A stretch of DNA of 63,886 bases, the filler included, from Atractiella rhizophila (Eukaryota): the NCBI GenBank assembly GCA_021432655.1. It is 14 parts of 14 records of this genome, joined end to end, with 100 filler letters (N's around TTAATTAATTAA, not from the genome) between each part and the next. Parts side by side here need not be neighbours in the genome. Positions count along the whole stretch, not along the records: positions 38,992 to 43,685 come from MU272432.1; 13 more parts are not named here. One strand, given 5' to 3'. This document shows positions 1 through 63,886 of the stretch, piece after piece. The position numbers were made by a program, and so were the translations under genes. The notes below the pieces were generated by a model, which searched no databases, had not been told where the DNA came from, and saw nothing but the letters and a program-made list of their open reading frames with translations. Numbering within the stretch: position 1 is the stretch's first letter; each line of letters opens with the position of its first letter.

Positions 1-1747
1 GACGGCCCACTCTCCCCCAAAAAGCGCCAAAAGATTTCGACTTCGCCGAAGAAAACTGCTGCTCGAGAAGCGCAAGAACAAGATGATGTTTCCGTCTTCT
101 CTACAGAAATATTTACGCCATCTTCCATCGAGGCCAACTCTGCCGCGTTTCGACGTGGAGTCCCATTTCCCTACCTCCAGCTGCGCGATGCCTTCTCTCC
201 TTCTCTCCTCCAGGCCGTCCGCCAACAGCTTCTGTCCTCTCAGGAGCAATATACGAGGCGCTCCAATGACTTGTATGATTATGAAGGCTCTCCAGATCTC
301 ATGGACGAGGGTTTTTGCACTGCCGAGTCTCCGTTGGAGATGTTGAGGGACGCGCTGTATTCGGACGACTTTGTCAGGTTCATTGAAGGCGTGACTGGCG
401 TGGAGTTGAGCAGAGATGCGAGACCTGATTTGAGCAGTCACATTTATCGGAGAGGCGATTATCTCGCGGTTTGTATTTATTTCGAGTTGACCGCGCCGGC
501 GATTGAAGCTCTGGAGGTAGTGCCATGACGATAACATCACGAGCGAGGAATACGAAGAAGGGAAAGGACGGAGAATAGCCTACATTCTATATCTAGTAGA
601 CGAAGCTTGGAGTTCGACTGAGGGCGGAGCGTTGGAGCTTTATTCTATGTATGTCCATCCTCACAACCAACCCGCACTCCTGACTCCACCTCCGCTTCTT
701 GACAGCGATTCGTCCGCTCAACCACTCCCAACTCCAACCACGACTCTAACACCAACATTCGGCACCATCGCCCTCTTCGAAGCCACACCCACCTCCTTCC
801 ACTCCGTCTCACAAGTGCTAGCTAAAGATCCCCGTTTCCGTCTCTCCATCTCCGGCTGGTTCTCCGGCCCTCTCAACTCCCGTCTTGCGCACAGGGATTT
901 CACAACCGTTCCCGCTGCTCCCGCCGAGGAGAGCGAGATGGCCATTCCCGGCGTACAAGAGAGGTGGAACGACCCTTCGGTGATCGAAGGCTTGGCGGAG
1001 GAGTTTCGCAACGCCTCCACCGTCGAATTGGAGGATTTCCTGACGCCTTCAGCGTTGAACGAAGCAGTAAAAGCGCTCCGTTCCACCCCTGGGGAACTCG
1101 CCGGTCCTTCCTTTCTTCGACGATACCGTTCCCTCCCCCTCCCTCCGTCGCTCGACGCACTCCACAGTCCTTCGTTCATAGCCTTCCTCTCTAAATTGAC
1201 CACGTACCCTCCGTCTGCATTCGTGAGCCGTCGTATCCATGCGAAGAGGTTTGAGAGCGGAGATTATACCCTCCTCCATGATCAAGGGGACGAACCTACG
1301 CCGGCAGTGGACGTGTGGTTGTGGATTGGCTTAGGAGAGGGAGAAAGGGAGGAGGATTGGAAGGAAGAGTGGGGAGGGAAGCTGGTTTATTGTGCTAGGA
1401 AGGACGACGCGGGCAGTGATGGCGATGGCGAGGAGGAAGAGGGGAAGAATGGGAAGAAGGACGAGGACGAGGCTATGAATGGAGATGGAGAAGTCGGCGA
1501 TGCGCAGGAGGAAGAAGACCCGATCCTCCTCAGTTCTGTGCCAAGGAGGAATAAGTTGACGATCGTATTGAGAGGTGGTGCGGAGCAGAGGTTCATTAAA
1601 ATGGTGAATTGTAGGATTGACGATGGCAAGACGAAAGATGGTGGGAGCAGGGGATTGTATGTCCTCGAAGGCGTGTTCAGGCTAAGTGGGATTGATACGG
1701 AAGAGGATGAAGGAGATGATTCTGGCGAGGAGCAAGATGAAGAGTGA
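1..1747 (+). CDS. TPA1: Prolyl 3-hydroxylase OGFOD1/Tpa1/Ofd1-like 2OG-Fe(II) oxygenase, 5' truncated, 2 introns
   Basis: Frame 1 is open from base 1 (PFPYLQLRDAF...RSNDLYDY...LRDALYS). Intron 469-520 joins YLA to CHDD (HxD), followed by RRIAYILYLV and GGALEL. In-frame intron 649-705, then FHSVSQV and RLSISGWF. Second degenerate domain RFESGDYTLLHD; acidic tail. Confidence 0.9.
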
Positions 1748-1809
1748 TGAGGTCCTTTTTGGGAATTTCGAGAGTACATCCTGCTTGTTACACAAAATAC
1801 AAAATTGAT

Positions 1810-2996
1810 CTACACCAACACTGATATGACTGGTTCATTGTTGTCCTCTTGCTCATTCCTCTCCCTCTCCCGAATGCTCTTGATTCCTTCCAGGAACTTC
1901 TCCTTTGTTGCATTAGGCGATCGACTCCAACAAAATCCTCTTTCTCCCGTCATTTCGCTCCCATTCTGCAGCCACCAATCCCTAATCCTCTCCCGTCGAT
2001 GATACACCTTCCAATGCAACTTCGCACACCTCTCAAACCTCGTTCCCTCAAACTCCTTCTCCGTCCCTACCTTCCGATGTGCATCCAGCACATCCTCCAG
2101 CGCATTCAACGCGTGCACGTCCTCTCCCAACGCTTCAGCTACGACTAGCGAGCAGGAGTTGTGCGATTTTGGAAGGAGGTGAGGAAAGAGGAGGAGAATG
2201 AGGTCGATGGAATATGCTGCTCCGCATGCCGCGAATGTGAGGGTCGTCTGTCCCCTTTGACCTTTGAGGGGATCGACCAGGAGAGGTGGGTAGAATTGGC
2301 CCCGGAGTTGGTGTTCGAGGTTTTGGAGGAAGGGGACGGCGTGGTTGGTTTCAATGTTTTGAAGGGACTCGGGAGAGAAGGATGTCTACAGATCGCTGGT
2401 CAGAAGATATCACGGCCTATATAGGGAAAGTCTAACTTCGCGTCCTGTCAACGAGAGCAACATTTGGCGAAAATAGAAAGACGCGCTGTAGAGCATCGTC
2501 AGACGCGACCTCTCCACAGTTCCCAACTACGACGAGAAACATCAAGACATATCCCAGATCAGTAAGTTGACGTGGGAAGGATAAGAAACCAACTCGAGGC
2601 GACTCTGAAGGTCGCAACACGTCTTGGAGGAATTCTCCAATAGCTGACACCTCTACCAGAACTTCCCGTCTGCCATGTCCTCCGATCATGGCATAATCCA
2701 GTTTCGGCCTAGTCCATCCACAGAACGCTCGATTAAATCAATTCTTGAGAAAGAAGAGAGGAATACACGAAACCAAACAAGTAACCCTCTTCTGGCGTGA
2801 TCTTTCCCTCTTCCCGCTTCTTCGACATTTCCTCATAGGACATGGTATGGTAGGTAAATGGAGCTCCCGAATCCAACAACAGCAAGAGGACGGGTTCACA
2901 AATGCCTCGGATATCGAGATAGGTGAGATTTAAGTCCAGTGAAGCCATGGTGGACAGGACGCCGTTGGAAGATGTGTGCTCTTGAATGAGGTCCAT
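1810..2996 (-). CDS. Glutathione S-transferase-like protein (spliced; exon boundaries approximate)
   Basis: N-terminal LTYLDIRGICEPVLLLLLDSG...YLFG matches the thioredoxin-like GST N domain. C-terminal TLTFAACGAAYSIDLILLLFPHLL resembles the GST C-domain helices. Stop at 1810. Confidence 0.7.
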
Positions 2997-3038
2997 GTTA
3001 TTGCTTTGAATGAGGAAACAAAGGACAGACAAAAGCTC

Positions 3039-3046
3039 CTTTTATA
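3039..3046 (-). promoter_or_regulatory. Candidate TATA box for the GST gene
   Basis: TATAAAAG on the minus strand, about 45 nt upstream of the ATG at 2996. Confidence 0.45.
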
Positions 3047-3661
3047 ATCCACCAGGCGTAGCTCTCTAACGGCTACTGGCCCCTATCTACGTTGCAACAG
3101 ACTCTGACAAGGTGTCCTGAGTTCAAGTTATGAACCGCAAGTTGACGTTAGGAACCGCGACGTCACGATCGTTCTCAGTATCCCCTCCACGCACTGTTAA
3201 GCCATGGGCTATCTGCTGATGGCTAACGCACTGCCAGAAATTCAGGTTTTCCTTGGTCCTCAATATCGAGTTTTGATATCGACTGATGATGGTGGCAAGT
3301 TCAAGTTGGACGAACGGACGCGTCTCGATCATCCCGAATTCAGAACGTCCAAATCAGCTCGAAGGCAGTAGAAATGGCTAGTAGCGTTGCGGTGAATTGG
3401 GGAGACGTAGCAAGTAAATAAGTATTGACGATATCACACACACTTGGTCAATGTCACCCTACTTTTACACCTCATCGTCTTCCCAACCACGCGCACCACC
3501 ACACAAAGCCAAACGAGAAGCAAGCTTCTCCTACCACGTCAGAAAGTAAATGAATCCAAATCCAACAAAACGTCCATGCACAGCGAATTCCGAAGTAAAA
3601 AGACGAATCGACCGTTCTAAAAGAGTAGACGAAGCTTAAATACTCAACCCTCAGTCCATAA

Positions 3662-4836
3662 TCAATGAGAATTGTTGCTCTCATTCTCCTCTTCCAATGC
3701 ATGAAGAGGCTGTGGTCGCATGCTCGACTGTCTCACGATCGAGTTCCTCTTCCTATGATGGTGAGCAGCAACGACAGCCTGAGGAGTAGTAGGTGACGGC
3801 GGGAGGGCAGAAGAGAAGGATCTGGCGGGTGGTGAGGGGGGAGGGAACGATGACTTTAGAGATTTTGCTGGCGGAGGTGGTGGAGAAAGGTCCGAGGGGT
3901 CCTTTTCATCTTCGTACGCCATCATGTCCAAGACGACGCTCGCGTGATACGCAGCTCGGACTGGAGTCGAGGGATAAGAGGAGTTAGGAGATCTCGGAGC
4001 AGCTCCAGGACTGGGAGGTGGGCGGAGGCCTTCGACGCCTCCTACAGCTGAGGTTGGAGTTGGAGGGGCAAGACCAAGACCGGTGGAGATCCGGCGAGAG
4101 AGACGAGCAATCATCTCTGCTCCTTGAGTGATCCGAGTAGAGATGCGACGGCTGATTGGAGACATTGGTTGAACAGGAGGTCCCGAGAGGAGGACCGTGG
4201 AGGCTTTCATGTCCTCCCCTTCATATACCGGGAGACCTTTTCCGCCTCCCATTCTCCACGCTCTTTCGACCTCGATATCCTCCGCATCCCCCGTGCCACG
4301 GGATGAGCCTGTCGCCATCAGTTCTATTAATGGGACGTCACCTTGAGTGGGAACGATCACTGACCAATGCGTCTCTGTCTCCTCTGTTCTCGTGTAAGAT
4401 CACCCAAACCCTCTCTAGCACCACCAGGCATATCCAAAGCATGCAAGTACGTGGGCAACGCCTCAGGAGGCGGACGCAACTTCTCCTCTGGGATCCTGAG
4501 GAACCACTCGGCAAATTTTCTCATCTTGAGTCGCAGCGGTTTCTCTGGTTCATCACTCTCTATGCGATAGTTGCAGACAATGTAAAGAAACCTAATTCGC
4601 CGATAGAGGAAGGTAAGTTCGAAGAGGAAGGCGAGACCGAAAAGTGAGTGGATGAAAGGCGCTGAACTTCGCTCGCCATCGTCCCCACCATCGTCTGGAC
4701 TCTGAAGAGGAGGTCTATTCTTCTGGTGTTCTTGCATACGATGATCCTGCTCCAAAGCTAGGACGTAGCCCAGAACGGTGCCGAGCAGGAGAAGGACGCA
4801 AGCAGAGACGGAGAAGACACCAATGGCGATCTTTCG
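3662..4836 (-). CDS. Hypothetical membrane protein, 5' truncated, Pro/Ser-rich tail
   Basis: Two hydrophobic segments (IAIGVFSVSACVLLLLGTVLGYVL; LFGLAFLFELTFLY). A short GTCAGT...TAG intron near 4325-4364 joins the ORFs 4357-4755 and 3662-4360. RGTGDAED motif. Confidence 0.6.
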
Positions 4837-4936
4837 NNNNNNNNNNNNNNNNNNNNNNNNNNNNNNNNNNNNNNNNNNNNTTAATTAATTAANNNNNNNN
4901 NNNNNNNNNNNNNNNNNNNNNNNNNNNNNNNNNNNN
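4837..4936. other. Artificial contig spacer (first of 13)
   Basis: 44 N + TTAATTAATTAA (stops in six frames) + 44 N. Identical spacers at 9771-9870, 14693-14792, 19588-19687, 24448-24547, 29291-29390, 34098-34197, 38892-38991, 43686-43785, 48476-48575, 53264-53363, 58032-58131, 62787-62886. Confidence 0.99.
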
Positions 4937-5480
4937 CATCGTTTCATTTCGAGCTCTCCGCTGGATAGCAGCTCACTGAATTCGTTGGACGACAGATTCA
5001 TAAGAATCTAATAAACGTCAACGACCGTCGTCGTCAGCAGATACCAAAACCAGGTCGTTGGTTTTGCTTTGGGCAAGATTGGTGGTTGAATTACCTTTGC
5101 AAGTGACTTGCCTGGGGTGCTTCTGTTGCTGCCAGAGGCAGCATCGATGGAGAACTAAATTGCTGTCTGGATTGTCTAAATATGTCAAATCCAATTATAT
5201 ATGTTCAGTTTTGGGCCCAAACTTGTATCAAGTCGTGTGAAACAGTCTACCAGTTGCGGTTGGCGCTTCATCCGAGTGTTTAATCAATAGCCTGAGTACA
5301 AATCAACGCGACCCAGAAAACGCTGTACAGCATTCGGCTAGAGGTATCTTACTTTAGCTGATGCTCACTCACAGCAGTGTGATAGCTTGAAGAGGCGTGC
5401 CTATGTTATTGCTAATTAGAGATGTGGATGAAAGGCTAGATTGCACAGTTGGAAGGGAACGACCGCTCTGAAGGTTAATG

Positions 5481-6962
5481 CTCTATGAAAACAGACTTCA
5501 GTCAATGTTCAGGCAGTTCCGTCAATAGTCAGTCGCTGCGCGATCAAATTTCAGTCCGCCAAAACTGACTGAAAATTCCACAGTGCAATGTCAGTTGTTC
5601 TCCAGTGCTCATTTACCTAGACCATGCTGCCGTCCAGCCAGGCAGGAGCAGGAGGGCGGTCGCATCAACATACTTCATCTGATTGTTTTCACAGGCAAGC
5701 TAGTTCAAGTTTCACGCCTTGCTCGTGCACCTTCCCCTTTCTGCCAATCTTCCGACTCCTCTTGTCGCTCTGTCACTCCAGCTTCAGATGTTCCTGTTCC
5801 ATCCCTCCCCCCCACTATTGACAGAAGATGGAAAGCCGGAGCGGATCGAGTTGTTATCGAAAAGAGCGGAGAAGAGATGGAAGCGGTGGCTGGCGCTGGT
5901 GAGTGGTTTGCTGATTTGCCGTTGCAGTGAGAGTGACCTGTTAAGATGCAAGATTGGTCTTGACCTTTGCAAACAGCGGTCGTGGAGGAGTTTTTAAAAC
6001 GGGCCATGGCGAGTGTTTTGGATGCTTTGCATGCCATGTCGGTTACTAGATATTTTCAAGATCAAGGCTGCCCGTGGAGGTATACTGGTTGTTGCGACGA
6101 CGATGCACGTCACAACAAAGTCTGTATTTTATCCTTTCAATTTCTTCATTCCTTTCTTTGTTTTGGTTTCTATCTTACTTTGTGGACTGTTGCTGACACA
6201 ATTGGATCTGTAGCCTGGTCAATCGGTTCAGTGGACAGTTCATAATCACGTCTTTGGGGCTGTTGTACGCTTTCCAGGCTGGTGCTCGGTTGTGTTAGGC
6301 TTGTGAAGAAGACAAGTGTGTCTTGTTTCTCCCTTCCTTTCCCACCCTCTGTCTTCATGATAGATTGAGCATTCATGTTGCCCAAAGCAGACAACCTCGT
6401 CGCTCACCGATTGTAAGCCCCCACACTCCACATTTGTATGTCCTAATAATTATTGCCCGCTACCTTCTAACATTGGGCCATTACCAGGATAAGAAGGAAG
6501 AATACTTGTCAGAAATTGGGGGTAGTGCGGAGCAGGTGGGTATCTTTCTTAACACACCAGCAATGGAGGCTGAAAGTATTTTGCCATCAGAAAGGAACTA
6601 CGAATAACATGTCGATGCTTCCTGCGCTATCTCTTCACTAACCTGAAATCTAAATTACTTACTCTTGATGGGATGATGGGCACTGGCTTTATTGGCGCAT
6701 GTATGAATCGTAGATATTGCAATCATATTTGTGCAACTCGCAACCCAAATACTAGCAGCCAAGGCTACATTTGAACTGAGTTACAACTGAAAATGGACTG
6801 GCTGAATGCACAGCACACTGAATATTGACTGCCACAGACTGAGTTAAAAGTCGTTTCGATTGGCACAAACTGAAGTCTGGTCAGTCAAAATTCGGTTAAA
6901 ACTCAAGAACTAACTTTGCACTGACATCCAACTGACAAACGACGGAATCCGTTTTCACAGAG
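5481..6962. mobile_element. Non-autonomous TIR DNA transposon, superfamily uncertain
   Basis: Left end CTCTATGAAAACAGA vs reverse complement of right end CTCTGTGAAAACGGA (13/15). Flanking direct repeat GTTAATG at 5474-5480 and 6963-6969. Mirrored CAGT-rich (left) and ACTG-rich (right) subterminal arrays. Confidence 0.8.
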
Positions 6963-7599
6963 GTTAATGTACGTGTCTTGGCTTGTTCCCGTCTTCGTTC
7001 CAAATTGCATTGGAGACTATCTTTTACCTGCTCAGAAGGCATGCTTTTCCATCACTTGAGTGATTTCTGGCCGTGCTGATTGCTTATGACTTAAGGAAAT
7101 AACTTTCTTTGCTTGCAACCATGATTTGTGTGGCTACATGATGAACCTAATTCATGAGTTAGCCCAGGAACAATTTAATGATTACAATGCATTCATAATC
7201 CCTGCAAATCCTAATAGGGGTCCCCAGTGCTGTTGGATTTTGCAGTCTACTTTTGTGCTGCTCGGTGGCAAAGTTTATTAGTTTTTTTTTTGAATCCTAT
7301 CCTCTAAAGATTCATCAGTGGGCACAAGTCATAAGACAGTAAACAACTTCAGCTGCTTCTCCATCATTGAAGAAGTAGCTTTGAACTGGATTCGGCAGGC
7401 CACAAGTTTCCAGAAGGCATCAGAGTACATTTGAATTGTACTTTTTCCTGATAATCTGTGAAGGAAGTGCCTGTTGCTAAAGTAAAGGTCTTTGATGTTT
7501 GAGTTTGGAAGACATTTGTGGGCAGAGGAACTGGTGGTGGTTGTACTTCCACATCAATATTTGTGATTTTGTAAAGCTCCAAAAGAAGGTAGTGGAGGT

Positions 7600-8517
7600 A
7601 GGCTCCAAGGTTCTCGATTTAGATGAAGGCATTTGAAGGAGATGGCAAGTATAGCAGTGGCATCATCCTCACTATCCAATTGGATTGCCATGCACTTTTA
7701 TGGCAAGCAAGATGAATGTTTTCGGGTTTCTATAACAGCTTAATACGAATATATTCTTATGTTGAGAAGACTGGGAAGAGAAGATGTACCCATTTCAACA
7801 TCAGAGTTCACAGGAAGCTCACCTCTCATAACAGCCATTGTATTCATGACAACTATAACAATTACTTCAAGGTGTTCGATATCATGTGGTTTAAGAGTTT
7901 GAAGGAGTTTTGGTTATGATCAGAATTGTATGCCATATACTCGTGACTTATTGCAACTGCAACAAGGTAGGCCTGTAATATCGGGAATTGTATTCACATT
8001 CACTTGTAGAGTTGAAGATCATCAAAGAAGATAACAAAGGCATAAGAGGGTGGATATTAATGCAGGAAAAGGAGAAAGAGCTGGCTCTCATGAGAGAAGA
8101 GAACCATGGCTCGTGTGAAAACAATATTGAGGTTGAAGAAAGTGTGGAACTGCAATGGTGGCAGAGAACAAAGGATTACAAGGGAGGATATTAACGCCAG
8201 AAGCTGAGAAAGAAGATGATTTGGGCACAAGCTGTCCTTCATAGTGCCAGAGGCGATGTTAGGGTGGTGGATGAGATTCAACAGTACTTGGATGCTAGAT
8301 TCATCCGATCTTCTGAAGGTAAGTGTCAAGAACTACTGCTGAGATGATGTTAGGGCTTATTTCATACAATTTACAGCCTGTTATGGGATTTTCCATTTTA
8401 CTTTACACCAGCATTTTCCTGTGGTTATTCACTTGGTGGTACACCTCCCTGATCAGCATTCTATGACCATTTAATCCTCAGGATGAGTCCCTGGGTGACA
8501 TTCTTGGCAGGAACAAC
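7600..8517 (+). mobile_element. Degraded Helitron Rep/helicase fragment (left boundary approximate)
   Basis: VDEIQQYLDARFIRSSE, intron 8319-8376, then ACYGIFHFTLHQHFPVVIHLVVHLPDQ. This matches the Helitron DEI..YLD.RY.S..EA.WRIF.F..H...P.V.RL.VHLP block. Weaker upstream matches (CMPYTRDLL, YKGG). Confidence 0.8.
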
Positions 8518-9770
8518 TAGGGATGTAGATCGTACTGTATTGTCATCTGAGGAGCACTTCCGGGCGGTACGTGTTGCTGACTCGTATCGTATCGTAACAT
8601 AATCAGTTTCCCAATCCCAAATACGAACAAGAACGACTAAGAAACAGGAGGATACTATGGATTCCGGGTCAACTGATAACATGGTTTCATTCATTCAAAG
8701 TTTTGGTTGTGAATATCTTTGTAACTCTCCTTTTGAGCCATAAATTTAACCTCTCTGAGAAATCTCATCCTCCATCGTCTTCAGCTCCCTCCGCAGATGT
8801 GCAAGATGAGAAGCTTGTTGGACCCGCAGCGTGGTCTTAAGCATGATGAGGTCACGAATACTTTCAGGATCCAAACGATAACGCCGGAGGCCTATCGTAT
8901 CTCGAGCACTAGAGAAGATGCGCTCAACCTCAACAGCACAACCTATTGGCAGCTGCAGGTAAATAAGAAATATCTTGAGAAATAGAGAAACATACATGGA
9001 ATACTCAAGATATCTCGAGCCAAATGAGCAAGGTTTCACAAGTTGTGGGTTGACTTGTACTTCCAAAATGCAAATGGATCGGCTTCCCATGGTAAGGGCT
9101 CATGCCTAAACAGAAAGTTGATCTCCTTCATTACTACATCCTCATCAGGTCCTGTGTTGGACTGTGCCCAATTGAAGCAAGAAAATTGGCTGTCAGATTC
9201 ATGATCTATTTTGTTGGCTTGTACGGTTAAGATGGAGTGAGTTGCATGGTTGTGTTGGGAACTTTGCAGTAGTGATAGCGGAAGAGATCAATGAAGTTCC
9301 TTTTATGTTGCTCGATCTGTTCTCGCTCCAAGTTGAACTCAGAGGAATCAAGAAAAGAGACACCGAGACGTGGATCACAGACTATTCCGCACATCTGTTA
9401 GTTGCACGCTTTGTGAGGCTTGAGAAATGACATACTAATCGCATAAATGTAATATGGAGAGAAGTCAGATCGATAATGGTAATTACTCAACTTGTAGTAA
9501 CAGTCAAGAAGAGCTTGGCGGTACTCTTTCTCCAGAAAGGTGTCTGAGAGCTTTGAGATTTCTTGTATCAAGAATCCAAGGAGCGAGTGGTAGATACCAA
9601 GCGTTTGAGAGAGGCAGGAAATCTTGCTCATTGATATATCATATGTCGCTTGCCGGAAGATTGCAAGCCATTTGTACACCTGTTCCCATACTTGTAAATA
9701 CTCATACATTCCAAGAGGGAACACTTTTTTTCATGACTTTAAAATAAAATTTCCTTGCACTTTCAGAAAG
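8518..9770 (-). mobile_element. hAT transposon 3' portion with degraded transposase and terminal repeat
   Basis: hAT dimerisation motif AVEVERIFSSARDTIGLRRYRLDPESIRDLIMLK (ORF 8746-9090). W..V.KWL..FRQAT...KLSNY...SPYY (ORF 9398-9724). Ac-like terminus TAGGGATG at 8518 with CGTAT subterminal repeats. Confidence 0.88.
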
Positions 9771-9870
9771 NNNNNNNNNNNNNNNNNNNNNNNNNNNNNN
9801 NNNNNNNNNNNNNNTTAATTAATTAANNNNNNNNNNNNNNNNNNNNNNNNNNNNNNNNNNNNNNNNNNNN

Positions 9871-12800
9871 AAGAGCAGATTAAAATTACGCAGCTATAAG
9901 GAGAGCTCAGACCGGGAGGAGGGATGGGATGAGTACCACACTGACGATTCCATAGAAGACGAGGAAAGCAGCGAAGAAGAAACGTCAGATTATGAGGACG
10001 ATGAAGAATTCAAGAGAATCAAAAAAAGGACCAAGCCGAGCAGACGATCCAATCGACAGGCGACTGTCAATGCGAAGCATTTCCATTATGGAGAAGGTAC
10101 TTTAGATCTGGAAGAGCGCAGACCTGAAACCGGAGGGAAGAAGGGGAAGAAAGATGGTCCTATCCCGCGGAAGAGTGGAGGTGGACTGAAGGAGGGCGGC
10201 GAACGATTACGAGATGGAGAGTCCGTGGGATTGGCTTCTAAGCACGTAGATGTTTGTTCATTTTTGTCCCCCATATTCTCATATCTGATATCCTTGATTC
10301 GCAGACTTGTGATCGATGTGACGGAGAGGTTGCGTCCATCCTCCTGAAGAGGTATATGAAGAAAAAGAGGGCCCGTCGCACTCGTGCTAAGAACAAACTT
10401 GGAAGGAGATACGGTTCGCGCTCCAGTCGACCACGCGGGACCTCCTCCATGTCAGAAGATGCAGAAGAGGACGAGAGTGAAGACGATGTTTCAGAAGAGG
10501 AGATCAACATTCGAAACCTCGGCGCATGGGTGACCTGTAAGACGTGCTGCATAGCTACGCATTGGGGTTGTCTACCTCAGGATCTGAAGAAGGAGACGAA
10601 AAAGGAATTTGGGAAGGATGTGATGGATACGGACCATTGGGTCACGATCGACGAGTGCAGGTACTGTAGGAAAGATGGGGGCATGTGTAAGGTATGCAAA
10701 CAGCCAGGAGTGCGACATGAAGTGGATATCGACGGTGGCAAGTTTCTTTCTCTAACATAGTGTTGAAAGCTCTCATCCTTTATGCGCAGACGTCGCGATG
10801 AACGATGCGAAACCAGGAAACGTTCTCTTCCGATGCGACAAGTCGGTCTTTCTGATGAAGATTCGCATGTCGTTGACTCAGCGAGTCTTAGGTGTCTGCG
10901 ACCTGCTCATTACCGGTGTTTACCTCTCGATCCAGAGAAACATCATGACGACCGCATAGCTTACTATCAACAGAACTGGCTATGCGACGATTGCGAACAG
11001 TTCTCGACGAAGACGGATTATATCCTTGCTTGGAGGTACTCTGATCCTCACGATCCTCGAAATACGAAAGGATGGGTTAGACCAAATGCCAAGGAAGACG
11101 CAGACGTGGAGGTCAGCCTTTCTTCACGCCCATAACTAGAAATAATCGAATGGTAGTACCTCGTCAAATTCGAGGAAGAATCTTTCAGAGAGGTTCGATG
11201 GGTGGTAAGCTCCTCAGCTGTTTTCTGAACCGCGTGATCTGTGCTGAAAGTGACTGTAGCCACATGCTGTCATGAAAGCAGTTCATCAGGGGAAACTTCG
11301 TCATTTCCTTAAAGACGGTTCCAAGATTTCTTATCATGGACATGCATGGGATGATATCCCAGAAGACGGAGAGGAAGTTGAGTCCGACGGCAAAGCTGGC
11401 TCCCCTGAGGAAGGTGTAGCATCTTTACCTCCTGATCCGAATGCGGAATCTAAAATTCCCTTGCTTGTACGTTAACTCGCCGATTGGGAAAGGCCCCTTG
11501 ATGTGTCTTGCAGTGGAAGACAATCGATCGGATTCTTGACGTCCGCCTTCGCAAAACACCAGATGTTGGTGGGGAGGGAACCTCGGTTGAAGCGACAAAG
11601 AATGTCTCCAATGATCCCGCTGAGACGTGTGATCGTATCAAGTCTGTCTATGTCAAATGGTGCGATCTTGATTATAGCCAATGTTTGTACATTCTCTGCT
11701 TACACAGTTGCTACTCACTAGTCCATATTAGGCTCTTGGTATTCATGTAAGTGAATGATCTCTTAAACGGGATCCGATACAATGTCTCCCTAGCAATTCC
11801 ACAAGAGGGTGACAAGGACTACGAGGTTTTCAAATGCGCTTATGAGCGCTATCTTGCCTCGAGAGACGTCAAAATTCCTCAAATCACCCAAAATCAAATT
11901 GACAAACTCAATAAAGCAAGGAGTGAAGATACTTTCACGCAGTCAGCTTTCACAGCTCAACCGCAATGGTTGAAAGGCGGAAAACTTATGGATTTCCAAC
12001 TTGATGGCGTGAATTGGTATGTGTCGTTTGAGATTGAATTTCATAACTGAATAATCCCACTCAGGATGTATCAGTAAGTTGCTCTCGACATGTGAGAGTA
12101 CAAGTTTTACTCTTTTTTAGTCAATGGTGGACTGGGAAGTCAGGAATTCTCGCAGATGAGATGGTTCGTCATTGGGTCCTCGCTTTTAGGCAGCAAATGA
12201 TCTATTTTTCTACTATAGGGTTTGGGGAAGACAATCCAAGGTTGTACTTCCATGCACTTCATCACAACTGTTGATCCTAGTCGTAGTGATTTCTTTCATC
12301 TCTATTCTCAAAAATCAGGAAAACAGACAACCATTTCTCGTCATTGTTCCTAACTCGACGATTTCTAACTGGATAAGGGAGTTTGAGAAGTGGGCACCTG
12401 ACATTAGGGTGGTTCCCTACTTTGTGAGTAGGCATTCACCTTGGTTGTATTGACCTCACACAGCGTTAGGGGTTGGAGAAATCGCGACGGCGAATCGAAC
12501 AGTACGAGCTTTTTCCCGGATCCAGCAACACGAGGACGTTACGTGCCCACGTAGTTGTTGCCACCTACGAAGCTTTTGTACAAAATACCAAAGTCTTCAA
12601 GAAAGTACAGAGATGGGAGACTCTCATTGTTGATGAGGTACTTCCCCATCCTCTTACTATACAAGCTAGACTGATTGCGCTGCGGCAGGGACAAAGACTG
12701 AAAGCTGGAGATACTAGCCAGGCGACGCGGGAACTAGCTCAGCTCCCCGTAGGAAGACGATACCTTATGACGGGTGCGTGTAACATCTCCTTCGCTGTTA

Positions 12801-14692
12801 TATCTGGACCAGCTTTCAGGTACACCGGTAAATAATAATGTCGGAGAACTCCTCAACTTGCTCCACTTCTTAGTGTGTATCAATACATGGATCCCCTTGT
12901 TATTCCTGATTGTCATTAGGACCCTGACCACTGGGATGACGTTGAACACCTTAGCAAGGAATATGAGAATTTAGATCAGGCGCGTATCGAAAAGCTACGA
13001 GAGTCCTTGCGTCCCTACCTTCTGCGAAGGACCAAGGAGACTGTGCTGGATCTCCCGCCTTGCACGGAAATAATTATTCCGATGTCAATTTCACCACTTC
13101 AGAAGGAGATATGTGAGTGCGGTCAGTCTGTGACGGTAAAGAAATCTGACTAACCTTCAAAGACAAATCCTTATTGTCGAAGAATGCCGCTCTCATGGAA
13201 GCGCTTACTATGAAAACGAACAAGTCCAAGTCCAAGGTTTCCAAATCGAGTTTGTATGAAGTAATTTTCTATCCATATATTCCATCTGACGGAGATGAGG
13301 TCGTAGGAATAACCTCCTCATGCAGCTCAGGAAGTGTCTGGGGCACCCCTATCTCGTCTCTCCGGATATCGAGCCAATTAATCTGTCGCCTGAACAAGAG
13401 CATCTGTCATTGGTGGAAGCCTCTTCGAAGTTAACGCTTCTGCATCGTTTGTTACCAAAATTGAAGCAGAGGGGTCACCGGGTTCTCCTGTTCACTCAGT
13501 TCAAGATCGTCCTCGACATTCTCGAAACTTTCATGACAGAGGAGCGAATTACCTACTTGAGATTGGTGCGCATCCCATTCCTGTTGTGACAGTCACTAAT
13601 ACATATCTAGGATGGCAATACACCCCAAGAAACTCGTCAAAAAGGGATTGACCTTTTCAACAAGCCCAACTCACCTATCGATGTCTACATGCTTTCAACA
13701 AGGGCTGGTGGCGTTGGGATCAACCTTACAACCGCCGACACGGTCATCATTTTTGATTCAGATTGGAACCCACACCAAGATTTGCAGGCCATAGCTCGAG
13801 CCCATCGAATTGGTCAGAAAAAGCCGGTTAAAGTGTTCCGTCTAATGATTAAAAACACCTGCGAAGAAAAGATAATGCAAGCCGGGAAACGCAAGCTTGT
13901 GCTCGACCATCTCATCGTACAACGTATCAACGCAGTCGACGACACAGCTGATGACGTTGAATCAATCCTCCAATTCGGTGCTAAAGCCTTGTTCGAGGAT
14001 AAGGAAGGGGGAGAGGAGGTTATACAATATTCAGACGAAGATATCGAGAGGTTCTTTCTTTCTTTCTTTCTTTCTTTCTACCGACACGCTGATGCATTCC
14101 ATTCAGGCTTTTGGAGCGATCCGATGCTGAAGCTAAGTCTCCTCGGAAGAGTGTTGCAAACTCGTCCTTTGCATTTGCGCGAGTTTGGGAGCTCAAAAAA
14201 GACTCTTTAAATGATATGGAAGAGTCTACCTCGGCTCAAGACGACATCGAAGCCACCAGAGGATTCTGGAACAACATTCTGAAAGAGCAAGAGGAGGCAC
14301 AGCGAAAGGCTGAAACAGAAGCAGTGCTTGCTGGTGGGAAGGGGAAGAGGAAGCGCACGCAGCGGGTGCGTATCTCATTACCGACCATCGGTTGAGGGGC
14401 TAAAGATACCCTAGTTTGGTCCTAACCCGCGCTTTGAAGACAATTCCGACCCGGAATCACCAGACAGGAAGAAAAAGCGGAAGAACAAAGAGAAGGAGAA
14501 GAGGGATGATGAAGAATTCCTTATGAGGGATAGCAGCAGCAGCTCCAGCTCAGAGAACGCGGGGAGTGGAGAAGCTGGAACGATGGATGACGGAGATGTT
14601 GAACTGATGAAGTCGCTAGAGCAAAAGAGTCAGAAGGATAAAGATAAGAAGCAGAGAAAAGCTTTCAAAGAGCTCAGACGGAGAGGGATGGA
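9871..14692 (+). CDS. CHD/Mi-2 (Mit1-like) SNF2 chromatin remodeller with PHD-like fingers and chromodomains; many introns, both ends truncated
   Basis: Cys/His fingers ([31 protein letters not shown]); chromo-like YLVKFEE and [89 protein letters not shown]. Confidence 0.93.
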
Positions 14693-14792
14693 NNNNNNNN
14701 NNNNNNNNNNNNNNNNNNNNNNNNNNNNNNNNNNNNTTAATTAATTAANNNNNNNNNNNNNNNNNNNNNNNNNNNNNNNNNNNNNNNNNNNN

Positions 14793-14887
14793 AAAATCAA
14801 AGTTGTGACGGTGACGGGACGGGTGGCCAAAAATGCCGTCCGTCCCGGACCCGTCACCCGTCTTGACGGTGACGGTGCAAAGCCCTA
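14793..14887 (-). mobile_element. hAT-type transposon terminus at contig edge
   Basis: Reverse complement reads TAGGGCTTTGCACCGTC from 14887, with a dense GACGG/CCGTC subterminal repeat array. Confidence 0.75.
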
Positions 14888-14930
14888 ATTTCACGAGCTC
14901 TCGATATTTTGCTTTATAACGCCGCTTCAG

Positions 14931-15126
14931 CCGAGCAGATCAGTAAGCGGAGAAACCAAATTACGATGAATCGAATACGTCTGGCTCTTAACCAGTTAGT
15001 ACAGACAAAACATGTTGTAAAGAGCAATCAAGCCGCGAGTCCCTGCTGCAAGCATAAGCGTATTGTAACACGAGACTGCAGGGTCTTGTCATCTTCAGCC
15101 TAAATCCTTTGAAACATTCCTGCTAG
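14931..15126 (+). CDS. DAM1: Last two exons of a second DAM1 copy (functional status unknown)
   Basis: EQISKRRNQITMNRIRLALNQLVQTKHVVKSNQA / GLVIFSLNPLKHSC* aligns with 61738-61933. The last donor is GC rather than GT. Confidence 0.8.
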
Positions 15127-15369
15127 GGTGACGTTGATGGTACATTTGACTTACTCTCGTAAGCGAAATTGAAGTTACTGTAATTAGGGTATTCGTGAGT
15201 TTCACATAGCTACGAGTACATGTTCTTCCGCACAAATGTATCTAAATACACTGTATAATGTAGAGGCATCAATGGATCCAAAGGCAACAAACAAACCATG
15301 TCGAAAAACGAAACAGGAGCGCAAAGAAGGCACTCTACTATTGTCCAATGTGAGAAGCGCGAGAGGACT

Positions 15370-18300
15370 TCAAATGATCTGGAATCTCAAAAGCCGCATC
15401 TGAGCGAGAAGTATACACCAGGGGCTGGCCCATTTACATGATGGTGATTCACTGGGTTCAATCCTAACCATGTTTTTGCAGCGACGTAAGGCTTTTCGAA
15501 GAACCACTGTTTTAAAGCCAATAGCCTCTGCCCCTTCACAAATTCGTAGCCGCGATCGTCGTAGATCTCTTCGAATGGGAATGCTCTGCGTGGTCAGATG
15601 TTACGGTCGTCATGGTCGGTTCCAGCGCCGGTGTCACAAGTAAATTGTGTCGTGTCAGAATGGTTCGCCGCGCGAACATGCTTAGGATGAGTTCCTTCTT
15701 CGTGAATCTGTCGTGGAAGGTGTCTGTTTAGGTCGGAAAATGGAACCTGCGAATGTTCTGATCCGACTTTAATGGGTATTTGAGCCGAAGCATCCTCAAA
15801 CACAATCTGATCAAGGAAGAGATAGATTCGGTTGAGAAAGCCTGTCGTGAAATACCCGCATCGACCGTCATTGATCCACAGCCCCAGATTTCTCAAAAAA
15901 GCTTCGAGATCTGGACGTGAGAGTGGATGATAGCATATCGAAGAACGATAATAGGGACTGAACTGAGAAGGATGCTTCCCAATGGAGGGTACATCATTTC
16001 CGTTGCGTCGCCAAAGGTCGTCCCAAAGAATGTACCAAAATTGAGAGATCGTCAAGCGATTGACAGCACTGAGCCTCTCCTGTAGCACTGCCATAGAGCC
16101 ATAATACCAAGAAGGCAAATTGCGCGTTTTTGTTGCCTGTTCATTTCGCTCGACGACCTGGCGAATTTGCGCAGGCGAAAGGCCAGCATTTGCACTGATG
16201 TCCATCAAGAAATAGTACGAGAGGACTCGGCGCTTCCAAGTCGCAAGGTCATGAAAGTATTTTCGATGCTCGAACAAAATATTCTGAAGAGCTCCAAGAC
16301 CCTGATCAATCGCTTCCTTGTTTTCTTGAAGCAGCTTTGCAAGTGTTGGAGACACAGAGAAGTCGTCAGAGATGCCCAACCCGGGGGCGTCGAGCTTTAA
16401 CTCCTTCCCTTGCTGCAGACCGCCATCTGGACTTCGACCCTGACCGTCTCGATAGTCGATGGTGACACTAAATCCCGAACAAAAGTTATAACCTCTCCAG
16501 TTCAGATCGGCATTATGCTCGATTCGAAGCCCACCCGTACGATAAGAAGTCTGAACTTGTAGCGAATAACTTGACTTCCTCCAAGATCGTCAAGCTCTGT
16601 AATCATGCATATTGTGCGGCTTTGATCGTACTTCATGCAAACGGCAAAAGGAAATGGAATGATCTTGACGCGTTCAAAGAACGATTTTACTTCTGGGGAG
16701 AGAGGGGTCTTCGTTGGTCACCGGTAACAATCTGGACCGGAGAACTCCATGACTATGGTCGTCCAAAGGTCTCGATATTTGTCCTCCATTATACGGTTCT
16801 TCTCGATGCCTCTCATGTAATCTTCGTAGCCAATCTCGCGAAGAATCTACATCACAATGAGGGGTTATGCTTGGCGTAAAGAAATTCTCACCCTGACATT
16901 CTCAGCATGTCGTTCTCCCTGAGTTCCCTCAAAGCCCAAGAGATATGGGTTGGCCTTAGTGCACTCTGAGAAGACAGCTTGTTGTTCTTCGGCATCTGGT
17001 GTTCGGGAGCAGCAAGAAGACTGTTGGAGAGCGTTAGTAACCATCATTCTACAAAGAACGATGCACGCACATAGTAGAGAAAGTCTCCTGCCAGATTCGA
17101 CGAGTGACATGCTCAGCAAGATCCAAATGAGGAGAAAGCAAGTCGATACTAAAGTCCAGTTGCTTTTGCAACCTCTTGACCGCTTGTTGCGCGAAACCCG
17201 TATGAATTAGCGAGAAGTATCCGTTAAGAATGTACACGATAATAGTGGCGACGAGTAGGACTGGGCCGTTAAGCGCACTTGCTGGCGGAGACTTGATGGC
17301 GACAAAAAGGCCAATCAAAGCAATGACGACGTATCCCACTCGAGATACCCAGTCGCTGTTGTTCTGAATCCGGTCGATGAAGGGATGGGTGATGGTTTGG
17401 ATAATGAGAAAGCCAACCATGAAACCTAGCTGGACTGCTTGTCTGAAGATCGACACTTGTCTCGCGCAGAACGGAACAGGCAATTATCCTTGCTGCAGAC
17501 CGTGAGAATAACAACCGTTGTTAGCTTGATAGCCATGCTGTAAACTGGTCAGCCTGAATCCAAAGCAATACAAGCCATCAACTTACTAAATGGCCTTGAA
17601 TCTAGCCCATTCGTATCAATATGCTGAAGAATTTACGCTCAGTCTCCAATATCGCGGTAAAAAAAAGCACTGACAATTATACAAGAAGTTGAATTCCCCT
17701 TCATCGTCGTCGACAATTCGCTCGTATTCCCTCTTGCGTTCCTCAGCAGTCCTTTTGTCTCCCAATTCACTGAATTTATCAACCTTTGGCGCTACCTCTT
17801 TGATCACACCCCAAAGGCGAAGTGGGAGCCAGATAGTCACAACCAGGATGTTAATAGCGGAGATGATGAGAATAAATGGAGCCCAGTTAAAGTTATCGAA
17901 AAAAATGTTGTGACTTCTTCATTGTGGTTGTATAGCAGAAGTCGTCCGCATCTCGGTGTTTATCGGAAGGTCCCAGAGGAGTGAACCTCGGGAAGTCGCT
18001 GTCGAGGTAAGGATTTGAAACTGCCCAAAAATCAGAAGACCAGAGGAGAGCCGAGATCGAGATCTTTGAGAGCGGCATATATAGGGAGGAGATAATAAAG
18101 ACGACCGTAATCTTGTACCATCTCGCATCTCTAAATCCCTTCTTATTTAGCGATCTGTTCTCTCGTACTGTCTCATCGACGTCAAAACCTTCGAGCTGAT
18201 GGGAAATCTTCATCTTCTTGTTCTCGGTTTCTTTAAGTGGATGCTCCTTCTCAGGCTCAAGATTGGTACGTGAGCCCACTCCTTCTCCAGATGAATCCAG

Positions 18301-18410
18301 TTTCTTCTTTCTCTTGAACCCAAAAAATCCCTTATGTTCCTCACTTTCACCTCTTCGTATCCACTCTTTCCACCTTTTCAGCTCCTCTCCCCCACCATCT
18401 GGGTCATAAA
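15370..18410 (-). pseudogene. Pseudogene of a conserved fungal multi-pass membrane protein (5' end may extend to about 19070)
   Basis: Several TM segments, plus LDFSIDLLSPHLDLAEHVTRRIWQE and ERHAENVRILREIG. In-frame TGA at 15594-15596 where the paralogue has CGC. Second stop in GPDCYR*P near 16720. Frameshifting deletion near 15400 relative to the paralogue at about 62170-62195. Confidence 0.8.
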
Positions 18411-19229
18411 CTTCTCAGGATCTGTAAATTGGGCAGGTCCAATCTCATTTAAATAGGCATCCAGAACAGGGAGGTGCAGTGGGAGCGCGTCAGATTTGAA
18501 GACTGAGGGCGCAGGGATTCCCTGGTGAACAGGGAGAGGTTGGATATTGACTTTGACCTAGAAGAGGCGGCAAACGAAACCATGCGGGGAGAACCATAGC
18601 TCGCCAAACGAGCATAACGCAAGTCTGCCGACCGCGATCGGCCGTCCTGTAATATTCCTAGCGAGGGACGCAATCGGCGATACTCTAGTGAGGGAGAAAA
18701 ATCGATCTTCGGCGTGCGTTGCAGTTGCTGCAGTGCTGGAGAAGAAGTCTCTCCATCATCAGCCGGAAGAGGAGGAGGACTGAGGGGATGGTCCATGAAG
18801 CGAGATTTGTTAGGGTAACTAGGTTCAGTGCGCTGAAATTGAGACTGCTTTGGAGGAGAGTCGCGCGTTGGAGCTCTCAGCTTGCCATCCTCTCCGGCGA
18901 CCCAATGTGCGGAGGAGCTGGTGCGTGTGACGAATGTGTACTGCGTTTGAACTTTGAAGGGAACTTGGAAGGACTGTTTTAAGTTTAATTGGAGATGTTG
19001 GAGAGGCCAGTGCAGGTGATTGGCTTGAAGAGGGAATAGGAAGGGACGCTGTTGGCATCACAAGAGAAAGCACGATGTTAGCTTCTGAGAGACAGCGGTT
19101 CTGTGCAGATTTTGAACGAAGTTATCGCGCACGCGAAGTCATTGCAGTGGAATGGCACCTCCGTAGGAGGTGTACAATTTACGCCAAAGCGAATCAAAAA
19201 CTCCTTGCTTCCGATCCCAGTTCCCACAC

Positions 19230-19587
19230 TCGAAACCACCTTATTGGCACTCTTTTACCACAACAAGAAGGGTGTGAAACATTTGCACAGGTCTACATTA
19301 CAGATTCAGCTGTACTGACTGAACGAAGAGTTGGCAACACTTCAGTCTCACTGAACCGTGGTACTCTTGAAGACCTTCAGGCTATGCTCTTCCGTGTCAA
19401 CCCATATCCCAGATCTACAAATTTGCAAAAGAAAGAATGAAACAGGATCCCACTACAACACTACATCTTTGCACAGTCGCTCCACAAGATAAGGACCCAA
19501 GACGCTACAACATTCCTGTAGCCAGTGAAGTTGCTGTAGTGATGGTAGGAGACGGTAACAGAGAAGAATATGGAGTGGCCAGAGATA
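19230..19587 (+). mobile_element. Helitron N-terminal coding fragment (frameshifted)
   Basis: HLIGTLLP...FAQVYITD...LEDLQAMLFRVNPY, then DPRRYNIPVASEVAVVMVGD. Both are typical Helitron-like N-terminal motifs. Confidence 0.88.
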
Positions 19588-19687
19588 NNNNNNNNNNNNN
19601 NNNNNNNNNNNNNNNNNNNNNNNNNNNNNNNTTAATTAATTAANNNNNNNNNNNNNNNNNNNNNNNNNNNNNNNNNNNNNNNNNNNN

Positions 19688-20258
19688 TTGGAATTTGTCT
19701 TCTTCAAGAAGATTAAGCTTGGCAACACCACCTACTTCGCCGTGTCTGATATTCACCATTCTGAGCAACATCCGATCATCGAAACACTTACCTCTCTCCT
19801 CGTCGATATTCCGGACGACTTCGGAGGAAAGTCGTTCGACGACCTCATAGTGGAAGCTACACTCGCGTCCAAGTTAGCTGGCTTGAACCTCCAGGGTGCT
19901 TCCGACGTGAAACCCACACTGCATTGCAAAGGTTCCAAAACGATGAGCGGAAAAAGTGCTGCCGTGGATGGCATGCTGGATAAACAGGACTGGCTCGGGA
20001 CGGCTCATTGGCACGCGAAGTGGTACGACAGTATGGGAGTCAAAAGAATCGACACTATCGACGACTTTCCGACTTGGCGAAATCCTCTGGTGCCATTGGA
20101 CCTGGCGGGGATTGCTTCTGTGTTGCGCAAGGTAATGTACATCCCTTCCAAGTCCGCATTTTCTGACGAAGGAATAGGCGGACAGCCTCGAGTTCGCCTG
20201 TCGGGCTGAAGGAAGGAGCGACTTGACACTCTCGCTTCCCAAAATTCCTGACACCTAG
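19688..20258 (+). CDS. Hypothetical protein, 3' part only
   Basis: Open frame from the contig edge, one plausible GTAATG...TAG intron, stop at 20256-20258. No recognised family. Confidence 0.35.
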
Positions 20259-21578
20259 TTTATGAACTTCGATACGGCTCATCCTCCTCCTGGATTTTAC
20301 TTTAAACCATCGGGATTGCACACTCCATTGCCATTTGCAAGAGCCACGTAGGTCGGATCCTTTAGTCTTTCGCATGGATCGGAAGAGGAATACATGACCA
20401 TACTATGTACCGCTGAGCGCTTCAGCAGCTGACCCAGTTTCCAACTCCTTCAGCTTTTTTACTTGTTTTAAATAGCCTTGGTAAACACGGCAAGAAAGGG
20501 GCAGAGAATTTGAGTTCAAGCCTTGTATGGAGTTGATAAGCTATGGGATTAATGAAATGTGTTGTTTTTCTCTGCTGCGTTGTTAACCTCAAACAAATGT
20601 ATTACGTTTGGCTGAGCTCTTGCAGACACATGAACAGCAGAAACACAAGAACAAGTGTTTATATACATGAGAGCCTGTGGCAAATAGAAACTTCCAGAAT
20701 GTTCATGAAGAAAGTATTACTAACATTTTACACATCTCCAACAAAATGAAATGAAATAAATTTGTACCAGAAAAATAGACTTCAAAAGCAGAAGCAAAAA
20801 GCAAAGAAATCCCAGCTCCTTTCACAGTCTAAGGCACTAAGGTGCAAACGTTTGGGTCGTCCTGTATTTTTCGCATTAGCATTCAGGACGGTGTTGGAAG
20901 GTTGGCTTGGACTGCTGGTTTTCTTTGGATGCCAGAGGGTCTATGACTGTGAGGAGGCATGGAATGTTGATTTAGGTCACAAGTAATCCGATTGAGCTAC
21001 AGAACGAAATCATTATATTTCATGACAATCAGGCTACCAGGGTACAAGTAGCTGAGGGTTAGATTGGTGGAATAGCAGAAGTGTAAAACTGTAGCCGGAG
21101 ATCGTCAAGGACCGTACCAAGCACACAATTGAGTGTGAAAATGTCGGAGTTGATAATAAAGGTACTGAAGCGAAATATAAGATAGAGGGCAGGGGAAGGG
21201 TTAGACACCACGAGTTGATAGAAGGGTGTAATGAAATCAGCTGGAAATTTCAAAGATTATGATTGATAAACTCAGAGAGATTACAAACCACGAATACTCA
21301 ACTCAACTTCCTTTGTCTGACGATAGAAAGCTTGCCCGAACCGCGGCACTCCTATTGTTCCGTATCAAAATACCGGGAGTCGTCTCTCCTACCTCTTTCC
21401 ATCGAATTCTATGAGCCACAGGAACGATCTTTCGGTTCAGGCGTGACCTTCGACGTCTCTGATATCTTTGACTGGAGTACGGACAGAAGTTCCCAAAATC
21501 TGCGGTTTGGATGTCCCCTACACTCCTTTCAATCCTATTGTCGTCGATTGCAAGGCATTGTTCGCCGCAGATTGAACC

Positions 21579-22379
21579 CTAGATAGCCGTTGCCCAGTCC
21601 CAAGGGTTATTTATAACCTTATTCCGTCTCCCTGCCCGCCTCTCTCTGATGAGATCCCGCCTCAGACTTTCGCTAAATTCTTCCACCAACATATTGCGTC
21701 TAGTCGTCGATGGCGATAGAGGCGGAGCCATTAGAACTTCATGACATTTTGGTTCCTTCCATTCAATTTCCAACCGACTCCCCTGCTTCTCCTCTTCATC
21801 CTTGGCGCCGCTCTTCGACTCAGTACCCTCAACTCCGAGAGTTGTAGTGCTGTTGCTCGAAGCCCGAAGCGCGTAGACATTCAGTCTCCTTCCGATATAA
21901 GATCGCTTTGGTGCGTAGATCTTCATCACCTTTAGAGGGATCAAAGATGGCGGTAAGAGCAGAAGGACGAGTGGCATTGGCTAAGGAGACCGTACGCTTG
22001 ACAAATCAAGTCTCCTTATCCTTGTTATGCTCCGCCCATTCCTTTTGCAACGCTGCCTTCAGTTCATCTCCTCCTCCTCCTCTCCTTCCGAGCACCATAG
22101 CAGCGAATCCAAATCGTCCTTCTTCCCTGTCGCCTCCAGTTCATCAGATGCGGGAGAAGCCAGCATCGGAGCAAGTTTCGTTGAAGGAAGAAGGGTTAGC
22201 GATTCTCTCTTCTTAGCCTGCGTAGACAAAGCAGCAAGAGGCGAAGAAGCCATAGTGGCAGACGCTTCATCATGAGTATGTTGCAGTGAGTCCATCGCTC
22301 TCTCCAACGATTTGGGTCCCGACGACTCCAAGCTTGCTTCTCCCCTCAGTAACACGATATGCTTCTCCTTTTCCTTCAC
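21579..22379 (-). CDS. DUF3295-like protein (start uncertain)
   Basis: C-terminal APPLSPSTTRRNMLVEEFSESLRRDLIRERR matches the fungal SP.TTRR.ML..ELSESLRR.LLWER motif. Confidence 0.65.
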
Positions 22380-23499
22380 ATTCCATTCAGTCCCCTAGGG
22401 CTGGGGAAGGGTGCAGTTGCACGACTGAGAAATCCGCTTGGCCGCAATCGCAGGGAAGAGAGCTGTGTCCCATTGCTAGCGTGGGATACGGGGAAGAGGG
22501 TCGTGGGAAACGAAGTGAACCTGTTCCAACAGTAATTAGTACAGGAGAAAGCGACGGAGACGGAACGGGACATTGAGAAACCATGTACATATCTGTGAGA
22601 ATCTCGCGACACCACATCATGCAGTAGATGTGCTCCTAGCATGGTGCAACGGATCTGTTAGATCCCTGTGGCGTTAAATCGAGCAGGGAGATGTCACGAA
22701 TGCTGGAAAGATGAAGGAAAGGGGATGGGAGGAAATTGGTGCTATCATTCACACACACCTTTTTTCCACTCAACCGTGTCCAAAAGTGGACAAACCGTCT
22801 CCTCCTCACCCATAAACACTGAAAGTACTCATACGCGCCACCTAAGTAGTCCGGATGCCACGCACAAAGCCGCGATTCGTCATTTGGTGGGAAGCTGAAG
22901 GTGGTTACGGCAGGTTAGGAGTGTTCGGAATGGGGACTTTGGTGCAAGGAATCATTTGGGGGGTCATACTAGAGCTGGGAATGATGCTACAGGCATCTTT
23001 AGCATGCAAAAGAGGGAAGGGAGTGAGGCCGACCTGATTTTGGCGGTGATGACGGTGGAGGTGCCACTTCGCAAATTTTCGGCGGAAAAAGGTCATGCGA
23101 AGCGAGGAGGGTTCAGTTGAGTGTACGAGGGGAACTGGAGAGCAGTAGGGTGTGTTTATCGAGGGTCAGAAGAGGTCAAAGTTCTCTTCTCTTCATTCAT
23201 AAACCATGATCAGCTCAGAAACAAGACACCAAACAAAAAAAGGTCAGAGAAATGGAGAACTCACCCATTTAGAACTTCCCCAACCATTGCATCTCGATCA
23301 CCATCCAGATCGTCGTCGTCGAATGTTGAAGACCTCTACTGGTAGTCCAGGAGAGTGGTTGTTCGTCGACCTGGGGGTCCTGCTAGTAAGTGCTACTCAT
23401 AGGGACTGATGGCGCGCAACGCGCGCCTCTCCCCGTCCCCGTCCTTGGGGCCGAGTGCCGCGGAAAGCTGACTCCCGCTCGTCTCCTCCAATAAGGTAG

Positions 23500-24447
23500 A
23501 GTAACAAAAGTTGCTCTGGCGCAAAAATTTCACTCTTCATCACGTACCGCATCACCGTTGCCTCTAGAGCTGCTACCCCGACAACTTTCTCGTCCTCCAA
23601 GCCCATTCCAAGTTCAAACCGTCAAGTTCTCAAATTCCCTGACAATATCAAGAAGACGTACGAACAAGGACCCCGAATCCTCGCTATCAACAACGGCGGC
23701 ATCTGTGCCTTCTCCACGCTTTACATGCTCGAAGTCGTCATGCTCGAGGTTGGAAATATCCTCAACGTTCCCGAAAGAGAAGAAGTCCGGTCATGCGGTG
23801 TTTTTGATCTCATCTGCGGCACTTCCACGGTATGGTGGATTGGCCTCATGCTCGGAAAGTTGGGTATGACTGTTCGACAATCCATCAGCGAGTACGAAGA
23901 GATCGTGCAGGACGTGTTTTCCGAGGGAGCACCACTTTCCAATGAAGGCGACGCATACTCTAAAAAGACGCTTGAAGCCGTCCGTCAGGAGTCATTACCC
24001 GGCATGCTCCATAGTCTATATCGTCTTCTCAACTTCCTATGAAGGATGCGGCAATTGGGGATAGATGTAGAACCGTTGCCGTGTCAAGGTACAAATCAAA
24101 CACAGTTGTTTCAACAGAGATGCGCACGTACGAGGGAAGAATGCAGTTCATTCCGCTGCACGATGTACGGTGTTGGAAGCAGCAAGAGCGACTTCCTCTG
24201 CACGTCAAATCTTTCGTCCTATCGTCATCAACAATACGAAATATGTCGCCATCGGGGACAATAACCCAGCGGCAATAGCGATTGATGAGGCAAACCGCAT
24301 ATGGGGACAAGGAAGCGAAGTCGCCTGTCTCGTCTCTCTCGGGTCAGGGATCGCTCCGGCTGTTAATTGGGGTCCTACCAAACGCGAGATTGAAGTCGCT
24401 GTGAAGGCAATCATCGAAGATTGTTCCCAGGTAGCGGATCAGTTGAA
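23500..24447 (+). CDS. Patatin-like (iPLA2-gamma/FabD-lysophospholipase-like) domain protein with degenerate catalytic motifs, 3' truncated
   Basis: RILAINNGGI, FDLICGTST, MLGKLGMTV, EAARATSSA, NNP, CLVSLGSG. Confidence 0.8.
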
Positions 24448-24547
24448 NNNNNNNNNNNNNNNNNNNNNNNNNNNNNNNNNNNNNNNNNNNNTTAATTAAT
24501 TAANNNNNNNNNNNNNNNNNNNNNNNNNNNNNNNNNNNNNNNNNNNN

Positions 24548-26087
24548 TACAAGAGGTGGGGAGGTTGAGACCGTGCTTTGCACGTAGGAGAAAAAGGTGC
24601 ATCCAGCGATCATTATCGCAATTTGGATTTTCCTCAGCGGAAGCGTTATCATGTTCGTTTCTTCTCCTTCTATACGCTGTAGCAAGCTTAAGGGGAATGT
24701 ATAGTTACAACAAATACATTCTCGACCCTGAGTCCCTCAACTGGCCTTAGTACGTATTCGCCGTCATCTCTGCCATCCTGCGGTTGCCTTCCGCATTCTA
24801 AATGATTTTCCATAAATGGAACAGTCCGATTGCGCTCGTAGCATGGCATCTCTCCTTCGCCACGATCGCGACCAGGATTATGTACCGGACGACCCGCCTG
24901 CTCGAAGGAGTAGACTCTGTGCAGGTGCGGTCATTCTGCTATTTGCCTTGCTATCCTTCCGCTGAAATTCATGTCCATCTTAGATGTCCTGGGATCGCTG
25001 GTTCCGTTCTATTGTACCCATTGGAGCCCTTTTCTCCGCCTCTCTGATCTTCTCAAACATGGCCTATCTCACCCTCACCGTGAGCTTTATCCAAATGTCT
25101 GTCTCTTTCATCTCTATGAGCCGGAGGATGCTGAAGTCAGCGTTTTATTGGATAGGCTCAAAGCCTTCACTTCGGTCGCTGTTCTCGGTTCGTTCTTTCT
25201 CTGAGCCTTAGACCGATGTTCCTTGCATCTGATTTGGCGGCGGTAAAGGCATGTCTGTTCTCTTCGGCCTTGAGACTCCCAATCGTCGCACACTCGTCAT
25301 CGTACTCTTCATCTCACTCGGAGTCGCCGTCGCTTCCTACGGCGAAATCAACTTGTTCGTCCTTCATCTTCAATCAGTGATAGGAGGACTCAAGCAATGT
25401 TGGTTTGTGGCAAAAGTGTTATGTCCGGCTTTATCTGCCAGGCTATCGGGATAGCCTTCGAAGCTGCACGATTGGTGGCGATCCAGAAACTTTTGCACGG
25501 GTTGAAGATGGACCCCCTAGTATCATTATACTACTTTGCGCCCGTTAGTTGTTCCCTCCTATCCCTTTGCGCAATCAAACTGAATGACTGCTCTGCGTTA
25601 GGTTTGCGCTGGACTCAATCTCCTGCTCATCCCTTTCTACGAAGGTGCAGACCCATTCAACACCGCGATTGAACAGTTGGGTTTCGTTGTCTTGTTCACG
25701 AACGCGGCGACCGCGCTATTGCTCAACATCTCGGTGGTGTTCGTCATCAGTGCTGCCAGCAGTTTGGTCTATACTCTTTGCGGTTTGTCTCTCTTCTTGC
25801 ATTGCGGAAGACTTCAGCATACTGATGCATGTCCCGCCGGGCTACAGGTGTATTGAAAGATATCCTCCTCGTTGTTGTCTCCCTTTTACTCTTCGGCAAA
25901 CCAGTCACGTCCATCCAGTTCTTTGGATACGCCATTGCCCTTGCTGGGTTATTCGTTTTTGTTCGTTTCCTCCACCCTTTCTTTAGTCGGTCTATGAGTG
26001 AATGTGCTAACAACGATTGTGCAGAAAACCAAGAAGGAGGTAATGGACGGATATATCGAGGCTGTCAAGGCCCGGCTTCGTGGTTAG
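24548..26087 (+). CDS. Triose-phosphate/nucleotide-sugar transporter (TPT family), 5' truncated, many introns
   Basis: IAIWIFLSGSVI, YNKYIL, WHLSFATIATR, IVPIGALFSASLIFSNMAYLTLTVSFIQMLKAF, FEAARLV, MDPLVSLYYFAPVC, GVLKDILLV, QFFGYAIAL. Stop at 26085-26087. Confidence 0.92.
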
Positions 26088-26773
26088 GCGATTAGTATTT
26101 ATAGATGAGTATGGTAGTCAGTGGACTGGTAATAGGTACGCCCTACATCATTACATTCTTCATCCACGAGATTGCGAATTTGAACAAAGACCGGCGAATA
26201 GTGCGCAATTTCAGTTTTGAGGATCTGTGGAACAGTAGAAATATTATCATCCCTTGCCGTCCTCTCTTTTCCTTCAACCTTGGGCTTTCACTTCGATACA
26301 CCTCCACATCACAGTCGTGGGCTTTCTCTGTATGCCTATGCCTCTCTCTATCTCCTTCGTTCGAACTCAAGACAAAAGCGACCTGCGGTTGTATTTACGC
26401 ATGTACCTATTCGCTGCTAATCTACATCCTGCTTCCACATCTTACTGCACCCCATTTTCAACTTTTCAACTTGGTATTGAAATTTTGAAAGGGATAAGCA
26501 GTGTGCAAATGAATCTTACTGTATGGGTTTGAAATCTACGCATGAATGATAAAATGATAGACCCGAAATGATGGCACGTAATTTCGTCCCCTTGTCCAAG
26601 AGTGCGGTTCCGATTGTGAGTGTCGGACGACCAAGATTATCACCTTCCATTCCAGTTTCAGCTGTAAGACCCCTCCTTCGCCCTGTTCCCGTCGATATAT
26701 ATACATGCCACCATAAATCTGCCCTTCCTTCCACCTACGAACCCCATATCCTGCCCACAACCAACGCACCGTC

Positions 26774-27759
26774 ATGTCGTCCAACTTTCTGTTCTTCTCG
26801 TCGTCCACCGTTTCCACTGCTTCGTCCTCTTCCTCTTCCTTGGCTACTTCACTCAGCTCAGCTTTGTCGGTCTCTACCCAGGATGGTACCCCAGCGGGAA
26901 GTAACGTGATCGGAGTGACAAAGGGGAGAAACAGCATCTTCGACTGCTCGTTCACCATTCAGGAACCCTTTTGTCCGCCCAAACCGTTGCGCCAGCAGAC
27001 ATCCTTGCCCTCGCCAGCTTCAAACGCAGTGGATGTTTCAGGGCCAGGGTCTGAGAGTGGCTGTATGGAGAAACCCTGTGGCCGTGTGCACTCTGGTGCA
27101 GTTGTATTGCACCCGCAAAGAAGGAAAGCCAAGACAGGGTTGGTAGTAACGATCGGAGCATCTTCTACGTCAAGGGTGCGTCCTCCATTACGTCTCTCTG
27201 CAAAGGGCAGAAAAAGTTGAAGGGCTGTCCGGCGGAGCAGCGGGAAGAATTCTCAGACGTCTTCGAGTCCGAGGACGATGAGAAAAGCGACAAGCCGTCT
27301 CCGGGAGATGCCACTGACTCCTTCTCGCCGGCGGAGACGCAGTCCTACCCTTTCCCTCCGCCCTCCAACCAACCCTGCCACCGCTCTCCGCTCCCTCTCC
27401 GTTCCGCATTGCGTCGTCCTGACGTCCCTTCCCGGAACCTGCACCTGTCACCAACTCCTTCGTCCTCCCAATCCTCCTCTCCCCTCTCCAGTCCTTCCAG
27501 CACTACTTCCCAGCTTTGTGCTCCTCCGTCCATCGTACGGTTCGACGAGTCTCCCTCACCTACGATTCTGACTTGGTCCCAAGACGACTATCCAGGACGG
27601 AGAGGGGATCCCCCCAAGACGAGACTGAGTTTTACGGAGGCGGTAGAGTTTAGAGAGTTCAAGAAAGGGATGGAAGTGTGGAGAGAAGAGGTGGAAGGAC
27701 GAGGGAGGGGGATGGGAACGCTCAAATTGCCGAATCATACAGAGGGTGGTGGATTGTGA
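26774..27759 (+). CDS. Low-complexity protein with a Bni4-like PP1-docking C-terminus
   Basis: A GTGCGT...CAG intron (about 27175-27240) joins the two ORFs. C-terminal RSALRR ... IVRF ... TWSQDDY.GRRG ... EFREFK. Confidence 0.5.
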
Positions 27760-28339
27760 TGGACTGAGCGTAGCGGCTGTTGATGGGGTGTGGAGTGCTT
27801 GATGGAGTTTGTGCTTGACTTTTGAGAGGATGAAGCGCACGTTCATTTCGTATTCACGATATTTATCCGCACACTCTAACATTAATGCGTCACCTATTTT
27901 CGTTGTCCATCCATCCATCCATTTCCATAGATTTCGGTTTATGGTTCTCTGTTCATCGCATACATGACTTGGCTTATCTCTTTCCCGTTTCCCGTCTATA
28001 TTCCATCGTCCTTCCACATTTTGGCTCACTCTTGGAAGGACCCTTTGGCTTCCTTTATCAAGTTGATATTTGACTGTGGACCCGTTCTCCTGCCTTTCTT
28101 CTGTTTGAGGTTTGAACTTTGATGGACGCCAATTTGTCTATTCTTCACAATACCTGGGTTTCAAGGACGCTAAGGACAAGATATTGTATTTTTTACCTCT
28201 TCCTCGTCTCCTTCACAATAGTCCTGGTAGAGCATTCTAAATCCTTGTAAGTTTCTACAACAACAGATCCCTTCTATTCCATTCCAGTAACATGACAGAA
28301 CACTGATACACCTCTTGTATGTGTGGATACAGGTCTTGT

Positions 28340-29290
28340 TCAAAAGAACTTCGCTCCCTCTTCCCCTTCACCCCCTCCTCCAGTATCTTTAAACACTTGC
28401 GCCTTCCCCTGTTTGATTAGACCCTGTAAAGAGCGCCGAAGAAGGGAGTAGGGCATGAGGTGGAATTCTGTCCCGTCCAACCCACCCACGTTCGTTAGTA
28501 TCAGTTTGGCGAGAGATCAGATCAAGATAATTAAATGTATGAAATATCTTTGATACATTTTCGAGTGTGTGCGTGTAAGGAGGGAGAGCCCGTCTAATAC
28601 TGCAGAAAGCAGGCTACGGTCCCAGCATGGGGAGGGAGAGAGAGCGTATGGGCGGGAGAGCAGGCAAACACGAGAAGGAGGGGAGGACGAACCGGTGGTA
28701 TGTGCGAGCGTGCCGCCTGTTGTGAGCTCGTAAAAAGTCATGATGGTGCCTCCCAGCCCATTCTCTACGATCTAAGCCAGAAACACAATTGGTCAGGTTT
28801 GTTTGCGTGCAGATAGAAAGGAGAAACCGCGCACCCAGTGGTAGATCACCTCTCCCCATTCTTCTGGCCGCCGCCAGTAGATGAACACGCTGCTCGACTT
28901 GGTTTTGGGAGATGGGGAATCGTATGCCGCTGAACCTATCTCGCACGAGACAGGAAGAGACTATCAGGTCATTTGTTGATTGATAGAGAGAAGAAAGAAC
29001 GTTACCTGCAGCGACGAGAGACTGGATAATATCGTCCGCAAAAGCGAGGGAGACTCTGCCTATCCTCCAAGCAACCAAAGGTCCGAGGGGTCAGCAGACC
29101 TTTCTATCTAAAAAGTAACGGTGAGTAAGCGCAAAGACACACGTTGAGTCTTTTCGTTCCCCCACAGCTCCTTCGCCTCTCCTCCAGTGATTGCTCCCTC
29201 CGTGATATCTAGTCGGAAGAGGCGATGAAAGCGGCAGTAAGACAAGATGAGCTGGGACCAGATCGCAAGTTGATGGGCTTGTGAGGAGGC
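28340..29290 (-). CDS. VPS25: ESCRT-II subunit Vps25, 5' truncated, 4 introns
   Basis: Spliced reading: QLAIWSQLILSYCRFHRLFRL...FIYWRRPEEWGEVIYHW...TIMTFYEL...LLRRSLQGLIKQGKAQVF...EGAKFF*. The ORF track largely misses it. Confidence 0.9.
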
Positions 29291-29390
29291 NNNNNNNNNN
29301 NNNNNNNNNNNNNNNNNNNNNNNNNNNNNNNNNNTTAATTAATTAANNNNNNNNNNNNNNNNNNNNNNNNNNNNNNNNNNNNNNNNNNNN

Positions 29391-30364
29391 GAAGAAAGAA
29401 ATCGAAATTGAACGGTTCGAAGAAGAAGGCGCGACTGGGCCGTTTGAGACAAAAGCAATCAACGATTTATTGGTCCCCGTACCAAACGCTACTGCCACTT
29501 ACGCCTTTCCGAGAACTGAGGAAGACGTGTCGTGCGTTATGCTGACAGATTATTTTCAAGGCTGATATCAGCAATAGTTTGCATGTCAATTGTGACATTA
29601 TCAGCCCAGTCTTTCAGGCATTGGGCAAGATAATACGTGCCATTCACCCAAACACCACCCGCAAGCAGAAAACAGATGTCAGCAAGTCGGTGATGCTAGA
29701 ATGTCGCTCTGAGGTGCACAAGTCAACGCCGGATGGATTCTCTAGTGCGTAGTATGAGAACGAGACTGCAGACATCACTGATGTAATTCATCTGATAGCT
29801 CGAGTTGACCTCCTGATTGGTTTTTTTACAGAAGATGTTTTAGCTGCTATGACCATGGAGGAAAACCCAAAGGCGGAACCGCCGGCTAACAAATCTGAAG
29901 GCTCTTCCAAAGGAACTGAACCAAACAATATTGCTACATCCCTTTTAGAAGTCAAAGCAAGTCAGTCCTTTCTCCTACAGCGCAGAAAACTCAATGGCAT
30001 CCATAGAAACATGGTGTCGTCCATATTAAACATTTTTCAGAGATCCAGACTCAGTTTGAAAACTGGGGCAAACTCAAAAGGGACACATAAACGTTTTCTC
30101 GACAACTGGCTTACCACAATCTCAGCAGAGAATCCGCTTCGTTTCATCTACCCTCAAGTGCTGCGATACAACGAAACTCACAACACCAAATATGGTGCAT
30201 TGACGGATCATGATCTGACGACCTTAATCTATGTGGAACCGAGTAAAACGGGCAATTTAGATGTCTACTGGAGCCCGGTTCCACAGGACAATGTGATATT
30301 TGCCTTCGCCTTCTACAATTGGCTCGCCTTGAAGGCGAAGGACTGGATCACAATGGGCTTTTGA
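29391..30364 (+). CDS. Hypothetical protein with a PD-(D/E)xK restriction-endonuclease-like signature, 5' truncated
   Basis: STPDG (about 29725), LLEVKA (about 29945), QVLRY...KYGALTD...TLI. The exon joins are inferred. Confidence 0.45.
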
Positions 30365-30824
30365 GGAAGCAACGTAAAGAAGTACTATTGCCTTTGAAGT
30401 GATGAATTCGTCAATGACGAACACGAAACTATTCGGTGCGGAAAGCCACGCCTTGCACCTTGCACTGAGGTACTAAATGAGCGAATGTAAAAGAGTAGTA
30501 GAGAAGCGAACACGCCGCTGATGATTTCCCATCAAATTAAAGCACGAAACTTACTAAGGATTCACTGAAGAAAGCTACACTGCATACTCAGCAGGACCCT
30601 GCACACCCTGCGAACCACCTAACTTCTAACCTAGCTTCCCAAAAACAACAGAAATGGTCCGCTCCACACGACCCTCAGGGGGACGACATGGCGGTCATGT
30701 GATAGTCGTGGTGCGATTAACACTTGCACTAACATGATCTACAACGAGTCTTTTTAGTACACAATTTCCGACCTGTGTGATTCAAGGCCAGCAAGGGACC
30801 TTTGATGACAGGTGAGCAGAAACT

Positions 30825-33442
30825 TCAAATCAAAACGGCCTCATCAGCACGATAGCCTAAGTCATGGTCGTGAGGAAGAGATCTCCAGTTGAATCGTGAA
30901 TGCGGTGAGATGTTGTCTTGTGGCTTGTGGTCACAGTTATTACTACGTCCACTTCTGAAGAATGTTTAAAGTTTCATCATGACATTCCCCAAGTAATGTT
31001 GTGATACCCAAAATCCTTTGTTCTCAACACCGTCCATGCACCAGTGAGCCCAAGCTCTGGATGAACTGTTTCATTCTGCCAGCACAGAGCGTCGGCAAGC
31101 AAGCTCAACATGCAAGAAGAGTCATAGTTGGAGGAAATATCCCAGGCTAAATCCGCCAAAAGAGTACTGTCGTCCATCCTCACTTCACTTGCCATTCCAA
31201 AGTCCAAAATCACAATTTCGGGACACTGGTCTGGCGAAGTGGAGGGACAAATGAGTTGATCTGGTCGTTGAACCAAATCACCGTGAACGATTCCTAATAG
31301 ATAGATAGCTGCAATCCCAATCATGCCCTTGGTGAACTATTCAAGTATTAGTCTAGCGGAGGCTGCAGAAAGACACTTACAAAAGCCTGCTGCCCCGCAT
31401 CCGGCAAATTTTTAACATCAGCTTCATGAAGACACGGGCCATCTACAAACTCCATCAAATGTGCTTTCGCCACAGTTCTGTCACTCAGTTGGACCTAGGC
31501 GTACTCAGCAAGAAAGGGGGAGGAAGGGGGAAAGACCAACACTGTAGAAACCATATGATCTGGGAATGGTCGATCCTTGAAGCAAGCGTAGGGTGGAGTA
31601 CGCCGATAGCTCCTTCTCCATTGAAACATCGGCATCCGGCCAACGACGCAGGTGTAGATCTAGCATTTCTGGGCCATCCCGGTCCCACGCAGGATACGGA
31701 AACAAACGCTCGTCGTAAATTTTGAGAACAAGCGGTGATGTTTCTCCCTCGACACGAACCAGAAAAGTCTGACCATGGAGTTCTTCTCCTGAGCGCAATG
31801 AGCGAAGTAGTTTGATGCGACTGCCTTCCTGGAGAGCAGTAAAGGAAACAGGAGAAGGGCGAACAGATTGGGTTGCATGAAACAGGATGTTTTGGTGCCA
31901 CTGCACCATTGAATCACTCGCGGTGACAAGTAAAGGTGGGACGTTAACGGCTTCGGGAGTCGATAGCACAGAAACGACGCCAACTTCTGCGTCCGTAAAA
32001 TCTAGGCTATCTAGCCAGCACACTCCAGCTTCTATTCGATTTATGTGCCAGCATGGAATGCCATTTTGGAATGTGGTGGGATATGTCTGAATGTCATAAA
32101 GATCAAAATCTGAAAGTCTGGTGTGCGAAGATATGTCAATATTGCAGTTCGCCTTCGGATCTCTCGTGCAACCGAGTACTTGCGTATGAGGGAAACAAGC
32201 AGGTCCAGTTTGGTTCGAGAATTTAGAAGTGTCCCATTTGAGGGAAAATATTTCGCTCAAAAGAGCGAGAACCTGGAAATAAGGGCTTGGCTCAAAAGCG
32301 CACTCAAAGTCGTAGGATTCTCGAAAGATGACTGACGACCTGAAATCTAAAATGGCGTAGAACTGGTGTCGATCCGAATTGTTAGATAAGGATGTCAGAA
32401 ACGAGCCCCAATTCCGCGCAACGGCACCAGGCTTGTCCAGCGAGTCGTAATCTTCCCAATCTTCAGCTACCAGTGAGGGAGATGGCTGGTATGAGTCTTG
32501 ATCTGTGCTCCTATCCAAAGTTGTAGATAGTTACACTCACAAGGAGCACTAGAGCCATCAAAACGTGCTCATCCGACTTTATGCGAACAATGTCCAACGA
32601 CGTACCTGCAGGACTGTGTGTGTTAGAATCCCTCAAAGAGTTGTATAAACGCACGAGAATCTCTGCCTATTACAACCGTCGGAGGAGCTGATGCCCTTGC
32701 CGGATACATGTATTGCAGAAACACCAGCAGATCTTCAACAAAGTTGGCAGTTCGTTCCAGGCTGTTGCTTTCGTCAGTCAACTATTCTCATTGTGCCATT
32801 GGCGTACCGTTCTGCTACGTTCCAAACCACAACCGTTTCCCAAAATGCAGCTTTGATGGTGAGGGGCAGTATGTCCAAATCGATTCGAAAGTGGTCGATA
32901 TATGTGACGTCGACATTCTTGTCAGTTTCGCGGCTCGGTATGCTGTGGAAATATGGCCCTATGTCGCTGGTTCGTGACTGACCATCTACCGTCTCATTTT
33001 CCCAGCTTAAGGGGTCCTCTGAAGGATGTTCAGACGAAGATGGAAGCGGGAGTAGAAATGCCTTCAATCGAAAATTTGGGAAACTGGCGGAATCCATGAC
33101 GTATTCTGCACCTAGCATCAACACGCTGAATGGCACCAGGATGGAGGAAGAATCATGGAGAAACAATAACCTAAATGTGTAAGTGATAGCGGACAGCGAA
33201 TGGAAGGTTTCACCGCTATGAAGCAGGGATGCCAAAAGACAAAGAGCTTGAACCATGCACCTCAACGAATGCAGACGGGCGACCTCGTCAGAGCGAACCG
33301 GCCAAGACCTGGGTGGAAGACCCGAGATCAATGTCTGGATCAAATGACTTGCACAAAATTCTGGGGCAAGAACATCTCCCAAATAGCTTCTTCTAAGGGT
33401 GCACAATTCAACAAACAGGTCATGCATAGTGTCAGATAGCAA
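30825..33442 (-). CDS. Fungal protein-kinase-like (PKL) protein with a long N-terminal region (ends approximate)
   Basis: LVLKIYDE, ELSAYSTLRLLQGSTIPRSYGFY, GIVHGDL and VILDFGMA, spread over ORFs 32774-33442, 31505-32518 and 30977-31324. Confidence 0.8.
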
Positions 33443-34197
33443 CCCACTCGCAGTGTCAGTTCAAAGTGAGGCTCCAATATATCAACGACGCCTTCGAATG
33501 AAGATGCTGAAGCAAAATTTTGAGTCTTCCAAGCTAGGTAGAGTGTCTATCGAGCTGAATAAGAGCCTAAGACCCAAGGTCACTTCCCTCGATAACGCCT
33601 CCAGTACCAGCCAAACTGCAAACTGCCTGACCTCGCACGACGAATACGCATTGTCCCCAGTCTAACCATCCACTTTTCTCCACCGCTCAAATTATCTTAC
33701 GAAATCGCAAGGGCACAGAGAGGTGAAGTCAAATCTAGTGCAGTTCCACAAGATCGAATAGCGGGCATTCAAACACTGTGACACGAAAGTCACTCACGCC
33801 ATTAACGACTCTTCAGAGTCGTCGACAGAAGATATCGATGTCACTCAGTTCAAAGAGAGAAAGATAGCGTAGCTGTATAGCGTGGGAGAAAGTCATCAAC
33901 CACTTGTTAGTCCTCAACGCGACCGCTACTTGTGCCTTTCCAAAATGAGGATGGCGTGTCCTGTAGTATTCATATTTTAGCACTGGTATAAGCGTAACAA
34001 TTCGCTGTACTCTCCTCAAGTACTTCCATACAACGAGAGGCAGAGCATGAGCTACGGCGCTTTGATTTGACCAGCCTAATGCATTCCATCTATTTGGNNN
34101 NNNNNNNNNNNNNNNNNNNNNNNNNNNNNNNNNNNNNNNNNTTAATTAATTAANNNNNNNNNNNNNNNNNNNNNNNNNNNNNNNNNNNNNNNNNNNN

Positions 34198-37041
34198 GTT
34201 GAAGCTTGAGAAGGTGAAAAAGGTTCTTCCCCCGGTGGATTCAACGTCGAAAGAGCGTGTGGGAGGCATGGTAGCAAAGGCCCTGGCCCCTGGAACAGGC
34301 TCTGAATCTTCCGGAGAAGATTGCATCAAAAGGCCAGTGAAACCATACCGTCCAATTATCAGCAAAGAAGATGCCGAAGACCTTGGGATCTTTTGGGAAC
34401 GTACACAAGCAGCCGCCTCAACGAGAAGTGGCATTCAGAACAACCTCCTTGATCCCGTCCAGCAGCTACATCAGCTGGTCTTCGATGAAATTGATGATAG
34501 TGTTATTGGAGCGACTCAGTTGTCTAGCGTGGTTGCCGCTGTCATCCGAAATGAACCCAACCTCTACTCAAAAACCTACCTGGACACTACGAAGTCGATC
34601 AAGAACCAGATGGGCCTCTGCAAACTGTCCATCTTCCGAACATCCTGTGCAAACTCGAGGCAGATTACAGCTCAGTTCTTTGCCTTGGGAAGAACGAATA
34701 TGAGCGGGAGTGTCTATAAATGTGATGGCGAGCGTAATGAGGATGGAGGCCAGATTATTAAGAGGGGAATAAAAAGGAAGGACAGTATCACGGATCTGTC
34801 ATGCTGACAGAGAAGAGAAATAGGGTGGAGAGTGTGAATGCAGAGCATGGTGAGCATCTCTCTCCTTGGACCAAATTGGGCCAAAGAGGATCAGGGCTTG
34901 AAGAAGGCTGTGGTACCATCGCTACGGCAGTGAGAGTGGTGGAGAGGACTATGAAGAGGAAGCTAGATCTAATTGCTCAGCATATAGGCGAACCTTCCGA
35001 ATGACCCACTTCACAGGGTCAGGGCCAGCTAGAACATGTTGCTCCAGAGGCAGAATTACTCTACCTCTATGTGCTGACACTATTAAGGGATCAATTGGTC
35101 TGTATTTTGTTTGACATGCCATTCTTTGCTATTTGAAACTAACAGGACAATAGATGAGCTCAAGGGAATGGTTGCTGACAATAATTGTCTCATCAACCTC
35201 AAAGCACTGGCCGCATTGATCGAAGACGGCGTCCTACCTCTCTGCCATGCACATTCTTGCACTATCGATAGCGAAACGCTTGCACAATCCGCAACAAAAC
35301 GTCTTCTCATCACCATAACATCGGCGGAATGTGATATCAACCTCCCAATCGATGCAGACAAGGACGATTATACCTCTGAAGACTTATGAAACAATCCTCA
35401 AGGGGATATGCTGGGCCATAACAGCCTCGGTGAGGAGACACTGTTCTGCTTGAGGAAGTGGAAGAATGTGGGTTCATGGAAAGCGATTTCGGAGCTGCTT
35501 CAAGCTATAGTGAAGAATGCGAAGGTTGCACAACCATTATGCAAGCGATGGAAGGAGGCATATCCGGATTCGACGGATGTGACACCGTTGCTTCTGAACT
35601 TCAGCTGTGTAGGGAGGCTGGCTGAGAGTCTGAGGCTTAGCTGGAGGGCAGTGGTAGCAACACCATTTCTGTGAGTCCCGCTTTTTCCTTTCAACAGGAT
35701 TGTCTTACTGGATTAGGATGTGCATTCAGCCAAAGATCTCAAGAACATTATGGCGACAGGCAAGTACTGGAAAGCATTGTTAGAAAGGTCACAGCAGCAT
35801 ACAGATCCTGTGTCCACCATGTCAAAGGAGAAAACCTCAAAGCCGAAAAACATCAATTTCCACAGAGCCCACTCCGTTCTACTCTTCATTACCTGCCTCC
35901 ACCTTCTCTGTGAATCAACAATGTTGTCCCTCCTCCTGAACAAGGCGACACTTTCATTCTAACATTGCAACAGGGTCATGATGTTCCTATTCCTCCTCCT
36001 ACCGACAATCATCTTCCTCCTCCAACGCCGCAAGAATGCGGTATCACTCCTATGTTGCCACGTAGCAATATTTCTCACTTCCTACCTGCCCCCTGTAGCG
36101 AAGGTCCCCACCTGGACATATTGCACCACCGTCAGACATTCGGCCCTTGCTGCTCACGCTGGGGCAGGTGGGACAGGCAAATGGGATTGGCGCAAACAAG
36201 AAGAGAAGAGGAAAGTCTCAGAAGAAAGAAGAGAACTCGGATGCTCTGCTTCCAGAGGAAGTTGCATCACTGAGGGAGGATGTCGAGAAACTTAGACCGT
36301 TGCTCGACAAGCAGGATATGATGGCACAGCTGGTTGAGGCCAAAAAAAAAAGCAAAAGAGAACCATTGGAATGCGGAGCACTGGAAGAAAATGTTACAAA
36401 ACCAAGTGAGTAGTCCGTATTTCCTAGCTAGTTTCTCAACAGAGAATAGGAGTACGACGTAGGAGTTATGATTATGAAATTTAATTCCATCGACAAAAGG
36501 ATATTGGAGCTTCTTCGACTACTCAAAGGCGGCCAGGACGATCAGGAACGTGTTGCTAGTACTAGTGGAAGTGGCGGAGGGAGTGGAGGTAACGGTGCAG
36601 GAACATGAGAGGGGCTTCGGCTGTTAAGACCACAATAATATGGCACATTTGGTGTTTGAGGAGAAAGAGGGATTAGGGAGGGGAACAGGGGAGATGGCGA
36701 TGGGAGTATCACTGTGTAGATCAGGGGTAAAGACTGTGGTGGAATCAATCCATTTCCATTATGCTCCCGTATAACTGAGCAGTGACTGGAGTGCGACTGG
36801 ACCCTCGCTAAAGCTGCACTAACCGTGCACTGTTTTACGCGCTAGATTGGCACTACATTGCACTAACAGTACACTAAAGGCACTGAATATTCGATTTACA
36901 CATGAGCACTAACTGCAACACTAACAGGGCACCAGACGCACAAAACTGGCACTGCTGCGGAGCCAAAAAATCGGCCCTAAACCATCTCTAAACCAGCACC
37001 GTTCTAGGCCTGCACTGGACCAGCCCTGCAAGGTTCCAGGG
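34198..37041 (+). mobile_element. Degraded DUF6589-like (putative Academ-related) element with a candidate right terminus
   Basis: Weak motif order (CANSRQITAQFF; VADNN; NVGSWKAISELL; NFHRAHSVL; GGTGKWDWRKQEE) with stops and frameshifts. It is followed by a CACT-rich subterminal array ending in CAGGG at 37041. Confidence 0.4.
36810..37020 (+). repeat. Dispersed array of about 10 (G/A)CACT(A/G) motifs, subterminal-repeat-like
   Basis: GCACTAAC, GCACTG, GCACTAC, GCACTAAC, ACACTAA, GCACTGAA, GCACTAAC, ACACTAAC, GCACTG, GCACTG within about 210 nt. Confidence 0.75.
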
Positions 37042-37199
37042 AATGATTCATCATGGACATAATTTAGACTAATCCAGGGTCTATGAAAAGGAATGTGTCT
37101 GTCTCTAAAGCAAAAAAAAAAAATTAAAGATATAGATATGTCGAAACTTGACATGTGATCGCACCTTCCGACATCAATATCCAATGTATTTTCCTGTTA

Positions 37200-37675
37200 T
37201 AGAGATGTCGACGAGTATGGTACTCGTGGGTACTTGTGCCACAGGTACCTGTGCACAACAAGTTACAAATCAGCTACAGTGGGTAAATTTTCATCAGGGG
37301 TAGCCGTTCATGTTCCCTGCTAAGTACCTAAGAGTACTCGTAAGCAGATGTCCTGAAACGGTAGGTACGCGTGGGGTACTTGTTTGAAAGAGTTGAAGAG
37401 AGTTTTATATCAATTTTTGGTCTTTTTCACATTCAAAATGGCTCTATCTGGCTCTGAGATACAAGTAACAGTGGTGTTTAAGCCATAAGTAATGTATAAT
37501 GAGTCATCTATGTAAACTAATGTGCCTAAACTGGATAATTATGTTGACAAGTAAAGTCTAAGTTAATACAAGGGTACCCGTGAGTAGTACTCATGAGTAC
37601 AAGGGTGCCTGTTTCAAAGGTCACAACAAGTTACAAATCAGGCTCTAATCTGATCGATACTCGTTGGCATCTCTA
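37200..37675. mobile_element. Complete 476-bp hAT-family MITE
   Basis: TIRs TAGAGATGTCGACGAGTAT / TAGAGATGCCAACGAGTAT (17/19). Perfect 8-bp TSD TCCTGTTA at 37192-37199 and 37676-37683. GTAC-rich subterminal repeats. 20-bp direct repeat CACAACAAGTTACAAATCAG at 37254 and 37622. Confidence 0.93.
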
Positions 37676-37683
37676 TCCTGTTA

Positions 37684-38891
37684 AGTCTTGAACGTAACGT
37701 GTATGATGCTGTTGTTGCCCTGTATATTGAGTGCCTGGATCCAGGATTCAAGTCAGTTCCATACACCCAAACCAAAAGATTAAAAGAAGCTTGCCTTTCG
37801 AATCTAATATGCGCATTCCAACACTCTGAACTCTGAGTTCCATCGAGTCTGGGTTTTCTTTAATGGTTTCAACCCACGTAGGGGATCATCATGGTTATAA
37901 ACAGTCAGAGCTACCTTCAAAAATACTGATTGTCGTTCCAATGAATGTCGAATCATTGCGCAGAGGGTGAGAACCTGTCAGGAACGCAAGTCAATTTTCG
38001 GATCATTATGGCTGCCGACATACCTTTGTTCGAGCCGCTCGAAATGATGCGGTCAGAGCAATGTCCCCCCCTGTGACATCCTCCATCTCAAGCTCCATCT
38101 CATCGCATCCCAACTCCACACTCGTAGGTGAGATGCTGTCATCATCCTCATCCTTGTCATCATTGCAAGCTGGAGCTGGTTCGGTGACATCTGGATCTGG
38201 AGCATCTAATGGGATTGCTCGCGTTGACTCGTCAGGTACGGGAGCAGCTCCTAGTGAAGCAAGTAGAGCTTGTGCAGCAAGATGGATGGGATGACACGCA
38301 CAACTTCAGCGGCGTCAAGATCGATGGCATGACGTGCACATCCACTGAAGTTGAGCGTGTCATTCCATCCATCTTGCCGTCCAAGAATCACCAGTTCCAG
38401 ACCAAGGTATGTCAATGCAGACAATCCGTTCGAAAGCATGATCACAACCGATATTCACTATAAAAGCCTTTAGCCTTGTATCCGAATTATAATCACAGAA
38501 CCAAAATGAACATACTCAGCTTGTCCAGAATCCTTCTATCTTGACAGACCTCACATTTTTTTGGCAAGGACCAAACCAGTCGCAGAGTTGCGCAGGACCG
38601 AGCACTGTAAAACTCTTTCGTGCTTGATCTAATCATCGTCAATGAAATGCCCATTATCCTAACGATATGGTAAAGAGATCCATTGATTGTCCAGCTGTCA
38701 ATCTCAATATGGATTGCAGTGGGATGTGCCTGACACAAACATCAGGTAAGAATGTGCACACAGACAAAGAAAAGCAACATACATCAATTTCTTCTTGCAT
38801 GCTCTTTTTCAGCCTATCGTACAACCGTCCTGACCACTCCTCCGCTGCAGTCGACCCTTATATCGATAGTCCAGTCCTCGCCAATTGGAAC
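37684..38891 (-). mobile_element. hAT transposase pseudogene
   Basis: IHIEIDSWT...HFIDDD (first catalytic D), IGCDHA (second D), CACHPIHLAAQ (CxxH) and TQTRWNS, with frameshifts and stops. Confidence 0.85.
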
Positions 38892-38991
38892 NNNNNNNNN
38901 NNNNNNNNNNNNNNNNNNNNNNNNNNNNNNNNNNNTTAATTAATTAANNNNNNNNNNNNNNNNNNNNNNNNNNNNNNNNNNNNNNNNNNNN

Positions 38992-39256
38992 CGTTCAGCA
39001 ACACCATTCTGTTGAGGAGATGCTGTAGCAGTCTGCTGACGAATGATTCCGGATTCTTTGAGAAATGCGTCAAATTCGAGGGAGGTGCATTCTCCCCCTA
39101 CATCATCTCTGATTTTCTTGAGCTGCTGTCCAGTCTGCTTCTCTGCCATCGTCTTGAAGTCACGAAAAGCTTGATATGCTTCGCTTTTCTTTCGGAGAAG
39201 GTTTACCCATGGGAATCGGGAATGGTCATCTACAGAGGTCATCCAATATCGAAATC
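38992..39256 (-). mobile_element. Ty1/Copia integrase core fragment
   Basis: GFRYWMTSVDDHSRFPWVNLLRKKSEA...KKIRDDVGGE...GIIRQQT...PQQNGVAER. Confidence 0.93.
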
Positions 39257-39909
39257 CCCTAACCCTAACCCTCATTCTTCCTATGCTGCAGCTCGACCAT
39301 CCCCATACTGCAAATGCAATTTGCCAGGCCTTGCCAATTTGCTAAATGGATGATGTATTCATGAATTGGTGCCAGCATGTGAAATCGTGAGGAGTGTGTA
39401 AGAATATCCTCAACATTTTCAGCAAGTCCGACCTTTAAGATTGAGGTGACAAGCACAGAAGCATCCTCTGAATGGGGAAGGCTTGAGTTATTGCCAAAGG
39501 TGATAACGTCATCAGCCAGAAGACCATCAGGGGTCCAAGATAGAAGGGCATAGTTAAAAGCACTGAGATCTTCATTCTTCCTGAGCAGAGGTGAATTGAA
39601 TGAAAGGAGAGCAAAGTTGCAAGGGTGTGTGTCTCTTTGCTGTCTTCGTTCCGGAGTACATTGGTTTTCTTCGCCTCCCATCCACCCACCAAAACCCTTA
39701 GCTCCTTGGTGGATTCTTCATTGGCACAAAGAATGAAGAGCTTGATAGACAAGGCATGAAGATCCAGCTCGGGAACCATGTCCTCGACTAGCTGGTCATC
39801 ATCCTCGTGACCCACGATGGGAAAGGCCCGAAGGAGTGAGATAGCCTGCTGGGTTCTCTGCCAGGATGACGATGCAGGAAACGGAGACGGGTTAGCATTT
39901 TGTTCGCGA

Positions 39910-40240
39910 GAGCGATTCGATGGCTGTTGGGGACATTGACGGCTTTTGAATACTTGTGGTTGAGGTGATGCTCTTTCGTATCAATCGTTTCATGCCGCTT
40001 CAGATCCCATAGTCGTTTGAATGTTTTTCGACATATCTGGCTCGCGTGGAATACGACCAGTGTGCTTGCATTGTCAGTTCAAGAAAGAGGGCAGCCTCGC
40101 ATGCGTGTGGTCTGAAGGGAGTGTGTACGCGAAGAAGAGCCCTACGCTGCCTGAGACCTGAGACATGTACTCCACAGTTCTTCCATTTGCAACTGTCGGT
40201 CACAACATGATCTTCACAACGATGATTGTATAGCAGTTTT
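39910..40240 (-). pseudogene. RIM101: Degenerate PacC/Rim101 zinc-finger fragment
   Basis: LYNHRCEDHV...CKWKNC...LRVHTPFRPHACE / ICRKTFKRLWDLKRHETIDTKEHHLNHKYSKAVNV. Two His zinc ligands are substituted, the GRKSTNNL linker is missing, and the donor is GC. Confidence 0.75.
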
Positions 40241-40560
40241 CTGTCCCCAATAAGTCAGATCAAACGTTCCAAACGAATACGAGGCACTCCGCGGTCATTT
40301 CAGTACAGCCTATGTACCAACCTACAAACGGCCATTCTCATGGACAACCTTATACATCTTCGATGAACACGCATATTACTGTGCACAAATTGGCGATTTC
40401 TACTTCTACTCCGATGAGAGTATGAAAGAAAAGGTGTGGCCAGATCTAAGCTTCAAACTTACCCGCATAGGATCATTTTTTGTCAGCTTTAAGGAGGAGC
40501 ATCTGTGCCCTTTCATCCTTTCCATATTCTGTTTCTAAACTTCTACTCTCAAACCACAAA

Positions 40561-41067
40561 ATGAAGTTGGTGCCATTCGACCATCTGTTTCCTCATTGAC
40601 AAGGACGATAGCCCCAACAAAAAGCTCTATGTGGGAAACGTCCCCTACAATCTCGACCACACCACACTACAAACACTCTTCGTGCAGCATGGGGCAATTC
40701 AAGATTGCGTGATTATGGTGGAGAAAGAGACTAACAAGAGCAGAGGCTATGGTTTCGTCACCTTTCGGGACCAGGAAGATGCAGTGAAAGCTTGTACGCC
40801 ACTTCGTTGATCACAACGTGTCAACCATCCGTTTTTTTAACAGGTACATGCTTGAATGGTTTCCTCATCGTCAGTCTCCTTCTTTCAGCCTCTCCAGCAC
40901 TGACTCGAGGACAAGGGTAAGAACCACTTTGCGCCACCCTGTCAAAACTGAGTAATCATTCAGACGGCAGAGCACTCGTTGTTGACTTCGCTGTAGGTTA
41001 ATCTCCATCATCCCGATTCTAATGTTAACCTTCTTCGCAGGATGCAAGCCGCGAAAAGCAAAAATAA
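40561..41067 (+). CDS. Small single-RRM RNA-binding protein (about 89 aa), 5 introns
   Basis: MNPNKKLYVGNV (RNP2) ... SRGYGFVTF (RNP1) ... CLNGFLIDGRALVVDFADASREKQK*. Introns at 40566-40611, 40794-40843, 40870-40915, 40917-40963 and 40993-41040. Absent from the ORF track. Confidence 0.85.
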
Positions 41068-43785
41068 GGCAAAAGGTCTTGTGTGTGGCGTGCAAGTGAG
41101 CCACTCCCTCCATTCTTCATGCAGCGTAGGGTAAAGAAAAAGGCATCAGAGACGCTTCACTCCCAAAACCTTCCCCAGGAAGAAACTAAAACGAAATCGA
41201 ATAACGATGTGTTCCTCCTTCTGCTCATCTTTCTCTGCTTCAGTTCATTCTCATTGTTTTACTCAAATCAATCTTCGATTCCAACTAAACCTTTCCTCTG
41301 CATTCAAAACTTCATCTACTCAGTGCCAAATTCCGTTTTTATATTTTATCGGCTTTCTTGGGGACAGTTTGGAGAGGTCTTTGTTAGATAACTGGGACTA
41401 ATATGTTGGGATGCTGGCTCTCAAACTGCTGGGTCAATAGCCTTGATCAGGAGTGAGTACGATGTGTTACAACAATCCTGAGGTCGGAATCCAGTGCATG
41501 CATAACTATGAAGGTTGATAAGCTGTCAAGGACTGAATGCAGGAGCGCAAAAACCCGCATTCATGGCTAGCGCTCCTTCATTATGATGACGAAGGCATGA
41601 GCGTGGCTGAGCATTGGGCAAACCGGTGATGGGAACGCGACAGCAATAACATCGGGATATAGAGGGGAATCCTGGGACGGACAGATTGTTCTTCGTGATA
41701 TTCCATGAAGACAATTGCCATAAAATTTCACGTTCATATGTGAAGCAATCGATCTGATATGGCCAACGAGGAAAATTTCCGCGCACACCTCTCACAGCAA
41801 CTTAAGGCACTCCGTAAAGGTTTCGTCGTATCATCCTGTAATGCTTTTTGCGTCCTCCGAACTCTTCGGTGTGTCTGATTGAATCAAACAGACTTAGCAT
41901 GGTTGGGGGTTGTTCATCCGTCTAATTCCAGACCGTCCTTGTTGCCGGTTGAACCCTTGAGCTCCGCCATCTTTTCCGTCAAGAATAATTTCTGGGCCTA
42001 CAGGAGTCGAATCCCAAAATATTCTGTGAACGATGCGGCGCAGATGATGTTTCGGCCAGTCAGAAAGTTCCGAACCAGCGAGGTCAAGCTTGCCAAAAGC
42101 ACTACGGATATCTGAAGCGTTGTGGGTGGCATCCGGAATGTTTGGGTGAACAGCGACAAGAGCGTACTACCTTGGATTTCTCTTGATCCTCTACAATTCG
42201 ACTAACGATGTCGGAGGGCTAGAATCGCGAATGCCAATCTACTGATTAGCCGTCCTACAAAGCTCTCTGCAGAGTATTAGCGATCGTTGTGAAGACATTG
42301 ACAAATGGAGAAAACGTGTGTATACCCTTACCAGCTCGCCACATCTACGAACTAAAGTGGTTATTACAACCAAAAATTCCTTTACATTCTTAGGATTCAG
42401 TCTTTGTGAGCTCTCCTGCTCTCGTCCATCAGTCAATTCAACTTCATCGGCATTGCCTCCTGCTCGGCCTGTTCATCCTTCCATCGTCAGAGAAAGAGCC
42501 CGAGGGAACGCCTATCGAAAGCGAAGTGGTGCCTTGAACCGCATCGCTGATAAAAAAGGGTATTACTTTGAAAGTCCTCATGCCTTGGATATGAGGAAGA
42601 CACACGCGGTGAACTTGATGGATGCTGTTGGCATTCGATGGGAGACGAGTTTGGGTTCAGTTTTGTGGACCGGATTGAGCGATGACTGTTTGATCGGGTT
42701 TGATGGGAATGATCGAAGACGGGAAAGGATGGTGGAGAAGGAAAAGGAAATGATGATGTGGCTTGAGAGTATTATTTTGCGTAATCTGTATGACCTGATC
42801 GGAACATTCCATGTGACAGACGAAGGATACTCCTCTCTTGAATAAATTGCTCGGAACAGATGAACCACACCCAAACGCATTTACTGGTGAGTTGAGTTGA
42901 GTACTTGCTCGACACAAACCTCGTAAAATAGTGTCGTACTGCAAATAGCCTTCCTTGCCGTTGTCCCTCAATTCTTGGCGGTCGAGGGTGAGACGGTGGT
43001 ATCCATCTCCGTTTCTATACCGCGTACCTTTGGGGGGGGTGCGCATGGTTTTCGCCTTCTCTAATTGGAGAATAAAGAACGGCTGTCTTTGGATCCGGAG
43101 GATGCTAGCTGCGAGGAGGAAAATTGGAAGTGGGAAGCATATTTGTCAGGCTGGTTGCCCAATGCCAACATGAGAGCCCTAAGGGAGAAATGAACAAACC
43201 CTCTAACGAAGGAGAGAGGGGAAGACCAGGTACCCGAGGTCGGACCGGCATAGGAGAGCCAGGCATGGGAGGAGAACCATCTCGAGGGTAAATGGAAGTG
43301 AAGAGAGGTGGTTCCGTACGTTAACTTCTGCTCTGACCTGAGCTATGTAATGATGGTTATGAGATATAAGTGTGTCAATGGCCTTCGTCCCTCCGGCCCC
43401 AACCCACTTGCAAGGGCATGGCCCCTTGAACCCTACTTTGAATGTTGTCAGGGTTCGAGTCCAGTATGAAACACATTTTTTTACACGCTCACAATAAAAT
43501 TTTCCCGCGACTTCAGAAAGGCGCAAGCATATACAGCAAGGTGGTGTAATTCATTTCGTTTCAATGTGCGTGCTGAGGGAGGTATGAACGCTCAGCGTTT
43601 TATGACTCATGAGAAGAATGGATGGCTTTTAGAGGTAAGGACAAGTGTATCACTGCCCTCATCCCTCGGGCATCCCCCCCCCGCCNNNNNNNNNNNNNNN
43701 NNNNNNNNNNNNNNNNNNNNNNNNNNNNNTTAATTAATTAANNNNNNNNNNNNNNNNNNNNNNNNNNNNNNNNNNNNNNNNNNNN

Positions 43786-43879
43786 GGTAGAGACGGGTTC
43801 CTTTGTGCTAGGCGCACGCCAAAAAAGACGGGAACGTCGCACGGGTTCCGAACCCGTCCCGCCCCGTTGTGCATCCCTA
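43786..43879 (-). mobile_element. hAT-type transposon terminus at contig edge
   Basis: Reverse complement reads TAGGGATGCACAACGGGG from 43879, with ACGGG/CCCGT subterminal repeats. Confidence 0.78.
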
Positions 43880-44279
43880 GAGTCTTCCAGTGCTGTCAAT
43901 TTGATTGAGCATTGTCGAGGGGCCATTGAAAATTGACAAGTACATAGTGGGACACTTGACGTTAAAAGTAACAACTTGGTCTCCCTGTCCCCTCGAAGCA
44001 CCACTTCTATGAAAAAATGGTGGAGAGATAGAATTCCATATGGAGGGTTGATTTACGGAGGGAAGGACGAGTCTTCGAGCACTCTGTGCATAATTTTTGT
44101 AAATAGCTTGCAGAATCTCAGTCAGGCTGTATATATCTACCATTATGAAATCTGAATTGGGGAATTAAAATGATAAACTGAAGTAATATAGTTTGCTAGA
44201 CGAAGAATACTGCTGCATTCAAGCGATAAAACAGTCACCAAAACAAGTTATTGTAATGCTAATAAACTGAGCCTAGGGG

Positions 44280-47245
44280 ATACATATCCTCACTCTGATC
44301 TGCATCTCCTTCGATAAGAGCCTTGTCTGCCTCCGACTCAGGGACTGGGCATATAGGTGCATCAGAGTGATGATGGTGAAGAACCCAGATGAAGGTTCTT
44401 CCCTCACCATCTTCTGCTTGAAAGATCCCGATCAAGCGCTTCATCTGATTGAGAGGCACCAGTCGGAGTTCGTTGCTCCATTGGCAAAGTTTTCGCTCCT
44501 GAAAAGGTTTCGGTATTTAGTGAAGAGCTGAGTGAGTACGAAGAGCTTGTCAGTGGCTTGGTCCAGTTTCCTGCGGGGTTTGCGCCGGCCCCACTTCACG
44601 ACGACCTGCACCCTCTCCTGCACAAATCTCAAACCCTGCCATGATGCGCATTTCTGTTCCCATGTTTATGTTTTGCTACTGATCACAATGCCCTCTCCAA
44701 AGGTATGGAGTGTGAGGTCATTAATGCAGCAAGACTTTCGCACAGAATCCAGGAGGGCTCTTCCCGATTCTTTGCGAAATGAGCGGAGACCTACCACCCT
44801 TACCGGATCTCCTTAATCAGCTAAGTTATTCTGCTTCACCTCCAGTTTCCATTTCTTCACCCCCTTCCTTTTCATCTCCTTCTCTCCCCGCTTCCCCCAT
44901 CACAGGCTCCCCAACTGCTCAGGTCACTCCTTATCAAAACCCATTTCTCACTTCTTCTGTCACCAAGTCTCCTAACACTGACGAACCACAATATGTGAAC
45001 AGCTACTCCGACGACACGAGCGAAGCTTCTTACCAAAACCTTCATCACCTTCTCTCCTTCGCGTCTACCAATACAACGCCCAAAAGTCTTTATCTGCATT
45101 TCATTCGCTCCTTTCAGATGCTCACTCCAATTTCGATCTTCTGCTAATCCAAGAACTATACATCACATCGGGGAACTCTCTGCTTTTTTCCATCGGAAAG
45201 CGCCGTTTTTCTACCTCCTTGTCTGCACGGTCAGTCATTCTCGTGAACGCCAACACGAGATCCGGATCCAGTACCCACCCCGTAACATCTCCGTCTCCCG
45301 AAATCTCTGCGGTCAAGATCGACTTCCCACCATTGACCTTTATCTTTGTTAACATTTACAATGCCGCCGACCTCATGTCTGAGACATTAAACACTTTAAA
45401 TTTGTTCATTCAACAACTCAGAAGGGAATACGCTTCTATCGAAAACTTTCTGCTTTATGTCGGAGGAGACTTCAACCTACACCACAATCTCTGGAACCAG
45501 GAAGGCTACTTTAGACGAGACCCTAAGACGGATGACTTACTAGAAAGGTTAACGGAAGAAGGACTGGAACTTAGGTCAGAACAAGGCATCATCACTTGGG
45601 CAGCAAGGGAGTCTCAAACGGTCATCGACTTGGTGTTCTTGAACACTGAAGCCGAAGACCTAGTAGAGCAATGCATAACCTCCCATGATCCCGATGAACC
45701 ATCGTTCTGACCATTTCCCCATCCTGACCACTTTTAACCTCAACAAGCAAGCTCCGTCAATGCTGCGCAGATTCAACCTCTCCAAGGCTAACTGGGAGAA
45801 GATGGCGGAAGAAGTAGAAAATGGATTAGGAAAGTACCCCTTTAACACAGAGATTCCTCTGAGGGATAGGGAGGACATTGACCTAGCAGTTGAACACCTC
45901 ACCAAATCGATCCAAAAAGCACTGGAGGTGTCGACATCAACGGTGAAGGTATCGAAGTTTTCCAAAAGATGGTGGGACGAGGAACTCTCAGAGCTCCGTG
46001 CTTGGGCTGGGAAGCGACGAAACAGGTTCCAAAAAACGAAAGACGGACGGGACTATGATTTGTGGCAAAGTTCCCTGCGTCATTTTCGAAGTGCAGTCCA
46101 AGCGCAAAAGCGTTCGCACTGGAACAATTTTCTCACATGCCTAGATGAGAAGTCCTTATGGACTGCTTCAGCATATGCCAAGCATGAAGAACGAGAGCGA
46201 CAAATTCCATCGCTTAAGAATCCAGACAACACGTTCACCATTGATAACCAAGAGAAAGCGAGGATCTTCCACGACACCTTCAGCGCTATGCACCCCAACC
46301 CTCTACTCGAAGATCTAGAATATGTTCAAGAGACACCAGAGGACCACATTTTCTTTGGAGATATCGAAATCCAAGAGCTAGACAGATACATCGAAAACGC
46401 AAAAGCAAAGTCAGATCCTGGTGACGACCGAATCTCAAATATGGTGCTCAAGGAACTTTGGCCTACTATTAGAGAAGTCCTATTCCACATTATCTCCTCT
46501 TCATATTCGATCAACTACTACCCACAAAAGTGGAAGAGCTTTACAACGGCAATATTAAGAAAGCCAAAAAAGCCAGATTATACGGTTCCAAAAGCTTCCC
46601 GCCCAATAACCCTTCTAAAATGCCTTGCTAAAGCATTTGATGGGGTCCTAGCATCGAAATTGGCTTTTTTTACCGAGAAACACGAGCTTCTTCCTCCGCA
46701 ACACTTTGGGGGCAGAGCTGGAAGGAGCAGCACTGATGCCCTGTTAACAGTGGTTGAATTCGTAATGGATGGCTGGCGGAAAGGGGAAGTGACAGCTGCC
46801 GCCTTCTTAGACGTTAAAGGAGCTTTCCCGTCAGTCATCCATCCCCGCCTTGTCTCCAATCTTCTCAAAGCCAAGGTTGACCCTCTCTTCTGTGGCATGA
46901 TCGAAACCTGGCTGGAGGGACGAAAGGGACGATCAACATCCTACTCCTTCGACGGGTTCAGTTCGAACCAGCTCGAAATCAAGATTAGGCTAGTACAGGG
47001 GTTTCCCTTATCCCCCATTCTCTTTCTATTCTACAATGCCCCCTTACTTAAGCTAGCTGTCCAACACAACTCACTTTCAGCTGGCTTCATTGACGACGTA
47101 TCTTTCATGATCAGATCGTCCTCATTGGCCCTGGCCATCCGGGATCTGGAAAGTATCCTTGACAAGGCAGAGGGATGGGGAGAAGAACATGGAGCACTGT
47201 TCGAAAGAGACAAAACTAAGTTTGTTCTGTTCACTCGAAACCTCT
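44280..47245 (+). mobile_element. Non-LTR retrotransposon (Tad1-like LINE): ORF1 end, APE endonuclease and reverse transcriptase; frameshifted and truncated
   Basis: ORF1 knuckle remnant CGVCAG(P/H)..C near 44570. APE motifs LRVYQYN, LLIQE, GDFNLHH, IDLVF, SDHFPI, with a frameshift near 45690. RT motifs KPKKPDY..RPITLL, HFGGR, LDVKGAF, QGFPLSP, FIDD. Confidence 0.93.
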
Positions 47246-47327
47246 TCATTAAATTAATTACCCTGGCCACCTGTCCCACAGAAGGAAAGTTTGACCCGCT
47301 CTTTGACTTTCAATTTATTCTCTCAAC

Positions 47328-48014
47328 ATGTTCGTAAAACACCCTCAGCTTCATTTCTAGCTGCTTCTTCGTAAACTTGTCCAGATCACTCCTCCAGATT
47401 CTTCATGCTCAACAATCTGAACACCTATTTTCTTCCGAAGTGGTACGTAAGTTTAGAGATTATTCGATAAATGAATGGTTCTGACCAAAAGCTACAGTTC
47501 TTCATCCTTCGTTGAGTCGTCCCATCCAGACAACTTCTGGTCCTCCAGACCACCTCTCCCGCCTCCATCTGGAGCGTCCCATCTCTCCTCACTCACAATT
47601 TACCAACCCCAACTGACATGGTACTCTTGCATTTTTAATCGTGTGACCGGTGTCGCCTTTTTGACAGCCCTTTACGGCTTTTCAATCGGCTACCTTAGGG
47701 GAATCTGGGACGGTAATACGTTCATCCCTCGTCGCTGACTTTCCGGAGTGCTGGAAGGTGCTCGGGAAAGGCACGCTTGCGTTGCCTTTCTGGTCCCATA
47801 CCTGGAATGGCTTCAGGCATTTAGGATTGGATCTCAGATATTGTGCGTCTTCTTAGATCAAATGGTGCAGACTCATTGGTCGCTCATTGGTCATGAATGT
47901 AGTTCTGAATCTGAAAACGAGCTATACCGCGGGTATACCGTCATTGGTCTCACTGCGGTTACAGCTGTCACCACCGCTCTGCTGCGAGAGCAGTTGCAAG
48001 CCGGATGGGAATAA
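47328..48014 (+). pseudogene. SDH3: Succinate dehydrogenase cytochrome b560 subunit pseudogene (introns retained)
   Basis: RPISPH / TIYQPQLTW...NRVTG...LYGF / LPFWSHTWNGFRHL..D / GYTVIGL. Linking these blocks needs frameshifts near 47592, 47724 and 47932. Confidence 0.85.
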
Positions 48015-48575
48015 GAGACAGTTGTAGATTCTTTGTGCACAATGAACAAAACACTTCCTTTCTGAAGAGGCCGCCGTTAACGTTGCGGCAAATCACCATG
48101 AAAGGTTACCCAGACATGGACTGAGACTGTATGGGCAGAGTCATGACTAAAATTGCATGGGAAGTGCATAATACAACCTGAATCACCATTTTTCCTGCAT
48201 GTAGGACAAACTTTCAGAAATACCTGATGATCAGCTTCACGTAACGTCATTAATAAGTAAATAGATGAGTCGGAACTGTTCATCGTAAAGATCACGGTCC
48301 TTCTGCAGGGTTGAATGAAAAGAATCAGGAGGCTACTCCTCCGCTGATTCACTTGATTCACCCCTTGCTCCTCCTTCTGCAATACTATCAATTTGAACCA
48401 AAATGGACGTCGCCATGCCGATGACACAGAGAGCCCATCCAGTGGCAGCAAGCACGATCCCAGCCACGGCAAACCNNNNNNNNNNNNNNNNNNNNNNNNN
48501 NNNNNNNNNNNNNNNNNNNTTAATTAATTAANNNNNNNNNNNNNNNNNNNNNNNNNNNNNNNNNNNNNNNNNNNN

Positions 48576-48928
48576 TTCCCCAACCCTGCCCTCCCACCTC
48601 TTTTCGAAGCATCCCAAAACAATCGCGCATGATCCCTTGAGACAGCCTTGATAGGGCCAAGGTCGACATCTGGCTGTTTGGGTCCCTCTAAGCTCTCATC
48701 CTTGACTTTCTCATCTGACGCATCCACCAGAGCTCCTTCTCCAGGGACCTGAGACTTAAGCGCTCGTCCGATTGAAACAGAGGTCGTCTTGATGTACCAA
48801 TTATGATTAGGAAATTCGAGTTTGGCATAGGCTCTAATGAGTTCGGGTGTTTGGGCCTGAAGGCTCCCTTCCCCGTCGACATTGCTGCCGGCAGGAGAAC
48901 CGTTCAGCGTCTCGCTCTCTTCCTTCAT
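48576..48928 (-). CDS. FHL1: FHA-domain forkhead factor N-terminus (Fhl1-like), 3' truncated
   Basis: IRAYAKLEFPNHNWYIKTTSVSIGR...VDLGPIKAVSRDHARL. Confidence 0.75.
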
Positions 48929-49634
48929 CGCGCATCCCAAATTTCTAATTCGTTCACTTCCGTCAAAGTTTTTAGGATTATCCTTTCGCTGTGCAGTATC
49001 CCGTAATCGAGTTTCGCGGGAGAGGCGAGAGCAGCAAAAGTGCTAGGGATAGTGTGAAATTGTTGACTTCGTCGTTTGTTCACGTTTCTGATCAAATTCG
49101 GTACCGACCATTCCGTCCGCCTTGAATTTCCTGTTCCTTATTTGCTGAACTAAGGCGTATATGTGCCATAGAATATCATTTATATCATGGTTGACGAGGA
49201 CCTCGTCAAAGGATGAGAGGCAGATACTAAGCAGTTTCTACGGATCCTTACAATTAACTTGGACACTCGTGGGCGCTAAAGCGATATCAGGGGAAGATCT
49301 TTGCTGAAGCAGTGATGACACACGCTTTTCTAGCAGATCAAAGCCATCAGGGGAAGTCCGGATGATGTTTTCTAGAAGTATTCCTCTTCCCATCCCAATG
49401 ATCAATGAGTGATGTTCTTTCGCATCCCGCCGTTCCTTTAAATATTTTGGCGGGAAGACAGAAAGGGGTTTCGTGAATCTTCGCGCTAATAAAGCGTCTC
49501 ATTTCTGTTTATCCAGTTACTTCTACCACCACCTGCAGGCTCAGGATAACACAATCAAGTCGTTGAGCTCCGATCGAAGGTACGTAGCCTGAAACTCACA
49601 AGGTGTCCGGCTAGCAGCTCTGATTCTGCTTGTC

Positions 49635-50878
49635 ATGGCTGGTGTATTCATTTCACTCACTGTCGGCTGGCTCTCGATGGTCGAAGCCGCTCCAGCAGCA
49701 AGGCTTCCGGTTCCCACTTGTACTTCTGAATGCTCAGCAGTCTCGCCAGCCTACTCGACGGCACACCTTCCACCTTTGACTCAAATCCTCAAGCCCAACA
49801 ATACCGCTGTTGCTCTTCCGCATCATGTCTACCAGGGATCAAGCTCCAATCTCTCTCCCCAATCCACGAACGGGTTCACCAATCAATTCTGGTCCCTGCC
49901 TCCCTCATTTACACTTTCTGATCTTCCCGCTGCCTTCAACTTCAGTGAATGGACTTGGGGACAGTCGAACGTTCAAGTTATCGATCGTATTCCTAATAAT
50001 TCTACGAATTTCGAACCAACATCGACGAAAGTTTCTAATCCTTCGACGGCTTCGACATCACAGAAAGAGAAGGGTTCTATCATTCAAGTCCTCTTCCCAC
50101 AAGGTAGCGTGAACCCAGGAAATGATCACGCGCCAATTGGTGGAGCGGGATTTTACAGCCAACCACGTACATCACACTCTAGCCTTACAATAGTACACAG
50201 TGCTGAAAGATTCTCAATGAACAGTGAACCTGTCGAACGCGGTGGAGGTTACGCTCAGCTACCGCGTCTTCTTTCCGGCCAACTTTTCCTTCGAGAAAGG
50301 TGGCAAGCTTCCCGGTCTTTACGGGGGACATCCCTCTTGTTCCGGAGGAAGAGATAGCGAATCTTGTTTCTCTACACGGCTCATGTGGCGGAAGGAGGGG
50401 GATGGGGAGCTCTACCTCTATCTCCCAAAGAATGATCAGGACCCCGAGCTATGTCAGCTGAAGCCCAAGAGTGTTTGTGAAGGAGAGTACGGACTGAGTC
50501 TAGGGAGAGGGAGTTGGAGGTTCAAGACTGGAGAGTGGACTGAAGTCTTGCAGAAAGTAACGCTGAATACGCCTGGAAGAAGGGATGGGAGCTTTGTCAT
50601 CATGGCGGATGGGAGTGAGCGTCTCCTTGGTGCAGCCTGAAGGCTACCCTGACAAGAAAGGATAGAGCAAGTCCTTGGATTCGACAGAGTGTTCTATCGA
50701 CATGACGACTCGGTGCGGTTTTCGGGGATTATGTTCCAAACTTTCTTCGGAGGTCATGATCCTGATTATGGTACGTTATTACCTTTCTCATGGAATAGAT
50801 GCTAATCATCACACAGCGTCTCCTGTAAATCAATACGCATATTTTGATAAATTTACACTTGCAATCAATGACAAATGA
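49635..50878 (+). CDS. Secreted polysaccharide lyase family 14
   Basis: Signal-like N-terminus; FPQGSVNP, GGAGFY, GGKLPGLYGG, CFSTRLMWR, GELYLY, YGLSLGRG, FQTFFGG; 3 introns. Confidence 0.9.
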
Positions 50879-51844
50879 ACATCTCTACTCCTTCTCATCC
50901 ACCTATGACCTCTAATGTGAAGTTAGACCCTATAGTCGCACTGCCTGGATCTCAAATCCAAACATAAAAGAAGCCAGTAATATGTCAGTCGGCAGTAATT
51001 CGGACTTGACACCGAACTTGGGAGGCAGAAATTACGCGAAGGTGTCAAGACTTATTGCAATAAAGCACCTTTAGGACGAGTATGAACTGTGCCCTATTAC
51101 TGGGCTAGTAACAATACTCGCCAATTGTCATCAGTTACACGAATGACTCTAAACAACGCCTCTGGGCTTAGCAAGCGTTGATAGCTTCGTTTTTGCAAGT
51201 GCTTCCACACAGTAGTCTTCTCTGTTCGCAACATACTTTTTTGCTCATATTGTTGCCTTGGCTCTTTCAAGCCAGGCAACTGCACGACATTGATAATAGC
51301 CAGATGCTTGTAAAGCAGCCTCATGTATCCTACTACTAAATACTGAAATACGCATCTGCCGGAGTGACCTCTTACATGACCCACGAATGGAGACTTTGCT
51401 CCAAACTCTCTCGAAAGCGATAATTCGAGACGTCTCAGAGAGTTGAATTCCCTTCTCTTGCTCCTTGGGTGTTTGCTTCGTCAAATTACAGTAGACCCGA
51501 TAACATACTGCTCAGAAAGGTTAGTCGATCCTTGGTCGATCAATCCATGCAGAGGATTGCCGACGACGAATTCCGCAAGATTCTAAAAAGCTTCCACCAT
51601 TGCAGCAACGACTGGAGCGTGTACCTGGCAAAGACACATCCAGGCCATAGACTCAGTCAGGCTTGCTGGAGTCTAGAAAAGAAAAGATCCAGGAATTATT
51701 GAGTGAGTTTTTCATTAAGTGGCTCTGAAGAAAACGGGTTCATTCGGGACTTCGTGGAAGGAACGACACTGTGTGCTCGGACCTCTTTCCTATCTCTCTT
51801 TTTCGCAAAGACACAGAAGCACCTGAGAAGCACCGAAGTACACC

Positions 51845-53263
51845 ATGGCTGGGTACAACGACCCTTCTTCGTCATCTGGAACACCGTCGTCAACCTCCTC
51901 TTCGTTCAGAACTGGCCAACCCAACCACTCTGCTATTTTCGTTTCGCCCGACTCTCCAGCAACTTCCACTTGGTCATATCCCCCATCCACGTCTGATAGT
52001 CCCTCCTCTCCTTTACCTTCAATGGCCGACGGATTCTCAAATTATTCAATAAAGATTCCAAAACGGCAACGATCCAGCTCGTTCGCTGCTTCCCCGACCA
52101 TTTCTCCAAGCATCGACGATTGCGACACCCCAAAGCCTCGCAGTCGCCTCAGATTCTCTGAGGATGTACGACGTACAGATGAGAGGCTCAGTTTTGAGCA
52201 TTGGAGATCAGATTACTTCCCGCGAGCACATAAACATGTGAGGAGCTTGTCAGCTGCAGCCATTGGGATACGGAGGGGAGGGGTACGCGGAGGACTCCGG
52301 TCAACTTTGGCTTCGTTTTTACCAATAATCGTCGTTCTACTGGCGATATCCCTGTTCGTTAGAATAGGTCTCGTACCCTCACCCCGTCGCCTACTTCCGA
52401 CAGGAATGTCAGACTCCCTATTACCCTACCTTCCAGACTCCCTCACCTCTGTCTTAATGTCTACTTCCTTTTTCTCCAAATCTCCAGAGCCGCATCATCC
52501 CATCCTCCCTTTTCTCGTTGGTTCCCAACAAGCCTGGAGCCAAATCCTCAAGTCCCAGTCTCAATCTCCTTACCAGGCTCGAAGAGCGTACAAGCGACGA
52601 TACAAACCTCTCATCCCTCCTCCGGGATTCGACAAGTGGTACGCCTTCGCACAATCCCAGAATCATCAGCTAGTGGACGAGTACGACTCCATGATGGACG
52701 ATTTACTTCCATTTCGCGACCTCTCCCCCGCTGAGATTAGGCGGCGGACTGCAGAACTGGCGCGTATCCCAGGAATATCGTTGTTGACGATTAGAAATGG
52801 AGAGGTCAGAGTGCATTCGAAGAGTGGAAGGTGGGCGCCGGCGGCGGCAATGGAGGAAATGATCCGGCCGTTTGCGAAGGAATTGCCTGATTTAGAGATT
52901 GCCATCAATGAAAAGCAAGAGGGGAGAGTGTTGCCGAAGAAAGAAAGAGAGTTCAACGACAAGAGCCACCCGATATATAAGCACATTGAGCACAGTATGT
53001 TTGCTAATCTTGCTGACCTGAACCAAAGCTGATACCACGGCCGTAGATTCCTCTCTTCCGTCCCTCGCTGGATTCACTGCAGACTGGCAAGGCTATGGAA
53101 GCGTCTGGGACTCCTTCCGTCGCGCATGCCCTCCAACATCTCCCGCACGACGAATCTTGGAGTCCGTCCGCTCTGTCGAGACAGTTCCTTCCTCCAAATC
53201 ACCTTCCTTTGTCCTCCAAAAGAACGGTGGGGATGACATACACTTCACGAGGAGAAAGCTTTC
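51845..53263 (+). CDS. Cap10/Cxt1-like glycosyltransferase family 90, 3' truncated
   Basis: A single TM helix, then YKRRY...PPPGFDKWYAFA...VDEYD...DLLPF...LPDLEIAINE...RV. Confidence 0.88.
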
Positions 53264-53619
53264 NNNNNNNNNNNNNNNNNNNNNNNNNNNNNNNNNNNNN
53301 NNNNNNNTTAATTAATTAANNNNNNNNNNNNNNNNNNNNNNNNNNNNNNNNNNNNNNNNNNNNCCCACGATCCTCATTTGCACCACACGATACTCACAGA
53401 CCTCCATCCCAAATCTATCTACCTTGCCTGGAGGATCCTCCCCCGGAGGATCCTTCCAAACTGCCACGCCATCACCATCCGGACCCTTTGGGCTACAGAG
53501 ACGGTTGCCTTCGCCAAACTTGGGAATCTTAGGCTGCCCAACACTTCTTCTCGACTTGCTGCCCTTCTTACCGTGAAGTAGGGCGACAGCAGGCAATCAA
53601 AAAACTCACAATTGCTGCG

Positions 53620-56150
53620 CAATGCAGAAGACTTCTTCCTGAACCCAACGAGTACTTTGATGATGAATCTGTTATACCCTTTCAGTCTCAGCCGATCAAC
53701 GACGCGACTTTACGTCTTTTTCCAACTCAATCCGTCAAAAATAATGTGACTTTACGACTTCCTGTTCCTGGAAGCTCATGGCGGCTCAGTACCTTGAACC
53801 CCGCCTTACGCCTACGGAACAGAACGAATGCATCATTCTCTAGCCGATCCACCTCCCTTAACAAGCCCAGCCCCCGCGCCATTTCCTGGACTGGCGGTTT
53901 CAGACCAAGCCCTTCTTCACTTCGCATCCCTCTCTCGACACATGAACCTACCATCGAGCATCTAACGTCAGCGTCATCTCCTTCTTCACCGAGCCCAGAT
54001 GATGTAGAGCTCGACGTCTTCGCAACGGCAACTGGATTGGTAGCGAATGGTGGAACAGATCGTCTCTGGAAGTGTGTATGGGCTAGTGATCCGCTCCCCT
54101 TGACCTTCGCCAACCAAAGCCCGCCTGTTCCATTTGCTGAGGTAGGTTTTGTCTCCACTGATGGCTGTATGCCTATCCATGCACTTACTGATACTCAATA
54201 CCTAGCTCAGCTATCACATCTTTAGGCCCACCGGCAAAGCTTCGTCCACTACCATCTTCCTGAACTACTGTTTCTTGATACAACGTGACGATCCCGCTTA
54301 CTCCCCAAACGAGGCGCTCAGCTCGCTCATGGAGAAACTTCAGATTTCATTGTCACGGCGGATACTAGGGAGAGGGGGGCAGGAGAGTAGAACAGTTTTA
54401 CCAATTGAACAGCTATCATCGAAGGGAAGGAAAGTTGGCGTGGGAATTTCTGGCACCGACCAAGGCTCAGTCTGGACGATTGAAGGGTGGATCGAGATCA
54501 CGAAAGACGATCTTTTGATCTGGGATAGCTGCAATGCTGAAATGCAGGTACGCTACTCCAGTTAATCTTGCTGCATATGATTGACTGTATCTTTATTAGG
54601 TGCTTCTATCCGCCCATTTATCTCATCCTGCCCTCTCTTATGGTATCACCATTGAGACCCCTATCGACGACTTCAGAGCGATCGAGGTCGATATACACCA
54701 TGGCGTGTTCACTGAATTACCTTGCGATCGATCCTTTTACGTCCCCCTCAGCACATCAGAAATGAAGGCTCCCTCTCTACCTCATATCCCTCAATCCCAA
54801 CTCGCTCCACTTCCCAATACGGCATCTGTCTTTGATCGCAACACAGCGATACAGGCTTCAGCGAGTGTCCCCATTGGCAATGCGCGGATTGGATCGAACG
54901 AGGATACTTATTCTCTTCATATCCGACACATCAAATCCTTTGAGTCATTCAAATATGAAGACCTCAGTTCAGGTACATGTTTTGAATTCAGCCGTGACCT
55001 GTTCGTTCGTATGAGTCGCGAGCTACACACTCCAGTATCACCCATTTCAGTATCACCCACCGCAAGCTTTGATTCTTTCGAGGCGACTCCCAGCAATTCT
55101 GGTGCTGAATCTCGCCACGATCTCATAGAAATCTCTGATGATTCTACTCCCCACCGCAGGGATGTAGCTGGAGCTTTCACTCCTGAATTCCGTTCGAGTG
55201 AATTTGCACAACTACATCATGAAAATCAGTCTGAGACTTCGGGGTCAACTTGGGATTCTCCGATTAGCGAGCATCAATCTTCACAACGATATCGTTTTGA
55301 TTCTACAGAAGACCGCGCCGATACTCTTCCGGAAGAAAGCTGGCGTAAAGAGCAACGCATTAACCAAGGAGCGGAACCAGGGCCGTCTCGTTTGCCTCTC
55401 GATCTGGCTAAGAAACGGTCCCCGACGGCCCACTTTGCACCCATAACGTCAAGAATGTCAGCTTCGAGCCACGGCGCGCCGATCGATTCGTATACCATTC
55501 GACCGACAACACAAGACCCAGTCGTAACCTCTTCTAGCAACCTGCGTCCTACGGAAACTGCCACCCGACCCTTGAGATCGATCAAAGTCTCACCTACTGG
55601 CGGGATGCTCTGCATCTACCCTATGCAGGAGGATCTGATTTGTTATTGGGATCACCAGAAGCTGCGAATTCAAGGCAGGGCACCATCTTCGCCTTCGTCG
55701 CGTTCAGAACAATTTCGTGACCCAATGCGAAATAAATGGACGCAACTCAGGTTTGATAAGGAGACATATGTGGAAGTTCGGTTGGGTGAAGATACGGTTA
55801 CTCCATGGACTGGAAACGGTCATGGTGGGTCCTGTTTTTCTGAATGAAGCCTAATATCTCATGAACTGTACAGTGTGGTTCAAAGGACAACTCTTGCACC
55901 TAGGTATGCCCTCCTTATTCTAGATTTTGATAACAAATTAATCGCGCATTCAAAGGAAACTGTCAAAATCCTTCTTTCCAATTTTTTGGTGAACAGTTCA
56001 CAACGGACGATCCCACGAACGTGCCTATTTTTTCTGGGGAGCCTTTCGTGCGTCCCATCAAAGCGAAGTAGGTTTCTTCCATTCCCTGTACTTTAGCTCG
56101 AGCCTGACCATTGAGAACAGGAGACATCTTGTTTCGGGAAAGTGCCAATG
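53620..56150 (+). CDS. Large spliced hypothetical protein (ends uncertain)
   Basis: Consecutive long plus-strand ORFs (53746, 54275, 54600) separated by roughly 55-nt GT-AG gaps. No recognised domain. Confidence 0.5.
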
Positions 56151-59100
56151 TCACCGTGGACACGAAAGCCTTATCAAACTATGTCGCTTCCAACTCGCGG
56201 TTAACGATGCAAAGGGCAAGGTAAAGCGAGAGGTTCGTGTTTCATCCCCACCATAAATAAGACTACGAGTTAACAGCCCCGGGCGACAAGACAAAAGAAA
56301 AGGCAACTATCGAATTAAGTGGAGCCTCTTGCATTTCGTTGTAATCCGCGAAAGGACGGAATGTTCGCCCGGAGGATCTGGAGAAAGGAAGCAGGAGGTG
56401 CGAAAGGAGGGCCGGCGTTAATAAAGGAGGCAGAATGGGGAGGAGTGAGGAAGAAGGAGAAGAAGCATTCAGATCAATTTTTGTTCCTTCGTGATGCTCA
56501 ATATGTCGGTACGGTTACTTTACATCGTTTCAGTCAATTTCGTCTCCAGAGTCATCTACCCCACCGAAGGACCTGTTCTGTCACCGTATCGCGCCATGAA
56601 AGTCTCGAAACGCCTGATAAGGGGCGATCTGATAGTTTGGTCATCCCTTCCATCTCCGCCTCCGCCAACGGTTCAGAAGAACATCTCGCTTGAGAACAGC
56701 AAGCTTTGACCACTTGTCCAGTCGGATTATGCATCCAACTATCAGAGAAGGAGGAAGTTCATTCCCTTCCAGCCCATTGTGACATGTGAGCAAGTGAAGC
56801 ATTCCAGCCGCGAAACCCACAGATCTCGCTTTCTTGATTGGTCCAAGACAGCCCATATGAATATCAATGTAAAGGTCTTGGCCTTTCAAAAACGATGGCT
56901 CTTACCCATATTTGTGAATGGCAAGGCGATATACCAGGGTGGAGGGTAAGAGAACAGCAACTATGAGCGATGTGCCAATATTGTCAACACAATTGCGTCA
57001 GCAGCCTTCGCAATATTAATTGTGTGCTACTGGTCGTCGTATGGGCATCATCCCGCAGACGTTTTCAAGTGGTTGCAGAACAAGCTACTTTGGCGTATAT
57101 TCCGTTACTGGGCATTTAACATCAAGGGGCCGAGATTCAGGAAGGGATTATCAAACATTTCATGACAGATTGCGCTGTGAATACCAGCGAAAGTAGGCGA
57201 CAAAGAGAGTGACGACCGACAAAGAGGGCGACAACACAGCTGGCTTAGCCATGTATGAGAGCACACTGCTGGTAGTGAAATCGCCTCTGCTGTTTCTGTT
57301 TGTAATCTTGTTGAAGGACGTTCATGCACTCAGGCTGCACACACTCGGTACTATCTGCAGGTACTGAGGATTTCATTCCCCTGAACTGAGTACTACGAAG
57401 AGGGTGAACGAAAGCAGCTGGTACTGAAGCGTGGCCTGCACCACCGCTAACACTCACCACCCGCAAGAATATAAGGCAAACAAAATGGACTGCCGCATTT
57501 GACACTTGATTTGTAGGGTTAGGGATGTGGCGTTTTATTTATCTCCAGCCTGCAGACGCAAACGACAACCAAGCACAGCTCTCTATAACACCTTAACTGG
57601 TTAACATGAGAGCGAAATGGGTGAGTGTTTACATGTGTTCTATGTGGCCTGGAACTGATCACGCTTTGAATGTAGAGAAAGAAAAGGGTGAGGCGCCTGA
57701 AGCGCAAGCGACGAAAGATGAGGGCCAGATCCAGTATGCCTATTCTGTTTTACGATCGATTGCGACAGCGCAGTTTACTGATTGATTGTTTGTTTCGTAG
57801 AGTAAACGTCTTCCTCGAACGGTAGCTCTTTGAACCGTTCTCTCTGCGGCTTCCCTCCCACGCTCACGACAAAACCGACCTCATCAATCGTCTCACATCT
57901 CATGTCTCGTCACATCTACAGTGTTATGGATCTCATGGATGCTTGGATTTAATCAAACTCAACATGATATATGCTCCGGATGGTGAGGTCAAGGTGGGTA
58001 GTTTGGGGGAGAAGTGGGATGGATTTGGGACNNNNNNNNNNNNNNNNNNNNNNNNNNNNNNNNNNNNNNNNNNNNTTAATTAATTAANNNNNNNNNNNNN
58101 NNNNNNNNNNNNNNNNNNNNNNNNNNNNNNNCAGCGAGGAGGGAGAATATTGACTCTTGTACGAGATGTTTTTCTCTTAGAATCCGCGGAAGCTGTCCAC
58201 AGTATCGTAAATCAGGAATGAAGGCTAAGTGAAGTCGGAGCGAAAGCAGTCAATCGAATCAACCTTTACATGATCTGAACAATACAATATGGTTGGATTT
58301 TACTACCACATTCGATTGAAGCACTTTATTGAGATAACAAACGTCACCATCGTAATGAATTGGCTAACATGGTTTACAAGAGCTATCTAAGGTATTCAAA
58401 TTCGTCTGAATTACATCCAAAGGGGACTTGCACCTGTTGTGCTTCTCACTAGACTTGTGCGACGGCAGGAACACATGAACATTAAAAAGTCGAACAAACT
58501 AAATCGTCAGAGGTAAAATCTTTTGATGTTAGGCACTCGCAGTCCTGAAACTAATTTCTCAGCTTCTTGATTGAAGCCAAATTTAATTGCGAAATGCATA
58601 GATTCCAAAACCATACAGCAAGCAGACGATAATCGGCTGCCTTTATTACGCCCATAGGTGCTCCCAAAGAAAATTTGAGCTGAGAGACATAGCCTTTACA
58701 ATGTTCAGAAGCCTACTTTCGATCATTGAATGTTTGAGGTTGAAATACTTCTGATTACGAGCAAGTAACGGCTTCACGTATGAAGTCCTAGTAATCAAGA
58801 GCTTGGGAAACATAAAGGAGCGTATCAGGGAGATTTAACAGTAAATACTATGCCTTTGACGGCATATAATGGAGAACTTATAAGCTTCAAGAAAGACTTA
58901 CATAGTGGCACCTAAACCTGTACAGGCGTTCTTCCTCCGACAGGGCAGAATGTTTGCTCTCTTTAACAGTCAGCCATCCTTCATCCAATGAATCAGTCCA
59001 GAACTATCTCATGATAGAATATATACCAAACAGCACTTCCAAATGTAGAGGCACCGGCACCTGCTCTCCCCTCCATTCGTAGCGAATGAGATTTCTCTCC

Positions 59101-59506
59101 CTCTCCTCCCTCCGTTCCAGATCCTCATCACTGTAATCGTCCGGCAGAGGCTTAAGGGAACAGTTGGCGCTTTCGGGTGAATGGTTGTACGACAGGAAGC
59201 TGGATGGATTCTCGAATGGCGTGAGCAGGTCAGTAGAGTGGAATAGTGGCGCTGAGAAGCGCGGACGTGTGCGGAGAACCATAGAGTCTTTTGTAAAGGC
59301 CGCTGACGCAGTGTCAATAGGTAGATTTCTAGTAAAATGCTATTCGATTAGTCGTGAGATCTGAATCGGAGGCGGAAGCAAAAGAACATGGGCAAAATAA
59401 ATGCCGTACACGGAGTACCTCCAACGTACACCTTTTCCACAACGCGTCCTGATCACAAACACAACAGAAAAACACGTCGCTCACGCCCAAATATCTATCA
59501 GCAGCT

Positions 59507-61933
59507 ATGGCACCTCAAAGGCCAACTACTCCTCTGCTGAGACGCTCGTCCTTTTCCGCTTCAGCCTCCAGACGGCCACCCCAAATGTTGGCTGCTGATG
59601 AGGATTTCAAGATCTCGCCAATGATGGGAGAACTGGAGAGCGGATTTAGGGATCTGGCTGTGGGAATGGAGGGACTGGAAAGAAATGTACGGGAATTAGG
59701 CGAGGTGAGCATTTGAAGTATTTGGGCAAGCATCGGGAACTTGAAGTTGTCGATCATGTCGTTCGCTGTATTATCCCTCGCTTTCATGTAGCAAGATACA
59801 GGGACGACTTGCTGCTTTGGCTTTAGCCGTGCTTGCGATTTGAACTCAAAGAGGTCGCGCTTCCGTGTTGATTGTTTTTGCATTTCCACATTCTCAAGTC
59901 AGAATGTGCGAACTATTCCTTGATCATCATGTCCATTTCTTCAATTCAGCGGGAGAGTGTTGTATTTGCCAAGAATACCACATACCTGGCCGTACGCGTT
60001 ATAGCTCTGCCAAAGCACACCTCGGTACTTTTATCTTCTCAGTCTCACCACAGAATGTTACCATGTTCCACCGTCTTTTGGGAAAGTGCCAGCAAAAACG
60101 AAGGAGGTCAACTCTTTTTACTGTTTCCCATCGCGTCATGGCGAAAATGAATTTGTTTTCACTGATATGTACGACACATCGCGTAACGCCGTAGGCTCAG
60201 TTAGTTGGTGCCAAGTTGTGTCATAACTTGCTCCCTTACGAACAGTCGAATAACCCTTCAACACAGGAACAACCAAGCCGCCATAGTTACAACTGCTTGG
60301 TTGTCGATTGTCATATGTTACCAATCAGTTGCAGTTCCATGTCCCATTGACAGATTCAGTGCATGCTGTGTGAGATGCGATTATGTAGTACAAGTTCCTG
60401 GTGAGAAGAGTTTGCCCAAGCTTAGCTTCTGCACCCTGCAACAGTTGACTCCGGAACTCAAGGATCTGGATGGCGATCAACAACGAGTGCGAGGTGACTG
60501 GGAATCTTACCGATGCAAAACCAGTCACATCCACTTTCTAGCTGACTCGGCGTGCAGAACTGCTCGCTAACCTTTACGCCGCCACAGAAGCAGCACTGCA
60601 ACATGTTCATTCAGAGCCTTAGTGCCATCTTGCTGATGGGATGTAAACCACTTACACAAGGACCTTCTTGCTGCCCGCATTGGGCTGCTGCGATGGCTGA
60701 TAGACCAAGTGCGAGGACGATTTGATGAAATCTCATTGGAAGGTGTTACTGTTCGATTTGGTGGATTGGGCACGGAGCATTGGGGGAGCTTTGAGGCTTT
60801 ATGTGTCTGGACAATACGGCTTTAACCCCCACGGCGGGAAGAGCGATTTGAATTCTCGCCGACTAATGTTGCGATGTTGATTCTCTCCTCACTCGTTGTT
60901 ATTCACTATTAGGCGTTGATGACGGCCTTTTCTCCACCGTATCGTGCCGCAATCCTTAACTAACTTACCAAGCCAGTTGGTTTTGGGGTCCAAGACAAGT
61001 CCGTTGTTCTCGTCCTCTGTTGATATCGTCCATCATAGTTTCGCTACGGAGAGAATACCCTGTCCTGGAGTATCTACTGTGTTGCAGAAAACTAACTTTT
61101 TCTTAGCTGACAGGACGCATTAATGCCTTCAACGAATCATTTGCTTCCTTTCTTTACGGTATGAAAGTCAATGCCTATACCACAACTTTCGTGGAAGCGC
61201 CGACTGCCCATTCATTCGCCCTGGCACCCATATTCCAACAACGTCGCCAGCAACCACAACGCTCGATGGCTTCTGTCCAGCCTCTCCGTTCTCAGACTCC
61301 AGCTGGCGAAACAACTGTGATGGAATCGCGCACAGGAGTCGAGGAGACATTTATCAGCGATCAAGGACAAATTTCTCGGGTCGAGTCCTCGATACCAGTC
61401 CCTTCCAAAGGCGGGTCGTCCACCAATTCGAAAGGCAAGATAGGGAAGAAAGCTCTGCTCGTGCGCACTCATGTACCCTTCGTCGTCGTTCCAGCAATTC
61501 TCATCGTGTTTGATTGTAGAACTTCACTAGTCAGGTTATTGACACCCTTCCAATCATGTACAGGGAGCAGCAGTCTCATCGTTTGGAGATGGAAGCGGTA
61601 CTGGAGGAGCTGAGACTACAGCCAGAGGGAATGTAAGACTCCCCCACCGATCTTCTGATTTCCGTCGTTTACAAGCGTTACAGCACAGGTAGGCACATCT
61701 CGGTCGCGTAGTACCTCAGTTCATGCTGTCGCATCAGCCGAGCAAATCAGCAAGCACAGAACTCGAATCACGATGAATCGAATCCGCTTAGCCCTTAATC
61801 AGCTGGTTCAGACGAAGCATGTTGTAAAGAGCAATCAAGGAGTGAGTTGATAGTGCCTTCGCAAACGTTGTCGTGACACAGGTTACAGGGTCTCGTCATC
61901 TTTAGCCTAAATCCTTTAAAACACTCCTTCTAG
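59507..61933 (+). CDS. DAM1: DASH/Dam1 complex subunit Dam1
   Basis: MAPQRPTTPLLRR...ELESGFRDLAVGMEGLERNVRELGE, intron 59705-61106, then LTGRINAFNESFASFLYGMKVNAYTTTFVEAP. C-terminal extension ends GLVIFSLNPLKHSF*. Confidence 0.9.
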
Positions 61934-62153
61934 ATTGTCGTTAGAAAGTCTTCATAGCTGCTGATATTAGGGTATGTGTGAGTGTTATATGCTAGGATTA
62001 CAACATGTTCTTCCGCACAAATGTACCAAAATACACCTGTATAGTGTAAAACTGTCAATGGATCCGAAGTCAACAAGACAAAGCGTATCGAAAAACGAAA
62101 AAGCGGGACAACAAAGAGACGCTACTGTCCAACGTGAGAAGCGCGCGAAGATT

Positions 62154-62786
62154 TCAGTGAGCTGGAATCTCCCATCCAGCCTCAGCCTTCCTAAGTGAGA
62201 AGTATACGCCCGGTGCAGGGCCGTCGATGTGATGATGATTTACGGGATTCAGACCTAGCCATGTCTTTGCAGCGACGTAGGGCTTTTCGAGTAGCCATTG
62301 CTTCAAAGCCAAACGCCTCTGACCCTTTACGAATTCGTAGCCACGATCATCGTAGATCTCTTCGAATGGAAATGCCCTGCGTGGGCGAATGTTAGGGTCG
62401 TCATGATCGGTTCCAGCGCCTGTGTCATAGGTGAACTGCGTCGCGTCAGAATGATTTGCGGCGCGGACGTGTTTAGGGTGAGTCCCTTCCTCGTGAATCT
62501 GGTGGGGAAGGTGCCTGTCCAGGTCGGAAAATGGAACCTGTGAGAGTTCTGATCCGACTTTGATGGGTATTTGAGCTGAAGCATTCTCGAACACAACCTG
62601 ATCAAGGAAGAGGTAGATCCGATTGAGAAAACCGGTCGTGAAATAGCCGCTTCGACCCTCATTGACCCAGAGCCCTAGGTTTCTCAAGAAGGTTTCAAGA
62701 TCTGGTCGGGAGAGAGGATGATAGCAGATCGAAGAGCGATAGTAGGGACTGAACTGGGAAGGATGCTTCCCAATAGAAGGAACGTC
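62154..62786 (-). CDS. 3' end of the conserved fungal membrane protein (intact counterpart of 15370-18410)
   Basis: Open frame FSPYYRSSICYHPLSRPDLE...GFLNRIYLFLDQ...IRPRRAFPFE...WEIPAH*. Confidence 0.85.
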   Translation of the reverse strand, partial: DVPSIGKHPSQFSPYYRSSICYHPLSRPDLETFLRNLGLWVNEGRSGYFTTGFLNRIYLFLDQVVFENASAQIPIKVGSELSQVPFSDLDRHLPHQIHEEGTHPKHVRAANHSDATQFTYDTGAGTDHDDPNIRPRRAFPFEEIYDDRGYEFVKGQRRLALKQWLLEKPYVAAKTWLGLNPVNHHHIDGPAPGVYFSLRKAEAGWEIPAH

Positions 62787-63288
62787 NNNNNNNNNNNNNN
62801 NNNNNNNNNNNNNNNNNNNNNNNNNNNNNNTTAATTAATTAANNNNNNNNNNNNNNNNNNNNNNNNNNNNNNNNNNNNNNNNNNNNGCTTGGATAAATGC
62901 CCTTCCAGTCTTACGGTAGAAAGCCAAGTGTACCTTGCACCGTTCGTCCAGAAGTTTCTCGGACGAGGTCGTTAATATGAGGAGCTGAAGATGAACATGA
63001 CTGCCAGTTAACGTATATCACTGAGAAGGGCGATCATGTTGTTGGAATCAAATCGTTTGTGGAGTAGAAATTTGTCTGGAAACTTGTGCACCAGATGGCG
63101 ACGACAGAGTGGTCTGTCCCAAGACTTTGGGGACTTGCAAATTAGGTCGTAATTTTGAGAACACGGGAGGGTTTAGACCTTGTTTTCTTTCCTGCCTTTA
63201 AAAGAGCCATCGCTGCTCAATAAATTCTCGTCGATTCGGGTGATATCTCCTTCTAACGACTATAACTGACCTGTTTATTTCTCTCGTC

Positions 63289-63886
63289 ATGCGAACCCGA
63301 ACGATTAAACAGGAGAAAAAGTCGAAACAACGAAGCCGTGCCTTTCCCTTGCAGAACCAGTCCCGTGGACCATGGAGTAAGCAAGAGGACAACATCCTCA
63401 AGCAAGTGATTCGACGCCACGGCCCTCGCCAATGGGTCAACATCTCGCGTCTTGCGGAGGACATTGGAATGTTTCGGGACGCGAAACAGTGTCGGGAAAG
63501 GTTGTTACTACTTTCTGACTAGGAATCCCCCTCTGACGCACTCGAACAACAGATTCGTCAATCACTTGTCTCCTCGCGGTATGTCTTGCTACCTGGCTTG
63601 AACTCATCCGCTGAACGCACTTCGCAGTCATCAAGCGACCGTGGACTACCGAAGAAGATCTCGAGATACTACGTCTGCAGCGCAAATATGGGAACCGCTG
63701 GTCAAAAATATCGCGAGAGTTAGTTGGGAGGTCAGACAACGACATCAAGAATAGATGGAATACTGTGCGTCTACAATTTGGATTTAGCCTGATCAAAGCG
63801 TTGATTCTCCTCAAGCGATTGGGCAAGGGAAATTGCGAATTGGTCGCAGTACTCGATGAAGCTGTGCGTAGCGCACCATACCTAAT
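63289..63886 (+). CDS. Two-repeat Myb/SANT transcription factor, 3' truncated
   Basis: RGPWSKQED...HGPRQW...KQCRER / FVNHL / KRPWTTEED...YGNRWSKI...[12 protein letters not shown]. Confidence 0.92.

Follow-up and report, generated by a model that had tools for sequence, protein, structure and literature searches.

At position 40916 of the Atractiella rhizophila DNA analyzed here, a single G lies between two units which each have the appearance of a complete short intron, and the question which this locus raises is whether that base is an exon in its own right. The window (the whole stretch of DNA analyzed, 63,886 nt in length and composed of 14 parts of assembly GCA_021432655.1 joined end to end, such that neighboring parts need not be neighbors in the genome) was the subject of an earlier note, which described the two intron units, at 40870 to 40915 (46 nt) and at 40917 to 40963 (47 nt), with the lone G40916 between them, a description which is exact in the sequence. 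It is considered probable that G40916 represents a real 1-nt exon (exon 4) between abutting U2-type GT-AG introns in a gene for an 89-amino-acid single-RRM protein; the earlier note had proposed such an exon, and the proposal is supported by the splice signals, by the fit to homologs, and by the length of a contig from a close relative. Transcription and splicing of this very locus in the 1-nt form, together with the order in which its introns are removed, are predicted, the RNA contigs which bear on them being those of the relative.

Organization of the RRM gene

The locus was rebuilt by coordinates as a small plus-strand RRM gene with a CDS of 270 nt, six exons, and five introns of 46 to 50 nt. 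The coding part of exon 1 (40561 to 40565) consists of the ATG at 40561 plus 2 nt, and the encoded N-terminus, MNPNKK, equals that of P0003, a 90-amino-acid A. rhizophila protein annotated as "RNA binding protein." Intron 1 (40566 to 40611; 46 nt; donor GTTGGT; acceptor GATAG) carries the motif TTGAC, with its A at 40599, and skips an AG ending at 40603, 4 nt past this branch A. A contig of the relative (record 17 of run X3, detailed below) begins its match at 40612, and its loose end before that position closes with ...AAAATGAA (ATGAA), which provides the join between exon 1 and exon 2. Exon 2 (40612 to 40793; 182 nt) specifies the bulk of the RRM, with the motifs LYVGNV and RGYGFVTF, and is followed by intron 2 (40794 to 40843; 50 nt; GTACGC...AACAG), into which two existing gene models, P0002 and P0005, run before they stop.

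Exon 3 (40844 to 40869; 26 nt) encodes ...CTCLNGFLI and ends in ...GGT TTC CTC ATC, with a paralog variant (G to C at 40850) which yields the Ser found in P0003. Downstream lie intron 3 (40870 to 40915; 46 nt; donor GTCAGT; CTGAC with its A at 40903; acceptor ACAAG), the proposed exon 4 (40916 to 40916), which would supply base 1 of the Asp codon G/AC in ...LNGFLI-D-GR..., and intron 4 (40917 to 40963; 47 nt; donor GTAAGA; CTGAG with its A at 40951; acceptor TTCAG, followed by ACGGCAGA). Exon 5 (40964 to 40992; 29 nt; ..GRALVVDFA) is separated by intron 5 (40993 to 41040; 48 nt; donor GTAGGT; TTAAC with its A at 41028; acceptor CGCAG) from the coding part of exon 6 (41041 to 41067), which encodes DASREKQK and ends with the stop codon TAA at 41065 to 41067, the C-terminus being again that of P0003; the record 17 match picks up exactly at 41041. 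All features are located on the plus strand.

G40916 is thus flanked by two complete GT-AG units (46 and 47 nt) one base apart, the sizes of which are like those of the other three introns (46, 50, and 48 nt). GT and AG form the ends of all five introns. In introns 1, 3, 4, and 5, the distance from the A of a YTRAN branch-like motif to the final intron base is exactly 12 nt, and G occupies donor position +5 in four of the five donors. These regularities suggest a very tight minimal-intron architecture in this genome. A window-wide scan for intron-like units returned a weak excess at 45 to 49 nt (68 units versus 61.1 expected), with ratios of mostly 0.6 to 0.9 in the other length bins, the motif definition being too loose to serve for a length distribution.

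Reading frame and conserved spacing of the RRM

With G40916 retained, the gene encodes an 89-amino-acid single-RRM protein with 87.8% identity to P0003 across the full 90 aligned positions; P0003 reads ...LNGFHIDGRALVVDFADPSREKQK at the corresponding stretch, and its alignment is gap free only with the 1-nt model. Exon 2 alone scores 61.8 bits (E value, 5.8e-17) against positions 1 to 55 of the 70 positions of the Pfam RRM_1 profile (PF00076), which places it within RRM_1 by the curated cut-off of 20.7 bits, and P0003 scores 70.4 bits over positions 1 to 69 of 70.

A homolog profile was assembled from 65 distinct intronless metagenome translations. The underlying metagenome scan matched 599 stretches, of which 436 were confirmed and 80 loci were kept, all of them uninterrupted matches of 41 to 52% identity; duplicates and translations outside 70 to 130 amino acids (15 of the 80) were dropped. 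No fungal orthologue occurred among the 80 kept loci, which are used here as intronless length markers. Against this profile, the 1-nt model (CDS of 270 nt, 89 amino acids, in frame) scored 93.0 bits with no gap. The three other conceivable products gave lower values, namely, 87.9 bits for a 7-nt exon at 40910 to 40916 (CDS of 276 nt, in frame, two residues added), 82.7 bits for the use of a GTTTCC donor at 40859 (CDS of 258 nt, in frame, four residues deleted), and 78.1 bits for removal of the 94 nt from 40870 to 40963 as a whole (CDS of 269 nt, frameshifted). Within the stretch aligned to LNGFLIDGRALVV, all 65 homologs have 13 residues, compared to 15 in the 7-nt model and 9 in the GTTTCC model. 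The spacing which the earlier note had recognized as the canonical LNGxxxDGR of RRMs is therefore reproduced free of gaps relative to 65 of 65 intronless homologs and to P0003, and its observation that excision of 40870 to 40963 as one intron shifts the frame is borne out by the lengths of 269 versus 270 nt. Both the reading frame and the conserved spacing of the protein depend on the single base, the retention of which, judging from the alignments, would keep the RRM loop between helix 2 and strand 4 at its usual length.

Chance occurrence, assembly, and sequence variation

The likelihood of such an arrangement arising by chance was assessed with 20,000 dinucleotide-preserving shuffles of the 94-nt interior, in which the outer donor hexamer and the last 20 nt were kept fixed and a success was defined by a donor-like hexamer, a branch-like motif 8 to 25 nt before an AG, and both halves measuring 40 to 60 nt. 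A 1-nt split comparable to that observed was obtained in 16 of the 20,000 shuffles, and any split of 1, 4, 7, or 10 nt was obtained in 33.

An assembly indel at 40916, which the earlier note had named as a potential refutation, left no sign and is unlikely, because each of the DNA-type runs X1 and X2 contains a 334-nt contig which covers 40741 to 41074 with 0 differences; X1 and X2 represent one sample, possibly the source of the assembly, such that their agreement with the assembly is not independent. Sequence variation is consistent with the proposed frame, in which 13 of 22 listed coding positions that differ between relatives occupy the third place of a codon (P = 0.012), a count confined to the best-supported positions, with 69 further rows standing outside it. 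The 13 include the paralog differences at 40974 and 40980, both located in exon 5.

Possible sources of the two introns were sought within the window. No copies of any of the gene's introns were found elsewhere in these 64 kb, the best chance matches being 12 to 15 nt in length (E values of at least 0.11), and introns 3 and 4 are not alike (z = 0.5), the highest pairwise value being that of introns 1 and 3 (z = 2.0). The birth of introns 3 and 4 by duplication or from a repeated element thus finds no support within the 64-kb window.

Spliced and possibly partly spliced contigs of a close relative

Contigs of runs X1 to X3 were aligned to the window at 80% likeness. Among the sequencing runs checked, the only RNA run to match this stretch was X3, with 0.04 of words, its RNA label being a guess; X3 is a probable RNA run of organism B, a close relative, whose contigs are 88 to 92% identical to the locus; no contig corresponded to the mature mRNA of the locus itself. 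Record 17 of this run (840 nt; depth, 9.2; approximately 92% identical in exon 2) covers 40612 to 40797, continues with 52 other letters, and returns at 41041 to 41075, with intron 1 spliced out. As GTAC is present both at 40794 to 40797 and at 40844 to 40847, that is, at the starts of both intron 2 and exon 3, four exon 3 letters of record 17 were placed on the start of intron 2, and the true distance between exon 2 and exon 6 in this contig is consequently 56 nt, equal to 26 + 1 + 29. The corresponding distances would be 62 nt for the 7-nt exon, 55 nt for full removal of the 94 nt, and 44 nt for the GTTTCC donor. The support offered by record 17 lies in the number of its 52 letters rather than in their sequence. 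Three gaps in exon 2 and a G-to-C difference at 41044 correspond to the extra residue and the Pro of P0003, and record 17 is for this reason read as the mRNA of a P0003-like paralog.

A second contig, record 19 (151 nt; depth, 4), joins 40869 to 40916, thereby skipping exactly 46 nt with GT..AG ends, and runs on through 40916 to 40938 (the G and 22 nt of intron 4) with 0 mismatches, while intron 2 is retained. Its short side comprises 23 letters, which is under the 31-letter bridging rule and the 30-letter warning, and its long side is approximately 88% identical to the locus. Record 19 could be a pre-mRNA from which only intron 3 has been lost, or it could be paralog DNA or pre-mRNA devoid of intron 3. 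Whichever its nature, 40870 to 40915 behaves as a discrete intron which leaves the G in place. If record 19 is RNA, it suggests that the upstream intron (intron 3) can leave first, the opposite order being possible as well. The partly spliced intermediate for which the earlier note had advised searching is therefore matched in part, as the contig is without intron 3 and contains the start of intron 4, but it derives from a relative, has the 23-letter side described above, and may represent a paralog.

Paralogs, gene models, and origin of the family

The RRM gene belongs to a multicopy family, with 46 contigs in X1 and 40 in X2 aligning at 80% likeness or above over 40560 to 41075. At least nine other family contigs are present in X1, up to nine different contigs carry another letter at 40640, and the flanks (e.g., 41076 to 41147) are covered at the depth of one contig only. 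The G-to-C variant at 41044 recurs in a 330-nt genomic paralog contig, which is present in both X1 and X2 as records 6 and 13. The match of this contig to the window extends to 40883 and takes in the initial 14 nt of intron 3; the 60 nt at 40884 to 40943 are then replaced by 65 others, and from 40944 onward the contig corresponds to the window again, through the remainder of intron 4 and exon 5, an intron 5 which has diverged, and exon 6. From this layout, the P0003-like gene has an interval of approximately 99 nt of which its mRNA keeps one base. This interval would not be a single in-phase intron and, given the same boundary sequences, no single canonical intron leaves exactly one base. Two further paralog contigs of X1 extend from exon 3 into intron 3, with an ACTGACT branch motif approximately 6 nt downstream of the position in the window. 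Of the two abutting introns, the paralog DNA contigs thus retain the beginning of intron 3, its branch motif, and the 3′ end of intron 4, the AG-G-GT core itself being outside the sequence read.

A search of the protein collection with exon 2 returned four proteins among four candidates. P0002 is the window's own 62-amino-acid read-through model, P0003 is 86% identical in this search, and P0004 and P0005 are "partial" A. rhizophila models whose ends coincide with that of exon 2 or lie just beyond it. Truncated models of 60 to 62 amino acids, which stop at the end of exon 2 or inside intron 2, account for three of the four proteins of the family (P0002, P0004, and P0005), and the downstream exons of 26, 1, 29, and 27 nt have evidently been missed by annotation, in agreement with the expectation expressed beforehand that gene predictors would overlook the 1-nt exon.

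When P0003 was used as the query, 61 matches were obtained among 66 candidates, none of which was a further full-length relative. Its non-Atractiella matches were bacterial-type RRM proteins of approximately 40 to 50% identity. In the P0003 and metagenome searches together, the best matches outside Atractiella were intronless bacterial-type RRM proteins of approximately 41 to 52% identity over nearly the full length, one of which was named Thermoanaerobaculia, and no named fungal protein outside Atractiella was recovered, a result which may reflect gene transfer or only the limits of these word-based searches. Within the searches made, the nearest kin of the family outside Atractiella are accordingly intronless bacterial-type RRM proteins, at approximately 49% identity. 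A broader proposal, which we regard as quite unlikely, is that the 1-nt exon is no isolated case but occurs throughout a set of about ten or more small, nearly identical RRM genes of this fungus; were this family acquired from bacteria or otherwise young, all five of the 46- to 50-nt introns would have been gained within 270 nt of coding sequence. In that event, the family would provide a natural record of very dense recent intron gain, including two introns one base apart, and a multicopy system in which the sequential splicing of abutting introns may be studied.

Alternative readings of the 94-nt interval

The rival explanation with the greatest claim to attention, albeit an unlikely one, holds that the copy is silent or defective, either because the 94 nt are removed as one intron, with the resulting frameshift, or because the gene, lying in a region rich in transposons, is a paralog which is not transcribed; in either event, the 1-nt exon would be no more than a formal solution. 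Removal of the 94 nt would employ the same strong outer sites (the donor at 40870 and the acceptor at 40963), and longer introns appear to exist in the window, where an Ofd1-like gene contains a gap of approximately 148 nt, presumably an intron, between two parts of the match to P0006, so that length alone is compatible with a single 94-nt intron. In work cited in PMC4674806, moreover, 33% of transcripts skipped a 1-nt exon which had been introduced artificially. An integrase fragment (38943 to 39341) and a LINE-like element (44982 to 47334) lie nearby, and X1 includes the nine or more other family contigs; situated among transposon remains and within a multicopy family, this copy could be silent. 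Nevertheless, the skipped form loses RRM strand 4 and has the lowest profile score (78.1 versus 93.0 bits), canonical signals are present in all five introns and the frame is intact over six exons, the differences from relatives cluster on third codon positions, exon 5 included, and the spliced contig of the relative has the length of the 1-nt product, not that of the skipped product.

The two remaining rivals preserve the frame and differ from the preferred reading in the splice site which they employ. A 7-nt microexon (GACAAGG, 40910 to 40916), in which the acceptor of intron 3 is the AG at 40908 to 40909 and the product reads ...LNGFLIDKDGR..., is in frame (276 nt) and reaches 87.9 bits, but this AG is located only 6 nt past the branch A at 40903, versus 12 nt in four of the five introns, and in intron 1, too, an AG 4 nt past the branch A is left unused, a choice confirmed by the contig of the relative. 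The two-residue insertion is observed in 0 of 65 homologs, record 19 joins at 40916 and not at 40910, and record 17 has 52 letters where 58 would be needed; this microexon is accordingly very improbable as the main product, while a minor isoform with the GACAAGG insert could exist. Still less credible is the joining of the weak GTTTCC donor at 40859 to 40964, which the earlier note had put forward as a refuting outcome. The removal of 105 nt would be in frame (258 nt; 82.7 bits) and would yield ...CLNDGRALVV, yet it deletes four residues kept in 65 of 65 homologs and in P0003, its donor has no G at position +5, the 52 letters of record 17 compare with 40 under this model, and 40859 to 40869 are present as exon in record 19. 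Retention of G40916 as a 1-nt exon thus remains the preferred reading of the interval.

Proposed mechanism of splicing

Under the reading of G40916 as a 1-nt exon, intron definition would allow each of the 46- and 47-nt introns to be recognized on its own. The intron 3 acceptor (AAG/G) and the intron 4 donor (G/GTAAGA) would overlap in the bases contacted by the splicing machinery, for which reason introns 3 and 4 are not expected to be engaged simultaneously and would be removed in sequence, in the manner of recursive splicing but with one base left behind. Once either intron is out, the other would be flanked by an ordinary exon, and the retained G would become the first base of the Asp codon in LNGFLI-D-GRALVV.

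At recursive splice sites, the intervening stretch is removed in two consecutive canonical reactions, with AG abutting GT and nothing retained, while in stwintrons, as they are described, one of the outer intron's splice signals (donor, branch, or acceptor) is split by an inner intron, so that the outer intron can function only once the inner one has been excised. The present arrangement has in common with both, as characterized in those accounts, two consecutive canonical splicing reactions and a 3′ splice site which directly abuts a 5′ splice site; what sets it apart from them is that each intron is already complete before any splicing and that a single base would be kept in the mRNA. A stwintron was considered and rejected, as both units have intact signals of their own and no splice site has to be formed first. 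A recursive splice site in the strict sense (a zero-length exon) was also discarded, as G40916 separates the sites and must be retained. The locus works like a recursive splice site without being one.

Comparison with known one-base exons

The earlier note had regarded 1-nt exons as very rare, and rare they are, although they are less unprecedented than it assumed, being already documented in Arabidopsis, Fusarium, and Coprinopsis. The closest parallel is provided by 24 Fusarium CYP621A P450 genes, for which a 1-nt exon with an AGGGT core and support from SRA reads has been reported (PMC12940212). As described there, these genes resemble the present locus in that a single G is situated between two short GT-AG introns of a fungal gene with an identical AGGGT core, in that the exon completes a codon inside a conserved motif, in that automated gene models are wrong, and in that the exon was deduced from out-of-phase boundaries, an intronless homolog having served as the length marker (PMC12940212). 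The differences are that the Fusarium gene is an ascomycete P450 gene in which the G is the middle base of a Gly codon, whereas in the basidiomycete RRM gene described here, the G opens an Asp codon, and that the Fusarium report draws on conservation over 24 genes and on reads of the same species, whereas the RNA contigs used here are from a relative (PMC12940212). The authors of that report argue that G is favored as the single base because it fits both splice-site consensuses (PMC12940212), an argument which G40916 fits. As an independent case in a third fungal lineage with the AGGGT core known from Fusarium, and one which may recur among the paralogs of the family, the locus supports G as the favored single base.

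In Arabidopsis APC11, a constitutive 1-nt exon between two introns was validated with GFP fusions, and a model of intron definition coupled with sequential, recursive-like removal was proposed (PMC4674806). The mechanism put forward there is the same as that suggested for G40916; the cases differ in that APC11 is a plant gene with experimental validation, in which the report describes the identity of the base as immaterial, while the present exon is proposed from sequence (PMC4674806). A long-read annotation of Coprinopsis cinerea lists 13 genes with 1-nt exons (PMC12230235). According to that account, C. cinerea is similar in being a basidiomycete with short introns, in which 1-nt exons were found only by means of transcripts and their omission breaks gene models, and it is different in belonging to Agaricomycotina, another subphylum (PMC12230235).

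A search of the literature on Atractiella microexons, introns, and exons found no paper on this gene and, as far as the literature searched shows, G40916 appears to be the first 1-nt exon in an Atractiella-like fungus. One-base exons indicate that short fungal introns are recognized as self-contained units and can be removed successively from abutting positions, and they break automated annotation. For annotators, the pattern to be searched consists of two minimal-size introns one base apart with out-of-phase flanking exons.

Neighborhood of the gene in the window

Just upstream of the RRM gene, the integrase-core (rve) fragment at 38943 to 39341 lies on the minus strand and scores 28.2 bits versus a Pfam cut-off of 32.6, and downstream, the LINE-like element at 44982 to 47334 on the plus strand encodes endonuclease and reverse transcriptase domains. 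An Ofd1-like 2OG-Fe(II) oxygenase gene is located at 1 to 1744 on the plus strand. The protein P0006, the only one returned by a search with this open reading frame, is 100% identical to this gene over 1 to 372 and 92% identical over 521 to 1744, a mosaic in which the lower identity results partly from a 57-nt intron read through in the open reading frame and partly from real substitutions. Two further plus-strand open reading frames, at 13611 to 14207 and at 61107 to 61610, match Helicase_C and the DASH complex subunit Dam1, respectively, and are ordinary fungal housekeeping genes.
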